The notes beneath the pieces are model-generated. The model did no database searches. It worked only from the letters and a program-made list of their open reading frames with translations, and had not been told where the DNA came from. Shown piece by piece: positions 1 to 64,000 of a stretch of 64,000 nucleotides of DNA. Made by a program: the position numbers and the translations under genes. Source of the stretch: Alphaproteobacteria bacterium (GTDB lineage: Bacteria > Pseudomonadota > Alphaproteobacteria > Rhizobiales > JAKIUO01); the NCBI GenBank assembly GCA_024280895.1, contig JAJRPI010000019.1:15556-79555 (forward strand), in the 5' to 3' direction. The number at the start of each line of letters is the position of its first letter. Positions within the stretch are counted from its first letter, which is position 1.

Positions 1-30
1 AATAGGCATAAAAAATCGGCTGACACGCAT
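1..30 (-). CDS. proS: 5' end of probable prolyl-tRNA synthetase (partial, runs off window start)
   Basis: Reverse complement of 1-30 reads MRVSRFFMPI, resembling the alphaproteobacterial ProRS N-terminus (MRLSRYF(L/M)P); only 10 codons are visible. Confidence 0.55.
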   Translation of the reverse strand, partial: MRVSRFFMPI

Positions 31-230
31 GCTTAGGGCTTCCTGATTGTACTTGTTCGGGAGATATGATCCTTGTGACGCAACCAGCGGCCATTTGCAC
101 AGGTCCACGTTCCCTTGTTGAAAACTCCTCTTAGCACGCTTTATCAATGGACCAAAGCTCTTGATGCGCATTGATTGCTCCAATTTATAACTTTTTGCAG
201 TTGCGGCAAAGCTACCAATAGATTTAGTAT

Positions 231-244
231 TTGATCTATGTCAT
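231..244 (+). promoter_or_regulatory. FNR/FixK-type anaerobox upstream of ccoN
   Basis: TTGAT-CTAT-GTCAT versus TTGA-N6-TCAA consensus; expected position for a cco operon. Confidence 0.65.
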
Positions 245-359
245 GGTTTTACTGACGCGCGAGCTTTATTGGTTTGAGCATCGAAATACAGTGTCGTTCT
301 GCGGAAAAAATTGCGCAGAAGATATTATCCGTGTGGGGATAAACTTGGAGGAGAGAATA

Positions 360-1976
360 ATGAACCGAGGCGGCATTACCACCACTGGTGGCATCTTTAC
401 CGCGTTGGTGCTGATTACTGGGATATTGCTAACCGGCTATGCGGGCATGAATGCCATCGACGCTGTGTTCGGTTTTCATATGTATCTCATGGCAGCAGCA
501 GCAATACTCGGCCTGTTGGCCCTTTTGATGGGCAGGCCATACAGAGACGATCCTGGAAAATATAATTACGGGGTTGTAAAAGCCTTTGTGATCGCAACGC
601 TTTTCTGGGGAGTCGCTGGCTTTTCCGTTGGCGACTATATCGCCTGGGAGCTGGCCTTTCCATTCCTCAACTGGGATTTACCCTGGACAAACTTTGGACG
701 TCTGCGCCCCTTGCATACTTCAGCCGTGATTTTTGCCTTTGGTGGCAATATTCTTTTGGGTTCCTCCTTCTATGTGGTGCAACGCACCAACCATACACGA
801 CTGGCTGGCAATGTGGCTCCCTGGTTCGTATTCTGGGGCTACAATTTATTCATCTTGCTGGCTGGTACCGGCTATTTATTGGGCGTGACCCAAAGCCGCG
901 AATATGCCGAACCAGAATGGTATGTAGATATCTGGCTAACCCTTGTGTGGGTTACTTATCTGCTGGTGTTCATGGGCACCTTGATGAAACGCCGCGTTTC
1001 TCACATCTATGTGGCTAACTGGTTTTATCTGGCATTTATTATCACCATTGCAGTACTGCATCTGGTCAATAATATGGCCGTTCCTGTCTCCTTCCTGGGA
1101 TCCAAATCCTACTCACTACAGGCTGGCGTCCAGGATGCCATGACACAGTGGTGGTATGGCCATAATGCCGTTGGCTTCTTCTTGACCGCTGCATTCCTTG
1201 CGATGATGTATTACTTCGTACCAAAGCGCGCCGAACGCCCGGTCTATTCCTACCGCCTGTCGATCATCCATTTCTGGTCTTTGATCTTCTTGTACATGTG
1301 GGCTGGACCTCATCATCTGCACTACACGGCTCTACCCGATTGGACACAGTCTCTTGGCATGACCTTCTCGATCATCCTCTGGATGCCTTCGTGGGGTGGC
1401 ATGATCAACGGGCTGATGACCCTGTCAGGTGCTTGGGACAAGCTGCGCACTGACCCTGTTTTGCGCATGCTGGTTGTCTCTATCGCCTTTTACGGCATGA
1501 GTACCTTTGAGGGTCCCATGATGGCCATTAAAGCCGTCAACGCCCTGTCCCATTATACGGACTGGACCGTTGGTCATGTGCATTCAGGTGCCATGGGCTG
1601 GGTTGGCATGGTGAGCTTTGGCGTCATTTATTGCCTTGTACCCTGGTTGTGGGGCAAGGAACGTCTTTACTCCATGGCTCTTGTCAGCTGGCATTTCTGG
1701 CTCTCAACCGTAGGTATTTTGCTCTACATCACATCAATGTGGGTATCGGGCATCCTTCAGGGGCTGATGTGGCGTGCTTATGACAGCCTTGGTTTCCTCG
1801 AATACAGTTTCGTTGAAACCGTGGAAGCCATGCATCCTTTCTATGTGATCCGGGCAATAGGCGGACTATTCTTCGTCATCGGCTCGCTGATTATGGTATT
1901 CAATGTGATCATGACGATTCGGGTTGCTCCTCGTGAAGAGAGCTATTCCAACGCCGTTCTGGCACCAGCTGAGTAA
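360..1976 (+). CDS. ccoN: cbb3-type cytochrome c oxidase subunit I
   Basis: [21 protein letters not shown] and GHVH heme/Cu ligand motifs; ATG at 360 follows GGAGGAG RBS (track start 231 is too long). Confidence 0.97.
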
Positions 1977-1990
1977 AGGAAAACATTACT

Positions 1991-2734
1991 ATGGCTAGCC
2001 ATGAAATATTCGAAAAGAACTCGATCGTCCTCGCAATTGCAATCGTACTGGTTGTCTCGATTGCGGGGCTGGTGGAAATTGTTCCTTTGTACTTTATCGG
2101 TAGTACCATCGAGAAGGTTGACGGGATGCGTCCCTACACCCCTCTCGAACTGGCGGGACGCGATGTCTATGTGCGCGAAGGATGTTATCTTTGCCATTCA
2201 CAGATGATCCGTCCGTTCCGTGATGAGGTGGAACGCTATGGTCATTATTCTCTGGCTGCAGAGAGTATGTATGACCACCCCTTCCAGTGGGGATCGAAAC
2301 GAACGGGCCCTGATTTGGCGCGCGTCGGCAAAAAATATTCTGACAAGTGGCATCGCGACCATATGAACGACCCACGCTCCATTGTGCCAGAATCCGTCAT
2401 GCCGGGATATGAGTTCCTTGGCAAAACCCCGGTCATTGCTGACAGATATTCCAACCATCTGTGGGCATTGAGCGTGACGGGAGTTCCTTATTCACAGGAT
2501 ATGATTTCCAATGCAGGAGCAGACCTGAAAGCTCAGGCTGGTGATCCAGACAGTGACGCCGCCGAAGCGCTACAAGCTCGCTACAAATCATTTGGTAGCA
2601 AGCCCCTCAATGTCCGTGACTTTGATGGCGATCCAAAAACGGTGACCGAACTCGACGCTTTGATTGCATATTTGCAGATGCTCGGCACACTTGTAGATTT
2701 CAAAACCTACAATGCCAAAGCCAACCTACGCTAA
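1991..2734 (+). CDS. ccoO: cbb3 oxidase subunit II (monoheme)
   Basis: [24 protein letters not shown]. Confidence 0.97.
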
Positions 2735-2747
2735 CAGGTGATTGATT

Positions 2748-2897
2748 ATGAGTTACGAAGATGTTGCAAGCTTAAGCGGAACCATCGGTCTGATATTATT
2801 CATGTCGATGTTTTTCGTGGTATTGGCTTACGCCCTTTGGCCTCGCAACAAAGCCAAGTTTGACAAGGCTGCCCGCGCGCCGCTTGATGAGGAATAA
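2748..2897 (+). CDS. ccoQ: cbb3 oxidase subunit CcoQ (49 aa, absent from ORF track)
   Basis: MSYEDVASLSGTIGLILFMSMFFVVLAYALWPRNKAKFDKAARAPLDEE: single TM plus AA.xPL.D tail, between ccoO and ccoP. Confidence 0.93.
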   Translation: MSYEDVASLSGTIGLILFMSMFFVVLAYALWPRNKAKFDKAARAPLDEE

Positions 2898-2900
2898 ATT

Positions 2901-3788
2901 ATGGAACATAAGGAAATAGATCATATCACCGGCACGGAGACCACGGGTCATGCCTGGGATGGAGATCTCAAAGAACTTAACACGCCGCTTCCTGTCTGGT
3001 GGCTATGGGTACTTTGGTTATCAATTGTTTGGGCAATAGCCTATTCGTTCGTCTATCAGCACTGGTTTATGGGAACAAAGGTCCTCCCGACCTATTCCAA
3101 CTGGACCAGCCGTGGTGATGTTCACAAAGCCCTCGATGCAGCACAAGTCGCGATGGGTCCGCAATTTGCCAAACTGGAAAAAGCCTCTCTTGCCGACCTG
3201 CGCAGTGACGCGGCTCTTTCCAAATTCGCCGAGAAAGCAGGTAAAGCTGTCTATGGCGACAATTGCGTTGCCTGTCACGGTACTGGCGCTAACGGTGTCT
3301 TTCCAGGCTCTGGCTATCCTAATCTCACTGACACGGATTGGCTCTATGGTGGCAAACTGGAAGATATCGTGGAAACGGTACGCGTTGGCATCCGCTCTGG
3401 GCATGATGACGAGCGCACCAACACCATGGCCGCCTATGGCGATGACGAAACGCTTAATGCCGAACAGATCAAAAATGTAGCCGGCTATGTTCTCTCCTTG
3501 TCTGGTCAATCCCTGGCAGGTACAGATTTGGCCAAAGGCAAACAAATCTATCTGGAAGAAGCGGCGTGCAATGCCTGTCATGGAGACGATGGTAAAGGGG
3601 TCGCTGAAATTCCAGGCGCTCCAAATCTGGCGGACAAAATTTGGCTATTTGGCGGTGGTGCAGAAAAAATCATTACCACCATCACCCATGGTCGCGCGGG
3701 CGAGATGCCTTCTTGGGATGCTCGATTGACCCCCGCCCAAATCAAGGCCGTTGCCGTCTATGTGCATAGTCGAGGTGGTGGTCAATAA
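2901..3788 (+). CDS. ccoP: cbb3 oxidase subunit III (diheme)
   Basis: TTGHAWDG..ELNTPLP.WW; CVACH and CNACH heme motifs. Confidence 0.97.
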   Translation: MEHKEIDHITGTETTGHAWDGDLKELNTPLPVWWLWVLWLSIVWAIAYSFVYQHWFMGTKVLPTYSNWTSRGDVHKALDAAQVAMGPQFAKLEKASLADLRSDAALSKFAEKAGKAVYGDNCVACHGTGANGVFPGSGYPNLTDTDWLYGGKLEDIVETVRVGIRSGHDDERTNTMAAYGDDETLNAEQIKNVAGYVLSLSGQSLAGTDLAKGKQIYLEEAACNACHGDDGKGVAEIPGAPNLADKIWLFGGGAEKIITTITHGRAGEMPSWDARLTPAQIKAVAVYVHSRGGGQ

Positions 3789-3817
3789 GACGCAGATACC
3801 CCGATTGCAAGATCCTA

Positions 3818-3860
3818 TCTATACGCGATATATAATGATATGTCGCGTATAGAACTTTTT
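3818..3860 (+). terminator. Long hairpin plus short U-tract between ccoP and ccoG (leaky terminator or stability hairpin)
   Basis: TCTATACGCGATATA...TATGTCGCGTATAGA inverted repeat followed by ACTTTTT. Confidence 0.5.
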
Positions 3861-3876
3861 AGGGAAGGGTCACAAT

Positions 3877-5391
3877 ATGAGCGATACCACTGCTTCGCAA
3901 ACAGATTCCAAGAGTCTGTTTGCTGAACATGAGAAAATTCATCCGCTGAAAGTATCGGGCCTGTTCCGAAAAATAAAGTGGTTCTTTTTGATCAATATGC
4001 TTGCCGCATATTATATTGCTCCTTTCCTGCGCTGGGATCGCGGTGCTGATGCACCCAATCAGATGATCCTGTTCGACATTCCCAATCGCCGCTTTTACTT
4101 CGGTCCGGTCGAGATCTGGCCGCAAGAAGTCTATTATTTTACCGGCATTTTAATGGTCGCATCCCTTTTGTTATTTTTAACAACGGCGGTTGCAGGGCGC
4201 GTATGGTGCGGCTGGTGGTGTCCGCAAACCATCTGGACCGATATGTTCGTCGCCGTTGAACGCTGGATTGAAGGCGACCGCCGCGAACGCATTGCTCTTG
4301 ATAAAGCACCTATGTCACTCGGTAAATTCACAAAAAGATTTATCAAACATTCCGCCTGGATGGTCATTGCTTGGTGGACAGGCGGCGTGCTTGTCCTCTA
4401 TTTCGCGGACGCATATGAACTTGTCAGTGGCCTTACAAATGATGTTGCCATTTTCTTCACACATATTTTGACACTGCAAGTGCCTGGCGCTCCGGAACAT
4501 CTAGGTGCCTGGATCTGGATCAGTATCTTTGCTGGCATCACCTATCTCATGGCTGGGATCGCTCGCGAACAGGTGTGCATTTACATGTGCCCCTGGCCTC
4601 GTATTCAAGCAGCATTAACCGATCCAGAAGCGCTCAACGTCACCTATCGCTATGATCGCGGCGAACCGCGAAATTCGGTCAAAAAATCTGTAAAACTTGC
4701 AGCAGCAGGGCAAGCTACAGGCGACTGTATCGAATGTAACCAGTGTGTCTGGGTGTGTCCAACGGGTACAGATATTCGTCTTGGGATGCAGCTATCATGT
4801 ATTAATTGTGGGCTATGTATCGATGCCTGCGACAATATCATGACCAAGGTCGGACGCCCCAAGGGCCTAATTGCTTTTGATACAGATCTTAATATCGAAC
4901 GGCGCATGAAAGGCGAGGAAAACAGTTTTAAGCCAGTACGCCCTCGTACCTTAGTTTACTTTTTTGCCATGCTCGCCTCAATCGTCATTATGGGCTGGTC
5001 TCTGGCCAACCGTACTGTTACCGGCATCAATGTCCTGCATGATCGCAATCCACTTTATGTGGAAGAAGGAGATGGCTCGGTCCGCAACGGCTTTACCATC
5101 CGCATGCTCAATATGGAACGCAAAATACGGCGCTTCACGCTAAATGTTTCTGGCGTACAAGGCGCTTTCATCTCCAAGGTTTCTGAAGGAGTGTTTGTCT
5201 TTAAGAAAACTGATAGTGGCTCCTTTATTATCGATATCGGCCCGGATACGACACGCGAACTTCGTGTTCAAGTCATCTTGCCCGCTAGCAACGCAATTCC
5301 AAAGTCAGAACCTTTGCTGTTTACAGCCAAAGACCTTGAAACAGGAGAGCGGCTCTCAAGAAGTGATTTTTTCAAAGGACCAGGAAAATAG
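3877..5391 (+). CDS. ccoG: Cytochrome c oxidase accessory protein CcoG (FixG/RdxA family)
   Basis: GRVWCGWWCPQT, REQVCIYMCPW and two 4Fe-4S CxxCxxCxxxC motifs. Confidence 0.95.
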   Translation: MSDTTASQTDSKSLFAEHEKIHPLKVSGLFRKIKWFFLINMLAAYYIAPFLRWDRGADAPNQMILFDIPNRRFYFGPVEIWPQEVYYFTGILMVASLLLFLTTAVAGRVWCGWWCPQTIWTDMFVAVERWIEGDRRERIALDKAPMSLGKFTKRFIKHSAWMVIAWWTGGVLVLYFADAYELVSGLTNDVAIFFTHILTLQVPGAPEHLGAWIWISIFAGITYLMAGIAREQVCIYMCPWPRIQAALTDPEALNVTYRYDRGEPRNSVKKSVKLAAAGQATGDCIECNQCVWVCPTGTDIRLGMQLSCINCGLCIDACDNIMTKVGRPKGLIAFDTDLNIERRMKGEENSFKPVRPRTLVYFFAMLASIVIMGWSLANRTVTGINVLHDRNPLYVEEGDGSVRNGFTIRMLNMERKIRRFTLNVSGVQGAFISKVSEGVFVFKKTDSGSFIIDIGPDTTRELRVQVILPASNAIPKSEPLLFTAKDLETGERLSRSDFFKGPGK

Positions 5392-5539
5392 GCTGATATT
5401 GCGCAAACTGGTGGCGATCTTGATCTTGACTATGAGGGGGAGATAATCTCTTCCCCTCCAGAACGAAATCAGAAAGATACCTCCCGCATTAGCAAGCTGT
5501 TTCAACCCAATGCCCATAATGTACAAGTAGGAACCAACA

Positions 5540-6022
5540 ATGATCAAAGAGCTCACCGGCAAACATGTTCTCTTCCTCTTCGTGGCGTTCTTCGGGATAA
5601 TATTCGTTGTCAACGCCCGCCTGATCTATCTCTCACAATCGAGCTGGACCGGTCTCGAAACCCATGATGCCTATCGCAAGGGTCTCAAATATAACCAACA
5701 ATTATCCAGCTCAGAAGCCCAAAATACCCGCGGCTGGACAATGACATTGGTCAAGGAAACAGGAGCCAATGGCGAACTGTTGCTCACAGCAACTCCCAAA
5801 GACAAAGCGGGAGAACATCTGAGTGGTTTGGCCATGTCGGTGGAATTGAAACGCCCGACCCACGAAGGGATCGATAAGACATTCCCTCTCAAGGAAACTG
5901 GTCTGGGCGTTTACGCGGGACAGATAGATAAAATATCCCTTGGCAAATGGTATCTGTTTATCACGGCTGTCAAAGGCAGCGAGATTATCTATCGATCAAA
6001 AAATGAACTCTATCTGAAATGA
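5540..6022 (+). CDS. ccoH: FixH/CcoH assembly protein
   Basis: LTGKHVL..FVAFFG.IF.VN; RPT..G.D; G.W motifs; operon position. Confidence 0.9.
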   Translation: MIKELTGKHVLFLFVAFFGIIFVVNARLIYLSQSSWTGLETHDAYRKGLKYNQQLSSSEAQNTRGWTMTLVKETGANGELLLTATPKDKAGEHLSGLAMSVELKRPTHEGIDKTFPLKETGLGVYAGQIDKISLGKWYLFITAVKGSEIIYRSKNELYLK

Positions 6023-8232
6023 TTCCCTCGACGCAAAAACGCAATATTGCCGCGCAAAGACCGTCTACTGAAAAACAGCAATCGAGCAAACGCCGTCTTG
6101 ACCTTGCTGTTGATGGCATCACCTGTCCCGCCTGCATGACGACCATTGAACAAGGCATAGGCAATATGCCGGGCATTGGCGAGGTTGTGCTTAATTACAC
6201 AACGCATCGGCTGACCATCGAAGGACATGAAGGCGTTCCTAATCTCGAAGCCGTCATCGGCAAGCTTGATCAACTGGGCTATAAGGGGCGCCCCTACGAA
6301 TTAAGCACAGCTGGCCTGGCGCAGGTACGGGCCGAAAAACATCTTTTACGCGCTATGGCCGTTGCTGGATTTGCCTCTGCCAATATCATGATGATGTCGG
6401 TTGCGGTCTGGTCGGGCAACAGCTCTGGCATCGAAAGCTCCACACGTGATCTGTTCCATTGGATATCGGCCATGATTGCGCTGCCTGCCGTCACCTATGC
6501 GGGGCAACCATTTTTTCTCAGCGCTTTTGCGGCCCTCAAAGGGCGTCATCTCAACATGGATGTACCCATCTCGCTGGCGGTCATCCTGGCGCTTGCCATG
6601 TCTCTCGCCCAGACCATTTCCCACCAGCCCGATACCTATTTTGATTCTGCGGTCATGTTGTTGTTCTTTTTGTTGATCGGCCGTTATCTTGATTTACGCG
6701 CCCGCAACCGTACAAGAGACCTTGGACAAAATCTTATGGCGTTGCAAAAGCCAACGGTCACGAGAATAGCCAATGACAACACAATGCAAGAATGTCCCGT
6801 ATCCCTCATTCAACCTGGCGATCGCATCCTTGTACCTATGGGGGCGCGCATCGGCATTGATGGGGTCATTTCACAAGGATCGAGCGAACTTGATACCAGC
6901 TTGATCACTGGGGAAAGCACACCAAGCACAAAAATCGTTGGTGACAAGGTCTATGCGGGCACCCTTAATCTTGGCGCTCCCTTGCAAGTGATCGCGGATG
7001 CTGCGGGAGACAATACCCTGCTGGCGGAAATCAGCGCGCTCATGGACAAGGCCATGCAAAAACGCGGGAAATATGTGCGCCTAGCCGACAAGGCTGCGTC
7101 TCTTTATGCCCCCGTTGTACATCTTGTGGCTCTGCTTACGCTGATCGGCTGGCTGCTCTTGTCAAATGGTTGGCAACCCTCCCTGCTGGCCGCTATTGCC
7201 GTTTTGATCATTACTTGTCCTTGCGCGCTGGGCCTTGCGGTGCCGGTGGTTCAGGTAGTGGCGACAGGAGCTTTGTTTCGTCGCGGTATCCTAGTTAATG
7301 CGGGAGATGCGCTTGAGCGTCTTGCGCTAATCGATACCATTGTCTTTGACAAAACCGGCACCCTAACTGAACCAGATCCGGCCATTCTCAACTTAAAAGA
7401 GATTAGCAGTAATGATCTGCATGATGCCGCACGGCTTGCCCGCTCCAGTCATCATATTCTGGCCCGAGCCATCGCTCCTCATGCCAAACGCTCCGCGCTT
7501 ATTCCTGACGTCAAGGAAATTGCTGGTAGCGGCGTCATGGGCCAGCTTGGCGGCCAACAATTGAGACTTGGATCGCAAGCGTTCTGCATGAATGACACCA
7601 GTGAGCAACAGCCCTCCCCCAACCCCAAAGAACAGCGATCCGAGCTATGGTTTCGCCGTAACAACGAGCCACCAATACGATTCCAATTTCATCAAGACCT
7701 CAAAGAAGACGCCGTTGAGACCATTCGTTCTTTACGCTCACTTGGCTTCAAGCTTGAGATCTTATCGGGAGATAATTCTGGTGCCGTTGCCAAAGCCGCG
7801 CAAACCCTTGGCATCGAGACTTTCAGATCGCAGGTCAAACCAAAAGACAAAATTGCTCATATAGAAAGCCTGCGTGCAGCTGGTGCCCATGTCATGATGA
7901 TCGGCGATGGGCTCAATGATGCCGCTGCCCTGCAGGCCGCCAGTGTATCGGTTGCCCCAGCCAGCGCACTTGATATTACCCAAGGGGCGGCCGATATTGT
8001 CATCGTCGGCAATCAGCTAGGACCATTGCTCGCACTCATCACGATTGCCCGCAAGGCCCGCAAACTGATCGTGCAAAATTTCTACTTCGCCGCGCTCTAC
8101 AATATTGTTGCCATTCCACTGGCCGTACTGGGCTATGTGACCCCTTTGCTTGCCGCCTTGTTCATGTCTGGTTCGTCCATCGTCGTTACGCTCAATGCGC
8201 TTCGCGCTCAACTGATACGAAAGGAACAATAA
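6019..8232 (+). CDS. ccoI: Cu-transporting P1B-ATPase CcoI/FixI
   Basis: N-terminal CPAC, TGES, CPC, DKTGT, GDGLND, YN..P..M motifs. Confidence 0.95.
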   Translation: MIPSTQKRNIAAQRPSTEKQQSSKRRLDLAVDGITCPACMTTIEQGIGNMPGIGEVVLNYTTHRLTIEGHEGVPNLEAVIGKLDQLGYKGRPYELSTAGLAQVRAEKHLLRAMAVAGFASANIMMMSVAVWSGNSSGIESSTRDLFHWISAMIALPAVTYAGQPFFLSAFAALKGRHLNMDVPISLAVILALAMSLAQTISHQPDTYFDSAVMLLFFLLIGRYLDLRARNRTRDLGQNLMALQKPTVTRIANDNTMQECPVSLIQPGDRILVPMGARIGIDGVISQGSSELDTSLITGESTPSTKIVGDKVYAGTLNLGAPLQVIADAAGDNTLLAEISALMDKAMQKRGKYVRLADKAASLYAPVVHLVALLTLIGWLLLSNGWQPSLLAAIAVLIITCPCALGLAVPVVQVVATGALFRRGILVNAGDALERLALIDTIVFDKTGTLTEPDPAILNLKEISSNDLHDAARLARSSHHILARAIAPHAKRSALIPDVKEIAGSGVMGQLGGQQLRLGSQAFCMNDTSEQQPSPNPKEQRSELWFRRNNEPPIRFQFHQDLKEDAVETIRSLRSLGFKLEILSGDNSGAVAKAAQTLGIETFRSQVKPKDKIAHIESLRAAGAHVMMIGDGLNDAAALQAASVSVAPASALDITQGAADIVIVGNQLGPLLALITIARKARKLIVQNFYFAALYNIVAIPLAVLGYVTPLLAALFMSGSSIVVTLNALRAQLIRKEQ

Positions 8233-8456
8233 TGGATTTCGTATATGTGCTTCTACCACTAGCACTTCTACTTGGATTTATTGGTCTTATGGCCTTTATG
8301 TGGACGTTGAAGTCGGGACAATATGACGATCTTGATGGCGCAGCCTGGCGCGCCATTATGGACGATGATCAAGAGCTCAACCCCAACTTCAAACAGCCGC
8401 CCAAAGACGAAAATAATCCACAGGCTCCTGTTGATAAACGCGATACTCAGGCTTGA
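8232..8456 (+). CDS. ccoS: cbb3 maturation protein CcoS/FixS
   Basis: TM segment then W..KSGQYDDLDG.A.R. Confidence 0.93.
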   Translation: MDFVYVLLPLALLLGFIGLMAFMWTLKSGQYDDLDGAAWRAIMDDDQELNPNFKQPPKDENNPQAPVDKRDTQA

Positions 8457-8578
8457 TCCCTGCCCGGCTATCAATTGCCTCTGGCGAAATTCTTATTTTC
8501 GTCTAATATAGGATCTATTGATAAGGCTCTACTCACCCTGTGTGAGGTGTTTCGATCGAGTAAGTCGTAGACATAATC

Positions 8579-8592
8579 TTGATCCTTAGCAA
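8579..8592 (+). promoter_or_regulatory. FixK/FNR-like box upstream of GUA-rich candidate RNA
   Basis: TTGAT-CCTT-AGCAA, fits TTG(A/C)-N6-(T/G)CAA. Confidence 0.4.
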
Positions 8593-8640
8593 TTATTTGG
8601 CTTTTAAGTGATTTCCGCAATTTCACTGACATCGCCGAAT

Positions 8641-8993
8641 ATTTCATGGAAGTGCACGCCATGAAAACCCAGTACCGCGTATCAGTATCAAATTGTTGTG
8701 TAAAATTGTAAGTCGCGTAAGTAATTGTAAGGGCTGTTTTGTGCGTACATTATTACGAACAGCCTGAGTAAACAGAGTGGTATTTGTACCCATCAGTACG
8801 TAACGTAAAACTGTTGTACTTATGTAGTCCGCGTATTTTAAGTGTAGTAGGTTGTGTTTGAAACGGTCTTTTAAGACTTGTTCAAGAGTTCGTATTGAAT
8901 TGTTCATGTAGTGGCATATAAAATATAATACCCACCCGCGCATGATATCTAATAAAAAGGACAGGGAACCGCGAACCCCTGTCCTTTTTTATT
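8641..8993 (+). ncRNA. Candidate GUA-repeat noncoding RNA (~350 nt)
   Basis: 5' hairpin TTTCATGG/CCATGAAA (8642-8666); 22 GTA triplets in 8672-8910; internal hairpins; intrinsic terminator at the 3' end; no credible ORF. Confidence 0.5.
8951..8993 (+). terminator. Intrinsic terminator (bidirectional-looking)
   Basis: AATAAAAAGGACAGGG-loop-CCCTGTCCTTTTTTATT. Confidence 0.8.
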
Positions 8994-9084
8994 TGCTCCA
9001 TTTTTCTTTTCTACAAATCCAGACATGTAATGTTTAATACTGCAAAACTCTGCACGCTCTTATTTCTTTGATGATCTGGAAAAG

Positions 9085-9117
9085 TAAAAAAAACCCCGCC
9101 ATAAAAGGCGGGGTTGT
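9085..9117 (-). terminator. Intrinsic terminator of minus-strand small transcript
   Basis: Minus strand AACCCCGCC-TTTTAT-GGCGGGGTTTTTTTT, with no annotated minus-strand gene upstream. Confidence 0.75.
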
Positions 9118-9158
9118 AAGTTGTGGTGCAAATGAATGCACCGGCTTGCGAGAGGAAG

Positions 9159-9245
9159 CTAGTCAAACAGAAAATTCTGCAGGATCGTCTGCCAGTAGAA
9201 CCACATAAACCGCAAAGGGTTGATGATGATTGAGGCAGTATCCAT
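9159..9245 (-). CDS. Possible 28-aa small hydrophobic/aromatic peptide
   Basis: MDTASIIINPLRFMWFYWQTILQNFLFD*, lying inside the predicted transcript; no clear Shine-Dalgarno. Confidence 0.3.
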   Translation of the reverse strand: MDTASIIINPLRFMWFYWQTILQNFLFD

Positions 9246-9296
9246 TGGGAAACCAGCAACCAGGACCAATATAATCAGAAGATCAAGTGATCCGAA

Positions 9297-9310
9297 ATGA
9301 CTTATATCAA
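9297..9310 (-). promoter_or_regulatory. FNR/FixK-type box
   Basis: Minus strand TTGAT-ATAA-GTCAT, the same half-sites as the ccoN box; TATATT at 9268-9273 gives -41.5 geometry. Confidence 0.55.
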
Positions 9311-9523
9311 TAGATCGCAATATTCGCAATCATTAATATTTGGATGTGACCTTTTGCGCATTCGGCGGCTTCCCTCTTCCAAAATAAGTCAGTTGGCCGA
9401 TGATACATTACAAATGAGATATAATGGATTATTGAAGCCACCCTTACCCTATTCGCCATAATTGAAACAACAAAATTGCAAAAACTCTGAACATTATACT
9501 AAAAAACCGGAGCCCTGACCGAA

Positions 9524-10765
9524 ATGCTTTCATATTACAAGATCTTTATCCATAGCTCGATGGTCGCTATATTGTTCTTTTCGCTGTCCGCGCCGCTCAT
9601 GGCAGCGCCAAATCCCAAGCACAAAGCAATTACCAGCAATCAATCTGACCCAAGAACAGGCGAGCTCGAATATGAACGCTCGAAACGCTTACTATCGGCC
9701 ATTGATGAGATATTAAAAGATGCCGCCACGATCCGTCAGGATGCCCGCAAGCTCCCCAGCAAACATGAGTTCTCTATTATCACCCCACCGTGGATCGAGA
9801 CTAGAGAAGACCGCCAGATCAAGGTCAACAAGCTGCTGGATGCTGCTCTTGAAATTGTAACTGAGGTTCCTATTGTCGAACTACAAAAAAAGCTACGCGG
9901 CAACCGCAGCAATATCAAAAAAATGGAAGATCAAATCGCCCTCTTGCGCGAAAAACAGCTCGACGCCCCAACCGACGCGTTCCTCCCCGGCTACATCACC
10001 GGTACGGTTGCCTCAATTGATGAGAAAATCATCGATATCAAAGCCAGAATTGCCGGCAACAAAAAACAGATTCTCAAGATAAAAAAGGAAATTTCCAACG
10101 GGTTGAAGAAAAGTGGCGTGAAGATCAAGGAAGCTCAGCTGGATATATTGCTTGGCAGCGTGATCGGTGGAGATCTCGTTAAACTTGTGGCAGCCTTTGA
10201 AGCCGCGCGGGCCATTAATGATCGTCTCAGCTTTTTAATGGATAAAAACGGTGAAACCCTGAGCGCCGCCCGGCGTTATTTCGCCATGCACGCGTCTTTA
10301 TTTGCTTTGCTCGTGCACGCACAAGAGCTGGTCCTTAACAAAATAGATACTGTCTATCTGCCTCGCCTTGGCGCCATTATCAAAGATATCCGGCAAGCCA
10401 GGGGCGAAACCCACCAACTGTTACGCGCTCGCAACCGCAACGATCAGCGCAAGATACTGCAGGCCAATCTCAAGTCGCAAACTTTTTCTGAAAAAGTCGC
10501 CAAGACTTATCGCAACTATCTTTTGACCCAGCGTGATCAAATGTCCAAAGCACGCCAGCGCACTCTCAAGGATCTGCGTATTGCCGACAATACTTATCTC
10601 ACAGTCGAAGCCAGTTTTCAGCTACGTTCCTTGATCAAGGATGCCAGTACCAGTTTTGAAGCGATCCGCAAACTAGAAGCGCCTGGGTTTGATAAAGTCT
10701 TTCGTAACAAAAACTTGAAGCGAGAGTTTGAAAACCTGACGAGCAAGTTGACACCTACATCATAA
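9524..10765 (+). CDS. Hypothetical exported helical/coiled-coil protein
   Basis: 413-aa ORF, signal-peptide-like N-terminus (..APLMA-AP), basic heptad-rich helical sequence, GGAG RBS; family not recognised. Confidence 0.8.
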   Translation: MLSYYKIFIHSSMVAILFFSLSAPLMAAPNPKHKAITSNQSDPRTGELEYERSKRLLSAIDEILKDAATIRQDARKLPSKHEFSIITPPWIETREDRQIKVNKLLDAALEIVTEVPIVELQKKLRGNRSNIKKMEDQIALLREKQLDAPTDAFLPGYITGTVASIDEKIIDIKARIAGNKKQILKIKKEISNGLKKSGVKIKEAQLDILLGSVIGGDLVKLVAAFEAARAINDRLSFLMDKNGETLSAARRYFAMHASLFALLVHAQELVLNKIDTVYLPRLGAIIKDIRQARGETHQLLRARNRNDQRKILQANLKSQTFSEKVAKTYRNYLLTQRDQMSKARQRTLKDLRIADNTYLTVEASFQLRSLIKDASTSFEAIRKLEAPGFDKVFRNKNLKREFENLTSKLTPTS

Positions 10766-10771
10766 ATAAAT

Positions 10772-10863
10772 GAAGGGTCCTGCCCTTTCGAACCCGCCAA
10801 AGGGCCAACCCTTTGCAAACCCAATTTATACAATATAGTGGGGTCTGGGGACTAGTCCCCAGT
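10772..10863. repeat. Multi-hairpin palindromic element between convergent genes
   Basis: AAGGG/CCCTT, CAAAGGG/CCCTTTG and perfect 18-bp palindrome CTGGGGACTAGTCCCCAG. Confidence 0.5.
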
Positions 10864-10891
10864 GCTGTCCGCAAGGACATTCAATTCTATT

Positions 10892-12271
10892 TTATACTAG
10901 ATAGATTGCCGCGAGGCCAAGGAAGGCGAAAAAGCCAACAATATCTGTGACCGTCGTTACAAATACGCTGGAGGCCAGAGCTGGATCCACTTTGCGATAT
11001 TCGAGAAGCAGAGGGATCAAAATGCCGGCAATCCCAGCGACAAACATATTGACGATCATGGCGGCGGCAAGTACGCCCGACAAACGACTATTGCCAAACC
11101 AGAAATAGGCCACCAGCGCCATGAGCACGGCGAACACCAACCCGTTCAACAAGCCTACAAGCGTTTCACGCGTGATCACGCGCCCTGCATTTGCCGCTCC
11201 CAAATCACGTGTTGCAAGGGCGCGAACCGTTACCGTCATGGTTTGCGTGCCCGCGTTCCCCCCCATTGATGCAACGATCGGCATCAAGACTGCCAGAGCC
11301 ACCATCTGCTCAATGGTCGCATCGAACAGGCTGATAACATAAGAAGCGATGAGAGCGGTTATAAGGTTTATAAACAGCCACGAGAAGCGTCGTAGAGCCG
11401 TGCGCATGACCGTATCAGCAAGGGATTCATCCCCGACACCAGCCAGCAAAAATATATCTTCCTGCGCTTCCTCGGCCATAACCTCTACAATATCATCCAC
11501 CGTCACAACTCCGACAAGGCGGTGATCATCATCGACCACGGGCGCAGCCAGTAAATTATAGCGCTCAAATTGACGCGCCAACTCTTCCTGGTCCATTTCC
11601 ACATTGATCAAGTGCCGCTCATCATCCATCAATTTCTTAATCGGCGTATCAAGCGAAGTTCGCAGCAAATCATCAAGGCTAACCGTGCCCTTTAGATGTA
11701 GCGATGGTGTCGTGACAAAAATCTCGGAAAACTGATCCGGCAAGTTCGCTGTATCGCGCAAATGATCGATGGTTTGTTCAACCGTCCAGAATGTTGGAAC
11801 ATGCACAAATTTTTGGCGCATGAGCCGTCCGGCTGAATCGTCAGGATATAGTAACCCGCGGACAACGGCAGTGCGGACGTCATGGGGGACCTGATCGAGG
11901 ATTTTCTGGCGCTCTCCGGCCTCCAGATCTTCCAAAAGATAAACGGCATCGTCGGTATCAAGTTCTTCAACGGCCTCGGCAATCTGCTGATTGGGCAATT
12001 GCTCCACCAGCTCATCGCGAACGGCTTCCTCAACCTCCACCAGCGTAGCGGGATTGAGCTGCGAACCAATAGCTTCAACAAATGCAAAGCGCTCATTTGC
12101 TGACAGATGCTCCAACAGATCCGCGAGATCACTGTCGTGCAGCCCTTCTGAAAGGACACGCACATTGTCGAAATTCTCGTCCTCAATCGCAGAACGCACG
12201 GATTTCACGAAAGAAGCTAATAAGGCTCCCTCCATGTCGCGAATATATATATCTTGCGTTTGATTAGACAT
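10892..12271 (-). CDS. mgtE: Magnesium transporter MgtE
   Basis: Acidic N-domain, CBS pair, GGNAGTQ, VDPA..S..FVTTVTD..G; start moved to MSNQ. Confidence 0.95.
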   Translation of the reverse strand: MSNQTQDIYIRDMEGALLASFVKSVRSAIEDENFDNVRVLSEGLHDSDLADLLEHLSANERFAFVEAIGSQLNPATLVEVEEAVRDELVEQLPNQQIAEAVEELDTDDAVYLLEDLEAGERQKILDQVPHDVRTAVVRGLLYPDDSAGRLMRQKFVHVPTFWTVEQTIDHLRDTANLPDQFSEIFVTTPSLHLKGTVSLDDLLRTSLDTPIKKLMDDERHLINVEMDQEELARQFERYNLLAAPVVDDDHRLVGVVTVDDIVEVMAEEAQEDIFLLAGVGDESLADTVMRTALRRFSWLFINLITALIASYVISLFDATIEQMVALAVLMPIVASMGGNAGTQTMTVTVRALATRDLGAANAGRVITRETLVGLLNGLVFAVLMALVAYFWFGNSRLSGVLAAAMIVNMFVAGIAGILIPLLLEYRKVDPALASSVFVTTVTDIVGFFAFLGLAAIYLV

Positions 12272-12451
12272 ATCTACCCCGTGCGAAAACCCAACCACCC
12301 CCAACTGTTTGTAAATCATGCGCGCACAAATGCAACTGGTGAATAGACAACATTGTTAAAAGCCCCATTGACCGCCACCTATAGGGGAAGCTGTGCTTCT
12401 GACACCCGTTCCCAAGATCCCTCTAGGACTCAGACCACCGCATTGCATTTC

Positions 12452-12530
12452 GTAGGGCGTCAATAGCGTAGCGTATTGCGCCACTTGAACTTTCAATCGG
12501 CGCAATACGCTGTCGCTATTGACGCCCTAC
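12452..12530. repeat. GTAG-type REP doublet (REPIN-like inverted pair)
   Basis: GTAGGGCGTCAATAGCGTAGCGTATTGCGCC, 16-nt spacer, then GGCGCAATACGCTGTCGCTATTGACGCCCTAC. Confidence 0.8.
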
Positions 12531-12597
12531 AATCCTAGCATTCATCCTTGATAGCGAACTCAATATCTAGTGCGGCAAGCAAGCGAGCGAGCCGGAC

Positions 12598-12638
12598 AAA
12601 AGAAAAACCGCCTCCCTTTAAAAAGAGAGGCGGTCTTT
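12598..12638 (-). terminator. Terminator of porin 1
   Basis: ACCGCCTC/GAGGCGGT stem followed on the minus strand by a U-rich tract. Confidence 0.7.
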
Positions 12639-12663
12639 GATATTCTTGCTTGATCAGGTTCGA

Positions 12664-13890
12664 TTAGAACTTGATGCGAGCGCCAGCCATGATCTGATTG
12701 ACGTTACTTGTAGCAACATTATCATTATCCCAGCTGCGATAAGCGATATAGAGCTCGGTAGCTGCACTATCGAAGTGCTGTACTACACCCAGACCCCACA
12801 TTGTGGTGTCCCAGTTCCCAGCTGCAAGAACTCCATTATCACCATCATAGTCATATTCGCCATATTCGGCGTAGATGCTGGTATTTCCCATGCCAGTAAA
12901 GTCACGGTTTACACCACCCTGGAGATGCCAGTATTGCTTGTCATAGATGTCAGCGGCATTACCTGCATTGTTGAAACCGCCGTCGTTTTCGGTACCAGCT
13001 GCAAAAGCAATGTTAAGGCCTGTTGGTGTATGCATCAACGAAGCTGAACCTGTGACATTCGAACCGTTAGTTCCATCATCATAGAAGGTATAACCAATGC
13101 CAGCCGCAATGCGGATAGGGCCAAATTCTCCGGCATAACGAAGAGCCATATCCCAGCCATCAGTGTCATAGTTAAGAGCACCAAAAGCAGTTGGGCCATT
13201 AAGATCAACCCAAGCTACGGAGTATGTGAACCCGCGCAGTGTTGGTGATACCCAAGCGATGGTCTCATGAACACCTTGCTCAAGATTGAAACCATTCAAT
13301 GACGTAGCATTCCAAAGATTTGCCTCAGAAGTACCTGTTACACCGCGACCACCAAGAGAGATCTCGGCAACGCCATCGGTTGGAACATAAGCATGACCTA
13401 TAACAAAAGTACCGAGTCTGGCATTTTTGAAGTAGATGAAGTTTTTGTCAGTCTTCAATGGTGAAACAAAACCAGGACCATGACTTGCGCCAGCTTGTGT
13501 AAGCGTGCCGCTGTTACGATCTTGTGTAACGCGAGCCCGCAGAACATAGCCAACGGTCCAAGTGCTTGTTAGAGCCGCGCTGCCAGCAAACTGGAAGCGT
13601 GATCCGGAAACACCATGGCCACTTGAATAAAATTCATCTTTGCCATTTTCGTCTTCAATCCAGCCGATGTCGCGAGCGACCCAACCTGAGATTGTCAATG
13701 AAACCTTACGATTTCCTTTGCGAGCTGTTGTTGCTTCAAGTTCTGCAACGCGCTCTTCGAGGTCTGCACAACAGTCACCGCCAAGATCGGCAGCTACTGC
13801 TGGTGTCAGAGCCATTCCGCCCATCAGAAAACCAGCTGCAGCTACGAGAGCCAACGGGCTGGATGTCTTCTTGAGTCCCCCAATAGTCAT
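12664..13890 (-). CDS. Outer-membrane porin (Hyphomicrobiaceae-type), copy 1
   Basis: Signal peptide, ADLGGDCCADLEERVAELE coiled-coil, beta-strand-rich body, C-terminal Phe (GARIKF). Confidence 0.88.
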   Translation of the reverse strand: MTIGGLKKTSSPLALVAAAGFLMGGMALTPAVAADLGGDCCADLEERVAELEATTARKGNRKVSLTISGWVARDIGWIEDENGKDEFYSSGHGVSGSRFQFAGSAALTSTWTVGYVLRARVTQDRNSGTLTQAGASHGPGFVSPLKTDKNFIYFKNARLGTFVIGHAYVPTDGVAEISLGGRGVTGTSEANLWNATSLNGFNLEQGVHETIAWVSPTLRGFTYSVAWVDLNGPTAFGALNYDTDGWDMALRYAGEFGPIRIAAGIGYTFYDDGTNGSNVTGSASLMHTPTGLNIAFAAGTENDGGFNNAGNAADIYDKQYWHLQGGVNRDFTGMGNTSIYAEYGEYDYDGDNGVLAAGNWDTTMWGLGVVQHFDSAATELYIAYRSWDNDNVATSNVNQIMAGARIKF

Positions 13891-14751
13891 ATTTTTTCTC
13901 CACTCATATCAATCGAGTTGTGATTCCGAGGGAGCAGTAAGCCTTACAAATGATCTGCTCGTTTATTGTAAAACCCTGAATTGCCTTATGTCGTATAAAG
14001 GGCATTACAAGGGTCGTCTAAAACCCTTGCCGCAAACATGCGAAACCAGGGCAACAACAAATCCCCAAGTGAAAAGCATCTGGTGCATAAAGCGATGCTA
14101 TCAACTACTAGGGGATACAATTTACAGGAACTGTACTGGATACTTGAGGATCGAATGATCCTAACTGATCGACCATACTTGGTCTGTACAAAAGACCGAG
14201 CTGGTCTCTAGAGAAGCAACTTTGAGTAAGTGAATTTCAGTGCATCACCGACTCGTTGTTGTTGAAGCCCATTGTTAGTGAAGCTTGGGGGGGGACGCAA
14301 CCACCGTGACACGATTTTGCCTGATTCACGATATTTGCGTTGTAAAAACGCCACATCCACCCTCACAGCGCCCTAAACATAGGCTTTTCTTCCAAACAGT
14401 TCCTGAATACGCAGTACATGATTGATACCCAAAATAGGCGAACTGTGTATAAAAAGGATGAACAGCATTAACTTTTTTCCTTATTTTCGGTGCATTAGCC
14501 GATTCTTACAGTGAGCAGGTCGGGTGATGATTGGGTCCGATTCCCCTTGTTTTCCCCTGGGCGAGCAATATTGCCAGTTCGTAAACCCATTATAGCCTGC
14601 GATTATTAGCTCCCTCATCTTCCGATGGCGCAATCACTGTGGCTTGTTGCCGAACGCCAGCATGATTGTGCCGGCCATGAACGCAATAGACACTTGGCTG
14701 CTCGTCGCTACCCACCTTGACTGCACAAAACTGGGCAAGCTGTTTGCACAC

Positions 14752-14785
14752 AAAAAAAATGCCCTGCTCAATCGAGCAGGGCATT
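14752..14785 (-). terminator. Terminator of porin 2
   Basis: AATGCCCTGCTC/GAGCAGGGCATT stem plus U-tract on the minus strand. Confidence 0.8.
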
Positions 14786-14813
14786 CTTTATTCTTATATA
14801 GTATCAGGTTCGA

Positions 14814-16025
14814 TTAGAACTTGATGCGCATACCAGCAAGGATCTGCTGAACATCGCCATCTACGATATTATCATCTTCCCAGTTACGATACGCAACATA
14901 CAATTCTGTTGATGCTGAGTTGAAGTTCTGAACGATACCCAGACCCCACATGACAGTATCACCTGTGCTAACTGCATTACCATCGTCATAATCACCATAC
15001 TCACCATAGAGGCTTGTATTTCCAACGCCGAAGAAGTTCTGGCTGATGCCACCTTCTACATGCCAGAACTGACGATCACTGGTGTCAGCGGCGAGCGTGT
15101 TAACACCACCGTCAAGCTCAGTACCAGCAGCAAATGCGACGTTCAAACCGGTTGGCGTATGCATCAAGGTGACTGAACCCATGACATTTGAACCATCTAC
15201 AGCAAAGCCGCCTGAATTGGTAGAATCATCGGTGGTTGTATAACCGATACCTGCAGCGATACGGATTGGACCAAATTCTCCAGCGTAGCGAAGAGCCATA
15301 TCCCACAAATCGACGCCTGAGTCATCTGTCGCAATGTCATTTTGGTCAACCCATGCAACGGCGACGGTAAAGCCAGCGATTGTTGGTGAGACATAGGAGA
15401 TCAGGTTTTGAGCACTGCCCTGCTGAAGGTCATAGGAATTAATGCCAGCAACACCGTTCCAGCCATTACGACCAGCTGCATCGCCAGTGATGCCGCGACC
15501 GGCGAGAGAGATGTTAGCAACTCCATCGGTTGGAGCATATGTGAAACCAGTTGTGAGAGTACCCAGTTGAGCATGTCTCAAAAAGACAAAGTTTTGATCA
15601 ACATTTGTGGTTCTGGCAGTGTTAACTTGGCCAGCTGCTCCAATAGAACCTGTAAGACCACCTGCTGCACGGAGGCGCAGACGATATCCAGCTGTCCAGT
15701 TTGCAGACATTTTGGCGCTACCTGTGAACCAAACGCGAGATCTGGAGGGTCCATGACCGGCTGCATAGAATTCGTCACGGCCTGAGCCATCTTCGATCCA
15801 ACCAATGTCACGAGCGACCCAACCTGAAATTGTTAGTGAAACTCTGCGATTTCCCTTGCGAGCAGTTGTCGCTTCAAGGTCAGCTACGCGCTCTTCGAGA
15901 TCCGCACAGCAATCACCGCCCAAATCAGCAGCCATAGCTGGTGTAAGAGCCAAACCGCCGATAAACATACCTGCAGCGGCTACGATGGCCAGGCTGCTTG
16001 TTGACTTTAAAAGTCCCCCAATCAT
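14814..16025 (-). CDS. Outer-membrane porin, tandem paralog (copy 2)
   Basis: Near-identical N-terminal segment and internal blocks to copy 1; ends GMRIKF. Confidence 0.88.
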   Translation of the reverse strand: MIGGLLKSTSSLAIVAAAGMFIGGLALTPAMAADLGGDCCADLEERVADLEATTARKGNRRVSLTISGWVARDIGWIEDGSGRDEFYAAGHGPSRSRVWFTGSAKMSANWTAGYRLRLRAAGGLTGSIGAAGQVNTARTTNVDQNFVFLRHAQLGTLTTGFTYAPTDGVANISLAGRGITGDAAGRNGWNGVAGINSYDLQQGSAQNLISYVSPTIAGFTVAVAWVDQNDIATDDSGVDLWDMALRYAGEFGPIRIAAGIGYTTTDDSTNSGGFAVDGSNVMGSVTLMHTPTGLNVAFAAGTELDGGVNTLAADTSDRQFWHVEGGISQNFFGVGNTSLYGEYGDYDDGNAVSTGDTVMWGLGIVQNFNSASTELYVAYRNWEDDNIVDGDVQQILAGMRIKF

Positions 16026-16308
16026 ACTACTTCTCCACTTAACTTTAATTTTACGCTACGTTGACTGCATTACCCGAACTGACAAAACAACAACATAACT
16101 TTTTTAGTTACACAACCAGGCTGAGATACTAACAATCCCGTAGAGCCTGAACTTAGATGGGTTTCACCCCACAAACGAACTCTGAACCTTTTGATCCAAG
16201 AACCCGCCCCCTAATTGATTATGGGGCAAACCTTGATGACCTAAACTTGGCCCTTCCTGTTTGTTCCATTTCAGGATTAGACTATTGGCTCATAGCTGTA
16301 AACATTGA

Positions 16309-16323
16309 TTAACGGTTCATTAA
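16309..16323. promoter_or_regulatory. CtrA-type binding site upstream of porin 2
   Basis: TTAA-CGGTTCA-TTAA matches TTAA-N7-TTAA. Confidence 0.5.
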
Positions 16324-16588
16324 GGAAATGTGGCAAGGTTGTGTCATTTGTGCCACGAAGGGGTTTCGAGAATGTGTCCCTGCCCTCCTTTGCGCGCCTG
16401 CCTCGTGACACCGAACAACAAACAGCGCGCTGGCAAACATCTACCGCGCCGCCCGTGGTCCCTAAATCGTCAGTGCGTCGCTGCAGATCCTTATCTTGTC
16501 CAGGTCGCATTTGGCGGCGGGAAGAAACACACTCTATATAGACATGTCAAACAAGCCCTATATATAGAGTGAGAAAAAAAACTAGCTA

Positions 16589-17443
16589 ATGAGCATAAAA
16601 TTGAACACCATATCCAAGTTTGCCGATCTGAAAACAACGAGATCAACATGGCGGCACAATAATCAGACGATTGCCCTGGTCCCGACAATGGGTGCCCTGC
16701 ACGAAGGTCATTTGTCGCTGGTCAAGCTGGCGCACACCGTTGCCAGCAAAGTCATCGTCTCCATATTTGTTAATCCAAAGCAGTTTGGGCAAGGTGAGGA
16801 TCTCGATGAGTATCCTCGCGACCTCAACAGTGATCTTGGCAAGCTTGAAGAAATCGGGGTCGACCTCGTCTACGCACCTGACGCTGACCAGATTTATCCC
16901 CATGGGTTTTCAACAGTCATTTCGGTAACTGGTATTTCTGAGGGGCTTTGCGGCGCTTCACGTCCCCATTTTTTTGGAGGCGTCGCAACGGTGGTGACGA
17001 AATTATTACTGCATTGCACTCCCGACATCGCGATATTTGGCGAAAAGGATTACCAGCAATTGCTGGTAATCAGACGCCTTGTGACCGATCTTGACCTGCC
17101 TGTTGACGTGATGGGGGGCCCCATCGTGCGCGAATCCGATGGGCTGGCACTCTCATCACGCAATATTTATTTGTCGAAACAAGACCGACAAACAGCTCCC
17201 ATGCTTCATAAAGCACTGATGAGCACCCGTGCACAGCTCCTCAAGGGGGTCTCCATGCACCAAGTGGCATCACAAACAACCGATCAGCTGATCAAAGCGG
17301 GTTTCAAACTCGACTATTTCGAGCTGCGCGACGCCAACACGCTGGCACCAATGGACCAATATGGCGGTCAGCCGGCGCGACTATTGATCGCGACCACGCT
17401 TGGGCGCACAAGGCTTATCGACAATATCGCCGTTATAGGGTAG
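16589..17443 (+). CDS. panC: Pantoate-beta-alanine ligase
   Basis: VPTMGALHEGH, FGEKDYQQ, GLALSSRN, RLIDN. Confidence 0.97.
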   Translation: MSIKLNTISKFADLKTTRSTWRHNNQTIALVPTMGALHEGHLSLVKLAHTVASKVIVSIFVNPKQFGQGEDLDEYPRDLNSDLGKLEEIGVDLVYAPDADQIYPHGFSTVISVTGISEGLCGASRPHFFGGVATVVTKLLLHCTPDIAIFGEKDYQQLLVIRRLVTDLDLPVDVMGGPIVRESDGLALSSRNIYLSKQDRQTAPMLHKALMSTRAQLLKGVSMHQVASQTTDQLIKAGFKLDYFELRDANTLAPMDQYGGQPARLLIATTLGRTRLIDNIAVIG

Positions 17444-17514
17444 AGCCTGATCTCAATGCGGGGGTAACCCCGTTCTTACTCTTATATATACACTGATTAG
17501 AACCGGGGACAGAT

Positions 17515-18306
17515 ATGCCAGCATCGGCACTTATGAATGTCATGACCAAGGCCGCACGCAAAGCCGGACGCGCCCTTTCGCGCGATTTTGGAGAAGTCGA
17601 GCATTTGCAGGTGGCCACCAAGGGACCCGCCGATTTCGTTTCGCGCGCCGACCACCGGGCCGAAAAAATCATCTATGAGGAACTGGCGCACGCCCGTCCC
17701 CATTATAATTTTTTGATGGAAGAGCGCGGAATTGTTGAGGGAAGCGATAAAACCCATCGATGGATCGTCGATCCGCTGGACGGCACCACCAATTATTTGC
17801 ACGGCATCCCTCAATTTGCCATATCGATCGCTCTCGAGCGCGACGGCAAACTGGTGGCTGGATTGATCTATAATCCTGTCATGGATGAAATGTTCACTGC
17901 TGAAAAAGGTTCAGGAGCCTTTTTAAACGACCGCCGCATCCGGGTCGCTGGACGCGAGAAGCTTGAAGACTGTGTAGTTGTGACCGGCGTGCCGCATCGT
18001 GGAAAGTCCGGTAAAGAGGTATTTATTCAAGAATGCCGGGACGTTATGCAAACAGTTGTTGGCATCAGGCGCACCGGATCTGCAGCGATTGATCTCGCCT
18101 GGGTGGCCGCTGGCCGCTTTGATGGATATTGGGAGCGCGGTATTCAGGCCTGGGATATGGCTGCCGGAATTGTGCTGGTACGCGAAGCAGGCGGGATGGT
18201 CTCTGATGCCGAAGGTGGACATGATATGCTCCTGAAGGGAAGCATTGTTGCAGGCACGGCCCCCATTCAGAGCGAGCTGCAAAAAACCATCTCTCCAAAT
18301 TCCTAA
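17515..18306 (+). CDS. suhB: Inositol monophosphatase family protein
   Basis: WIVDPLDGTTN, GSAA.DLAWVAAGR.DG, WDMAAG. Confidence 0.93.
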   Translation: MPASALMNVMTKAARKAGRALSRDFGEVEHLQVATKGPADFVSRADHRAEKIIYEELAHARPHYNFLMEERGIVEGSDKTHRWIVDPLDGTTNYLHGIPQFAISIALERDGKLVAGLIYNPVMDEMFTAEKGSGAFLNDRRIRVAGREKLEDCVVVTGVPHRGKSGKEVFIQECRDVMQTVVGIRRTGSAAIDLAWVAAGRFDGYWERGIQAWDMAAGIVLVREAGGMVSDAEGGHDMLLKGSIVAGTAPIQSELQKTISPNS

Positions 18307-18446
18307 GTCATTAGCTCTGGCAAAAGCCGTGATATTGCAATAGATTTGCATTTATCCTGCCACAATATCTGTATATTGTAGATCAGGCTGGCAAAACGGG
18401 ATCAAACTAAATCGTTAGATCCTTACAAATAAAATCCTTTGGGGGG

Positions 18447-19472
18447 ATGTGCGAAAAGATGGTTGAAATGCACTATCAGAATTCACTGACAAAACCGTCT
18501 GTTTTTCTGCGTTGGATGTTCTTGTTCCTGATGGCCTGCGGTTTTCTTGGGCTTTTGCTTTATTCGCAAATATTTCGCGCCTTCATGGCCAATCCGGGCC
18601 TCAATGGCCTGATTGCCGGTGTTTTGCTGTTTGGCACCATCTATTCCTTTCGCCAAATCATCCAGCTATATCCAGAAATTAACTGGGTCAATCATTTTCG
18701 CCTGTCTGACATCACCCAATCTCAAAGAAAACCACCGGTCCTTCTCTCGCCCATGGTCAAGCTGCTCGGGGATCGCCCCGGCGCGATCGCCCTTTCGACC
18801 GGTTCCATGCGCTCTATTCTTGATTCCGTTGGTTCTCGCCTCGATGAAACGCGCGACACCTCTCGCTATTTGATTGGCCTACTGGTGTTTCTAGGACTGC
18901 TTGGGACTTTTTGGGGATTGCTGGAAACTATTAATTCTGTTGGTAAGACCATCGGGTCGCTGCCAACTGGTGGTGACAATCTAAGCGGACTGGAAGACCT
19001 GATCTCGGGTCTAAAAGCCCCGTTGTCTGGAATGGGAACGGCCTTTAGTTCTTCCTTGTTCGGCCTGGCAGGCTCCTTGATACTTGGTTTCCTTGACCTT
19101 CAGGCCTCTCACGCACAAAATCGTTTTTACAATGAGCTCGAAGACTGGCTGGCCTCTATTACCACACTTGGAGAGGCGGACGGCTCTTCTGGTTCTGAGT
19201 CCTCGCAAATTGGCTATGCCGTTCAAGAGCTACAGCGCAGCATCGCCTTGCTCACCCAAAATCTGCAACAAAGTGGTGGTGGTGGCAGTGGCCGAGGTCC
19301 AGATGGGGGAGTTCGAGAGCTCGCTAGTGGCATTGACGGGCTTGTCAAACAAATGCGCGCCGAACAGCAAGTGGTCCGCGAATGGATGGACGAACAGGCC
19401 AATCAACAATCAGATATTTCCTCAGCCCTCAAAACCATCAGCGGCAAACCGCCAGGACCTTTCCGGAGATAG
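18447..19472 (+). CDS. MotA/TolQ/ExbB-family proton-channel protein
   Basis: LGLLGTFWGL and GMGTAFSSSLFG TM motifs; exact start uncertain. Confidence 0.85.
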   Translation: MCEKMVEMHYQNSLTKPSVFLRWMFLFLMACGFLGLLLYSQIFRAFMANPGLNGLIAGVLLFGTIYSFRQIIQLYPEINWVNHFRLSDITQSQRKPPVLLSPMVKLLGDRPGAIALSTGSMRSILDSVGSRLDETRDTSRYLIGLLVFLGLLGTFWGLLETINSVGKTIGSLPTGGDNLSGLEDLISGLKAPLSGMGTAFSSSLFGLAGSLILGFLDLQASHAQNRFYNELEDWLASITTLGEADGSSGSESSQIGYAVQELQRSIALLTQNLQQSGGGGSGRGPDGGVRELASGIDGLVKQMRAEQQVVREWMDEQANQQSDISSALKTISGKPPGPFRR

Positions 19473-19475
19473 ATC

Positions 19476-20510
19476 ATGGCTTCCTACTCACGATCAAACC
19501 GCCGATCAAACAGTAGCGCTGATTATTGGCCTGGCTTCGTTGATGCCATGGCCACCTTGCTATTGGTTATGACATTTTTACTATCCGTTTTCATGCTGAC
19601 CAACTTCTTCGTTTCGCAAGAAGTTAGCGGCAAGGACACCGCCCTGCAACGGCTGACCCGTCAAATCACCGAGCTCACCGAACTCTTGTCGCTGGAACAA
19701 ACAAAAAAGCAAAAACTCGAAGGCAGTATCGCCTCTCTCTCGGCGTCATTGGCGACCTCGGATGGAGAAAAATCCCGCTTACAAGGCCTCATTGGCCTTG
19801 AAAGCAATAAATCCAAAACAGCCAATGCAAAAATTTCTGGACTATCTGGCTCGCTGGAAGATCAAAAGAAGATCAGCACCGGCGCCCTTGCAAAAGTCGA
19901 GTTGCTCAATCACCAAATGGCCGCTCTGCGACGCCAATTAGCTGCGATTAATGCCTCTCTTGATGCGGCACAGGCGCGCGAAAACAAAAATAAAACCAGA
20001 ATCGCCGACCTTGGCAAACGGCTTAATATCGCGCTAGCCCGTAAAGTTCAGGAATTGTCACGCTATCGCTCTGAATTTTTTGGACGTTTGCGGCAGGTGC
20101 TGGGAGATCGCGATGATATACGCGTTGTCGGTGATCGATTCGTGTTCCAATCGGAAGTGTTGTTTTCAGCCGGTTCCGCAGAACTTAATCCATTAGCCGC
20201 CATTCAGCTCAATCAATTTGCACAGGCGCTGGTCTCGCTAGAAGGCGAGATCCCCGAGGAAATCAACTGGATATTGCGGGTTGATGGACATACCGATGCG
20301 ACGCCAATTCAAACCCCACAATTCCCAAGCAACTGGGAACTTTCATCGGCAAGAGCGCTCTCGGTTGTGCGCTATTTTACTTCACAAGGGGTCAAGCCAT
20401 CAAGATTGATGGCCGCTGGATTCGCAGAATTTAGGCCCCTTGCATTAGGGGATGATCCAGAAATACATCGCCGCAACCGTCGTATTGAGCTCAAATTGAC
20501 CAATCAGTAG
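19476..20510 (+). CDS. MotB/OmpA-like peptidoglycan-binding protein
   Basis: WPGFVDAM TM Asp, long coiled coil, GHTD...NWELS.ARA..V, NRRIE. Confidence 0.88.
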   Translation: MASYSRSNRRSNSSADYWPGFVDAMATLLLVMTFLLSVFMLTNFFVSQEVSGKDTALQRLTRQITELTELLSLEQTKKQKLEGSIASLSASLATSDGEKSRLQGLIGLESNKSKTANAKISGLSGSLEDQKKISTGALAKVELLNHQMAALRRQLAAINASLDAAQARENKNKTRIADLGKRLNIALARKVQELSRYRSEFFGRLRQVLGDRDDIRVVGDRFVFQSEVLFSAGSAELNPLAAIQLNQFAQALVSLEGEIPEEINWILRVDGHTDATPIQTPQFPSNWELSSARALSVVRYFTSQGVKPSRLMAAGFAEFRPLALGDDPEIHRRNRRIELKLTNQ

Positions 20511-20519
20511 AAGCTATGA

Positions 20520-21080
20520 TTATTCGCTCAGTAATTGATCAATCAACTGTTCGGAGGCAGCGACATCAAATGAGCCAAAACGCTGAAAGCGGATACGGCC
20601 CAGCTTGTCGATGATGGCCATCTCTGGCGTCCCCTTGGTATTGAACTTGCGCATGGTGAGGGGGACATAATGACCTTTTTGCTGTTGATCAACACCAACA
20701 GGATGCTCAATCCCCTTCTCTTTTAGATATTTTTTGAGGCGTGCCGGGTTTTGGTAGTTGTGGCCTTCAAAAACCGTATGGATGCTCACAAACTGTATTT
20801 TCCCCGCTTTCGCCTGATCAGCATATTTTTGTTCCCACTTGTGCATCAACGGGATCGAGAAACTATTGCAGCCTGGGCACCATAGCTGAAAGAAATCTAT
20901 CACAACGACCTTGCCCTTCAGCTCTGACAGCTTGAATCCCTTGGAGTTGAACCATTGTGATATTTCCCATTCGGGAGCTGGCTGAGACATACCGGCAGGC
21001 AAGTTTTTGGCGATTGCTGGCGCTGGTACTGATAGCCCAAGAATGAGAGAGAGGAGCACAGTTCGGCCAAATATAATCAT
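20520..21080 (-). CDS. Exported thioredoxin-fold (TlpA/redoxin) protein
   Basis: Signal peptide; GKVVVIDFFQLWCPGC; GTP...IDK.G. Confidence 0.85.
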   Translation of the reverse strand: MIIFGRTVLLSLILGLSVPAPAIAKNLPAGMSQPAPEWEISQWFNSKGFKLSELKGKVVVIDFFQLWCPGCNSFSIPLMHKWEQKYADQAKAGKIQFVSIHTVFEGHNYQNPARLKKYLKEKGIEHPVGVDQQQKGHYVPLTMRKFNTKGTPEMAIIDKLGRIRFQRFGSFDVAASEQLIDQLLSE

Positions 21081-21193
21081 ATTAATTAGTCACCTCGGGT
21101 TGAAATAATGCACCAGCATAACTTTCAACCACGATATATGACCAATAAACATCTCGTGACCCATTGTCGGACCGGCTTTTTTACATCCGATTT

Positions 21194-21979
21194 CTATTCA
21201 GAATCAAGATTTACTGCTGTCCCTGCAAGAAGCCCACCATCAATGGTAAGCTCTGCGCCGGTCATATAGGCGGCCTCGTCAGAGGCGAGCAAAACAGCTA
21301 AAGCTGCAACTTCTTCGGGGGTGCCAAATCTGTTTAAGGGCGTATCTTTAACAAAAGCTGCCATACGTCGCACGCGGTCCTCGCCATTACCAAGCATTAG
21401 CTCCCACATAGGTGTGAGAATTGCGCCAGGATGAAGCGAGTTGCAACGAATATTCAGATTTTCTTTGGCACAATAAAGAGCAACCGTTTTTGTATGGTTG
21501 CGAATAGCGGCCTTGGAAGAGGCATAAGCCGCTGCAGCCGGAATACCAACCATTCCAGAACGCGAAGAGATATTAATAATGGAGCCGCTAGCCGCATTTC
21601 GCATCGCACCAATCGCATACCGACATCCCATAAATGTCCCGTCCAGATTGACCTCATGAACGCGGCGCCAATCTTTCAGTGTTGCCTTTTCAGGATCATG
21701 GCAAACCGCTCCATCTTCAAAGCCTGTGATACCCGCATTATTCACCAGCACATCTATCTGAGGGTATTGTTTGGCTATTTGAAGCCAGTCGCCTTCAACA
21801 GAAACATCTAGCGAAGCATACTGACAACCAAGTTCTGTCGCGACTTTGTGAGCTGCTGCCTCATCTTTATCAGTGACAACAACCCGCGCGCCCTCGTTCA
21901 CGAAGGCAGTTGCAATTGCTTCCCCGATACCGCGCCCTGCACCTGTCACGATACACAGCTTGTTTTGCAGTTTTTCCAT
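21194..21979 (-). CDS. Short-chain dehydrogenase/reductase
   Basis: TGAGRGIG, NNAG, YASSK. Confidence 0.92.
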   Translation of the reverse strand: MEKLQNKLCIVTGAGRGIGEAIATAFVNEGARVVVTDKDEAAAHKVATELGCQYASLDVSVEGDWLQIAKQYPQIDVLVNNAGITGFEDGAVCHDPEKATLKDWRRVHEVNLDGTFMGCRYAIGAMRNAASGSIINISSRSGMVGIPAAAAYASSKAAIRNHTKTVALYCAKENLNIRCNSLHPGAILTPMWELMLGNGEDRVRRMAAFVKDTPLNRFGTPEEVAALAVLLASDEAAYMTGAELTIDGGLLAGTAVNLDSE

Positions 21980-21993
21980 GAGCTGGATTCTCC

Positions 21994-23802
21994 TTATTCT
22001 GCAGGAGCCCCAGCAAATTGAAGGTCAGCCAATTCTTTATACAGGCCGCCGCGATCAATGAGGGTCGAGTGTGTGCCCTCTTGGCTGACACGTCCCTTAT
22101 CAATAACAAGAATACGGTCGGCATCTTGCACCGTTGACAAGCGATGGGCGATGATCAGCGTCGTACGACCTTCTTTCAAGGCGTCAAGTGCCGTCTGCAC
22201 TTCTCGCTCACTTGCCGTATCAAGAGCACTGGTTGCTTCATCCAACAAAAGAATGGGGGCATCGCGCAAGACAGCCCGCGCGATGGCAATGCGCTGACGC
22301 TGCCCTCCCGACAAAGTCGCCCCGTGTTCGCCAAGCGGGGTGTCATAACCACGATCAAGCTCAGAGATAAAGCCATGAGCATAGGCAGCTTTGGCGGCTT
22401 TAACGATATCTTCTCGTGTCGCGCCATCAGTGCCATAGGCGATATTGGCAGCGACCGTATCGGCAAACAGGGCAATATCCTGGGGAACCAACGCCATGCG
22501 ATTGCGCAAATCGCTGAGTTTGACATCACTGACGCCCAGACCATCGATTGAGATTGAGCCTTTATCGGCATCATAAAAGCGCAAGATCAGATTGAACACG
22601 GTGCTTTTGCCAGAACCAGAGGCCCCCACAACAGCAACGGTCTCGCCAGGTTTCACCTCGAACGAAACCCCCTCAAGTGCCGGTGTGTCAGGGCGCGAGG
22701 GGTAAGAAAACTGTACATTCTTAAACGAAATATGCCCGATTTTCTCTTTGCCATAATGTGCCGGATTTTGCGGGTCTTTCACATCTGAATTGGTTTTCAA
22801 CAGCTCGGCCAAGCGCTCCGCAGCCCCTGCTGTTTCTTGCACTTCTCCCCAAACCTCGCTCAAACCACCGAGTGAACCTGCTGCAATCGCGGCGTAAAGT
22901 ACAAACTGACCAAGCGTACCGCCGCTCATATTGCCCGACAGAACATCTTGAGCCCCATACCACAAGATGCCGATAATACTGGCAAACACCAGAAAAATAG
23001 CGATAGCGGTCAGTCCGGCGCGCGCTTTCATGCGCACTCTGGCAGCCTCAAAACTTTTATCAACCGCCACAGAGAAGCGCTTTGTCACCGAGCGCTCAAA
23101 ACTGTTGGCCTGCATGGTGCGTATGGATGACAGATTTTCAGCGGCAACCGAGGATGAGATCGCCAAACTATCTTGAGCATTGCGCGATAACTTGCGTACC
23201 GAGCGCCCAAGCCCAACAAGGGGAACCACGATCAACGGGATCGCCAGCACCACGAGCGCCGCCAGTTTGGGACTTGTCACAAACATCATGAAAATGGCGC
23301 CGATGGTCATGATAAGATTACGCAGAGCCTGCGAGGCTGAACTACCCACGGCACTCTTGATCTGGGTGGTATCAGCGGTCAGGCGAGACATCACCTCCCC
23401 TGAATGGGTGACATCATAAAAGGCGGGACTAAGGGTCGCCAAACGCTTAAAAACATCCGTGCGAAGATCTGCAACGATTCGCTCTCCCAGCCAGCTGACA
23501 AAATAAAAGCGCACCGCACTTGCCAATGCCAGAACCAGCCCGACAGCAAACATGGCGATGAAATAGGAATTGATGGTTTGAGAATTGGAGGCGGAAAATC
23601 CAGCATCGATCATGCGCCGCACCCCGATAGGCACGGTTAATGTCGCCAAAGCTGCAACAACAAGCGCCACCAGCGCGCCGATGACCATTGTTCTATGGCG
23701 CAACAAATACGGTTTTAAAGATTTGAGGGGGCCGATTGAGCGGTTTTTCCCACCTTTTTTATTCGCTGTTTTGCCAGCACGATTCCGGGCTTTGCGCGCC
23801 AC
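21994..23802 (-). CDS. ABC exporter, fused permease/ATPase
   Basis: Six TMs; GASGSGKS, LSGGQ, LLLDEAT; GTG start. Confidence 0.93.
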   Translation of the reverse strand: MARKARNRAGKTANKKGGKNRSIGPLKSLKPYLLRHRTMVIGALVALVVAALATLTVPIGVRRMIDAGFSASNSQTINSYFIAMFAVGLVLALASAVRFYFVSWLGERIVADLRTDVFKRLATLSPAFYDVTHSGEVMSRLTADTTQIKSAVGSSASQALRNLIMTIGAIFMMFVTSPKLAALVVLAIPLIVVPLVGLGRSVRKLSRNAQDSLAISSSVAAENLSSIRTMQANSFERSVTKRFSVAVDKSFEAARVRMKARAGLTAIAIFLVFASIIGILWYGAQDVLSGNMSGGTLGQFVLYAAIAAGSLGGLSEVWGEVQETAGAAERLAELLKTNSDVKDPQNPAHYGKEKIGHISFKNVQFSYPSRPDTPALEGVSFEVKPGETVAVVGASGSGKSTVFNLILRFYDADKGSISIDGLGVSDVKLSDLRNRMALVPQDIALFADTVAANIAYGTDGATREDIVKAAKAAYAHGFISELDRGYDTPLGEHGATLSGGQRQRIAIARAVLRDAPILLLDEATSALDTASEREVQTALDALKEGRTTLIIAHRLSTVQDADRILVIDKGRVSQEGTHSTLIDRGGLYKELADLQFAGAPAE

Positions 23803-23897
23803 TCTATATCCTCACATCTGTCTATTAAATAATGTTACATGCCGTAACAAAGAGAGAAGTTAGCACTATTTTGTAGGAATTCAAATCAGTTGCTGCA

Positions 23898-23911
23898 TTG
23901 ATCACCATCAA
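23898..23911. promoter_or_regulatory. Perfect FNR consensus box
   Basis: TTGAT-CACC-ATCAA within extended palindrome GCATTGAT..ATCAATGC. Confidence 0.6.
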
Positions 23912-24034
23912 TGCCATAAACCGCCCCCAAAAGCATCAATTGGAAGGCTGGACACACCAAATCAATGCTGCCATAGTCACGCAAAGCTGTGAGCGAGCCA
24001 GAACCTCGCGCAAAATCGACAAGGATTGGCACAT

Positions 24035-24433
24035 ATGGGACTGTTCAACGAAATGTTTACCTGGTGGAATGGTAATACGTGGGGCACCCGCTTTTTCACG
24101 TTTCGCAAAGGTAAACTGGTTGGCGAAGACGAGTTTGGTAATCGTTACTATATCCAGCGTAAAGGTGTCGGTCCCCTTGGTATCCCGCGCCGTTGGGTCA
24201 CCTTCAATGGTCTGGCTGAAGCCTCGACTGTACCAGCTGACTGGCATGGCTGGCTACATTATACCGTTGACCAGCTACCAAACAAAGAGCCCTACCAACC
24301 TCGGCACTGGCAAAAACGCCATTCTCCGAACTATACTGGAACGCGCAAGGCTTACCGTCCTCAAGGCTCGCTGCTCGCAGGCACCACCTCAGCTGACGCA
24401 CCGCAAACTTATGAACCTTGGCGACCTGAATAA
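24035..24433 (+). CDS. NADH:ubiquinone oxidoreductase NDUFA12 (17.2 kDa) family subunit
   Basis: G.LVGEDEFGNRYY, RRWV, VP..WHGWLH, N.TGT, YEPW.P. Confidence 0.92.
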   Translation: MGLFNEMFTWWNGNTWGTRFFTFRKGKLVGEDEFGNRYYIQRKGVGPLGIPRRWVTFNGLAEASTVPADWHGWLHYTVDQLPNKEPYQPRHWQKRHSPNYTGTRKAYRPQGSLLAGTTSADAPQTYEPWRPE

Positions 24434-24550
24434 GATGTGCGTAAAACTGATTAAAGGACAGATATCAATCCGTTCATCACTTGTGCCATAAGCCTTTGCG
24501 TTAGCAGTAAAAAACTGTTAGAAACAGCGTCAGTATTTTCAACGGGGATT

Positions 24551-24571
24551 TTTAATGATTAAATCATTAAA
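24551..24571. promoter_or_regulatory. Perfect 21-bp palindrome upstream of aroQ-accBC
   Basis: TTTAATGATT-A-AATCATTAAA. Confidence 0.4.
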
Positions 24572-24612
24572 CCCTCATTTCCTAGAATCCAGCAGAACCG
24601 ATCCATAATCCC

Positions 24613-25050
24613 ATGAGCAAACAGATTTTTGTCCTCAATGGCCCCAATCTTAACCTCCTGGGCACCCGGGAGCCTGAAATCTATGGGAACTTGAAACTTG
24701 AGGATATTGAAATTAACCTGAAGGAACTTGCCAAGGGTCTTGGGGTTAATGTGGACTTTCGCCAAAGCAATCACGAAGGTGAACTTGTAGACTGGGTTCA
24801 TGAGGCAGGAGAAAAAAAGGCGGCGATTATTCTAAATGCCGGCGCCTACACCCATACCTCTGTGGCCTTGATGGATGCTTTAATGGCGGTGGAAAGCGAT
24901 TGCATCGAGGTTCATCTATCGAATATTTTTAAACGCGAAGATTTTCGCCACCACTCATATATCTCCAAAGCATCGCTTGGAATTATCAGTGGACTTGGCG
25001 CAAAAGGGTATGAGTTGGCATTGCTGGCCCTAAATGACAGCAGCACTTAA
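24613..25050 (+). CDS. aroQ: Type II 3-dehydroquinate dehydratase
   Basis: [30 protein letters not shown]. Confidence 0.97.
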
Positions 25051-25087
25051 AACGACCAGGCACACGAACGGGAGCATGAAGCAAGGC

Positions 25088-25558
25088 ATGGCAAAAACGA
25101 GCACATCCAAATCCGGCAAGAGCCTTGATCACGAACTTATTCGTGAACTGGCCGAGCTACTGACCGAGACGGGCCTTAGCGAGATCGAGATCGAACAACC
25201 CGATCTTCGCATCCGCGTTGCCCGTAACGCCGCGCCTACCGGTATGATGCAACCAGCGATCAGTGTAGCACCTGTCGTAGGCGGCGCACCGGCAAATATC
25301 ATGCCTGTCGAAGAAGCCGCCCATCCAGGCGCCGTGCCCTCCCCAATGGTCGGAACGGTCTATCTGTCTCCAGAACCTGGAGCTGATCCATTTATCAAAG
25401 TTGGCCAACAGGTGTCTGAAGGTCAGACTTTGATGATTGTCGAGGCCATGAAAACCATGAACCACATTCCAGCGCCGCGCAGTGGTAAAATCACCAGCAT
25501 CTTGATTGAAGATCAACAACCGGTTGAATTCGGCGAGCCACTTTTGATTATCGAGTAA
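25088..25558 (+). CDS. accB: Biotin carboxyl carrier protein
   Basis: SPMVGT, EAMKTMN biotinylation motif; start 25076 or 25088. Confidence 0.96.
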
Positions 25559-25623
25559 GCTCCAACCGGCCAGCTCTCTGGTCATTTGCCCACGCACCCA
25601 AAGAGAGTAACCAAGGAAACTTC

Positions 25624-26964
25624 ATGTTTGACAAGGTACTAATTGCTAATCGCGGCGAAATCGCCCTTCGCATTCTACGCGCCTGCAAAGAGCTTGGCAT
25701 TGCAACGGTTGCCGTTCACTCTACGGCCGATGCCGATGCCATGCATGTAAAGCTCGCAGATGAGAGTGTTTGCATCGGCCCTCCAGCTGCCAGCGAAAGC
25801 TATCTGAAAATCCCAGCTTTACTAGCCGCTTGCGAAATATCTGGCGCCGATGCCCTGCATCCTGGCTACGGGTTTCTATCTGAAAATGCTCGGTTCGCCG
25901 ATATTTTGGATGAGCACGGCATCACATTTATTGGCCCAAGCGCCGAACATATCCGTCTCATGGGAGACAAAATCGAAGCCAAAAGAACGGCCAAGCGACT
26001 TGGCATTCCGGTTGTACCCGGCTCTGAAGGCGGTGTGACAACTGATAAGCAGGCCAAGAAAGTCGCCAAGCAAATTGGCTATCCGGTGATCATTAAAGCC
26101 TCGGCTGGCGGCGGAGGCCGCGGTATGAAAGTGGCCACATCTGAAGATCAGCTTTCCATGTCTTTGGCAACTGCAAGGGCCGAATCAAAGGCGGCCTTTG
26201 GCGATGACACCATGTATCTGGAAAAATATCTTGGCACCCCCCGTCATATCGAGGTGCAGGTGATTGGCGACGGCAAAGGCAATGCCATTCATCTTGGCGA
26301 ACGCGACTGCTCGCTACAGCGGCGCCATCAAAAAGTCTGGGAAGAAGCCCCCTCTCCGGCTCTCAATAATGAACAACGCGAAGAAATCGGCATGATCGTT
26401 GCCAATGCAATCGCCGAGCTGAAATATGAAGGCGTCGGCACCATTGAGTTTCTCTATGAAAATGGCGAGTTCTACTTTATCGAAATGAACACGCGGTTGC
26501 AGGTCGAGCATCCCGTCACAGAGATGATAACCGGCGTTGATATTGTTATCGAGCAAATCCGCATCGCCTCTGGTGCCCCATTGAGCCTCTCGCAAGAAGA
26601 TGTACGTCTGAGCGGTCACTCGATTGAGTGCCGGATCACGGCTGGAAACCCCTCTACCTTTATGCCCTCTCCTGGAACAATCTCCTATTTCCATCCTCCT
26701 GGCGGTCTTGGAGTGCGTGTCGATTCTGGCGTTTATGCCGGATATACCATCCCAGCTTATTACGATAGTCTGATCGGCAAACTGATTGTACATGGTAAAA
26801 ACCGCAATGAATGTATGATGAGGCTGAAACGCTCTTTGGGCGAGTTTGTCATTGATGGCATCGAGACAACCATTCCCCTGTTCTCGGCCCTCATTAACGA
26901 GCAAGATATCATCAATGGCTTGTATGATATTCATTGGCTGGAAAAATACCTCGAAAAGCCCTAG
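25624..26964 (+). CDS. accC: Biotin carboxylase
   Basis: [33 protein letters not shown]. Confidence 0.97.
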
Positions 26965-27039
26965 TCTGAAGATCTTCGCAACAGTAACAATCGACCGGTC
27001 AGGGAGTTTCCAATCTATACCTGTGCTGAAATCGGCGAA

Positions 27040-27702
27040 TTGACAACCGATATTCTCCTCGACGCCTACTCCAACGGCTCTTTTCCTATGGGAGAGGATG
27101 CTGAAGATGAGACGCTGTTCTGGATCGAGCCAACAGAGCGCGGGATCATTCCACTTGACGGTTTCCACCTCTCCAAAAGTCTCAAACGGCTCATTCTAAA
27201 AGAAAATTTTGAGATCCGCATTAATAGTGATTTTGAAGGTGTGATTGAAGGCTGCGGCTCAATGAAAGCCGGGCGCATCAGTACATGGATCAATAAGCCC
27301 ATTCGCAAACTATATGGAGAGCTTTTTGCGCAAGGCCATTGCCATACGGTTGAAACCTGGAGGGATGACAAGCTCGTTGGTGGGCTTTATGGCGTTCACA
27401 TTGGCGGTGCTTTTTTTGGCGAGAGTATGTTCTCATTTGAGCGAGATGCCAGCAAGGTTGCCTTGGCAAATCTTGTTGCACGCCTCAATCATTGTGGGTT
27501 TTCGCTTCTGGACACCCAGTTTTTGACCGATCATCTGCGCAGTCTTGGCGGCATAGAAATCGAACAGCAAGACTATCGCAAAAAACTGTACGCGGCCCTC
27601 GATAAGCCAGCAGATTTTCTGCGTAAACCAATATCGCTGTCAGCTCACAAGGTTTTGCAACTTGTCAGCCAGACATCAAACACGGGATGCTCAACACCGT
27701 GA
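27040..27702 (+). CDS. aat: Leucyl/phenylalanyl-tRNA-protein transferase
   Basis: AY..G.FPM, TWI, LVGGLYGV..GGAFFGESMFS. Confidence 0.95.
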   Translation: MTTDILLDAYSNGSFPMGEDAEDETLFWIEPTERGIIPLDGFHLSKSLKRLILKENFEIRINSDFEGVIEGCGSMKAGRISTWINKPIRKLYGELFAQGHCHTVETWRDDKLVGGLYGVHIGGAFFGESMFSFERDASKVALANLVARLNHCGFSLLDTQFLTDHLRSLGGIEIEQQDYRKKLYAALDKPADFLRKPISLSAHKVLQLVSQTSNTGCSTP

Positions 27703-28046
27703 ATACCCGGGCTTTCGGCAAACATCCAACCCATAAACAAAGGTGCTTTAGTCTGGTCCAACTGGATCTCTTGCACTTCGACGAAGGCCGTTGTGTGCGG
27801 TGTTTCCGTTGGAGGGCGTGTATGACAGGCTCTTGGCGTGATTAATAATGCGCCAAACTCTACAGTGGTATTGAGCGGCACTTCCAAATGAGAGATCCGC
27901 GCAGAAACTTTGTCGAGAGCGGCAAAAACCGCGACATTATTAATGATCTTTTCGGCAGACACCTGCGTAAATGTCAGCCCGATTCCAGTCAGTAATAACC
28001 AGCCAATCACCATAACGCGCCAAAAGTTTTTCACTGGAATTCTCAT
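27645..28046 (-). CDS. DUF2155 family exported protein
   Basis: ALDKVSAR, F.GWMFA.SPG..G.EHPVFDVWL..C; 3' end overlaps aat. Confidence 0.88.
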   Translation of the reverse strand: MRIPVKNFWRVMVIGWLLLTGIGLTFTQVSAEKIINNVAVFAALDKVSARISHLEVPLNTTVEFGALLITPRACHTRPPTETPHTTAFVEVQEIQLDQTKAPLFMGWMFAESPGIHGVEHPVFDVWLTSCKTL

Positions 28047-28127
28047 CAACAAACCTTATCATTTTAACTCAAGCGGCAGAACACGCTGGTTCCGCCGTTC
28101 AATATTTTGAGATTCCCAAAAGGATTT

Positions 28128-28982
28128 TTAACAAATTTTACAGCCATTCTTACGAATATCTGACGCGTGGCGTTTCATCACCTGACTAAGATTTGGTGGG
28201 ACGCCGCCAATGAATTTGTCACCGACATAATAAGCTGGCGTGCCACTAATCCCAAGACGATTGGCCAGATCTTTTGTTTCAGCGATAGACTGGGCCACTT
28301 CAGGGCTTTCCATGTCTTTTCTCAAGCGAGCAATATCAAGGCCGACCTTCTCGGCAATCGTAAACACGGAATTATCCGTCACCCGCCCCTCAGATTCGAG
28401 CAAAGCCTTATGATACACGTAATATTTGCCTTGCTTCTTGGACGCCAAAGCCGCGCGCGCGGCTGTCAAAGAGGCATTGCCAAAAATTGGAAATTCCTTG
28501 AAGACCACTCGCAGTTTTTTATCCTGCGCCATGACTTTCTCAAGAGTTTTGAAGCCCTTGCGGCAATAGGGGCAATTATAATCAAAGAACTCGACCACGG
28601 TGACATCGCCCTTGGGATTGCCAGCGACCGGATCAAATCTTGAACGGAACAAAGTATCGGCATTGTCAGTGAGAGCTGACACTTTCCGTTCTTCTTCTTG
28701 CGCTTTTTCTTTTTGTTGTAGTGCCAGAATGGCTTCTTGAATAATTTCGGGTCTCGAAACCAATGTCTTGCGGACGATCCTTGCAATGACTTCTTCCTGC
28801 TCGCTGGAAAAGCCTTTCTGGGGCGCTATTTTATCAGCAACCACTTTGGCAACCTTTTCCATCTTGGACCCAGCATCAGCTTCAGCCTTGGTCTGCTGCG
28901 CGCTTTGCTCTTCGGCACAAGAGGCCAGCAACACGCCAGTCAGGCCAATCGCCAGATATCTCGTCAACAATCTCATACCCAT
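28128..28982 (-). CDS. DsbA family protein (probable lipoprotein)
   Basis: LASC lipobox, VEFFDYNCPYC, GTP. Confidence 0.9.
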   Translation of the reverse strand: MGMRLLTRYLAIGLTGVLLASCAEEQSAQQTKAEADAGSKMEKVAKVVADKIAPQKGFSSEQEEVIARIVRKTLVSRPEIIQEAILALQQKEKAQEEERKVSALTDNADTLFRSRFDPVAGNPKGDVTVVEFFDYNCPYCRKGFKTLEKVMAQDKKLRVVFKEFPIFGNASLTAARAALASKKQGKYYVYHKALLESEGRVTDNSVFTIAEKVGLDIARLRKDMESPEVAQSIAETKDLANRLGISGTPAYYVGDKFIGGVPPNLSQVMKRHASDIRKNGCKIC

Positions 28983-29109
28983 ATTCCTTCACTCCTCGTC
29001 ATGTTCAAAGCAACGATTTCTAACACGTGCCCCAATAAATTTAATTATATTCTATATATATTCTATGCAGCCGACTGCAAGTCAAACCGGCAAAATAACC
29101 ACGCCGCGT

Positions 29110-30486
29110 TTATCGCTTAGGTCGTTGGAATTTCAGAATATCATCTGCGATCAACCACTGGGCACTGCCATTTTTCAGTTTCTTTTTTGCCCTCTTGGCC
29201 TGCTGTTTCGCAAGCTTTAGCCGTCCCTCATAAAAATAGGCTTGCGCAGAAGCGACTTCCGCCCTCGATATTTTCTTTTTTCTGGCGTAAGCGTTCGCTA
29301 ATTGCCGGTAACCAAGCGCGTATTTATCTTCTCGTCCCAATCCCTTGCGAAGATGACGGATCGCCTCATCTATCAGCAAATCATCGCTGCTTGCCAACAA
29401 TGCCTGTGCCAGCAGGACACGGATCAAAGGCGCACCTGGCGCGAGACTAACAGCTTTGCGCAAAGGTCTAATCGCGGTTGTCGGCCGGCCACCCTCGAAT
29501 AAAAACTGTCCCTTGATCTCATAAAAAAAGGGATTATCTGGATGCTCCGATATCAACGCATTAATTTTAGGCAAAAATGACTTCAGGCCCGCACTTCGAT
29601 AGGAGGCAATCGCTCTCGCATATCGCGCAGGCAAGCTCGTATTGCGCCTATTATACAGATTGAACACGGTAGCTGGATTGTCAAGAAAACCAATAAGTTT
29701 GGCCTTCACCATTTCGTGACGTCTTTGCAATGAAGGGCGATCGAGCACCTTAAAGTAAGGACTTCGGCGGGCGATATCTCGTAGTTGCGCAAGGCGCTGG
29801 CGCGGCATCGGATGACTTTGCAGGTAAGGGTCAACCTGTCGCAAGGACGCCAGTCCCTGATCGGCAAAGAATTCAAATGTTTTCAACATGCCCTTGGCAG
29901 ATTGATGCGTGCCGTTCAAAAACGTCACAGCTGCGCGGTCAGCAGAACTTTCTTCGATCCGGCGATAAGCTAGAATATTCTTCTTGATGAGTGTGTTTCC
30001 ACCCATCAAAGCGGCTCCGCCTGCCTGTCCAAACTCACTCCCGGCAGCAGCTCCCCCGACCATCGCGGCAATACTCAATATTTGCAGCATCAAGCTGGCG
30101 GACTGGGCTTTTTTTAACTGTGTGCGAAATCTTGCCAAATGACCACCGGTTATGTGACCCGTTTCATGAGCGATCACGCCAATCAGCTGATTTGGGGTCC
30201 TGGAATTGGTGATGGCACCGATATGGATGAACATGTTCTGGCCATCGACCACAAAGGCATTAAAGGCGCGGTCGGAAACAATATGGATTTTGACATTTTG
30301 ACCAAACAGTCCAGCAGCCTTGAAAATTGGCCGTGCATATTCCCGGATCAAATTCTCGGTTTCGGTATCGCGTATCAGGCCACGAGCCTGAGCCGCACTT
30401 GTTAGAACCGAAACCATAACCATCGTGGTCGCTAATGTTGGAACCAGCAGCTTGTGTAAATTTAGCCTATCTAGAAAGAAGCGCAT
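29110..30486 (-). CDS. M48 metalloprotease with TPR repeats (BepA-like)
   Basis: NAF, AHETGH, E..AD, SHP motifs. Confidence 0.9.
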   Translation of the reverse strand: MRFFLDRLNLHKLLVPTLATTMVMVSVLTSAAQARGLIRDTETENLIREYARPIFKAAGLFGQNVKIHIVSDRAFNAFVVDGQNMFIHIGAITNSRTPNQLIGVIAHETGHITGGHLARFRTQLKKAQSASLMLQILSIAAMVGGAAAGSEFGQAGGAALMGGNTLIKKNILAYRRIEESSADRAAVTFLNGTHQSAKGMLKTFEFFADQGLASLRQVDPYLQSHPMPRQRLAQLRDIARRSPYFKVLDRPSLQRRHEMVKAKLIGFLDNPATVFNLYNRRNTSLPARYARAIASYRSAGLKSFLPKINALISEHPDNPFFYEIKGQFLFEGGRPTTAIRPLRKAVSLAPGAPLIRVLLAQALLASSDDLLIDEAIRHLRKGLGREDKYALGYRQLANAYARKKKISRAEVASAQAYFYEGRLKLAKQQAKRAKKKLKNGSAQWLIADDILKFQRPKR

Positions 30487-30791
30487 AAACAGTTCAACAC
30501 CTTTTGTCGTTTCGATCTGGCTGCTTTAAGATACCACTTGGAGCCAAGGGATCTTTGCAGCAAAACCACTTCTATTCCCAAACGCTCTTTACCTCTGCAA
30601 CAGATTTATGGTTCAACCAGATAAAGGTCAACCAAGCGAACCCGCAATTTTGCAGTTATTGATTGTTTTAACAGATCAGACCTGCCCAATAGGGCAATAT
30701 CAAGACCTGAACGCCTGCAATTGACGTACAAATCTTTGACGTGAACCAGATTGCTTAACTTGATGATTTATCATGCGACAGGATAATTGAC

Positions 30792-31961
30792 GTGAGATCA
30801 AAGCCAAGAATTGCCAACCGCTCCGATATCCCCCCCTTTATCGTTATGGACATGATGAGAGCAGCCAACGAAAAAGAAGCTTCGGGCACCCATATTATAC
30901 ACATGGAAGTAGGCCAGCCCTCAACCAAAGCTCCTTCAAAAGTGATTGCGGCGGCCCATAATGCTCTCGATGCTGATCGCCTTGGTTATACGGATGCCAA
31001 GGGCCTGCCAGAGCTGCGCGAGCGCATATCGAGCCATTATCAAAGCCGTTACAAGTTAGACGTGCCCGCTGACCGTATTATCGTCACGACGGGCAGTTCA
31101 GCGGGCTTCGTACTGGCCTTTCTGGCGCTTTTTGACAAGGGTGCCAAAGTCGCCCTGCCAGTGCCGGGCTATCCCTGTTACCCCCACATCCTGCGTGCCC
31201 TAGATATTGATCCGGTATTTATCGAAACCAATGAACAATCGGGCTGGTTCCCAACCACAGATCATCTGGATGAGCTGGCTTCAAAGGATAACGCCCTTGA
31301 TGGGCTGTTATTGGCCTCTCCCGCCAATCCAACCGGTACGATGCTGGATGCACCTTCTTTGAAAAAACTGGCCACTCATTGCGCGAACAAAAATATCAGT
31401 TTCATTTCAGATGAAATCTATCACGGACTGACCTATGGCTCACCGGCCCCAACGGCCCTTGCCTATAATCGCGACGCCATCATCATCAATAGTTTTTCGA
31501 AATATTTTTCAATGACGGGATGGCGGATTGGCTGGATGGTCGTCCCTGAGCACCTTGTCCGACCTATTGAGCGGCTGCAACAAAATCTCTACATCAATGC
31601 CCCCACCCTGTCGCAACTCGCCGCCATCAAGGCCTTTGATTGTATTGACGAGTTGGAAACCTATAAAAATGCTTACGAAATAAATCGCGATTATCTGTTA
31701 AACGAACTGCCCGAGGCCGGTTTTGGAAAAATACTACCAGCTGACGGGGCTTTTTATCTTTACGCCGATATTAGCGATCTCACCGATGACAGCCTGAGAT
31801 TTGCTCGCTCGATTTTGAACGAGACCGGCGTCGCCGTCACACCGGGACAAGATTTCGACGCGATCCGCGGCAAGCATTTCTTACGTTTTTCCTATGCCCG
31901 CTCGCTCAATGATATGCAAGAAGCGGTCAAACGCATCAAACCCTGGATCAAAAACCGATGA
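30792..31961 (+). CDS. PLP-dependent class I/II aminotransferase
   Basis: SPANPTG, SDEIYHG, SFSKYFSMTGWRIG. Confidence 0.93.
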   Translation: MRSKPRIANRSDIPPFIVMDMMRAANEKEASGTHIIHMEVGQPSTKAPSKVIAAAHNALDADRLGYTDAKGLPELRERISSHYQSRYKLDVPADRIIVTTGSSAGFVLAFLALFDKGAKVALPVPGYPCYPHILRALDIDPVFIETNEQSGWFPTTDHLDELASKDNALDGLLLASPANPTGTMLDAPSLKKLATHCANKNISFISDEIYHGLTYGSPAPTALAYNRDAIIINSFSKYFSMTGWRIGWMVVPEHLVRPIERLQQNLYINAPTLSQLAAIKAFDCIDELETYKNAYEINRDYLLNELPEAGFGKILPADGAFYLYADISDLTDDSLRFARSILNETGVAVTPGQDFDAIRGKHFLRFSYARSLNDMQEAVKRIKPWIKNR

Positions 31962-32674
31962 ACTTCAAAGAACCTTTGATCTCCGCAACGCTCATAAAGC
32001 GTTACAAACGATTTTTGGCGGATGTTATCCTGGCTAATGAAGAAGAGATCACCGTGCATTGCGCCAATCCTGGTGCCATGCACGGGCTCAACGAACCAGG
32101 GATCAAAGTCTGGTTGTCAAAAAGTGATAACCCCAAACGCAAACTGGCATATAGCTGGGAACTGGCGGAAATCGACATCCACGGTAAAAAGGCACTTGTG
32201 GGCATCAATACCATGCACCCCAACAAGCTGGCATATGAGGCAATCGAAGCTGACAAAGTCCCTGAACTGAGGGGATATGAAGAGATAAAACGCGAAGTCC
32301 CCTATGGCAAAAACAGCCGCATTGATATCCTGCTATCAAACAATGGCCAACAGTTTTGTTATGTCGAGGTGAAAAATGTGCATTTATTGCGTGAGCAAGG
32401 ATTGGCCGAATTCCCGGATTCTGTGACCAAGCGAGGTGCCAAACATCTTGAAGAATTGTCCGATATGGTCGCAGATGGCCATCGTGCCGTGATGTTTTAT
32501 ATCATCCAGCGAGATGATGCGAACCGGTTCGCCATCGCCGCTGATAATGACCCCGTCTATTTTGAGACCTTCAACAAGGCGCGCAAAAACGGCGTGGAAA
32601 TGATTGCCTATGATTGCTCATTATCGACTTCCGCAATTATACTGGCTAACAAAATAGACTTGCTTGCCTCATAA
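31958..32674 (+). CDS. sfsA: Sugar fermentation stimulation protein (nuclease fold)
   Basis: RYKRFLAD, HCANPG.M, SRID, VEVKNV, FPD.VT.RG.KHL. Confidence 0.95.
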   Translation: MNFKEPLISATLIKRYKRFLADVILANEEEITVHCANPGAMHGLNEPGIKVWLSKSDNPKRKLAYSWELAEIDIHGKKALVGINTMHPNKLAYEAIEADKVPELRGYEEIKREVPYGKNSRIDILLSNNGQQFCYVEVKNVHLLREQGLAEFPDSVTKRGAKHLEELSDMVADGHRAVMFYIIQRDDANRFAIAADNDPVYFETFNKARKNGVEMIAYDCSLSTSAIILANKIDLLAS

Positions 32675-32944
32675 ATAGAGCTATTCGTCAGCCAGAACAG
32701 CGCACGGCGGTACTCAAATTGAGGGATGTATTGGCATTATTAACCAAGAGATATTTGCTTTTAATCGCAAGAATTTACTGGCGCAAACCACCGTGCTCGA
32801 TATCAAGCTATAATCTGTCCATTATTTGGGGTTTTGAGACTTGTCTGCCACCAACGAATAGGATATAAGATCCGCTTGACATTCCAATGGCTGGCATTCG
32901 AGCTTTTGCCAAATGCCACCAGATCCTTGCAGGATGAAAACACA

Positions 32945-33166
32945 ATGAAAAAAGAACTACACCCAGAATACCATAAAATTACCGTGGTCATGACTGATGG
33001 CTCCACGTTCGAGACCTATTCGACCTATGGTAAGGAAAATGACGAGCTGAAGCTCGACATTGATACCAACACGCACCCGGCCTGGACCGGTGGTGGACAG
33101 CATCTAACCGACCGTGGCGGTCGCCTGTCTCGCTTTAAAGCCAAATATGACGGATTTCTTGGCTAG
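32945..33166 (+). CDS. rpmE: 50S ribosomal protein L31 (Cys-free)
   Basis: [10 protein letters not shown]...HPAWTGG...GGR..RF; GGA RBS. Confidence 0.95.
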
Positions 33167-33187
33167 AAGCCCCGCAAACGAACAAAG

Positions 33188-33226
33188 AAACGGCTGCACG
33201 GTGAATAATCGCTGTGCAGCCGTTTT
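33188..33226 (+). terminator. rpmE terminator
   Basis: AAACGGCTGCAC...GTGCAGCCGTTTT. Confidence 0.7.
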
Positions 33227-33238
33227 ATTTTGTCTTGT

Positions 33239-33279
33239 TTTTTTGATCGCCCATCGCGAACGCTGTGGCGATCAAAAAA
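33239..33279 (-). terminator. greA terminator
   Basis: TTTTTTGATCGCC...GGCGATCAAAAAA. Confidence 0.65.
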
Positions 33280-33298
33280 TTCTATATCTATTCTAGCT

Positions 33299-33781
33299 TC
33301 AAGCTATATATTCTATTTTCAGGATCTCAAAAAAGCGCCCACCACCTGGCGTTGCAACTTCTGTTGAATCGCCGACTTCCTTGCCCATCAAGGCGCGCGC
33401 AACGGGCGAACTGACTGATATTTTGCCATTGCCAGCATCAGATTCATAATCCCCTACGAGCTGATAGCTGATCTCTTCATCCGTATCCTCGTCGACAACC
33501 GTCACGGTCGCGCCAAATTTGATCCTGTCGCCATCCATCGAGGAGATATCGATAACTTCAGCACGCGACAAGGTACTCTCAAGCTCTTTAACCCGGGCTT
33601 CGGTCATGCCTTGCTGTTCCTTGGCAGCGTGATATTCAGCATTTTCCGACAAATCACCATGCGCCCGCGCTTCCGCGATCGCCTTGATGATCCGGGGGCG
33701 CTCGACGGACTTCAGATGTTTGGCTTCTTTTTCAAGCGCCGCGTGACCTGCTGGTGTCATCGGGACTTTATCGATTGACAT
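33299..33781 (-). CDS. greA: Transcription elongation factor GreA
   Basis: [26 protein letters not shown]; start at MSID after GGGAGG. Confidence 0.97.
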
Positions 33782-33884
33782 AATATCTTTCCTCCCGCGG
33801 TGAGACATCTCACCTCTCTATTAAACTCTGTATATTTTACTAGGAATTGCAAGCATTTCTGCTCGTCATACCGAAACTACGCGG

Positions 33885-36800
33885 TCATACCAAAGAGGGG
33901 GAAACTAGATAGTTCTGAATAGGAACCACATCTAGCCGCTCGTCCTTCAAAGCCTGTATTGCTTTGGTTACAGCATTCACCCCGGCGATGGTTGTATAGT
34001 AAGGAACATGATGAAGCAAGGCCGTTCGTCTGATCGAGGCGCTGTCGGAATGTGCCTTGGCCCCTTCTGTGGTGTTAATGACCATGCCAACTTCACCATT
34101 TTTGATCGCATCGACGATATTTGGGCGCCCTTCATGGACCTTGAAGACACGCTCACATTCGAGCCCGTTTTCAACCAGATAGCGCTGTGTGCCGCCGGTC
34201 GCAATGACCTTGAAGCCCATCTTGACCAAATGACGAACCGATCCAAGGACCCGTTCCTTGTCAATATCGCGTACTGATACAAAAACCGTACCGTCGCGCG
34301 GTAAAGCTGCCCCCGCACCAAGCTGGCTTTTGGCAAAAGCGATGGCAAAATCACGATCAATGCCCATAACTTCGCCTGTGGAGCGCATTTCAGGCCCAAG
34401 AACAGGATCAACTCCGGGAAAACGATCAAAGGGAAATACCGCTTCCTTGACGGCGATATGGTCATATTTTGGTGTTTTCAGATCAAAATCGGCCAAGGGC
34501 GTGCCCGCCATTACCTTTGTCGCAATTCCCGCCAATGGCAGCCCTGTCACTTTGGCAACGAAAGGAACCGTACGTGAGGCCCTTGGATTGACTTCAATCA
34601 GATAAATATCCCGATCTTTAATGGCAAATTGCACATTCATCAGACCTTTAACACGCAGCGCACGGGCCAATGCACCGGTTTGCTTGTGCAACTCTTGCAA
34701 GATGTCGTCATCAAGAGAATAAGGCGGCAAAGAACAAGCACTATCTCCTGAATGGATACCCGCTTCTTCAATATGCTGCATGATACCAGAGACAAAAATA
34801 TCATTTTCGTCACATATGGCATCCACATCCACTTCAATGGCATCACGCAAAAAACTGTCAATCAGTACGGGACTATCGCCAGAAACATTCACAGCTTCCG
34901 CGATATAGCGATCAAGCTGCTGCTCATCATGGACGATTTCCATTGCCCGCCCGCCAAGCACATAAGAGGGGCGGATAACAACCGGAAAACCAATCCGCTT
35001 GGCAATCTCGCGCGCTTCGTCTTCGGTGTGAGCGATGCCGTTATTTGGCTGCTTAAGGCCCAGCTTGTCCACAAGCTCCTTGAAACGATCACGGTCTTCA
35101 GCCAGATCGATGGCATCTGGTTCTGTGCCCAGAATAGGGATATTCTCACGCTCCAGCGCTCTGGCCAGCTTCAAGGGTGTCTGCCCGCCAAGCTGCACAA
35201 TGATCCCCTTTAGAGTACCATTTTGCTGCTCTTTATAGATGATCTCCAGCACATCTTCTTCGCTCAAAGGCTCGAAATACAAGCGATCCGAGGTGTCATA
35301 ATCAGTGGAGACGGTCTCGGGATTGCAGTTGACCATGATGGTCTCAATACCTTGCTCCTGCAGAGCAAAGGCTGCGTGACAACAGCAATAGTCGAATTCG
35401 ATTCCCTGCCCGATGCGGTTTGGTCCACCGCCAAGAATGATCACCTTTTCCTTGTCGCTTGGACGCGATTCGCAAATCGGTTCACCCAGCAAGGGGCGCT
35501 CATAAGTCGAATACATATAAGCTGTTGGGGAAGCAAACTCAGCCGCGCAACTATCAATCCGCTTAAACACGGGGCGAATGCCCAGGGCGTGACGCTGTTG
35601 GCGCACAGTTTTTGCATCCAGCCCAGCAAGGGTCGCAAGCCGTTGATTAGAAAACCCGAAGGATTTCAGATTGGCAAACAGCTCGACGCTTTGTGGTAAT
35701 CCATGCGCCTTGATCCGCTCTTCGAGATCGACCACTTCTTGCAGTCGATCGATAAACCAGGGATCGATACGGCACAGATCATAAATACGCTCATGACTGA
35801 CCCCGTGACGAAGCGCCTGCGCCACATTCACCAGGCGATCTGGCGTAGCTTTGGACAATAGCGAGCGAATTACATTCTTGTCATCTCCCTGCCCAAGCCC
35901 CTCAAAGACTATTTCATCCAAACCATCGAGGTCCGTTTCCAGTGACCGTAAAGCCTTTTGCAAGCTCTCGGTAAAAGTCCTACCAATGGCCATGACTTCC
36001 CCAACGGACTTCATGGCGGTCGATAGAACCGGTTCGGCACCAGGAAACTTTTCAAAGGCGAAACGGGGAATTTTGGTGACCACATAGTCAATTGTTGGCT
36101 CAAAACTCGCTGGGGTTGCGCCACCGGTAATTTCGTTTTTGAGCTCATCAAGAGTATAGCCGACCGCCAGCTTGGTCGCGACCTTGGCAATCGGAAAACC
36201 GGTTGCTTTTGACGCCAGAGCAGAGGAGCGCGAGACGCGCGGGTTCATTTCGATCACAATCAGGCGACCATCGGCGGGATTAACGGCGAATTGCACATTG
36301 GAGCCACCGGTTTCAACACCGATTTCCCGCAAGACCGCAATCGAGGCGTTACGCATGATCTGATATTCTTTGTCGCTCAGCGTCAGGGCTGGCGCAACGG
36401 TGATACTGTCACCGGTATGAACCCCCATCGGGTCGACATTTTCGATGGAACAGATGATGATACAATTATCATCCTTGTCGCGTACGACTTCCATTTCATA
36501 TTCTTTCCAGCCAATGATGCTTTCTTCGACAAGCACTTCATTAGTAGGTGAGGCATCAATGCCACGTTCGATAATCTCGAGATATTCTTCACGGTTATAT
36601 GCAACGCCGCCGCCTGTCCCGCCCATCGTGAATGAGGGGCGCATAATGGCCGGCAAGCCAACAAATTCCAGCGCGTCTATCGCCTCGGTCAGATTGTGAG
36701 CCAACATGGAGCGCGGTGTTTCAAGGCCGATTTTGTCCATGGCTTGGCGAAACAGGTCCCGGTCTTCCGCCTTGTCGATGACATGCGCCTTGGCGCCAAT

Positions 36801-37145
36801 CAATTCGACACCAAATTTCTTCAAAACGCCATCGCGCTCAAGAGACAATGCCGTATTGAGCGCTGTTTGACCGCCCATCGTTGGCAACAGCGCGTCAGGA
36901 CGTTCTTTTTCGATGACCATCGCGACGATTTCAGGGGTGATCGGTTCGATATAGGTGGCATCAGCCAGCTCCGGATCGGTCATGATGGTGGCGGGGTTGG
37001 AATTCACCAACACAACCCGATAACCGTCATCTTTCAGTACCCGGCAGGCCTGAGTCCCCGAATAATCAAACTCGCAAGCCTGCCCAATCACGATTGGACC
37101 GGCCCCGATGATCAGGATGGTTTTTATGTCTGTTCTTTTGGGCAT
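33885..37145 (-). CDS. carB: Carbamoyl-phosphate synthase large subunit
   Basis: [28 protein letters not shown]; duplicated ATP-grasp domains; MGS domain. Confidence 0.98.
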
Positions 37146-37275
37146 CGGCGTTGATGTCATGCACCTGTGTTGATTTGGAAAGAGCTAAACTTGTTTCTCA
37201 CAGCTTTTACGTTGGTGCGCAAGCAAGATCATCATCATTTTGCGTTCTGTCTTGATACTTGTTGCGGACGACCAA

Positions 37276-39675
37276 TCATTCATCCCCTCTACCGGTGATG
37301 CGTTTTTCAAGATTGAAATAGGCAGGTAATAAAATAATATCACCAATAAAGGCGGCAATCAGGGTAATGGCCGATAGCCAGCCAAACATGCGCAGGCTAG
37401 GCAGCCCGGAAAAAGCAGTGACCGCCAGACCAAGAACCAGCACGATCGTCGTCAACATCAAGACCGGTCCCATGAGCTTCACAGTACGGGTCACGGCATC
37501 CTTGTGACCGTTTTGTCGTTCCAGATGCAATCGATGCAAAAAGTGGATCGTATCATTGACGGCCAGACCAAAAGCCACGGTCAATGCGACAGCCGAAGAA
37601 AACTGCAAGCCATACCCAGTTATATAGAGCACGGCCCCCGCAGCAAATATGGGAAACAGGTTGGGAATGATACTGGCCAGCGCCGCAAAGAACGAGCGAA
37701 AAACCACGGCGATTAGCGCCACCACAATGGCGATTGTCGACATCAGGCCAAAACCCAATTCCCCGATCATCTTGGCACTGTTGCGAGCCGCAATCGCCGG
37801 TAGCCCCGTGACCGAGAGTTCATAATCGGCATGAGCAAGCCGCAGCAGGCGCAACTGCTTGTCGATCTTGTCAACAACCGGCAACAGGCTGGCGGCATTG
37901 AGGTCCGGCATACGGCCCGTGATCAGCACGGTTTTTTCATCTTCCGATATAAATCGCCGGGTCAGCGTCTTGGGCAGAACATCGACATATTTCTTCAAGG
38001 TCTCGGCGCTGATTTCCCCCTTGTCGATCAACCAGCGGCGCAACACTTCAAGCGACCAGATATTGCCCATATTCTCCGACTTCTCCATGATCTTTTGCGC
38101 TTCGGCAATAAGGCCAAGTGTCTCGCGGCTATAAAGTCGTTTGCCCTCTCCAAGTTCAATCATGATGTGAACCGGATTTGCTCCCGTGAGCTTGTCGTCC
38201 AGAGCGCCCGAGGCCGCAATTGCCTCTTCACGGTCCGGCACCTGATCGGCCAGCCGATAGCGTGGTTCAAGCGATAGGTAAGCGGCACCAAAAACGATGG
38301 TCAGCAAGTAACCAGCAAGCGCATAACGCGGGGCATGCTGACGCACACTATCCGCCATCCAGGAGGCACCGCTCGACAGCAACTTACCAAAACTGACGCT
38401 GTTTGTAGGGGCCGTTTTAAACTTTGCTTCATTGCGCAAAAGCAGCACGCTAAGGACCGGCACGAGAATAATCACAGCCAGAAATGAGATGATGGTTGAG
38501 ATCGCGGCGACAATACCAAATGTGCGGATCAGCGCCGAACTCGCGAAGATCAGTGACGATAGAGCGACGGCTGTTGTAAACGAGGTTAAAACACAAGCCG
38601 GTCCCACCTCGGATATTGCCTGCTTTACCGCATCGAACCTGCTATATCCCAATCGCAAATGGCGGCGGATGACAAACATCATATGGGTCGCATCTGAATA
38701 GGCAATCACCATAATCAACGGCGTGATGACATTCAAAAACAGGTTCAACTCGATACCCACAAGCCCCAATGCGCCCAGTGACCATAAAATAGCCATGGCG
38801 GGAGCCGCAATGGTGATCAAGGTCAGCGAGATAGAGCGGAAAAAGAACAGGCAGACAATGGTGCCAAGAATAAAGCCAAGACTGTTATAGATCAGCCGGT
38901 CCGCAAGCACTGCGTTACGAATTTCCAATTGCATCACTGGAGGCCCTGAGAGCGTGGCTTTCATTTGGGTCCCGCCAACCTGCTCATTTACCGCCGTTCT
39001 GATATTGGCGATGATTGTTTCCAAGCCTTCCTTGACGACGGTTTCGCGCTTCAAAGCCATGACGATAAGCGCCAGAGTACCATCTTTCGAGATCATTTTT
39101 CCACCAACGATCTCGTCGTTCAAAATACGCTGTTTGAGGATACTGAACTCCTTCCCCTTTGGCATTTCAGCCGGGATCAAGGGAGCCGGGATAGGCTTGT
39201 CGCTGGGAGGTTCACGCGCTGAGAATATGGAAATGATACCGCGATTGGCTTCGATGAAATCGAGTTCAAGGGTCATTTCGCGCAAGCGCTCGATCCGATC
39301 AGGGGTTAATAAATCAGGATGTTCCACCACTATGAGCACATCATACTCACTGGCGGGAAACCGCTTGGTCAGCACTTCATATTTTTTAAACTCGATGGAA
39401 TCGGAACGAAACAACTCAGTTAAGCTGTCATCAACATTGATTCTGGTCACACCATAACCAGTGATCAGCGACACAAACAAAATGATCGATAGCCATAACA
39501 CCGGACGCTTGATAGCCTCGGAGCCAATCCGCTCTAATCCAAGTCCCAAACCCAAACCATTACCAGACTTTTGTGCTAATAATTCAAGCGATTGGGACTC
39601 GGCCTCGCGATCCTTTTGCTGATCGTCGCTACCGCCTTTTGCGCCATCATCTCGTGCTGTTTTGTGCTCGTCCAT
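37276..39675 (-). CDS. MMPL/RND-superfamily transporter
   Basis: Two repeats of TM + periplasmic loop + five TMs; GLAVNDTIH and AYSDATH motifs. Confidence 0.88.
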   Translation of the reverse strand: MDEHKTARDDGAKGGSDDQQKDREAESQSLELLAQKSGNGLGLGLGLERIGSEAIKRPVLWLSIILFVSLITGYGVTRINVDDSLTELFRSDSIEFKKYEVLTKRFPASEYDVLIVVEHPDLLTPDRIERLREMTLELDFIEANRGIISIFSAREPPSDKPIPAPLIPAEMPKGKEFSILKQRILNDEIVGGKMISKDGTLALIVMALKRETVVKEGLETIIANIRTAVNEQVGGTQMKATLSGPPVMQLEIRNAVLADRLIYNSLGFILGTIVCLFFFRSISLTLITIAAPAMAILWSLGALGLVGIELNLFLNVITPLIMVIAYSDATHMMFVIRRHLRLGYSRFDAVKQAISEVGPACVLTSFTTAVALSSLIFASSALIRTFGIVAAISTIISFLAVIILVPVLSVLLLRNEAKFKTAPTNSVSFGKLLSSGASWMADSVRQHAPRYALAGYLLTIVFGAAYLSLEPRYRLADQVPDREEAIAASGALDDKLTGANPVHIMIELGEGKRLYSRETLGLIAEAQKIMEKSENMGNIWSLEVLRRWLIDKGEISAETLKKYVDVLPKTLTRRFISEDEKTVLITGRMPDLNAASLLPVVDKIDKQLRLLRLAHADYELSVTGLPAIAARNSAKMIGELGFGLMSTIAIVVALIAVVFRSFFAALASIIPNLFPIFAAGAVLYITGYGLQFSSAVALTVAFGLAVNDTIHFLHRLHLERQNGHKDAVTRTVKLMGPVLMLTTIVLVLGLAVTAFSGLPSLRMFGWLSAITLIAAFIGDIILLPAYFNLEKRITGRGDE

Positions 39676-40064
39676 AGGTCCATTTCATTTTTGTGCAGAT
39701 AACGACTCGCAAAAATTTCATACTGCTTTCGCAATCAGATCATTCTTTTCCACTATATCGACGATATATGTTTCGATCTGCCTGCTCAATGACCAAGCTC
39801 TTCATTTTTCACAAATTTTGCGCGATGTGCACGAAGATCAAATAAAGGGCAGCGCTCAGGACATAATGTCTTTAACGAGAATGATCTCGTTCCAGCACCA
39901 ATCCTTTTTGGTTGCCCAGACATTAATCGAATTTACAACGTTAAATCAATCGATACTGAAAAATAAACTCCTTTTAGTTGATCAGGAATTTACAGGGGGC
40001 TATTGAAGTGTTGGAGAACCCTGAAATCAAGTTGACAGCTAAATTCAGACCGCGAATTGATACT

Positions 40065-40931
40065 ATGACAAACAGCCAACACCCATCTCATTTTATTTTG
40101 ATCCTCAAATGCCCGGATCAACGCGGCATCGTCACCGCAGTGGCCGGTACGCTGGCTGAGCTTGATTGCAATATTGAAGAAAGTTCCCAATTTGGCGATG
40201 CTAATACCGGACATTTTTTCATGAGATTGCATTTTTCATCTCGGCACCAAACCGATATTGATCAATTACGCGATCACTTTCGCCCGCTAGCCAAGCGCTA
40301 CTCTATGTGGTGGGAGATGCACCCGCACGCCCATAAAGCGCGAATGTTGATTATGGTCTCAAAGCATGATCACTGCCTCTCTGACCTCTTGTACCGCTGG
40401 CGTATTGGCTCCTTGCCCGTTGACATAACCCGCATTGTTTCAAATCATGAAACCTGCCGCGAGATCGTTGAACGTGAAGGACTGCGCTTTGATTGTCTGC
40501 CAGTTACCAAAAGCAACAAAAAGCAGCAGGAAACAGCCCTGCGCAAGATGATTGTAGAAGACAGCGCCAATCTCATCGTATTGGCGCGCTATATGCAAAT
40601 TCTCTCCAATCGGTTAGCCAATGACTATCTGGGACGGGTCATCAATATTCATCACTCCTTCTTGCCAAGCTTTAAAGGCGCCCGCCCCTATCATCAGGCC
40701 CATGCCCGGGGGGTCAAAATCATCGGCGCTACCGCTCATTATGTGACACCCGATCTGGATGAGGGGCCGATCATCGAGCAAGAAACGGAGCGCGTCACCC
40801 ACAATATGTCTGCCGATGATCTGGTCATTGGCGGGCGCGAAATCGAGCGCCGCGTGCTGGCGCGCGCTATCAAATATCATATTGAGCACCGCGTGCTCAT
40901 CAACAATATGAAAACCGTGGTGTTTCAGTGA
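40065..40931 (+). CDS. purU: Formyltetrahydrofolate deformylase
   Basis: CPDQRGIV ACT domain; LARYMQILS, INIHHSFLPSFKGA.PY, DLDEGPII. Confidence 0.96.
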   Translation: MTNSQHPSHFILILKCPDQRGIVTAVAGTLAELDCNIEESSQFGDANTGHFFMRLHFSSRHQTDIDQLRDHFRPLAKRYSMWWEMHPHAHKARMLIMVSKHDHCLSDLLYRWRIGSLPVDITRIVSNHETCREIVEREGLRFDCLPVTKSNKKQQETALRKMIVEDSANLIVLARYMQILSNRLANDYLGRVINIHHSFLPSFKGARPYHQAHARGVKIIGATAHYVTPDLDEGPIIEQETERVTHNMSADDLVIGGREIERRVLARAIKYHIEHRVLINNMKTVVFQ

Positions 40932-41159
40932 TCGCCACCACACCAGCTATTGCCAGCGACAATGCGCGGTTGTTTCTAAGAAATATTGTTTTTATGCGCT
41001 GGTGGGTTTGAAACTTGCAGGCGGGTTTGCTAAAGAACATCTGTCCCAGCCATTGTGATCCCACGTCTTTTGATCACAAGCTGGTTTTATTCAATAGATC
41101 AATGCGTTCTGTATCACACTAATCGCCCCGACCGGCCTCAACCACAAAAGAGTTGGCTC

Positions 41160-42467
41160 ATGATCCCCCGCTATTCCCGTAAAGAGATGACAGACATCTG
41201 GTCCCCAGAAAGCAAATTTCGCATCTGGTTCGAAATCGAGGCCCACGCTGCTGATGCGCTTGCGAAAATGGGGGTGATCCCGTTGGAAGCCGCCAAGGTG
41301 ATCTGGGATAAAGGTGGCGCTGCGACCTTCGATATTGACCGTATCGACGAGATAGAGCGTGAAGTCAAACATGACGTCATTGCCTTCTTGACCCATTTGT
41401 CTGAGATCGTTGGCGATGAAGCCCGCTTCATCCATCAGGGCATGACCTCGTCGGATGTGCTCGATACCTGTTTCAATGTCCAGCTCACCAAGGCCGCCGA
41501 TTTGATGATCGCCGATCTCGACCGGCTTCTTGAAGCGCTCAAGGAACGCGCCTACGAATATAAAAATGCCGTTTGCATTGGCCGCTCCCATGCGATCCAT
41601 GCCGAGCCCATCACCTTTGGCCTTAAAATGGCAACCGCTTACGCTGAGTTTGATCGCGCCAAAAAGCGCCTGATCCTTGCACGAGAAGAGATCGCCACTT
41701 GTGCCATCTCCGGGGCCGTTGGTACCTTCGCCAATATTGACCCGCAGGTTGAAGCCCATGTTGCGCAAAAAATGGGACTGAGCGCCGAACCTATCTCCAC
41801 CCAGGTCATCCCGCGCGATCGCCACGCCATGTTTTTTGCAACCCTTGGCGTCATCGCCAGCTCTGTTGAGCGTCTATCTGTTGAGATCCGACATCTGGAA
41901 CGAACCGAGGTGCTGGAAGCAGAGGAATTTTTCTCGCCAGGGCAAAAAGGTTCTTCCGCCATGCCCCACAAGCGCAACCCGATCCTCACTGAAAACCTCA
42001 CAGGTCTGGCTCGTATGGTCCGCGCCTATGCCCTGCCCGCCATGGAAAATGTGGCGCTTTGGCATGAACGTGATATCTCCCACTCGTCTGTTGAGCGCAT
42101 GGTCGGGCCTGATGCGACCATCACCCTTGACTTTGCTCTAACACGCTTGTCTGGCGTCATTGAAAAACTCATCGTTTATCCTGGCCGCATGCAAGAAAAC
42201 ATGGATAAGCTGGGCGGCCTCATGCACTCCCAGCGCGTCCTGCTGGCGCTGACCCAAGCCGGTGTATCGCGCGAAGATGCCTATAGCATCGTGCAGCGCA
42301 ATGCCATGAAAGTATGGGAGCAACAAAAGGATTTTCTCACCGAGCTCAAAGCAGATAGTGATGTCACGGATGCTTTGTCGCCAGAAGAACTGGAAGACAA
42401 GTTTGATCTTGGCTATCACACCAAACATGTCGATACGATCTTTTCACGGGTATTTGATCAAAGCTAA
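41160..42467 (+). CDS. purB: Adenylosuccinate lyase
   Basis: MIPRYSR, TSSD, GSSAMPHKRNP. Confidence 0.97.
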   Translation: MIPRYSRKEMTDIWSPESKFRIWFEIEAHAADALAKMGVIPLEAAKVIWDKGGAATFDIDRIDEIEREVKHDVIAFLTHLSEIVGDEARFIHQGMTSSDVLDTCFNVQLTKAADLMIADLDRLLEALKERAYEYKNAVCIGRSHAIHAEPITFGLKMATAYAEFDRAKKRLILAREEIATCAISGAVGTFANIDPQVEAHVAQKMGLSAEPISTQVIPRDRHAMFFATLGVIASSVERLSVEIRHLERTEVLEAEEFFSPGQKGSSAMPHKRNPILTENLTGLARMVRAYALPAMENVALWHERDISHSSVERMVGPDATITLDFALTRLSGVIEKLIVYPGRMQENMDKLGGLMHSQRVLLALTQAGVSREDAYSIVQRNAMKVWEQQKDFLTELKADSDVTDALSPEELEDKFDLGYHTKHVDTIFSRVFDQS

Positions 42468-42568
42468 ATCTGGCGGGGTGATTCCAGCATTTCATGACTG
42501 GACTTGCCCCGGCTGTAATGATAGCTTTCTTCTCCATCCAACAGGGGCAATGATCGCCCCTTCCCTAT

Positions 42569-42644
<76 letters not shown>

Positions 42645-42651
42645 AGGGGGA

Positions 42652-43899
42652 TCACATCTGCGTATTGGCGATATAGCTTTCCGCAATGCGATTGGGGCTT
42701 TTCATCAGGCGTTCTTTCCAGACACCAAGTTTGGTGCGGGACTGAATGAGACCGCGCAATATGCCGATATTGTCGGTGCGACCAATTGTTAGAGCACCGA
42801 TTAGTCGGTCACCCTCGAAGGCCAGATTAGTGTAACGATAGCGCTCTGCGTCAATCGATTGGGCACTTTCCCCTCCCTCAACGCCTTGCCATTGTCCAAA
42901 GGACGAGGATATCAGCCCTGCCGTATCCAGCACATTCATATTGAGACTGCCTTTGTAAGCCGCTTTGCGACCTGCCATATTGAGTGCTGCTATATGGCCA
43001 TGCTCGGTGGCGGTTGGCTGGATGGCATGCACGGACCAAAGCCCGGTAAAGAAATCTCGCCCCTGCGCACAATCGCCAGCCGCATATATATCGGTCAGGC
43101 TGGTCTGCATATGGTGATCGACCTTGATGCCCTCTTCGATCTCCAGCCCCATATCACTGGCGAAATCAATATTGGCTTTGACACCAGTTGCGACGACCAC
43201 AAGATCAACAACATCGCTATCGCCACTATCCAGAGTGACTTCAAGTTTGCCCCCCGCATCTGCGACACTGGCAACACGCGTTGACGTCAAAATGGTCATG
43301 CCTTTATGTTCGCACCAACTTTTGAGCATATTGCCAGCAACATCATCCATCATGCGTGGCACCATACGATCCTCGGCCTCGATCACTGTTAGTTTGGCGC
43401 CGCGCGACATAAGTGCTTCGAGAATAATACAGCCGATAAATCCCGCCCCCATCAAAACAATATTAGCACCATCCCCGGCCCGCGCGGCGATGGCTTTGGC
43501 ATCATCAAGCGTCCAGCAATGATGAACACCGGGCAGATCCAATCCCGGCAAAGGTGGCTTTATAGGGCTGGCACCGGTGGCAATCAGTAATTTCCCATAA
43601 GAAACACGCCCGCCGCTAGCCAAATGGAGATGCTTTTTTTGCGGATCCACATGCGTGACTGTGGCATGATATAGCGTGATATTATGCTGCTTGTAATGCT
43701 CACTCGATTTACGCAGATAGGTGCCCTTTTGCGAGATTTGGCCAGTAAGAAAATAAGGCAGAGCCATACGCGAGTAAGGTGAAATATTCTCGCGAGAAAT
43801 AATGGCTATCGTCCCATCCCGGTCAGAACGGCGCAAGGTCTCCGCCGCCGCAACTGCTGCCGGGCCAGCACCAATAATGACATAATCTGCCTGTTTCAT
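42652..43899 (-). CDS. aorC: FAD/NAD-dependent oxidoreductase, AorC-like subunit
   Basis: IIGAGPAA, LLIATGA, GAGFIG, IYAAGD; directly downstream of AOR; start MKQA (track ORF over-extended). Confidence 0.8.
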   Translation of the reverse strand: MKQADYVIIGAGPAAVAAAETLRRSDRDGTIAIISRENISPYSRMALPYFLTGQISQKGTYLRKSSEHYKQHNITLYHATVTHVDPQKKHLHLASGGRVSYGKLLIATGASPIKPPLPGLDLPGVHHCWTLDDAKAIAARAGDGANIVLMGAGFIGCIILEALMSRGAKLTVIEAEDRMVPRMMDDVAGNMLKSWCEHKGMTILTSTRVASVADAGGKLEVTLDSGDSDVVDLVVVATGVKANIDFASDMGLEIEEGIKVDHHMQTSLTDIYAAGDCAQGRDFFTGLWSVHAIQPTATEHGHIAALNMAGRKAAYKGSLNMNVLDTAGLISSSFGQWQGVEGGESAQSIDAERYRYTNLAFEGDRLIGALTIGRTDNIGILRGLIQSRTKLGVWKERLMKSPNRIAESYIANTQM

Positions 43900-43951
43900 A
43901 TTGTTCTCAATCCAGATAGCTTTGCGATAATCATGGCGTAGTGTGATTGAA

Positions 43952-45799
43952 CTACAGTCCAAATTTTGTGAGGGTCTCTGGCGTTGGCACACCGTCAGCC
44001 GACCAGCCACGCAGCTGATAATATTCTGGTAACATGGTCTCCAGACCTGAAACCTTGCCTTTTGCAGGACCGGTTTTGGCCGCATCTTTCAGCAAACGCG
44101 CTGGCAGATTATCATCGGCACCTGTGAACCCGGCCGCCAGGTTAAACTGGCGCTCCATATTCCAAATACGCTCTCCAAGTTCCAACAAACGGTCGGCCGA
44201 CCAATCCCCTTCACAAGCCGCATCGATTTGTGGTGCAACATCATCAAGGGTCCAGGCAAAAGAAGAGAAAATGCAAATACCAGCTGAATCAAACGCTGCT
44301 GTTGCATCTTGAAACGCCTTGACCAATCCGGCCTTACCATCCGTTTCCAATGGATCAGTTTTAACAGGAATACCAAGAATTTCCGATGCAATGGTATAGC
44401 CGCGCAAATGACAGGCCCCACGATTTGACGTGGCGTATGCAAGGCCAATACCCTGAATGCCGCGCCCATCATAGGCTGGGAATTCTTGCCCCTTGACGCC
44501 CATAGACAATTCGGGCTTGCCATATTTTTCGCACAGGCGTTTTGAACCAAGGCCAAGTTCAACTCCAAAACCTTGCGATTTGCAGGTCTGCTCAACCATT
44601 GTTGTCAGCGCCTCGGCACTGCCAAAGTTAAGCTTCACGCCGCCGGTGTTCTCATCATTGATGACACCCATTTCATAGAGTTCCATCGCGGCGGCCAGTG
44701 TGGCGCCAAAGGTGATGGGATCAATGCCATGTTCGTTGCAAAGGAAATTTGCAAACGTCAAAGCATCCAGATCATTGACGCCGCAAGCTGCACCAAGCGA
44801 CCATGCGGCTTCATATTCAAGGCCGCCAGATGCTTTGTGATATTCAGGACGATCTTTCACGGTGTAATGAGTGCGATCAATGGTCGAGACACGCTGACAG
44901 GCAATCGTGCACGCGAAACAGGCCGCATTGCTCACAAGATTGGGTTTGCCATCCGATTTGCGCGGCTCGTGCATGGCTTCGCCAGAAATATCATGCGCAT
45001 CTTCAAACTGAATATCCTTATGGTTTCGGGTTGGCAGTGCCCCGGATTCATTAATGACATTCATCAGCACTTGTGTGCCGTAAGTTGGCAATCCCGTACC
45101 GGTGACAGGATTGTCCGCCAGCACTTGTTTGCCAGCCGCAACAGCGGTGGCAAACCTTTCACGGTCCTTGACCTTCACGCCAAGCGTGCCGCGTATGGCA
45201 ACTGCCTTTAGATTTTTAGAACCCATCACAGTGCCAACGCCAGAGCGCCCGGCGGCGCGGTCCATATCATTTATGATACAGGCATATTTCACACCATTTT
45301 CACCAGCCCCACCAATGGAGGCAACACGGATAAACGCATCGCCATGCTTGGCTTTGATCCCCTCTTCAGTGTCCCAGCAAGAGGCACCTTTATATTGCGC
45401 GGCATCGATCAATTCGGCTTTGTCATCTTGTATCAACAAATAAACCAGCTTGTCGGACTTACCCTCGAAAATAATCATGTCCCAGCCGGCATTTTTCATT
45501 TCATTACCGAAAAACCCGCCTGAATTAGAGCAGGCAATAGCACCGGTCAGCTCCCCCTTGGTGATCACCGAATAGCGCCCGCCTGTCGACGCGCTGGTAC
45601 CCGTCAAAGGTCCCGTTGCCATAATCATTTTATTTTCGGGGGATAGAGGATCAACTTTAGGGTCGATTTCACTCATCAGATATTTTGTTGCCAAGCCGCG
45701 CTGCCCAAGATAGTCAGCTGCCCATTGCATGTTCAGTGGTTCTGAAGTGCATGTCCCAGCTGTCAGGTCGACCCTGAGGATTTTTCCCGTCCAAGCCAT
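43952..45799 (-). CDS. aorB: Tungsten-dependent aldehyde:ferredoxin oxidoreductase catalytic subunit
   Basis: G.ILRVDLT, SNSGG.FG, AAGR.G.G.VMGSKNLKA, CFACTIAC, EYE, RGACH. Confidence 0.92.
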   Translation of the reverse strand: MAWTGKILRVDLTAGTCTSEPLNMQWAADYLGQRGLATKYLMSEIDPKVDPLSPENKMIMATGPLTGTSASTGGRYSVITKGELTGAIACSNSGGFFGNEMKNAGWDMIIFEGKSDKLVYLLIQDDKAELIDAAQYKGASCWDTEEGIKAKHGDAFIRVASIGGAGENGVKYACIINDMDRAAGRSGVGTVMGSKNLKAVAIRGTLGVKVKDRERFATAVAAGKQVLADNPVTGTGLPTYGTQVLMNVINESGALPTRNHKDIQFEDAHDISGEAMHEPRKSDGKPNLVSNAACFACTIACQRVSTIDRTHYTVKDRPEYHKASGGLEYEAAWSLGAACGVNDLDALTFANFLCNEHGIDPITFGATLAAAMELYEMGVINDENTGGVKLNFGSAEALTTMVEQTCKSQGFGVELGLGSKRLCEKYGKPELSMGVKGQEFPAYDGRGIQGIGLAYATSNRGACHLRGYTIASEILGIPVKTDPLETDGKAGLVKAFQDATAAFDSAGICIFSSFAWTLDDVAPQIDAACEGDWSADRLLELGERIWNMERQFNLAAGFTGADDNLPARLLKDAAKTGPAKGKVSGLETMLPEYYQLRGWSADGVPTPETLTKFGL

Positions 45800-45817
45800 A
45801 TTTTCGTTCCTTGTGAA

Positions 45818-46294
45818 TTAGTTTGATTGCTGCGTACCGGCGTCGGTTTTACCGGCCCAGGCGCGCATTTTGTCAAATTGAGCGGTATCGGAATTTACAA
45901 ATGTAATGGCGCTGGTTGGACAGGCCTTGACACAGGCTGGATCGCCGCCGCACAGATCGCATTTTATAACCTTACCACTGTCTGCATTATAATTGATTGT
46001 GCCAAACGGACAGGCGATCGTGCAAACCTTGCAACCAACACATAAAGCCTCTGAGACCACTTTGGCGCCGTTGGCATCGACAGAGATCGCGTCGGTCGGG
46101 CAAGCCTTCTGGCACCAGGCCTCGTCGCATTGCGTACAAGTGTAAGGAACATATCGGCCTTCATCTTCAAATTTAAAAACCTGAATAACAGATTTCATTG
46201 GATTGAAATCATAGCCGTGCTCATCGGAACAGGCGAGAACGCATTGATAGCATCCGGTACAGTCGTCGGCACTAATGTGGAGTGATTTTTGCAA
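45818..46294 (-). CDS. aorA: Four-cluster 4Fe-4S ferredoxin subunit AorA
   Basis: Four Cys groups (16 Cys); probable TTG start (MQKSLHI) after GAGGA RBS. Confidence 0.85.
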   Translation of the reverse strand: MQKSLHISADDCTGCYQCVLACSDEHGYDFNPMKSVIQVFKFEDEGRYVPYTCTQCDEAWCQKACPTDAISVDANGAKVVSEALCVGCKVCTIACPFGTINYNADSGKVIKCDLCGGDPACVKACPTSAITFVNSDTAQFDKMRAWAGKTDAGTQQSN

Positions 46295-46506
46295 TTGTTT
46301 TTTTCCTCTCGAGCCAGAATCTGACATTCAAAATATGAAGAGACTAAAAAAATACTACAGGATAATGCAATCATATAAAAGTCATTGTTGCATGTCGTTC
46401 AAAGGTTTAAAACATTGCAATATTTGAATGGGATAAATTTGATGTGCATTGACAATTAGATGCTGTTTATTGACACTAAAGAAAGCGATCTTCCAAAGGA
46501 CATATA

Positions 46507-46761
46507 ATGCATCAGATCAAGGTTAAGCTATTTGCGCATTTAACGCAGTTTATGCCGCAAGCAGGTGTCAAAGGGGAAGCTCCTTATGATTGTGCAAAGG
46601 ATAGCACCGTCAATTCTGTTCTGCGAGAGCTGCACGTGCCGTTAGAGCATTGCCATCTGGTGCTGGTCAACGGCCTGTTTATTCATCCAGAACAACGTGA
46701 CCTGCACGAGCTTGTCAAAGGTGATACGCTGGCGGTCTGGCCCCCCATTGCGGGAGGCTGA
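46507..46761 (+). CDS. MoaD/ThiS-family sulfur carrier (AorD-like)
   Basis: VKLFA.L, LVNG, C-terminal PPIAGG. Confidence 0.88.
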   Translation: MHQIKVKLFAHLTQFMPQAGVKGEAPYDCAKDSTVNSVLRELHVPLEHCHLVLVNGLFIHPEQRDLHELVKGDTLAVWPPIAGG

Positions 46762-46769
46762 TACTCCTG

Positions 46770-47063
46770 ATGACCTCCCCCCAAATCGACATGGACATGA
46801 CGACAACTCGCGCAGAGTTTTTTCGTAATCTCAAAGTCGCCATGCGCGATATGAGCTCAACCATTGACGGTGATAATGTTCGAGTGGTTTGCGACGACCG
46901 CGAAATCATTCTGAAATTGTCCCCCATGACTCCTCTGGTCATCGGCCCCACTCTTGAACTTGAACGTTGGAACCTGGCGATTGAGTTTAGGGGGCAGAGC
47001 GATGAACAGCGAACCGCCTTTATGAAGACCTTCAAGCGCGCTTTCCATCGCGGAGGCGGCTAG
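46770..47063 (+). CDS. Small hypothetical protein ending RGGG (AorE-like)
   Basis: 97 aa, 8 nt after the MoaD-like gene, C-terminal F..AFHRGGG. Confidence 0.7.
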   Translation: MTSPQIDMDMTTTRAEFFRNLKVAMRDMSSTIDGDNVRVVCDDREIILKLSPMTPLVIGPTLELERWNLAIEFRGQSDEQRTAFMKTFKRAFHRGGG

Positions 47064-47073
47064 GCCGCAAAGC

Positions 47074-48291
47074 CTAGAGCAGACCCTCATAGGGATAAAA
47101 TTCGATCAAATCCCCTTTGGTGATCGTACACTCTTCTGCAACGACGCCAAGGCCGTTTGACTGGCTCGCAGAGCTCAATACCGCAGAAGACTGATTATTG
47201 AAGGGAATGGCGGTGAGCTGGCCGTCTTGCACTTCCAGACGGCAACGCAAAAATTGCCGCCGTGATTGTGCTTTTGGCTGGTCAAAGCCTGCCGCGACCT
47301 TAAAACTTTGCGGTCTTGACGCATTGGCACCCGCAAGTTTCAACAAAAATGGTTGCGCCAATATCAAATAAGTCACGAAAACGGACACCGGATTTCCGGG
47401 CAGTCCCATATAGGGGGTTTGCTTCTCGCTCACAGTGTTTAGATGTCCAAAAACCAACGGTTTTCCAGGCTTGATATTGATGCGCCACAGATTGAGCTTG
47501 CCGGCTTTATCGAGGGCTTCTCGCAAATAATCTTTTTCACCAACCGACACGCCGCCGCTGGTAATCACCATATCTGAGTTTTGCGCGGCTTCCGCAAGCT
47601 TTGTTTGTGTTTGCTCAAGGTCATCGGCGACAATTCCAAAGTCCATCAGCTCGCAGCCTGATCGCTTTATCAGTGCGCCGAGTTGATAGCGATTTGAATT
47701 ATAGATTTGACCGGTTTCAAGTGGTTCGCCGGGTTCTTTTAATTCGTCGCCTGTTGAAAAAATAGCCACGCGCGGACGCCTGACCACCGACAAAGTCGCG
47801 GCCCCCATTGAAGCCGCCAGTCCCACATCTTGGGGCTGCATTCTGTGGCCCGCTTGCAAAACAACCTGCCCCTTGGCAATGTCTTCTCCTCGACGACCGA
47901 TAAACTGATTGGGCTCAACCGATAGGGTAAAGCTAACTATATTGCCGTCCGATTTCGTGTTTTCCTGCATCACCACACTATCAGCGCCAGCTGGCAAGAA
48001 AGCGCCTGTAAAAATACGCGCAGCCGTGCCTTGTGCCAACGGGTTGGCCGCATGGCCAGCAGCAATGACCTGCGAGATCGCCAGGGGTTTGCTACACTCA
48101 TCGGCGCGCACCGCATAGCCATCCATACGGCTATTGTCAAAAGCTGGCACATCAAACGGAGAAATAAGATCGTGCGCTAAAACGCGGCCACTAGCCTTGC
48201 CCAGCGAGACTATTTCGCAATCCTCAAGAGGCTGCGCGCTTTGTTCCAGAATATCGAGAACCTCTTCAAGAGGGGTAAGCTTATGCTGCAT
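47074..48291 (-). CDS. moeA: Molybdopterin molybdo/tungsto-transferase MoeA (paralog 2)
   Basis: P.FDNSRMDGYA, STGDEL, SGGVSVG, IKPGKP, LPGNPVS. Confidence 0.93.
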   Translation of the reverse strand: MQHKLTPLEEVLDILEQSAQPLEDCEIVSLGKASGRVLAHDLISPFDVPAFDNSRMDGYAVRADECSKPLAISQVIAAGHAANPLAQGTAARIFTGAFLPAGADSVVMQENTKSDGNIVSFTLSVEPNQFIGRRGEDIAKGQVVLQAGHRMQPQDVGLAASMGAATLSVVRRPRVAIFSTGDELKEPGEPLETGQIYNSNRYQLGALIKRSGCELMDFGIVADDLEQTQTKLAEAAQNSDMVITSGGVSVGEKDYLREALDKAGKLNLWRINIKPGKPLVFGHLNTVSEKQTPYMGLPGNPVSVFVTYLILAQPFLLKLAGANASRPQSFKVAAGFDQPKAQSRRQFLRCRLEVQDGQLTAIPFNNQSSAVLSSASQSNGLGVVAEECTITKGDLIEFYPYEGLL

Positions 48292-48322
48292 CTGCTTTTT
48301 GTCCGCTCACTATTGTATTTTA

Positions 48323-49594
48323 TTACAAGCCAAAACTGCCAAATGGTATGAAGTCGACCAACTCGCCCTGCTTGACCTCGACCACATCTTCATCAAGCTC
48401 GATAAATCCGTCCGCCTCTGTCAAGGACGAGATCAATCCCGAGCCATCACGCGCATATTTATTGACGAGCATCTGGCCATCTTGCTGGTACTCCAGCACA
48501 CCGCGCAAAAACTCTCGGCGGCCCGGCTTTTTACTCATGAAAAATCCAGACCGGACTTTGTAGCGCATAGGTGGCTGCCATTTTTGCCCTGACAGCGTCG
48601 TGAGCACGGGTTGCCCATAAAGTAAAAAACACAAGAATGCCGCAACGGGATTGCCGGGCAAACCAAGCATCAAGCAATTGCCGATCTGACCAAAACTCAT
48701 GGGCCGCCCCGGCTTGACGGCGATTTTCCAAAGATGTACGGATCCAAGCTTGTTCAAGGCTTCGAGCACAAAGTCCAGCTCCCCGACACTGACGCCGCCA
48801 GACGTCAGTAATATATCATGAGTTTGCGCAGCCTTTGATAGAGCCGCCTCGATCAGTGCCGCATCATCGGGCAATACGCCAAGGTCATCGCAAAAAGCGC
48901 CCGTTTTAGCGACCAAGCCGCGCAACATGGCGGCATTGCTATCATAGACCTTGCCATGCTCAAAAGGCGTGCCGGGGCGGATCACTTCATCTCCGGTTGA
49001 AAATATTGCCACCTTCAGGGGGCGATAGCACTCGATACTCGCCGCGCCGCTCGAGGCGATGGCCGCCAGATCTTGGGGAGACAAACACCGGTTAGCAGCC
49101 AACACGGTGGCGCCCTCGCGCACATCCTCTCCCGCCAATCGGACATTAGCCCCTCGCTTAAGGCCAGCGGGTATTTTTACCTTATCGCCTTCACTGGTCG
49201 AGACCAATTCCACGTCTTCTTGCATGACGACCGTTTCATAGCCCTCTGGCACAGGTGCGCCGGTAAAAATACGGATGGCACATGCTCGCTTCGCCGTTCC
49301 CTCGAGCCCGGAACCAGCTGCCATCACGCCAGTGACTGGAAACAGCTTACCTGCCTGAGGATCATAGTCAGCATAAGAGAACCCATAGCCATCAACGGCG
49401 CTATTGGTATGTGCTGGAATATTGCGCGGAGCCAGAACGGGTGCCGCCAACACTTCACCCACGGCGTTTTCAAGGGCGACAGTGCGCCTCTCATTGATCG
49501 GTGTGAGCACTCTGGTCAATTTTTCCAGGGCCTCTCCATGGGGCAGCATCGTCCCATCATGCGCGAAGCAATCATTCAGATTTTTTTTATCCAT
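48323..49594 (-). CDS. moeA: Molybdopterin molybdo/tungsto-transferase MoeA (paralog 1)
   Basis: NSAVDGY, STGDEV, SGGVSVG, VKPGRP, LPGNPVA. Confidence 0.93.
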   Translation of the reverse strand: MDKKNLNDCFAHDGTMLPHGEALEKLTRVLTPINERRTVALENAVGEVLAAPVLAPRNIPAHTNSAVDGYGFSYADYDPQAGKLFPVTGVMAAGSGLEGTAKRACAIRIFTGAPVPEGYETVVMQEDVELVSTSEGDKVKIPAGLKRGANVRLAGEDVREGATVLAANRCLSPQDLAAIASSGAASIECYRPLKVAIFSTGDEVIRPGTPFEHGKVYDSNAAMLRGLVAKTGAFCDDLGVLPDDAALIEAALSKAAQTHDILLTSGGVSVGELDFVLEALNKLGSVHLWKIAVKPGRPMSFGQIGNCLMLGLPGNPVAAFLCFLLYGQPVLTTLSGQKWQPPMRYKVRSGFFMSKKPGRREFLRGVLEYQQDGQMLVNKYARDGSGLISSLTEADGFIELDEDVVEVKQGELVDFIPFGSFGL

Positions 49595-49626
49595 ACGGCT
49601 GGGTCTCTTGCTACACCTTGTTGTTT

Positions 49627-49661
49627 TTAATGGGTCATCTTCTCTTAATGGGTCATCTTCT
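49627..49661. repeat. Tandem 17-18 bp duplication covering the tupA stop codon
   Basis: TTAATGGGTCATCTTCT(C) followed by TTAATGGGTCATCTTCT. Confidence 0.8.
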
Positions 49662-50484
49662 GGGCATTTGGAAAGAACAGCTGCTTGCCCTTGAGTTTGT
49701 AAGACGCGATGGCCGCCTGCCCCTTGGCCCCGGTCAGCCAGCCAATAAAATCCTGCCCCAGCAAGCTTTTTACATGCTTGTGCCTTTGGGGATTGATCAG
49801 CATAACGCCATATTGATTGAACAGACGCTTGTCGCCCTCGCTCAAAATCTTCAGCTTGCCCTTGTTTTGAAAAGCGATCCAGGTGGCGCGATCTGTGAGG
49901 GTATAGGCGTTCATTCCCGAAGCCAGATTGAGGGTGGCACCCATGCCGGAACCGGTTTCGCGATACCAGCGGCCACTGCTTTTGGCGACATCAATACCAG
50001 CCATTTTCCAAAGCTCACGTTCCTTTTTATTGGTACCGCTATCATCGCCTCTTGAAGCAAAGGCTGTTTTGGCGGAGGCTATTTTTCCAAGCGCGGCGAT
50101 AATATCTCTCTCGCCCGCGAGTTTGGCGGGATCTTCGCGCGGACCAACGATCACAAAATCATTATACATGACATCGAAACGTTTAACGCCATAGCCATCT
50201 GCAACGAATTTTTCTTCGGCAGATTTGGCATGCACCAGCAACACGTCACCATCACCATTGCGCCCGTTTTTTAACGCCTGTCCCGTACCAACCGCAACGA
50301 CATTCACGGTGATACCGGTCTGCTTTTTAAATAAGGGCAGAATGAAATCAAAAAGGCCGGAATTTTGCGTCGAGGTCGTTGACTGAACAATGATCGACTT
50401 TTGGGCGCCAGCATAGGCAACAGGCATCAGTGCAAGGCACGCCCACACAATGATACTGGCAAAACCGAGTATTCTCATGTTCAT
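49645..50484 (-). CDS. tupA: Tungstate ABC transporter substrate-binding protein
   Basis: STTSTQNSGL, VGTGQAL, LVHA, MYNDFV.VGP, SRGDDSGT; start MNMR after GGAGG. Confidence 0.92.
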   Translation of the reverse strand: MNMRILGFASIIVWACLALMPVAYAGAQKSIIVQSTTSTQNSGLFDFILPLFKKQTGITVNVVAVGTGQALKNGRNGDGDVLLVHAKSAEEKFVADGYGVKRFDVMYNDFVIVGPREDPAKLAGERDIIAALGKIASAKTAFASRGDDSGTNKKERELWKMAGIDVAKSSGRWYRETGSGMGATLNLASGMNAYTLTDRATWIAFQNKGKLKILSEGDKRLFNQYGVMLINPQRHKHVKSLLGQDFIGWLTGAKGQAAIASYKLKGKQLFFPNAQKMTH

Positions 50485-50506
50485 TTTAGGACCTCCAACA
50501 TCCTTG

Positions 50507-50806
50507 TCATATGACGGCCTTATCGGCTTTTTGATAGGCATCTCGTTGTTCTTGCGTCGATTCTATCTGGTATTTTTCCTTATATTCGTCATAAGGCATG
50601 CCATAGACGAATTCGCGAGCCTGATCATAGTCCATATCCAGGCCTTTCTCGACCGCTGCTTTCTTGACCCATTTGGACAAGCAGTTGCGACAAAAGCCCG
50701 CCAGGATCATCAAGTCGATATTTTGCACATCGGTGCGTTTACGTAAATGCTCCACCAGTCCGCGAAAAGCGGCGGCTTCAATTTCTGTTTGCGTTTGCTT
50801 GTCCAA
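50507..50806 (-). CDS. DUF1244 family protein
   Basis: EAAAFR.LV.HLR.R.DVQNIDLM.LAGFCRNCL.KW...YGMPY. Confidence 0.88.
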   Translation of the reverse strand: MDKQTQTEIEAAAFRGLVEHLRKRTDVQNIDLMILAGFCRNCLSKWVKKAAVEKGLDMDYDQAREFVYGMPYDEYKEKYQIESTQEQRDAYQKADKAVI

Positions 50807-50832
50807 TTTTATGGCTCCTTGTTGTGAACAAT

Positions 50833-51615
50833 CTATTCCTGCGGCACGCGGCCATCCAGATAGGCCTGCGCCTGCTTGCTGCCGGGGTCCTTAAAAAAGG
50901 CCCGTTTTGATTTGTGGGCCAGTACCCTGCCTTCATGTATGAACAAGATATCATCGGCCATCCGCTTGGCCTGTTTAATATCATGGGTGACGAGCACGAT
51001 TTTTGTTCCCATGGCATCGGCCCGCTCAATCATATCTTCAACGATGGCAGTGGACAAGGGATCAAGACTTGCCGATGGCTCATCGAGCAGCAAGGCGTAA
51101 GGATTGATCATCAAGGTACGTGCCAACGCCAGTCGTTGTTGCTCTCCTCCAGATAAACGGCGGGCGGGAACATGCGCTCTTGTCTCCAGCCTAGCAATCG
51201 CCAGGGCTTTGTCGACTTTGCTACTGATTTCGTGTTTGGGCACTTGGTGATGACGCAACACAAATGCGATATTTTCAAAAGCTGTGCGGCGTAACATAAC
51301 CGGATTTTGAAACACCAGCGACATGCACGGAGCACCAGTATCTTGTGCTAGTTTTCGTAACCCGTCCTGCTCCTCAAGCCCGCCGGTTATCGCCCCGCTG
51401 GTTGGTTCCATCAATCCCGCCAACAAGCGCAGAAACAGGCTTTTTCCTGCGCCATTTGGCCCCAACACAATGGTTTTACCGCTCGAATCCAACGTGCAAT
51501 TGATCTGACGAATAAGGGCAACACCATCTATTTCAAGGACCACGTCTTTAAATTGCAGTGGCTTGCAGCGGCGCAACGCAGTGCTTGTCGAGGTTCTGTT
51601 AGTTTGCTCAAGCAT
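50833..51615 (-). CDS. tupC: Tungstate ABC transporter ATPase
   Basis: GPNGAGKS, LSGGEQQR, LLDEP. Confidence 0.88.
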   Translation of the reverse strand: MLEQTNRTSTSTALRRCKPLQFKDVVLEIDGVALIRQINCTLDSSGKTIVLGPNGAGKSLFLRLLAGLMEPTSGAITGGLEEQDGLRKLAQDTGAPCMSLVFQNPVMLRRTAFENIAFVLRHHQVPKHEISSKVDKALAIARLETRAHVPARRLSGGEQQRLALARTLMINPYALLLDEPSASLDPLSTAIVEDMIERADAMGTKIVLVTHDIKQAKRMADDILFIHEGRVLAHKSKRAFFKDPGSKQAQAYLDGRVPQE

Positions 51616-52315
51616 AGATCGCTTCTTTGGCTTTAGAGCGCACCAGCGCCACGGAGGTATTCACCAACAAGGAAATCGCAATCAATATTATACCGAGTGC
51701 CAATGCCAGCGAAAGGGTGCCCTTGGATGTTTCAAGCGCAATGGCCGTGGTCATGATGCGCGTGACATGATTGATATTGCCACCGACGATCATCACGGCG
51801 CCGACTTCTGATATGGCGCGACCAAAGCCTGCTAACCCCACCGTCACCAAACCAAAGCGCCCCTCCCACAAAAGTGTCATCAGTTTCTCTCGTCCAGACA
51901 ATTGCAGCGAGCGAAAAAACTCATCATATTCATGATGTAATTCTTGCAATACCTGCGCTGACAGCGCCGCCACCAAAGGCGTGATCAGCACCGTTTGCGC
52001 GATGATCATGGCGGTTGGCGTATAGAGCAAACCAAGCACCCCCAGCGGTCCCGAGCGCGACAGAACCATATAGACCATCAAGCCGACAACAACCGGAGGC
52101 AATCCCATCAAGGCATTGAATAAAATGAGGAGGACGCGCCGACCTGGAAATCGGAAAACTGTCAAAGCTGCACCAATCAAAAATCCGAGCGCGCAAGAGA
52201 TCAGCACAGCGCTAATGGAGACTTTCAAGGACAGATAGACAATCGAATACAGCTCGACATCCATTGACCAGAGCAAGTTGAAAGCGATCTGAAATGCTTG
52301 TGAAAAATCTCCCAC
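51608..52315 (-). CDS. tupB: Tungstate ABC transporter permease
   Basis: LMGLPPVVVGL, SRSGPLG, GRA.SEVGA...VGGNI...TR..TTAI. Confidence 0.9.
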   Translation of the reverse strand: MGDFSQAFQIAFNLLWSMDVELYSIVYLSLKVSISAVLISCALGFLIGAALTVFRFPGRRVLLILFNALMGLPPVVVGLMVYMVLSRSGPLGVLGLLYTPTAMIIAQTVLITPLVAALSAQVLQELHHEYDEFFRSLQLSGREKLMTLLWEGRFGLVTVGLAGFGRAISEVGAVMIVGGNINHVTRIMTTAIALETSKGTLSLALALGIILIAISLLVNTSVALVRSKAKEAIYA

Positions 52316-52602
52316 AGATGCTCCTTCTACTGGACTGATGTGACATGACCTTACAGCTTTTAAAAACTGTGTATAGCCTATTTCACTCCCGGCAAATGAT
52401 CAACTTCTCGTCTTTTTAACACCAGAATAGCAGCTTTACAGCTCATATGTTTGATGATCATGGTTAACAAAAATCCCTCGACACCCCATGGAAATGCCAG
52501 CTTTTTATCAATACCAACGAATTGAAATTGAAACAGGAGCGAAACGAACCTATAAATAAATAGTAGTCATTCAAAACAACAACAAGAACAGGAGCGACAA
52601 AC

Positions 52603-52797
52603 ATGGATGAAGATAAGCTAAACATGGCCATCCGCAAATTCCTAAAGCAGGTTGGCGTCACATCACAAAAAAAGATCGAAGAGACAATCGCGGCACTAGG
52701 TGATGGGCAAAGCGGCCCCCTCAAAATGAAAATGGTGCTCACCGCCCAAGGCACAGACCTTAATCACGTCATTGAAGGTGAGATTGATCTTTCTTGA
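52603..52797 (+). CDS. DUF6494-like small protein (FDH accessory cluster)
   Basis: NM.IRKFLKQVGVTSQ..IE; GGAG RBS. Confidence 0.75.
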   Translation: MDEDKLNMAIRKFLKQVGVTSQKKIEETIAALGDGQSGPLKMKMVLTAQGTDLNHVIEGEIDLS

Positions 52798-52866
52798 TCA
52801 AGCACGACAAACCATCTTTATATCGCCTTGGATCATTCCTCAAATTGAAACGGTCGCATTTCCCAC

Positions 52867-53610
52867 ATGTCCTCATTTCCAACCCTTCCCTCCTTGCTCA
52901 CCGGACACGCATTGCTGTTGGAGGAAGACAGTTTTGCAACGGCCTGCCAGCTTGCCGCAACGCAAAAAGCCGATGCTGGAGATATATTCTGGCGTGTTGA
53001 TGACTTTCATGTGGATCTGGCCATTGTCCTTGAGCCAGAAGACCAGGCGACAAAGGCCTGTCAAATTCTGCCCGTGGCACTAGATGCCCTTGGCAATAGT
53101 CTGGCCACATTAGCGCCCCCCAAAGTTGCCATCACCTATGATTGGCCCAACCTGGTGCGCGCCAATGGGGCCAAGGTTGCCCATGCCCGCGCCGCGATCA
53201 GCACATTATCGCCCGATCAAATTCCGGACAGGCTGGTGATTGGTTTCTCCATAAGGCTGCATCATGATCCAGCCGATGCCGAGCCCGGAGAAAACCCCGA
53301 ACTGACAACACTTGGCGAGGAAGGCTGCCCCGAACTCACTTCCAATGAGCTGATAGAAAGCCTGTGCCGGCATTTGCTCGCAGCAATCGATGGCTGGCAA
53401 AGCGATGGTCTCGCCAATTATCAACGAATGTGGGGCCTGCGGATCGAGCCCGCAAACGCTGCCCGTCAATTTGAACTTAATGATGAGCTAATCACAGGAA
53501 AGCCAACAGGAATTGACGATAATGGCAATCTGCTGATCGAGCTACCAAGCGGCAAGACCAAAACATTCTTCTTGGTCAATCAATTCAAAGTTTTTGATGA
53601 CATCCAGTAG
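52867..53610 (+). CDS. Biotin/lipoate-protein ligase-like protein (DUF4444-type)
   Basis: A..LEP, WPN....NG.K, C-terminal G...GIDDNGNLL. Confidence 0.75.
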   Translation: MSSFPTLPSLLTGHALLLEEDSFATACQLAATQKADAGDIFWRVDDFHVDLAIVLEPEDQATKACQILPVALDALGNSLATLAPPKVAITYDWPNLVRANGAKVAHARAAISTLSPDQIPDRLVIGFSIRLHHDPADAEPGENPELTTLGEEGCPELTSNELIESLCRHLLAAIDGWQSDGLANYQRMWGLRIEPANAARQFELNDELITGKPTGIDDNGNLLIELPSGKTKTFFLVNQFKVFDDIQ

Positions 53611-53611
53611 T

Positions 53612-55660
53612 TCACGTCTTATCAACATCCGGCTCGTCGCTGCCATCGAGATAATCTTCTGTGACGCGCACCCGTGGCACCTTTCCCACTGCCATCGGAT
53701 TATCACTCTGCTCCGATTGGGAAATGATGCGACAATCGTCACACATTTTCAGCAGATCCAGCTGTGAACTGGTTTGGAACATGGGGTTTTTGCCTGCAAG
53801 AATGGACGAAACCCGCTCAATGGCCCGCTTGGAGCCAAAAGGCTGATTACAGCGGATGCAATCGAACGGCTCATCTTCATGCAACACAATTGCAGACTGA
53901 ACACTCTTTGAAAAATTATAGCGTGGCTCCAGCGTAATGGCATTTTCAGGGCAAGTAGCTGCGCACAAACCGCACTGCACGCAATTTCGCTCATGGAAGC
54001 GCAATTGCGGGTGATCGGCACCATCGAGCAGGGCATGAGCTGGACAACTGCCAACGCAGGCAAGGCATAAAGTACAACTGGTACTGTCAACATGAATAAG
54101 CCCGTAAGGCGCACCGTCAGGTAACTCCATCTGCTCATTAGCCAGGGACGATGCCTCAAACAGACTACTAAAAGCCATGTGGGCAATATCACGCTTGCTA
54201 CCGGTCGCGGTAAAATGGTTGGCACCAATAGGCTCATTTTCTGACAACTCATATAAAGCTGCTTCTAGCGCGAACGGGTCTTGTTCAATGAGCACTTGCG
54301 CACGCATCTGGGCCTGCGGGTTCGCAACAAAATCAAGTCCCTCCAAGACGCTATTGCAAAGGCCTATCTGATCGTTGAGCGCGCTCAGCTCGCTGCGCCG
54401 TGCCGGGGGGACCAGCACCTGCACATGACTCGCACCTGCCCCAAAAGCAGCCAATAAAGTTTCATGACCAAGCGCTAGAACAGAATGTAGCGACACCGGC
54501 AATACATTGGCGGGCAAGCCTTTGCCATAGCGTGACATGGCGCTGATCATTGGCAGACCATGGGCTTCATCACATAAAAGCAAAACAGGATGGCTGCCCT
54601 TGGCGGCCTTATAACTCTTTAATAATTGCTGGATGCGCGTGATGAGATCATCAAGACGCGGGTAGGAGTATTGAATGGCACCAGTCGGGCACAGGGCATG
54701 GCAATTTCCGCAGCCGCCACAGATCGCGCCATCGATTTTCACAAAATCTCCCGCGCTAGTGATGGCTGAAGCAGGACAATGGTCGAGACATTTTGTGCAT
54801 CCAACTTTGCCGCTACGGCCATGGGCGCAGATGCCCTTTTCATAATCAACATAGATTGGCTTTTCGAATTCCCCGACAAAATCGCTGATCTCATACATGG
54901 CGCTGGCAAGGTCAGCTGCCTGATCGGGGTCAACTCGAAAATAACCATCGCGTGACACGGCACTGTTGATCAATGAGCGCTCCCTCGACAAATCAAATAT
55001 CAGGTCGCATTCAAGTTCCATCTCGATGCGATCCTCGCCAAAAGATAACTCGCTTCGCGAAGATGGAGAGGCAGTCGCATAATCTTTGATGGTTACTTCA
55101 AACGCTCCAAGCGCCCCTTGCAGCTTTTCAATTCTGCCAATAGCCATCGCAAAAAGGTTTGTGGACGGGATCATTAAATCGCCGGGATCAGTAAGAATGA
55201 GTGTTACGCTGAGGCGTTCCGATAATTTGAGCGCAGTATCATACGCGGTTTGCCCTTGCCCATAAACAAGACAATTACCACCTGAGCGCAACGTCATCAA
55301 TCTGGTCGGATCGGCTTTCAAGCCACTCGCTTGAATGAGAGCAACCATTTTGGGTTGCGCTTTTTCGGCTTCATCCGACCAGCCAGCCAATTCGCGAATA
55401 TTGACGAAACTGACATTTTCCTCACCGCATCCGCCCTCTTCGTCGCCGGCAATTTCACGAAACAAAGGGGCTTCTTGCGTGCATGCCACCAGCAATCCTT
55501 CATTTTTCTTGAGAGCAGAGCGAAAATTATCAATTTGCGAGCGACACAAAGAAGAGTTGACGAATGTTTCACTCGATGAGCCGAGCGCCGATGATAGCTT
55601 TGCGCCGTTTAGCGGGATGGTTTTATCGCAATTACAAATGAGCAGCTTTTTAGTCGTCAT
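53612..55660 (-). CDS. Multi-4Fe-4S protein of the FDH accessory cluster
   Basis: N-terminal C.C...LC...ACTQE...NIRE; several CxxCxxCxxxCP motifs; C-terminal CxxC...CxxC. Confidence 0.85.
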   Translation of the reverse strand: MTTKKLLICNCDKTIPLNGAKLSSALGSSSETFVNSSLCRSQIDNFRSALKKNEGLLVACTQEAPLFREIAGDEEGGCGEENVSFVNIRELAGWSDEAEKAQPKMVALIQASGLKADPTRLMTLRSGGNCLVYGQGQTAYDTALKLSERLSVTLILTDPGDLMIPSTNLFAMAIGRIEKLQGALGAFEVTIKDYATASPSSRSELSFGEDRIEMELECDLIFDLSRERSLINSAVSRDGYFRVDPDQAADLASAMYEISDFVGEFEKPIYVDYEKGICAHGRSGKVGCTKCLDHCPASAITSAGDFVKIDGAICGGCGNCHALCPTGAIQYSYPRLDDLITRIQQLLKSYKAAKGSHPVLLLCDEAHGLPMISAMSRYGKGLPANVLPVSLHSVLALGHETLLAAFGAGASHVQVLVPPARRSELSALNDQIGLCNSVLEGLDFVANPQAQMRAQVLIEQDPFALEAALYELSENEPIGANHFTATGSKRDIAHMAFSSLFEASSLANEQMELPDGAPYGLIHVDSTSCTLCLACVGSCPAHALLDGADHPQLRFHERNCVQCGLCAATCPENAITLEPRYNFSKSVQSAIVLHEDEPFDCIRCNQPFGSKRAIERVSSILAGKNPMFQTSSQLDLLKMCDDCRIISQSEQSDNPMAVGKVPRVRVTEDYLDGSDEPDVDKT

Positions 55661-55781
55661 TTTGAGGGGTCCTTGCTGTATTGCCGGTGTAATACCCTTG
55701 TACCTTGTCCTATATTTTCGTAGGCTTTACAAAGTACTTTCAAGTCTAACTTATCATAGCGATTGGAGAGATGGTAGTATA

Positions 55782-56360
55782 ATGAAACGCTCAAAAACAA
55801 TTCCAATCGGCGTTATTATGGCCAAAGAAGCGCTCGACAATCCTTGGGTTGATCATATCTGGAAGGCCAATGGCATCGCCCTCGAATTCCCTTCCGATAT
55901 CCGCTGGAAGAAATTATCGAGTAGCAAAAAATCCACCCACTATATCGTTTCTTGCGAACTGCAACTGTTCCGGGGCGAAACAGAATCTTATCTCTCCAAT
56001 ATAAATGACGAAGAACCCTCTATCTATGTGATCCTGCGCGAGAACGATGACGATCTTGATGAGGCGTCCCAAAACACCGTTGAGGATATCCCCCTTGAAG
56101 TGCATCTTGTCACCGCCTCCCCCTTCGAGGCCCAGGACTATCTGGATACCGGAGAAGATATTGTTGAGCGCATCCCCTTGCCTGATGCCCTTCTCACTCA
56201 GATAAAAACCTTCATCGCCGAACATCATGAAGAAGAGAAATTCAAAAAGCGCAAACGGGACAAGCTGGATGTCCATGAACACAAATTTGGGCAAGAACCC
56301 ATTTTCGAAATCAGACAACGTATGAGCGGGAGCATCAAGGATGACGATGAAAAAAACTGA
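55782..56360 (+). CDS. DUF3305 family protein
   Basis: NPW....W, L.R.E...Y..N, VTASP.EA, F.KRKR; start MKRS. Confidence 0.8.
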   Translation: MKRSKTIPIGVIMAKEALDNPWVDHIWKANGIALEFPSDIRWKKLSSSKKSTHYIVSCELQLFRGETESYLSNINDEEPSIYVILRENDDDLDEASQNTVEDIPLEVHLVTASPFEAQDYLDTGEDIVERIPLPDALLTQIKTFIAEHHEEEKFKKRKRDKLDVHEHKFGQEPIFEIRQRMSGSIKDDDEKN

Positions 56361-56994
56361 CAGCCCCCTTTCCCGCTGGTCGCAACGAAAAATGCTGGTT
56401 CAAGAAGGAAAAATACCTTCTGATGCGCCCGCTGAACCCCTCAGCGGTCCCGATGCAGAGCAGCAATCTGCACAAACTGATGAGCTTTGCGAGCAAGGCA
56501 ATGAAAAAGGTGAGGAGCAACAAGCAGTCCCGCCCCGCGAAGACGAGATTGACACAGAAAAATTTGCCAATGTCGATTATGAAGCCCTCGACTATGATAG
56601 CGACTATACACAATTCATGGCCAAGAATGTCCCTGAGTTCGTCAGGCGAAAGGCGTTACGTGCCCTGTGGAACTCTGACCCGGTGTTTGCCAACCTCGAT
56701 GGCCTCAATGATTATGACGAGGACTTCACTATTGTGGAGCCGATGACCAAAGCGATTGAATCAGCCTGGAACATGGGCAAGGGATATATGACCGCCGAGG
56801 AAGAAGAAAAGAAAAAAGCCGCTAGAGAAGAAGAAGAAGAAGAAGAAGTGCAAGTCGTATCCGCTGAAGAGGCCGACGATGAGACGCTTGATGATGAACT
56901 GATCGCCCCCGCAGAAGATGGTATCAGCAAAGACGAAAGCATGGAAGTTGAGGCGCAATCTGAGGATCTTGATGAAAAAACCAAGACCTCTTGA
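56341..56994 (+). CDS. DUF3306 family protein
   Basis: LSRWS.RK, SD...F....VP...RR.ALR.LW..DP...NLDGLNDYDED; acidic tail with (GAA)n. Confidence 0.85.
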   Translation: MTMKKTDSPLSRWSQRKMLVQEGKIPSDAPAEPLSGPDAEQQSAQTDELCEQGNEKGEEQQAVPPREDEIDTEKFANVDYEALDYDSDYTQFMAKNVPEFVRRKALRALWNSDPVFANLDGLNDYDEDFTIVEPMTKAIESAWNMGKGYMTAEEEEKKKAAREEEEEEEVQVVSAEEADDETLDDELIAPAEDGISKDESMEVEAQSEDLDEKTKTS

Positions 56995-57005
56995 AGAAGA
57001 CCCGT

Positions 57006-57530
57006 TTATTTTGCGCCAACCAAATCAAGCTCACATATATCCGCAATGAAATCGGCAATTTGCGTCACCTTGTCCCGATCAAAGCAAGGTAGCTTATCTT
57101 TAGCTGTTCCCGACGCCGTCACCACCGCAATGATCGAGGGATCGCCTGGCGCCAGAGCCTGCTGATTGATTGAAGCTTCCCCTCGCACCTCGATTTTTTT
57201 ATGCTGCTCTTGTTTGTAACCTTCCACAAGAATGAGATCACAAGGGTCAAGGCTATCGATGGTTTGCGCAAGCGTTGGTGGCTCCTCGCCGCGCAACTCG
57301 GTCATCAAGGCCCAGCGCCTTTGTGACACAAGGGCGATTTGATAGGCACCAGCTTCGCGCATATGACAAGAGTCTCGCCCTTTATGATCGATATCAAATT
57401 GATTATGGGCATGCTTTATCGCCGACACTTTGAGCCCGCGCGCACAAAACTCTTCAACAAGTCGCGCAACTAGCGTTGTCTTGCCCGAATCTTTCCACCC
57501 GATAATACCGATCAAGCGCGGAATGGTCAT
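57006..57530 (-). CDS. mobB: Molybdopterin-guanine dinucleotide biosynthesis protein B
   Basis: GWKDSGKTTL, IKH.H..FD.D..G.DS, LVEGYK. Confidence 0.93.
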   Translation of the reverse strand: MTIPRLIGIIGWKDSGKTTLVARLVEEFCARGLKVSAIKHAHNQFDIDHKGRDSCHMREAGAYQIALVSQRRWALMTELRGEEPPTLAQTIDSLDPCDLILVEGYKQEQHKKIEVRGEASINQQALAPGDPSIIAVVTASGTAKDKLPCFDRDKVTQIADFIADICELDLVGAK

Positions 57531-58156
57531 AAAACACGCTCCGCAATCGATTCCGCTTTCACGAGATCTTTCGGCCTGTTGACGTTAAAAAACGGATCTA
57601 TTTGCGCGGTATCAATTTGGAAAACCATCTCGACCATTTCATGCCTATCGGTCCAATCAAGGATTTTTCGCAGACCTGACTTGAGTGCTTTTTCCAAATC
57701 ATCGGCAAGCGCCACTGGCCATAATCCAAACACCGGATGCACGCGCCCGTTTGAAGCTGCAAGAACAATACTCAAACCGTCATTCCCCGCGCCCTGCAAT
57801 AATCTTTGCGCAAGATCACGAGGGAAAAACGGCGTGTCTGAGGCAGCCGTAATGATATAGGGAGCCTCTGGAACATGCTCCAGCGTCCAGCGCATACCCG
57901 CCAGCACCCCTGCCAAAGGCCCCACAAATCCCTCGACCGTATCTTTCACGACGGGCGGCTCAAAGGAGCAAAAACGGGCGGCGTCCCCATTTGCGTTGAT
58001 GACAAGATCACTCACTTGCGGAGACAATCGATCGATGGCGCGCCCCAGCAAACTCTGGCCGCCAATTTCCAAAAGGCATTTATCACCGCCCCCCATGCGC
58101 CGCGCCTGCCCCCCGGCCAATACGACGCCAACGACCTGTTTGGTAGAGCGGCTCAT
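57527..58156 (-). CDS. mobA: Molybdenum cofactor guanylyltransferase
   Basis: LAGGQARRMGG.DK, GPLAG, DTPF, FFNVN. Confidence 0.94.
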   Translation of the reverse strand: MSRSTKQVVGVVLAGGQARRMGGGDKCLLEIGGQSLLGRAIDRLSPQVSDLVINANGDAARFCSFEPPVVKDTVEGFVGPLAGVLAGMRWTLEHVPEAPYIITAASDTPFFPRDLAQRLLQGAGNDGLSIVLAASNGRVHPVFGLWPVALADDLEKALKSGLRKILDWTDRHEMVEMVFQIDTAQIDPFFNVNRPKDLVKAESIAERVL

Positions 58157-58183
58157 GCAGACTTGATCCTCTTTATGGGCATG

Positions 58184-59065
58184 TCAGGACGCTTCTTTTA
58201 TCTGGCTGGATTTTCGTTGATGTTTGGCAGGTTCGCTTGGCAGCTTATCCGTCTCCAGATCATAGATCAGGCGGTTCTTACCAGCTAGCACGATAAACCG
58301 TGCGCCGCGCAAACGCCCGATTAGCGTGAGCCCGGACTGGCGCGCCAGATCAACGCCCCAAGCAGTGAAACCCGACCGCGACAACAGTACCGGAATGCCC
58401 ATTTTAACGGTCTTGATGACCATCTCGCTGGTCAGCCGACCGGTGGTGTAAAACAGTTTGTCGTGGGGCTCTATTTTATTGAGAAACATATAGCCAGCGA
58501 TTTTGTCGACCGCATTGTGGCGCCCCACATCTTCCACATAAAGCAAGGGCTTGTCGTCCTTGCACAGGACACAGCCATGAATAGCCCCGGCGCTCAAATA
58601 AAGAGAGGGAGAGCGATTTATCTTGTTCTGCAGCTCATACAGCCATGAGGTGCGTATTTCAGCCTGCTCGTTCAGCTGCACATCCTCAAATTCTTCCATC
58701 AGATCTCCGAACACGGTACCCTGCGCACAGCCAGACGTCTGGGTTTTCTTTTTCAGCTTGTCTTCGTAATTGGTTTTGCGTTTTGTCCGCACAACAATCG
58801 CGCCAAGATCCTCATCATGCTCAATGCTGGTGATCTCGTCATCGGATTTCAACATGTTCTGATTGAGCAGATAGCCGACCGCCAGCAGATCAGGATAATC
58901 ACCGATGGTCATCATAGTAACGATTTCCTGGGTGTTCAAAAACAAGGTGAGTGGTCGCTCGACAACAACCGTGGTGGTAACACTATTGCCGTTTTGGTCA
59001 AATCCCTCGACGCTCACCGAGAGACTTTGATCCAGCGGATCAGGTCTTAGCGTGAATTCGTCCAT
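58184..59065 (-). CDS. fdhD: Formate dehydrogenase accessory sulfurtransferase
   Basis: TSGCAQG, GAIHG, EDVGRHNAVDK, TGRLTSEMV.K. Confidence 0.93.
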   Translation of the reverse strand: MDEFTLRPDPLDQSLSVSVEGFDQNGNSVTTTVVVERPLTLFLNTQEIVTMMTIGDYPDLLAVGYLLNQNMLKSDDEITSIEHDEDLGAIVVRTKRKTNYEDKLKKKTQTSGCAQGTVFGDLMEEFEDVQLNEQAEIRTSWLYELQNKINRSPSLYLSAGAIHGCVLCKDDKPLLYVEDVGRHNAVDKIAGYMFLNKIEPHDKLFYTTGRLTSEMVIKTVKMGIPVLLSRSGFTAWGVDLARQSGLTLIGRLRGARFIVLAGKNRLIYDLETDKLPSEPAKHQRKSSQIKEAS

Positions 59066-59098
59066 ACAAGCTCAAACTCTTCTTGTGTTCGTCTTAAC

Positions 59099-60196
59099 TT
59101 AACCACCGGTGACGCTCATATGGCGCGCCACAGCTGGTTTTTGATTGCGGCGATCAATATGGAAATCATGCCCTTCTGGCTTGCGCGCGATGGCTTCATC
59201 AATCGCCGCACGCAGGAGCAAATCATGGCTCGATGCTCGCAATGGTGTCAGTAGATCCTTGGCATCATCCTGCCCCAAACACATATATAAAATACCGGTG
59301 CAGGTCAGGCGGACACGGTTGCAGCTTTCACAAAACTTATGACTAAGCGGCGTAATGAAACCAAGGGTGCCGCCAGTTTGTTCGACCTTATAATAGCGCG
59401 ACGGGCCACCTGTTCGATATTCGATAGGTGTGAGGGTCCAGTCTTCGCGCAAACGCTCTTTGACCGTTGATAGCGGTAGATAATTGTCATACCGGTCGCC
59501 ATCGACCTGCCCCATCGGCATGGTTTCGATCAATGTCAATTCCATACCGCGCTCATGACACCAGCGCGCCATTGTCGTAATTTCATGTTCATTGAGGTTT
59601 TTCAGCGCAACCATATTGATCTTGACGTGCAAGCCTGCCTCTTGCGCTGCATCAATACCGCGCATGACTTTATCAAAATGATCGCGCCGCGTGATATCCT
59701 TGAATATGACCGGGTCCAGTGTATCGAGTGAAATATTGACCCGGCGCACACCGCAAGAGACAAGTTCCTTGGCATATTTTGCCAGTTGGCTACCGTTGGT
59801 CGTGAGGGTCAGTTCCTCAAGCTTGCCACTCTCAAGATGGCGGGACAGTCCTTTCACCAGCCACATGATATTACGGCGCACCAAAGGTTCGCCGCCAGTC
59901 AGACGCAGCTTCTTTACTCCTTTGCCGACAAAACACGAACAAATGCGATCAAGTTCTTCGAGACTCAAAAGGTCTTTGCGCGGCAAGAAGGTCATGTTTT
60001 CAGCCATGCAGTAAGTGCAGCGAAAATCGCAACGATCTGTTACCGACACTCTTAAATAGGTGATGGCACGGCCAAACGGGTCGATCAGATCAGTGTCCGA
60101 TTGTTGGTTTGGCCCGGTTTTTTGGTTTGGCCCCATCTTTTGATTTGGCAAGGGAATATTCAATGACGTCTCCCAGTCAGTACAGGTTATTGACAC
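59099..60196 (-). CDS. moaA: GTP 3',8-cyclase
   Basis: [27 protein letters not shown]-terminal MSVTGG; exact start uncertain. Confidence 0.95.
60095..60148 (-). repeat. Three imperfect 18-bp tandem repeats in the moaA N-terminus
   Basis: Encodes [18 protein letters not shown]. Confidence 0.7.
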
Positions 60197-60482
60197 ATTG
60201 GGTTTTACTCGTGAGCTTACGATATACGATCACGAATGGACAATAAAGAAAAATTGATCGATCTTCGACAAAATTCAGTACCTTACCAATTTTAAACATT
60301 TATACTTTCTCATATATAAATAAATGAATATATAAATACTTGCCCTATACTATTAATCATCTTGCAAATGCCGGGAGTGAGGTGCATAGTCAGGCTCAGG
60401 CACAAAGCTGGCACGTCATGAGAACGGCTAATAAAGTTCTCTTCTGCGTGTGAATTTAGATCTTTTTGAAAGTCTGGATTTT

Positions 60483-61121
60483 ATGCAAACTACTCCTGAT
60501 TCTCACACCGACACTGCGGCGCATCAAAGCCCTGCCATAAAGGACGTGCCTGGCGAGGATGTCATGCGAGCCGCTTTATACCGGACGCTTGCCGTTTTAC
60601 TGGGACGCGCTCCACAGCAACAAGAGCTAACGCTCTTGACTGGGCTTGGATCAGAGGAAACGCCTCTGGGAGAAGCGCTCGCCACCTTATCGCGGCACGC
60701 ATCTAACGTCAGCATTGACCAGCTGGAAGAAGAATATTCGGCCTTGTTTATTGGCGTTGGACGCGGCGAACTTGTGCCTCATGCCTCTTATTATCTGACC
60801 GGGTTTTTGAACGAAAAGCCGCTGGTCAGGTTACGTCAGGATCTGAGGGATCTGGGAATTGCCAAACAGCCTGAAATTAGTGAGCCTGAGGACCATATCA
60901 GCACCCTCCTTGATATCATGGCGGGCTTGATCTTGGGCGATTTTGGAGAGGCCGCTACGCTCGAGCAGCAACATAAATTTTTCAGCACCCACTTATCCCC
61001 ATGGGCTACACATTTTTTCAAAGATCTGGAAGCGGCCAAAACCGCCAGCTTCTTTATGCCGGTCGGCGCCGTTGGACGCTTGTTCCTTGAGGTCGAGGAA
61101 CAGGCATTTTCCATGAGCTGA
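60483..61121 (+). CDS. TorD/DmsD-family molybdoenzyme chaperone
   Basis: LFIGVGRGEL.P.ASYY.TGFL.EKPL, EPEDH, F..HL.PW. Confidence 0.9.
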   Translation: MQTTPDSHTDTAAHQSPAIKDVPGEDVMRAALYRTLAVLLGRAPQQQELTLLTGLGSEETPLGEALATLSRHASNVSIDQLEEEYSALFIGVGRGELVPHASYYLTGFLNEKPLVRLRQDLRDLGIAKQPEISEPEDHISTLLDIMAGLILGDFGEAATLEQQHKFFSTHLSPWATHFFKDLEAAKTASFFMPVGAVGRLFLEVEEQAFSMS

Positions 61122-61190
61122 CTGTGAGCGCCAGCCCTTTGCTGGCCAATTGTTTTGACGACCATAACCAAAAAGAAAAGGAGTCTGACA

Positions 61191-61400
61191 GTGAAAATCA
61201 AAAAACCAGATACCCCCCCCAAAGATCCGATGGATCGACGAGGTTTCTTGAAACTTGCTGGATTGGGAACAACTGTTGGGGTGGCCAGTGCCCTTGGCAA
61301 TGTTGCCAATGCAAGTGATCTCCCAAATGACAAACCCAAGAGCGCAGGATATCGCGAGACCGAGTACGTCAAGCGTTACTACGAATTGGCAAAATTCTAA
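61191..61400 (+). CDS. Small Tat-signal protein of FDH operon
   Basis: DRRGFLK twin-arginine motif; GYRETEYVKRYY tail; GTG start after AAGGAG. Confidence 0.85.
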   Translation: MKIKKPDTPPKDPMDRRGFLKLAGLGTTVGVASALGNVANASDLPNDKPKSAGYRETEYVKRYYELAKF

Positions 61401-61464
61401 TTTCATCAAACAACTCATACTGGAACCCCCGTTCTGGTATCACGATTATTGAGAGGAAAGACCC

Positions 61465-64000
61465 ATGCTACGGAAGAAGATAAACGGGGTTGCGAACGGC
61501 CCCCGATTGTCGTCTACCCTGACACAAACGGAAAAGAGCGTCGTTGACCGGCGGACATTTTTGCGCGGCTCCGGCCTCGCTGCAACTGGTCTGGTCGCAG
61601 CAACCGCATTGAGCGCAGGGCGTGTTCAAAAAGCGCAGGCTGCAGCTGAAAACAAAAGCAATATCGAGATTAAAAAATCGGTATGCACGCATTGTTCAGT
61701 TGGATGTTCTGTGATCGCGGAAGTTCAGGACGGCGTCTGGATCGGACAAGAACCTGGATTTGACAGCCCTTTTAATCTGGGAGCCCATTGTGCCAAAGGG
61801 GCGTCAGTTCGTGAGCATGCCCATGGCGAGCGCCGCCTCAAATATCCCATGAAGCTTGAGGGGGGGAAATGGAAGAAAGTCAGCTGGGACACCGCCATCG
61901 ACGAGATCGGCGACAAAATGCTGGAGATCCGCAAGACGTCTGGACCAGATAGCGTCTATTGGCTGGGATCTGCCAAACATAATAATGAACAGGCTTATCT
62001 GTTCCGTAAATTCTATGCCTATTGGGGAACCAATAATGGAGACCATCAGGCACGGATTTGTCATTCAACCACAGTTGCCGGTGTTGCCAACACCTGGGGT
62101 TATGGTGCCATGACCAATTCCTATAATGACATCCACAACTCGAAAAGCATGATTCTGTTTGGATCAAATCCCACGGAAGCACATCCCGTTGCACTGCAAC
62201 ATCTGATGAAAGCCAAAGAACAAAATAACGCAGCGCTCATCGTGTGTGATCCACGCTTCACACGCACAGCTGCTCATGCCACAGAATATGTGCGCTTTCG
62301 CCCTGGCACCGATGTGGCGCTGGTTTGGGGGATTTTATACCATATCTTCGAGAACAAATGGGAAGACAAGGAGTATATCCGCCAACGGGTTTGGGGGATT
62401 GACCATATCCGTACCGAAGTCAAAAAGTGGAACCCCGCCGAAGTCAAACGGGTCACTGGCGTTCCTGAGTCGCAAATGAAACGCGTTGCCCGCACACTGG
62501 TCAATAATCGCCCCGGCACACTGATTTGGTGCATGGGTGGCACGCAGCATACAACCGGCAACAATAATACCAGAGCCTACTGCATCTTGCAGCTCGCCCT
62601 TGGCAATATTGGCAAGGCTGGCGGTGGCGCCAATATTTTCCGTGGCCATGACAATGTTCAGGGGGCCACCGATTTTGGTGTGCTGTCTCATACATTACCC
62701 GGATATTACGGCCTCAAAAAAGGCTCATGGAAGCATTGGTCCAGAGTTTGGGATACCAGCTATGATTATCTCATGGGGCGCTTCGAGAGCGAGAAGATGA
62801 TGCACTCCAAAGGCATCCCTGTATCGCGCTGGATTGATGGTGTGCTTGAAGACAAAGACAAGATCGATCAGACCGATAATCTTCGTGCCATGGTTTTCTG
62901 GGGACATGCTCCCAACTCACAGACCCGCGGCAATGACATGAAAAAAGCCATGGAAAAACTTGATCTCATGGTGGTCATTGATCCATATCCAACCGTCTCG
63001 GCCGTCATGCACGATCGAAAAGACGGGGTGTATCTGCTGCCAGCAGCTACCCAGTTTGAAACCTATGGCTCGGTCACAGCCTCAAACAGATCCTTGCAAT
63101 GGCGTGAAAAAGTCATTGAACCGGTGTTTGAGTCTCTTCCCGATCATACCATCATGTACAAATTTGCGAAGAAATTTGGCATGGACAAGGAGATGTTCAA
63201 GCATATCAAGGTCACAAATGATGAGCCATTGATCGAAGACATTACCCGCGAATACAACAAGGGTATGTGGACGATTGGCTATACCGGTCAAACGCCAGAG
63301 CGCCTGAAAATGCACATGGCACAGCAACACACCTTTGACAAAACAACCCTGCAAGCAAAGGGCGGTCCAGTCGATGGGGAATATTATGGCCTGCCATGGC
63401 CTTGCTGGGGCACTGCGGAGCTTAAACATCCCGGCACTCCCAATCTGTATGATCCCTCAAAACCGGTGATCGAAGGTGGCCTTAGTTTCCGTGCCAGATT
63501 CGGCGTCAAGGCTCCTGACAAATGGGGCGGTGGCAATATGCTGGCCGAAGGTGCGCAGGAAGGTTCCTCCTACCCTGTAGGCTCAGAAATCAAGGACGGC
63601 TATCCCGAGTTCACTATGGCCATGCTTAAAAAACTTGGCTGGGACACGGACCTGACCGATAGCGAACGAGCTGCCATCGACAAAGTTGCCGGAGACAAAA
63701 CCAATTGGAAAACCGATCTGTCGGGTGGTATCCAGCGGGTCGCCATCAAGCATGGTTGTTCGCCATTTGGCAATGCCAAAGCGCGCACCGTGGTCTGGAA
63801 CTTCCCCGACCCCATCCCGCTTCACCGCGAACCGCTCTATACGTCTAGACGCGATTTGTTACCCAAATATGCAACCTATAGCGACAAGCAGGCTTACCGC
63901 CTGCCAACCCGTTACGCCTCCATTCAGGCGGTTGATTATTCCAAAGACTACCCGATCATTCTGACATCGGGACGTCTGGTGGAATATGAAGGTGGCGGTG
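61465..64000 (+). CDS. Tat-exported formate dehydrogenase alpha subunit (partial, runs off window end)
   Basis: Not in the ORF track; DRRTFLR Tat signal, CTHCSVGC..C [4Fe-4S], ARICHS active site, RGHDNVQG, LTSGRLVEY, all in one frame. Confidence 0.93.
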   Translation, partial: MLRKKINGVANGPRLSSTLTQTEKSVVDRRTFLRGSGLAATGLVAATALSAGRVQKAQAAAENKSNIEIKKSVCTHCSVGCSVIAEVQDGVWIGQEPGFDSPFNLGAHCAKGASVREHAHGERRLKYPMKLEGGKWKKVSWDTAIDEIGDKMLEIRKTSGPDSVYWLGSAKHNNEQAYLFRKFYAYWGTNNGDHQARICHSTTVAGVANTWGYGAMTNSYNDIHNSKSMILFGSNPTEAHPVALQHLMKAKEQNNAALIVCDPRFTRTAAHATEYVRFRPGTDVALVWGILYHIFENKWEDKEYIRQRVWGIDHIRTEVKKWNPAEVKRVTGVPESQMKRVARTLVNNRPGTLIWCMGGTQHTTGNNNTRAYCILQLALGNIGKAGGGANIFRGHDNVQGATDFGVLSHTLPGYYGLKKGSWKHWSRVWDTSYDYLMGRFESEKMMHSKGIPVSRWIDGVLEDKDKIDQTDNLRAMVFWGHAPNSQTRGNDMKKAMEKLDLMVVIDPYPTVSAVMHDRKDGVYLLPAATQFETYGSVTASNRSLQWREKVIEPVFESLPDHTIMYKFAKKFGMDKEMFKHIKVTNDEPLIEDITREYNKGMWTIGYTGQTPERLKMHMAQQHTFDKTTLQAKGGPVDGEYYGLPWPCWGTAELKHPGTPNLYDPSKPVIEGGLSFRARFGVKAPDKWGGGNMLAEGAQEGSSYPVGSEIKDGYPEFTMAMLKKLGWDTDLTDSERAAIDKVAGDKTNWKTDLSGGIQRVAIKHGCSPFGNAKARTVVWNFPDPIPLHREPLYTSRRDLLPKYATYSDKQAYRLPTRYASIQAVDYSKDYPIILTSGRLVEYEGGG

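Follow-up and report, generated by a model that had tools for sequence, protein, structure and literature searches.

Few protein-titrating RNAs are known in bacteria: the titrated proteins are CsrA/RsmA, Hfq acting with Crc, and RNA polymerase, the latter by 6S RNA. CsrB, CsrC and RsmX, RsmY and RsmZ are stand-alone, terminated RNAs of a few hundred nucleotides. They carry many copies of one 3-nt word, GGA (ANGGA), mostly in hairpin loops, and the number of copies is kept while the intervening sequence drifts. CrcZ and CrcY are decoys of Hfq/Crc in Pseudomonas, and CrcZ uses A-rich motifs of the ARN type. TRAP and HutP bind arrays of NAG triplets, which are cis-acting leaders with regular spacing, ahead of the genes that they regulate. 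RRM domains bind short single-stranded words.

The literature that we found on bacterial RRM proteins covers Bacteroidota, cyanobacteria and Vibrio. The best-studied bacterial small RNAs that we found to be linked with a small single-RRM protein are GibS and the FopS RNAs of Bacteroides thetaiotaomicron, and the protein, RbpB, associates with small RNAs in vivo (PMC11697453). The FopS RNAs are base-pairing regulators of about 65–70 nt, with one RbpB site each and many copies per genome. According to a preprint, RbpB shifted a probe made of three GUAGGAUA repeats in vitro with a Kd of 5.1 µM and left a C/U-rich probe unshifted (bioRxiv 10.1101/2021.04.27.441718). The literature search found no GUA-motif small RNA with an RNA-binding protein for bacteria, and no GUA sponge sRNA for Alphaproteobacteria; the publications on "GUA-rich" RNA, judged by title, include none on bacteria.

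The window analyzed here is a stretch of 64,000 nucleotides from an uncultured genus of the Hyphomicrobiales. It contains, 3' of the fixGHIS genes, a GUA-rich element which an earlier note had singled out as a possible sponge RNA of the CsrB type with GUA instead of GGA. We read it as a new small RNA, similar in build to CsrB/RsmZ or CrcZ, in which the repeated word is GUA. Sequence comparison supports the idea of the earlier note that it is a discrete non-coding unit on the plus strand, made of a 5' hairpin, a GUA-dense body and an intrinsic terminator. The element is, with high confidence, real, conserved and non-coding, and its GUA count upheld by selection.

Architecture of the locus

The features of the element and of its upstream region, in the coordinates of the window, are the following.

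8504..8509, plus strand: candidate −10 box TAATAT of a putative upstream promoter; in 11/11 homologues the alignment has TAATAT here, with at most one base changed
8579..8592, plus strand: FixK-like box TTGATCCTTAGCAA; found at that place, with at most two mismatches, in 1/11 homologues
8596..8621, plus strand: conserved block TTTGGC/TTTGAC, 13 nt, CCGCA(A/T)T; CCGCA is invariant in 11/11 and TTTG(G/A)C near-invariant
8642..8666, plus strand: 5' hairpin with an 8-bp stem (arms 8642–8649 and 8659–8666) and the loop AAGUGCACG in most homologues
8672..8910, plus strand: GUA-dense body with 22 GUA, no GGA, low C and little stable structure
8741..8777, plus strand: internal hairpin GGGCUGUU...AACAGCCU (alignment columns 123–156); four of its six pairs are changed on both sides in some sequences
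8866..8879, plus strand: small hairpin GGUCU, loop UUUA, AGACU, in the MFE and centroid structures; its place is kept and its sequence varies by lineage
8904..8945, plus strand: invariant 3' hairpin UCAUGU.GUGG ... CCGCGCAUGA, preceded by a conserved GUA pair; 10 pairs unchanged in 10–11 of 11 sequences
8946..8953, plus strand: start of an A-rich single-stranded tract, UAUCUAAUAAAAAGG (about 8946–8960), just 5' of the terminator; near-invariant in 11/11
8954..8990, plus strand: intrinsic terminator with a 13-bp stem (8954–8966 and 8977–8989), a 10-nt loop and a U run

At every locus checked (six loci, in five of six genomes), fixI and fixS lie directly upstream of the element, and the only terminator-like site between fixS and the element is a weak one (8475–8487). 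A convergent terminator and a conserved minus-strand element are found downstream, and the next plus-strand gene is about 530 nt further. One of the genomes (G003) has two copies of the element, both of which precede the same genes, one for a 413-aa protein and one for MgtE; the contig of the second copy stops before the upstream side. The assembly of this genome, which is rated 6% contaminated, probably mixes two strains.

The RNA may be produced in several ways. If the upstream promoter is used, the RNA would be about 475 nt long. The conserved block at 8596..8621 is a candidate for a second promoter or for a regulator site; if it is a promoter, transcription would start near 8630 and yield an RNA of about 360 nt. 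Since fixI and fixS lie upstream and only the weak terminator-like site stands between them and the element, read-through of fixGHIS followed by processing is another possible route. The earlier note had proposed that the RNA is induced at low oxygen, because of a FixK-like box at 8579. The box is present, with one mismatch to TTGAT-N4-ATCAA, but a FixK-dependent promoter is not supported, because a single homologue has the box at this place; it is probably non-functional. Read-through from fixS could still tie the RNA to low-oxygen expression.

Both the 5' hairpin and the strong intrinsic terminator described in the earlier note are confirmed, with the pairing given above. A simple terminator scan, in which the loop is limited to 3–8 nt, misses the terminator. 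The covarying stems that the earlier note proposed to look for are found: the RNAalifold consensus of the 11 sequences has 45 pairs, 12 of which show compensatory changes. In the 5' hairpin, 6 of the 10 pairs of this consensus are changed on both sides in at least one of the 11 sequences, and the stretch just 3' of this hairpin is well conserved in nine of them. The terminator has one such change, from A-U to G-C, in a single sequence. The 3' hairpin is supported by sequence conservation and not by covariation, because all of its 10 pairs are unchanged in nearly every sequence. The small stems GGGCTGTT/AACAGCCT and GTCTT/AAGAC, which had been noticed before, are present and recur in the homologues with altered sequence. 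Where the hairpin at 8866..8879 stands, homologues have other complementary arms; this was read by eye, and the hairpin is absent from the RNAalifold consensus. The A-rich tract is a possible Hfq site. The predicted folding energy of the whole RNA equals that of shuffled sequences (−83 versus −81.4 ± 5.0 kcal/mol, z = −0.32). The body therefore appears loosely structured.

The element is non-coding: no reading frame is conserved across the homologues, and in that of genome G002 the frames reach 45 aa at most. The 99-aa minus-strand frame, which the earlier note had flagged as a possible gene, has no Pfam match; the frames differ between homologues, and are broken or shifted in the distant ones. 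As the earlier note foresaw, the Rfam scan gives no match at gathering score in the window. The 28 sub-threshold rows for 8400–9200 are at chance level, as are all the rows obtained at relaxed thresholds from six homologous loci. A match to GibS in the window (25.2 bits for a threshold of 115, E = 0.37) is at chance level too. In the region 8450–9050, TRF with a minimum score of 30 finds no tandem repeat, two short two-copy direct repeats are the only repeats of that kind, and the sole long inverted repeat is the terminator. A type III antitoxin RNA similar to ToxI, which consists of tandem direct repeats upstream of a toxin gene, was considered and rejected in view of the missing TRF array.

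GUA number and position across homologues

All of the 22 GTA start positions reported earlier for 8672–8910 (239 nt) were reproduced exactly, and so was the strand bias, with 22 GTA versus 6 TAC on the same strand. The earlier estimate of about 5 GTA from composition is close to the result of mononucleotide shuffles (5.5 ± 2.1, maximum 14, n = 5000). Shuffles which preserve the dinucleotides already give 11.9 ± 2.1 (maximum 19, n = 5000). The excess is thus partly an effect of the GT and TA dinucleotides and partly specific to the triplet. The next richest 239-nt stretch has 7 GTA within the window, and 13 across the 3,363,741-base genome on either strand. When all 64 trinucleotides are compared in 239-nt stretches genome-wide, the GTA cluster is the fourth most extreme outlier (z = 15.4); the three above it come from one GAC/ACG/CGA-rich stretch (C78:3966–3980), which looks like a tandem triplet repeat.

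A genome-wide scan by trinucleotide log-odds picked mostly AT-rich DNA and pointed to elements on the contigs C59 and C63. Two further non-coding, strand-biased GU/GUA-rich stretches lie in the genome, each conserved in four of five relatives.

Eleven homologues of the element were collected: seven in six genomes of one uncultured genus, and four on metagenome contigs. A BLAST search of 40 relatives finds the element in 5/5 genomes of the same genus and in 0/35 genomes of 35 other families of the order. A pattern of two invariant motifs gives 25 stretches in a species-genome collection, six of which are true and all from the same genus; none of the 19 false ones exceeds 12 GTA or TAC in its richest 239 nt. 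With the same pattern, four of 25 stretches from metagenome contigs are true, and the 260 nt upstream of the match contain 17–19 GTA in these four versus 1–8 in the 21 chance matches. A covariance model of the 3' domain recovers the element in 3/3 sampled genomes of the genus and in 0/147 other genomes of the order (99 other genera, with 25 candidates scored per genome and stricter filters). The element thus appears to be confined to one uncultured genus.

The near-5' hairpin, the invariant 3' hairpin and the terminator are retained in all 11 homologues. The body between them is poorly conserved: it has 210–272 nt, with 48–66% identity among the deeper lineages. Each of the 11 bodies nonetheless contains 13–21 GTA, for 1–7 TAC. 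This number exceeds that of mononucleotide shuffles in every homologue (z = 4.3–7.0). With dinucleotide shuffles z is 1.2–4.7, above 2 in 10/11, and the observed count is reached by 0 to 304 of 2000 shuffles, the highest value being that of the weakest homologue (z = 1.2). The GUA density is conserved in relatives, as the earlier note had expected, and the positions shift. Indeed, the 11-way alignment has 55 body columns with a GUA in at least one sequence: 32 of these columns have it in one or two sequences, and five in nine or more. The most distant homologue, whose body is 48% identical, has 21 GUA, and only five of them are aligned with a GUA of the window. Many copies of a motif, a number that is kept and positions that change are what is expected of a protein-decoy RNA, and this is what the 11 bodies show.

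GUA behaves as a word: of 282 TA, 187 come after a G, and of 388 GT, 187 come before an A. There is no preference in the flanks of the triplet, apart from a scarcity of G immediately 5' of it (5%). GGA is nearly absent, with 3 observed versus 29.5 expected in seven homologues (0.10 of expectation) and 0–1 per body in 11/11. Compared with a token shuffle, adjacent GUA triplets are rarer (6 versus 21.6) and start-to-start distances of 6 nt somewhat more common (23 versus 15.8), so that the GUA sites are spread out rather than clumped. The start-to-start distances range from 3 to beyond 30 nt, without a single period. By prediction, the triplets are no more exposed than other bases of the body (unpaired probability 0.41 versus 0.38), and they are not predicted in hairpin loops, including 7-nt loops.

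Related systems, candidate partner and candidate targets

The element resembles CsrB, CsrC and RsmX, RsmY and RsmZ in that it is a terminated unit, apparently of stand-alone design and a few hundred nucleotides long, with many copies of one 3-nt word. As in those RNAs, the number of copies is kept while the sequence between them drifts, and clusters of the word occur at the ribosome-binding sites of candidate targets. It differs from CsrB and RsmZ in its word, GUA, with GGA nearly absent, and in that the triplets are not predicted in hairpin loops. The CsrA gene (PF02599) is not found in the source genome, which is 98.38% complete, as the earlier note had expected for this group; the same search is positive in three control genomes. 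The element therefore fails the tests for membership in the CsrB/RsmZ family based on GGA, on CsrA and on Rfam, whose models of this family are matched neither at gathering score, nor among the 28 sub-threshold rows, nor in the six homologous loci. Its proposed design, a protein-titrating RNA with repeated short single-stranded motifs, is shared by CrcZ and CrcY, and the genome encodes Hfq (one gene, PF17209, 112.5 bits). However, the 11 bodies have fewer runs of three ARN triplets than dinucleotide shuffles (2 versus 7.1 ± 2.9), so the repeated (ARN)n motifs of a CrcZ-type RNA are missing.

TRAP and HutP, which the earlier note had invoked, have in common with the present case arrays of one triplet, recognized by a protein in their case. 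The analogy fails because the spacing of GUA is irregular and because no plus-strand gene to attenuate lies next to the terminator that closes the element; a leader with regularly spaced triplets directly upstream of a gene is not what is found. On the protein side RbpB is comparable: the G/U/A probe that it binds in vitro contains GUA (10.1101/2021.04.27.441718). Unlike the short, multicopy FopS RNAs with their single site, the RNA described here would be one long RNA with about 20 sites, in a different phylum.

The genome has one RRM_1 (PF00076) gene (C58:4998–5249). It encodes an 84-aa single-RRM protein, which scores 81.8 bits for a cut-off of 20.7 and carries the sequences IYAGNL and KGFGFVEM, which we take to be RNP2 and RNP1, respectively. 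Its best relatives in a PDB search are RRM proteins, which shows only that the RRM is typical. RRM_1 is found in 6/6 genomes of the genus and in none of those of the 35 other families of the order. Another sample from the order has it in 3/3 genomes of the genus and in 2/147 other genomes, both from one genus, whose RRM protein is clearly different in sequence (the sequences were compared unaligned). Class-wide, 32 of 400 other genomes have RRM_1, the closest of these proteins being 57% identical. The RNA and the RRM protein thus have the same distribution within the order. This co-occurrence is not a statistical association, because it amounts to one phylogenetic event, which many genus-specific genes would share.

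An independent RRM-positive genome (G101, 0.87 Mb, RRM 48% identical) was scanned whole, and no GUA-dense locus was found: the maximum is 11 GTA, versus 10 TAC, per 239 nt. The neighborhoods of RRM genes in other Alphaproteobacteria have no GUA-rich DNA in 29 of 30 loci, the exception being a (GTAA)10 microsatellite. The RRM gene has a conserved leader of its own, which is not GUA-rich. Among other RNA-binding proteins, ProQ is not found in the genome, and there are four cold-shock-domain matches. On the basis of co-occurrence, the 84-aa protein is the leading candidate for the partner of the RNA, although the full chain from RNA to partner to targets is unlikely.

Candidate targets were sought by looking for GUA clusters in 5' leaders, as the earlier note had suggested. 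The gene starts come from a crude ORF caller, which gives 3017 genes, 2999 of them with 60 nt upstream. Between −60 and +3, 19 of the 2999 starts have at least four GTA, for a Poisson expectation of 5.4 (a 3.5-fold excess), versus one start with at least four TAC. This excess is the largest among the non-homopolymer triplets of similar frequency. The GUA-rich leaders include those of a Porin_4 porin of this window (14814–16025, minus strand, with its leader at 16026–16100), a Flp pilin, a YkuD L,D-transpeptidase and small secreted proteins, and in several candidate targets GUA occurs on both sides of the Shine-Dalgarno sequence and of the start codon. The leader of the porin has 4–6 GTA in 5/5 orthologue leaders with upstream sequence, that of a paralogous porin one GTA in 4/4. 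The leader of a small secreted protein has 3–7 GTA in 6/6 orthologues, and the positions differ in distant species. Starts resembling signal peptides are found in 10 of the 19 genes with GUA-rich leaders, compared to 593/2999 overall. This enrichment is not GUA-specific, because genes with at least three TAC are enriched as well (9/23).

Interpretation and significance

We propose that the RNA is a decoy which titrates a GUA-binding protein, a reading to which we give a probability of roughly 0.45. In the proposed mechanism, in which transcription, protein binding, the identity of the partner and the regulon are all putative, a non-coding plus-strand RNA of about 360–475 nt would be made either independently, from a promoter of its own, or together with fixGHIS, as the 3' end of that transcript, and would be terminated at 8954–8990. 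The 5' hairpin, the invariant 3' hairpin and the terminator would stabilize it. Its loosely structured body would present about 13–22 GUA triplets as binding sites which titrate an RNA-binding protein, in the same way as the GGA of CsrB/RsmZ titrate CsrA. The best candidate for the titrated partner is the single-RRM protein specific to the genus. The same protein would bind the GUA clusters near the ribosome-binding sites of the porin, Flp pilin and L,D-transpeptidase mRNAs, and the level of the RNA would set the strength of the control on envelope-protein mRNAs. The complete version, in which an RNA of about 360 nt with about 20 GUA sequesters the RRM protein and thereby controls the translation of envelope proteins, would make this the first bacterial case of an RRM protein paired with a decoy RNA; taken as a whole, this version is doubtful.

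It is unlikely that the element is a trans-acting small RNA whose GUA triplets serve another purpose than RRM titration, as sites for Hfq, a cold-shock-domain protein or a ribonuclease, or that it acts by Hfq-dependent base pairing with conserved single-stranded seeds. Hfq and the cold-shock-domain matches are encoded in the genome, the A-rich tract and the U-tailed terminator are conserved in 11/11, the stretch after the 5' hairpin is well conserved in most sequences, and the link with RRM comes from a single lineage. Specific pairing with targets leaves unexplained a GUA number that is kept amid shifting positions, and the runs of ARN triplets, the word of the distal face of Hfq, are depleted. 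Both Hfq and cold-shock proteins are common across bacteria, as seen in control genomes, whereas the RNA is in one genus; this argument carries little weight, since the evolution of decoy RNAs is often lineage-specific. The position of fixI-fixS at the loci checked, with a weak terminator-like site as the only one before the element, and the putative status of the promoter of the element would fit a long 3' untranslated end of the fixGHIS operon, in which the GUA tract has a local role (mRNA stability or Rho resistance) or none. We consider this quite unlikely, as a passive 3' end would not hold 13–21 GUA through sequence turnover, and the invariant 42-nt hairpin and the conserved blocks upstream of the 5' hairpin would not be expected. 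Many small RNAs derive from 3' UTRs, and such an origin is compatible with a function in trans.

The triplets might also mimic the anticodon of tRNA-Tyr (U-GUA-A), whose anticodon loop is CUGUAAA, or be sites of GU-specific nucleases, the RNA being in that case the decoy of an anticodon-loop enzyme. UGUA, the most frequent 4-mer, makes up 60 of the 138 GUA of seven homologues, and UGUAA occurs 19 times. This is very improbable, since the base before GUA is U in 43% of cases only and A or C in 52%, and the triplets are not predicted in 7-nt hairpin loops. Hardly credible is an origin that does not involve RNA, be it a compositional accident, a decayed repeat, an array of protein sites on the DNA or a small protein gene on the minus strand. 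With the GT and TA content by itself, 11.9 GTA are expected, and the 99-aa frame exists in the window, but the GTA count is the genome-wide maximum, the density is conserved in all homologues, the strands differ 22 to 6, no tandem repeat is found, and the minus-strand frame has no Pfam match and is broken or shifted in distant homologues.

The impact of the decoy reading is limited by its scope, which is one uncultured genus in which in vivo work is impossible at present, and by functional steps that are all putative. A conserved RNA with a different word, in a host in which neither CsrA nor ProQ is found, points to an undescribed global post-transcriptional regulator. If the partner is the small RRM protein, the finding would give a concrete function and an RNA word to a class of bacterial proteins whose roles are under study. 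If the complete version with the RRM protein is true, the RNA and its partner would parallel the Csr/Rsm system in function and have arisen independently of it, with another protein fold and another RNA word.

Surroundings of the GUA RNA

The GUA RNA, a conserved GUA-dense non-coding RNA candidate on the plus strand downstream of fixGHIS, differs in GUA copy number between strains, since in one public sequencing run (X5) position 8678 of the window is followed by six inserted nucleotides, GTATCA, which duplicate a GUA-containing unit. The features that follow it in the window are:

9078-9330, minus strand: second conserved non-coding element, convergent to the GUA RNA
9115-9092, minus strand: terminator of the convergent element
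about 9340-9400 (plus-strand coordinates): conserved block upstream of the convergent element
9524-10765, plus strand: gene of a 413-aa protein whose start resembles a signal peptide
10892-12319, minus strand: MgtE gene, next after the 413-aa protein gene

The convergent element, a stretch of which contains CUUCCUCUCGCAAGCC, is kept in seven of the eight homologous loci examined and is absent from that of the related genome G001. The comparison with Rfam gave only sub-threshold rows for it: suhB/mmgR (25.3–28.5 bits, for a threshold of 41) and anti-hemB (24.6–27.7 bits, for a threshold of 49.5). It is probably an unclassified small RNA, and the conserved block upstream may be its promoter. The 413-aa protein, which has no match in Pfam, is encoded after the GUA RNA in the homologous loci examined, with the exception of the G001 locus.

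Triplet-rich stretches elsewhere in the genome

The top trinucleotide cluster of the source genome is a GAC/ACG/CGA-rich stretch (contig C78, 3966-4220) in which GAC occurs 45 times within 239 nt. It resembles a tandem repeat of a triplet and presumably represents consecutive Asp or Thr codons. Two other stretches are rich in GUA:

contig C59, 9220-9680 (620-1080 of the extracted locus L095), plus strand: GU- and GUA-rich non-coding stretch of ~450 nt
contig C63, 4660-4800 (locus L096), plus strand: GUA-rich stretch with nine GTA over about 130 nt

The C59 stretch, which contains 13–17 GTA versus 2–3 TAC (the same word on the opposite strand) in about 500 nt, has two terminators at its end and is kept in four of five relatives. 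It lies between two genes, a tail-completion gp17 gene that is itself unusually rich in AGT (23 AGT versus 1 ACT) and a phage tail-tube gene. The C63 stretch lies downstream of a gene coding for a lysine/alanine-repeat protein and ends with an intrinsic terminator. BLAST finds matches to it in 4/5 relatives, and these are due in part to the repeats in the lysine/alanine-repeat gene. The stretch may be either a 3' UTR or a small RNA with the same GUA word.

Leaders of the porin and RRM genes

16026-16100, minus strand of the window: 5' leader of the porin gene (14814-16025)
1200-1494 of locus L058, and orthologous loci L060-L064: leader (about 250 nt) of the RRM gene

The porin leader contains five GUA, two of which are located between the Shine-Dalgarno sequence and the AUG (GGAGAAGUAGUAUG), and it is conserved in all five orthologous leaders. 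The leader of a paralogous porin differs from it and contains one GUA.

The RRM gene codes for an 84-aa single-RRM protein, the candidate partner of the GUA RNA. In G094, an AT-rich alphaproteobacterial genome, a (GTAA)10 microsatellite (L093, 1971-2010) lies about 230 nt downstream of an RRM gene, which is probably a coincidence. Within the uncultured Hyphomicrobiales genus, the leader of the RRM gene hardly varies among the six genomes, and this near-invariance suggests that the gene may be regulated through its leader.

Follow-up and report, generated by a model that had tools for sequence, protein, structure and literature searches.

The minus strand between the cbb3 oxidase cluster ccoNOQP-ccoGHIS and a divergently oriented gene for a 413-aa protein very probably carries a genuine non-coding RNA gene that is restricted to its genus. 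We regard this unit as new, and as FnrS-like in its inferred role, not by descent. The window, i.e., the whole stretch of 64,000 nucleotides analysed here, lies on contig C27 of a 3.36-Mb genome that is 98% complete (G000); the genus comprises six genomes (G000–G005) and is the only one in its family. The preliminary description proposed that the locus encodes an anoxia-induced regulatory RNA of ~175 nt. Conservation of the whole RNA in five of the six genomes, together with a promoter spacing that is fixed in all six, gives strong comparative support to the reading as a non-coding RNA, and no peptide is kept; as regards the inducer, an iron-sulfur FNR is less likely than FixK. The features of the locus are compiled in Table 1.

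The 413-aa product matches no NCBIfam or Pfam family, and its look-alikes are all annotated as "hypothetical." A second conserved non-coding unit is located on the plus strand at 8640–8995 of the window, convergent on the sRNA; in the five genomes aligned, it consists of a variable GUA-rich body followed by a conserved block and a terminator.

Table 1. Features of the sRNA locus and its surroundings (window coordinates).
Feature	Position	Strand	Remarks
ccoN promoter reference box TTGATCTATGTCAT	231..244	plus	invariant in 6/6 genus genomes
ccoN	from 360		COX1 family match
ccoS	8232–8456		last-named cco gene before the sRNA unit
Predicted sRNA, 177 nt	9086..9262	minus	full copies in 5/6 genus genomes
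Intrinsic terminator	9086..9115	minus	98% paired; one A-U pair replaced by G-C in 2 copies
Open A/U-rich strand before terminator, ACAACUU	9116..9124	minus	ACAACUU 7/7 invariant
P4 hairpin GGUGCA/UGCACC	9125..9142	minus	100% paired; one C-G pair replaced by U-A in G002
Open linker UCUCGCAAGCC, candidate seed B	9143..9153	minus	predicted mostly unpaired in 5/5; UCUCGCAA invariant
P1 3' strand GACUAGCUUCC	9154..9164	minus	
P3 short hairpin	9167..9180	minus	92% of cells paired; double change at one pair
P2 long hairpin, variable sequence	9182..9243	minus	3/55 positions invariant
Open junction strand UCCCAAU, candidate seed A	9244..9250	minus	in 6/6 copies; predicted unpaired in 5/5 full copies
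P1 5' strand	9251..9261	minus	pairs with 9164–9154, closing the 5' domain
-10-like hexamer TATATT	9268..9273	minus	23 nt after box
FixK/FNR-type box TTGATATAAGTCAT (TTGAT-ATAA-GTCAT)	9297..9310	minus	class II activator position
Conserved AT-rich block ATTGYGAATATT	9319..9330		upstream of box; present in 6/6
-10-like hexamer TAATAT	9334..9339	plus	also 23 nt from box
Partly conserved block, presumably resembling a RegA/PrrA site	9345..9360		upstream of box
Divergent 413-aa gene	from 9524	plus	

Promoter and Terminator of the Unit

The box upstream of the RNA has the same half-sites as the box of the ccoN promoter, including GTCAT, which confirms the preliminary description on this point; the TATATT hexamer, the GGUGCA/UGCACC helix and the terminator with its eight U were likewise found as described. 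The terminator combines a GC-rich stem (9115–9092) with eight U at 9093–9086. The reported centring of the box at 41.5 nt holds if it is counted from T9262, but changes to 42.5 nt from G9261, which would be position +1 with TATATT taken as positions -12 to -7; the start, inferred from this hexamer, is thus 9262 or 9261. For comparison, one FixK2 box has been placed 40.5 bp from a mapped start (PMC5582078). Measured to the conserved 5' end of the sRNA, the box centre lies at 41.5 nt in all six genomes of the genus, and the 34-nt spacer between box and RNA contains no indel though its sequence has diverged in G002 and G004. The box itself is identical in G003 and G005 and occurs as variants in G004 and G002, the second half-site of the latter departing from the consensus (AGCAA), with one half-site change in G001. 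In the -10-like hexamer of the sRNA, the first and last T are found in six of six genomes and TA...T in four.

Boxes with up to two mismatches are common (74 matches in the window vs. 45 expected), which would favour a chance grouping of a terminator and a promoter-like sequence from which no transcript is made. This explanation is barely conceivable, because sequence, spacing and fold are all conserved across genomes with a median protein identity of about 76%. In addition, 513 kb of intergenic DNA, delimited by gene calls made in this analysis and surveyed by criteria set after the locus had been seen, contained 34 boxes, four of them with an in-register -10 and one, that of the sRNA, also with a terminator; the same three counts averaged 13.25, 0.3, and 0 in 20 Markov controls.

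Further blocks are conserved upstream of the box. The AT-rich block ATTGYGAATATT is a candidate contact for a regulator or the polymerase. The block at 9345–9360 may resemble a RegA/PrrA site. A TGCG(G/A)C-like conserved block, which we liken to such a site, occurs upstream of both boxes, at 200–212 of the window for ccoN and at 9345–9360 for the sRNA.

As a -10-like hexamer stands in the same register on the opposite strand, the box may also be bidirectional, or mainly serve the divergent gene. This hexamer reads TAATAT in five and TAATGT in one of the six genomes; it is thus better kept (6/6) than the sRNA's own (TA...T in 4/6), always lies 23 nt from the box, and is joined to it by a strongly conserved spacer. 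On this basis the sRNA gene could be real while the box mainly drives the 413-aa gene via a long leader, leaving the sRNA constitutive or otherwise regulated. We consider this arrangement unlikely: the spacing on the sRNA side is equally fixed in all six genomes, the distance from the box to the divergent start codon is 213–301 nt with a poorly conserved middle, and the plus-strand hexamer makes up half of an AATATT repeat that may itself be a protein site. Moreover, both promoters may be real.

Conservation and Predicted Fold of the RNA

A DNA search matched all five congeners, each time next to the 413-aa gene. Full copies of 173–182 nt are present in G000, G002, G003, G004, and G005, always located with ccoS on one side and the 413-aa gene on the other, and three sequencing runs of unrecorded kind, examined as contigs, showed only variant DNA copies. 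In G001 (L004:1378–1537), unrelated sequence takes over some 37 nt into the sRNA, the promoter being retained, and a search of this genome for a second copy found none. In this one case of a broken copy, one base of the box also no longer fits the consensus. Downstream of it lie genes that we took by eye to be hydrogenase-like, instead of the cco genes. The interrupting sequence presumably resembles the start of a transposase, but had no match in Pfam.

In the predicted fold, helix P1 encloses the open strand UCCCAAU and the hairpins P2 and P3, and is followed by the linker UCUCGCAAGCC, hairpin P4, the ACAACUU strand and the terminator. Conservation is highest in the open strands and P1: invariant positions number 15 of 23 in the 5' strand, 19 of 22 in the P1 3' strand plus linker, and 13 of 18 in P4. 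P2 by comparison keeps its shape and not its sequence, a long hairpin being predicted in each of the five full copies. The whole sRNA folds with z = -6.3 relative to shuffles, and without the terminator z still ranges from -2.0 to -4.1 in all five full copies. Taken over P1, P3, P4 and the terminator stem as the named helices (four in all), pairing holds in 98% of cells and three pairs show double changes, values as high being reached by 6 of 500 shuffles; these figures come from five related sequences, a thin basis on which alignments can beat shuffles without structure. The P1 pairing GCUGGUU/GACUAGC is predicted with a probability of 0.72–1.0 in all five full copies. Eight of its nine pairs never vary and no compensatory change occurs, and therefore P1 rests on energy.

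This fold disagrees with part of the preliminary description, which had proposed a hairpin ACUAGCUU-loop-AAGCCGGU presenting an anti-SD-like CU-rich loop. The inner four pairs of that hairpin have a probability of 0.024 here and of 0–0.07 in the four other full copies, forcing it costs 2.8 kcal/mol, and it is broken in G002 with no compensation in any copy. The supposed loop is instead predicted to be the open linker UCUCGCAAGCC, and the strand GACUAGCUUCC to pair with the 5' end.

A coding function was also considered. A frame of 28 residues (AUG at 9245, stop at 9159) is open in G000, and its AUG-GAU is kept in all copies. Among the full copies, of which there are five, its length is 28, 14, 4, 27, and 11 codons, and this variation argues that the unit is non-coding; the residues after Met-Asp are unrelated in G004 and G002, and the frame lacks a preceding ribosome-binding site. 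A short mRNA for this peptide is thus extremely unlikely.

The Activator Acting at the Box

Seven CRP/FNR proteins encoded by G000 exceed the Pfam cut-off, one of them with an ETVSR helix. This protein contains two scattered cysteines and no iron-sulfur cluster set, and its highest score is against the FixK model (141 bits, below that model's cut-off of 300; FnrL, 115 bits). It has orthologues in all five congeners, none with a cysteine cluster. No cysteine-cluster FNR was found in G000 (98% complete) or, with this query, in four of the five congeners; G004 alone among the five was seen to encode a further CRP/FNR protein, whose N-terminus is rich in cysteines (L056:1489–2310). Since the genome's only FNR-type DNA reader is without iron-sulfur cysteines, FixK is preferred over FNR. 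Contig C59 carries what we recognised by eye as a FixL-like and FixJ-like pair. FixK and FnrN use a common box and differ in the cysteine domain, as stated in the available part of PMC4999443. Taken together, the scores of the ETVSR protein on the FixK model, the FixLJ-like pair, the shared box and the invariant box of ccoN point to FixLJ-FixK as a likelier activator than an iron-sulfur FNR, and the sRNA is probably induced by FixK at low oxygen.

Alternatively, the box could be read by a nitric oxide-responsive regulator of the NnrR/DNR type, which would make the sRNA part of a denitrification response. The genome encodes a protein that we take by eye to be NnrR-like; it has its own box, TTGACAATTGTCAA, and lies next to presumably nor-like genes. 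The DNA target, moreover, is common to FNR, FixK, and DNR according to an excerpt of PMC2908626. The half-sites of the sRNA box are, however, those of the ccoN box and not of the nor box, and we judge this alternative very unlikely.

Perfect TTGAT-N4-ATCAA boxes were observed in G000 at C57:5212, C59:90644, C64:41998, and C86:16926. The genes that they precede are, by our naming by eye, soxB-like, fixL-like, unnamed, and phosphate-transporter-like, respectively. This distribution suggests a regulon that reaches sulfur oxidation.

Known Small RNAs, Mode of Action, and Candidate Targets

The preliminary description had likened the unit to FnrS and AbcR, and it named an Rfam scan as a check. The scan assigns it to neither: no family reaches its cut-off at the locus, and the 27 matches at E-values up to 10 in the 1.4-kb region are mostly terminators. 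FnrS (RF01796) of the Enterobacteriaceae resembles the unit in having an FNR-family activator box before an sRNA, here at the class II position (41.5 nt, 6/6). FnrS has two separate pairing regions, and two are also predicted here. It differs in length (a model of 119 positions vs. 177 nt), fold, bacterial class, and regulator (FNR vs. likely FixK); its model has no match at the locus and its best place in the genome is elsewhere, at 28.4 bits vs. 60. FnrS is made without oxygen and represses many mRNAs, as summarised in the available part of a review (PMC8139620). The same source, to the extent accessible, describes PcrZ of Rhodobacter sphaeroides as a pairing repressor induced at low oxygen in dependence on PrrA and FnrL, and PaiI (Pseudomonas) and DenR (Paracoccus) as sRNAs of anaerobic respiration or denitrification (PMC8139620). 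PcrZ is without an Rfam match here, and its control by FnrL is thought to be indirect, unlike the activator-position box of our unit. A likeness may lie in the possible PrrA/RegA-like block upstream of this box. PaiI and DenR are regulated by NarL or an unknown regulator and also have no Rfam sequence match. With trans-acting sRNAs that are activated by an anaerobic regulator the unit has in common its own promoter, an intrinsic terminator, and the lack of a conserved peptide.

AbcR1 and AbcR2 (alpha-r15) of the Rhizobiales expose C/U-rich motifs able to meet Shine-Dalgarno sequences. The family is absent from the 27 Rfam matches mentioned above, and the C/U-rich strands of our RNA are predicted to lie open in a junction and a linker instead of in hairpin loops. 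AbcR1, furthermore, is controlled by the LysR-type regulator LsrB (PMC8844928, part of the article). The best-scoring Rfam match was MmgR/SuhB (RF00519), which covers the 3' hairpin and terminator with 25.3 bits; this identity was rejected because the score is below the cut-off of 41 bits and the MmgR loop motif is absent. A better MmgR/SuhB candidate exists at C2:173059–173135 of the same genome (37.6 vs. 41 bits). 6S RNA (RF00013) was rejected as well, as it has no match at the locus and the 6S RNA of this genome is encoded on contig C32.

No homologue was found outside the genus among the genomes searched. By DNA search, one of 55 other genomes matched, in the terminator only. A covariance search of 151 genomes of the order with model R1, in which 18 candidates were scored per genome, gave outside matches of at most 28.8 bits vs. 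153–198 bits for full copies; the 12 outside matches inspected were terminators, most of them behind coding sequence. Model R2, which omits the terminator, returned nothing below an E-value of 0.27 in five genomes with close porins, and two matches of about 24 bits without the seeds in 150 genomes of the class. These wide model searches scored 18–21 candidates per genome and have a correspondingly limited sensitivity. The linker motif with one mismatch occurred in 4 of 395 outside genomes, fewer than its reversed control, three times inside long ORFs. Among all GTDB genomes, an exact 19-mer had five matches, four in alphaproteobacterial/Hyphomicrobiales MAGs and one in an unrelated genome, and a pattern search of metagenomes gave two matches, neither with other parts of the sRNA. 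The combination of box and UCCCAAU was present at 14 places beyond the sRNA's own loci in 301 genomes; all 14 were inspected and most are coding sequences or leaders, with controls that were all zero and look uninformative. One look-alike was noted in G068 (L178:1419–1569, minus strand), in 1 of 60 genomes and without an Rfam match. Its perfect FixK/FNR box is divergent from a CRP/FNR-type gene, and the unit of ~100 nt, in which a UUCCCAAU strand is open, ends in a terminator-like element and lies upstream of a multiheme cytochrome gene.

We propose the following mode of action. When oxygen falls, FixK (under FixLJ) would activate the ~177-nt sRNA together with ccoNOQP. The RNA would act in trans with Hfq, whose gene is present in all six genomes, and its open strands UCCCAAU and UCUCGCAAGCC would pair with the ribosome-loading regions of other mRNAs and thereby lower their translation. 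Pairing RNAs that use Hfq usually combine short, exposed C/U-rich stretches with an A/U-rich one that precedes a U8 terminator. By its position, ACAACUU is likely the Hfq contact. We infer transcription, induction, dependence on Hfq, and repression by pairing in this chain, and predict the fold; as a whole, a FixK-induced, Hfq-dependent pairing repressor is the reading towards which we lean, with somewhat less assurance than for its induction by FixK.

In a scan of 3127 gene starts in G000, the linker seed found its best site, of 11 pairs, 34–24 nt before fccA, whose product matches the cytochrome subunit of flavocytochrome c sulfide dehydrogenase (PDB 1fcd_C, E-value 3e-55). G003 and G005 have an identical site (-17.4 kcal/mol), G002 has a weaker one (-14.3) and G001 a changed one (-15.2, calculated with the G000 seed); in G004 it is deleted (-9.9; second copy -9.1), though this genome keeps the sRNA. 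The fccA leader may therefore be regarded as the best target lead, and as a lead only. Neither seed was clearly above 12 shuffled seeds when 497 orthologue pairs of G000 and G002 were compared, a set drawn from 1.23 Mb of the about 3.0 Mb of G002: seed A gave counts of 4/6/16 against shuffled means of 1.9/3.5/10.8 and maxima of 4/6/15, and seed B 1/1/7 against means of 1.9/3.4/9.7.

Porins were rejected as targets. In both porin genes of the window (14814–16025 and 12664–13890), the first codons can pair with seed A, yet ATTGGG also stands at the start in 12 of the 22 porins listed from outside the genus, and after accessibility the two rank 67 and 84; because the motif is common in outside porins and the porins rank low, this pairing is not evidence. 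Irrespective of the sRNA, porin genes of many families of the order (loci L139–L165 in other genomes) have the same start, ATG ATT/ATC/TTT GGG GGA CT, in which the GGG codon occurs once among the 58 glycine codons of one porin. The first porin codons may thus be a widely kept regulatory site.

Instead of repressing mRNAs, a low-oxygen RNA could serve as a protein ligand or as a sponge for another small RNA, with the closed 5' domain as the binding scaffold. This would agree with the large size of that domain, which keeps its shape while its sequence drifts, with the lack of a significant target set, and with the second conserved non-coding unit convergent on the sRNA. The invariant open C/U-rich strands and the A/U-rich strand before the U8 terminator are the customary layout of RNAs that pair by means of Hfq, however, and 6S identity is out, since the 6S RNA is encoded elsewhere (contig C32); we therefore think such a role rather unlikely.

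Literature searches yielded no alphaproteobacterial sRNA for which direct activation by FixK has been shown, with the qualification that start-site tables in the supplements of rhizobial studies could list some; nor did the accessible part of PMC7143759 contain a FixK-driven sRNA. One regulon study suggests that unannotated small RNAs may account for FnrL sites that lack a regulated gene (PMC2908626). More speculatively, and in our opinion with quite a small chance of being correct, an sRNA switched by FixLJ-FixK might pair with the fccA leader and lower sulfide oxidation by flavocytochrome c at low oxygen, from a box that may fire both ways. If true, this would be an RNA link from oxygen sensing to sulfide oxidation in an alphaproteobacterium. 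The reach of the finding is limited to one uncultured genus and its targets are candidates only; within this scope, the sRNA is a well-bounded candidate for the missing FixK-activated arm, equipped with two defined seeds.
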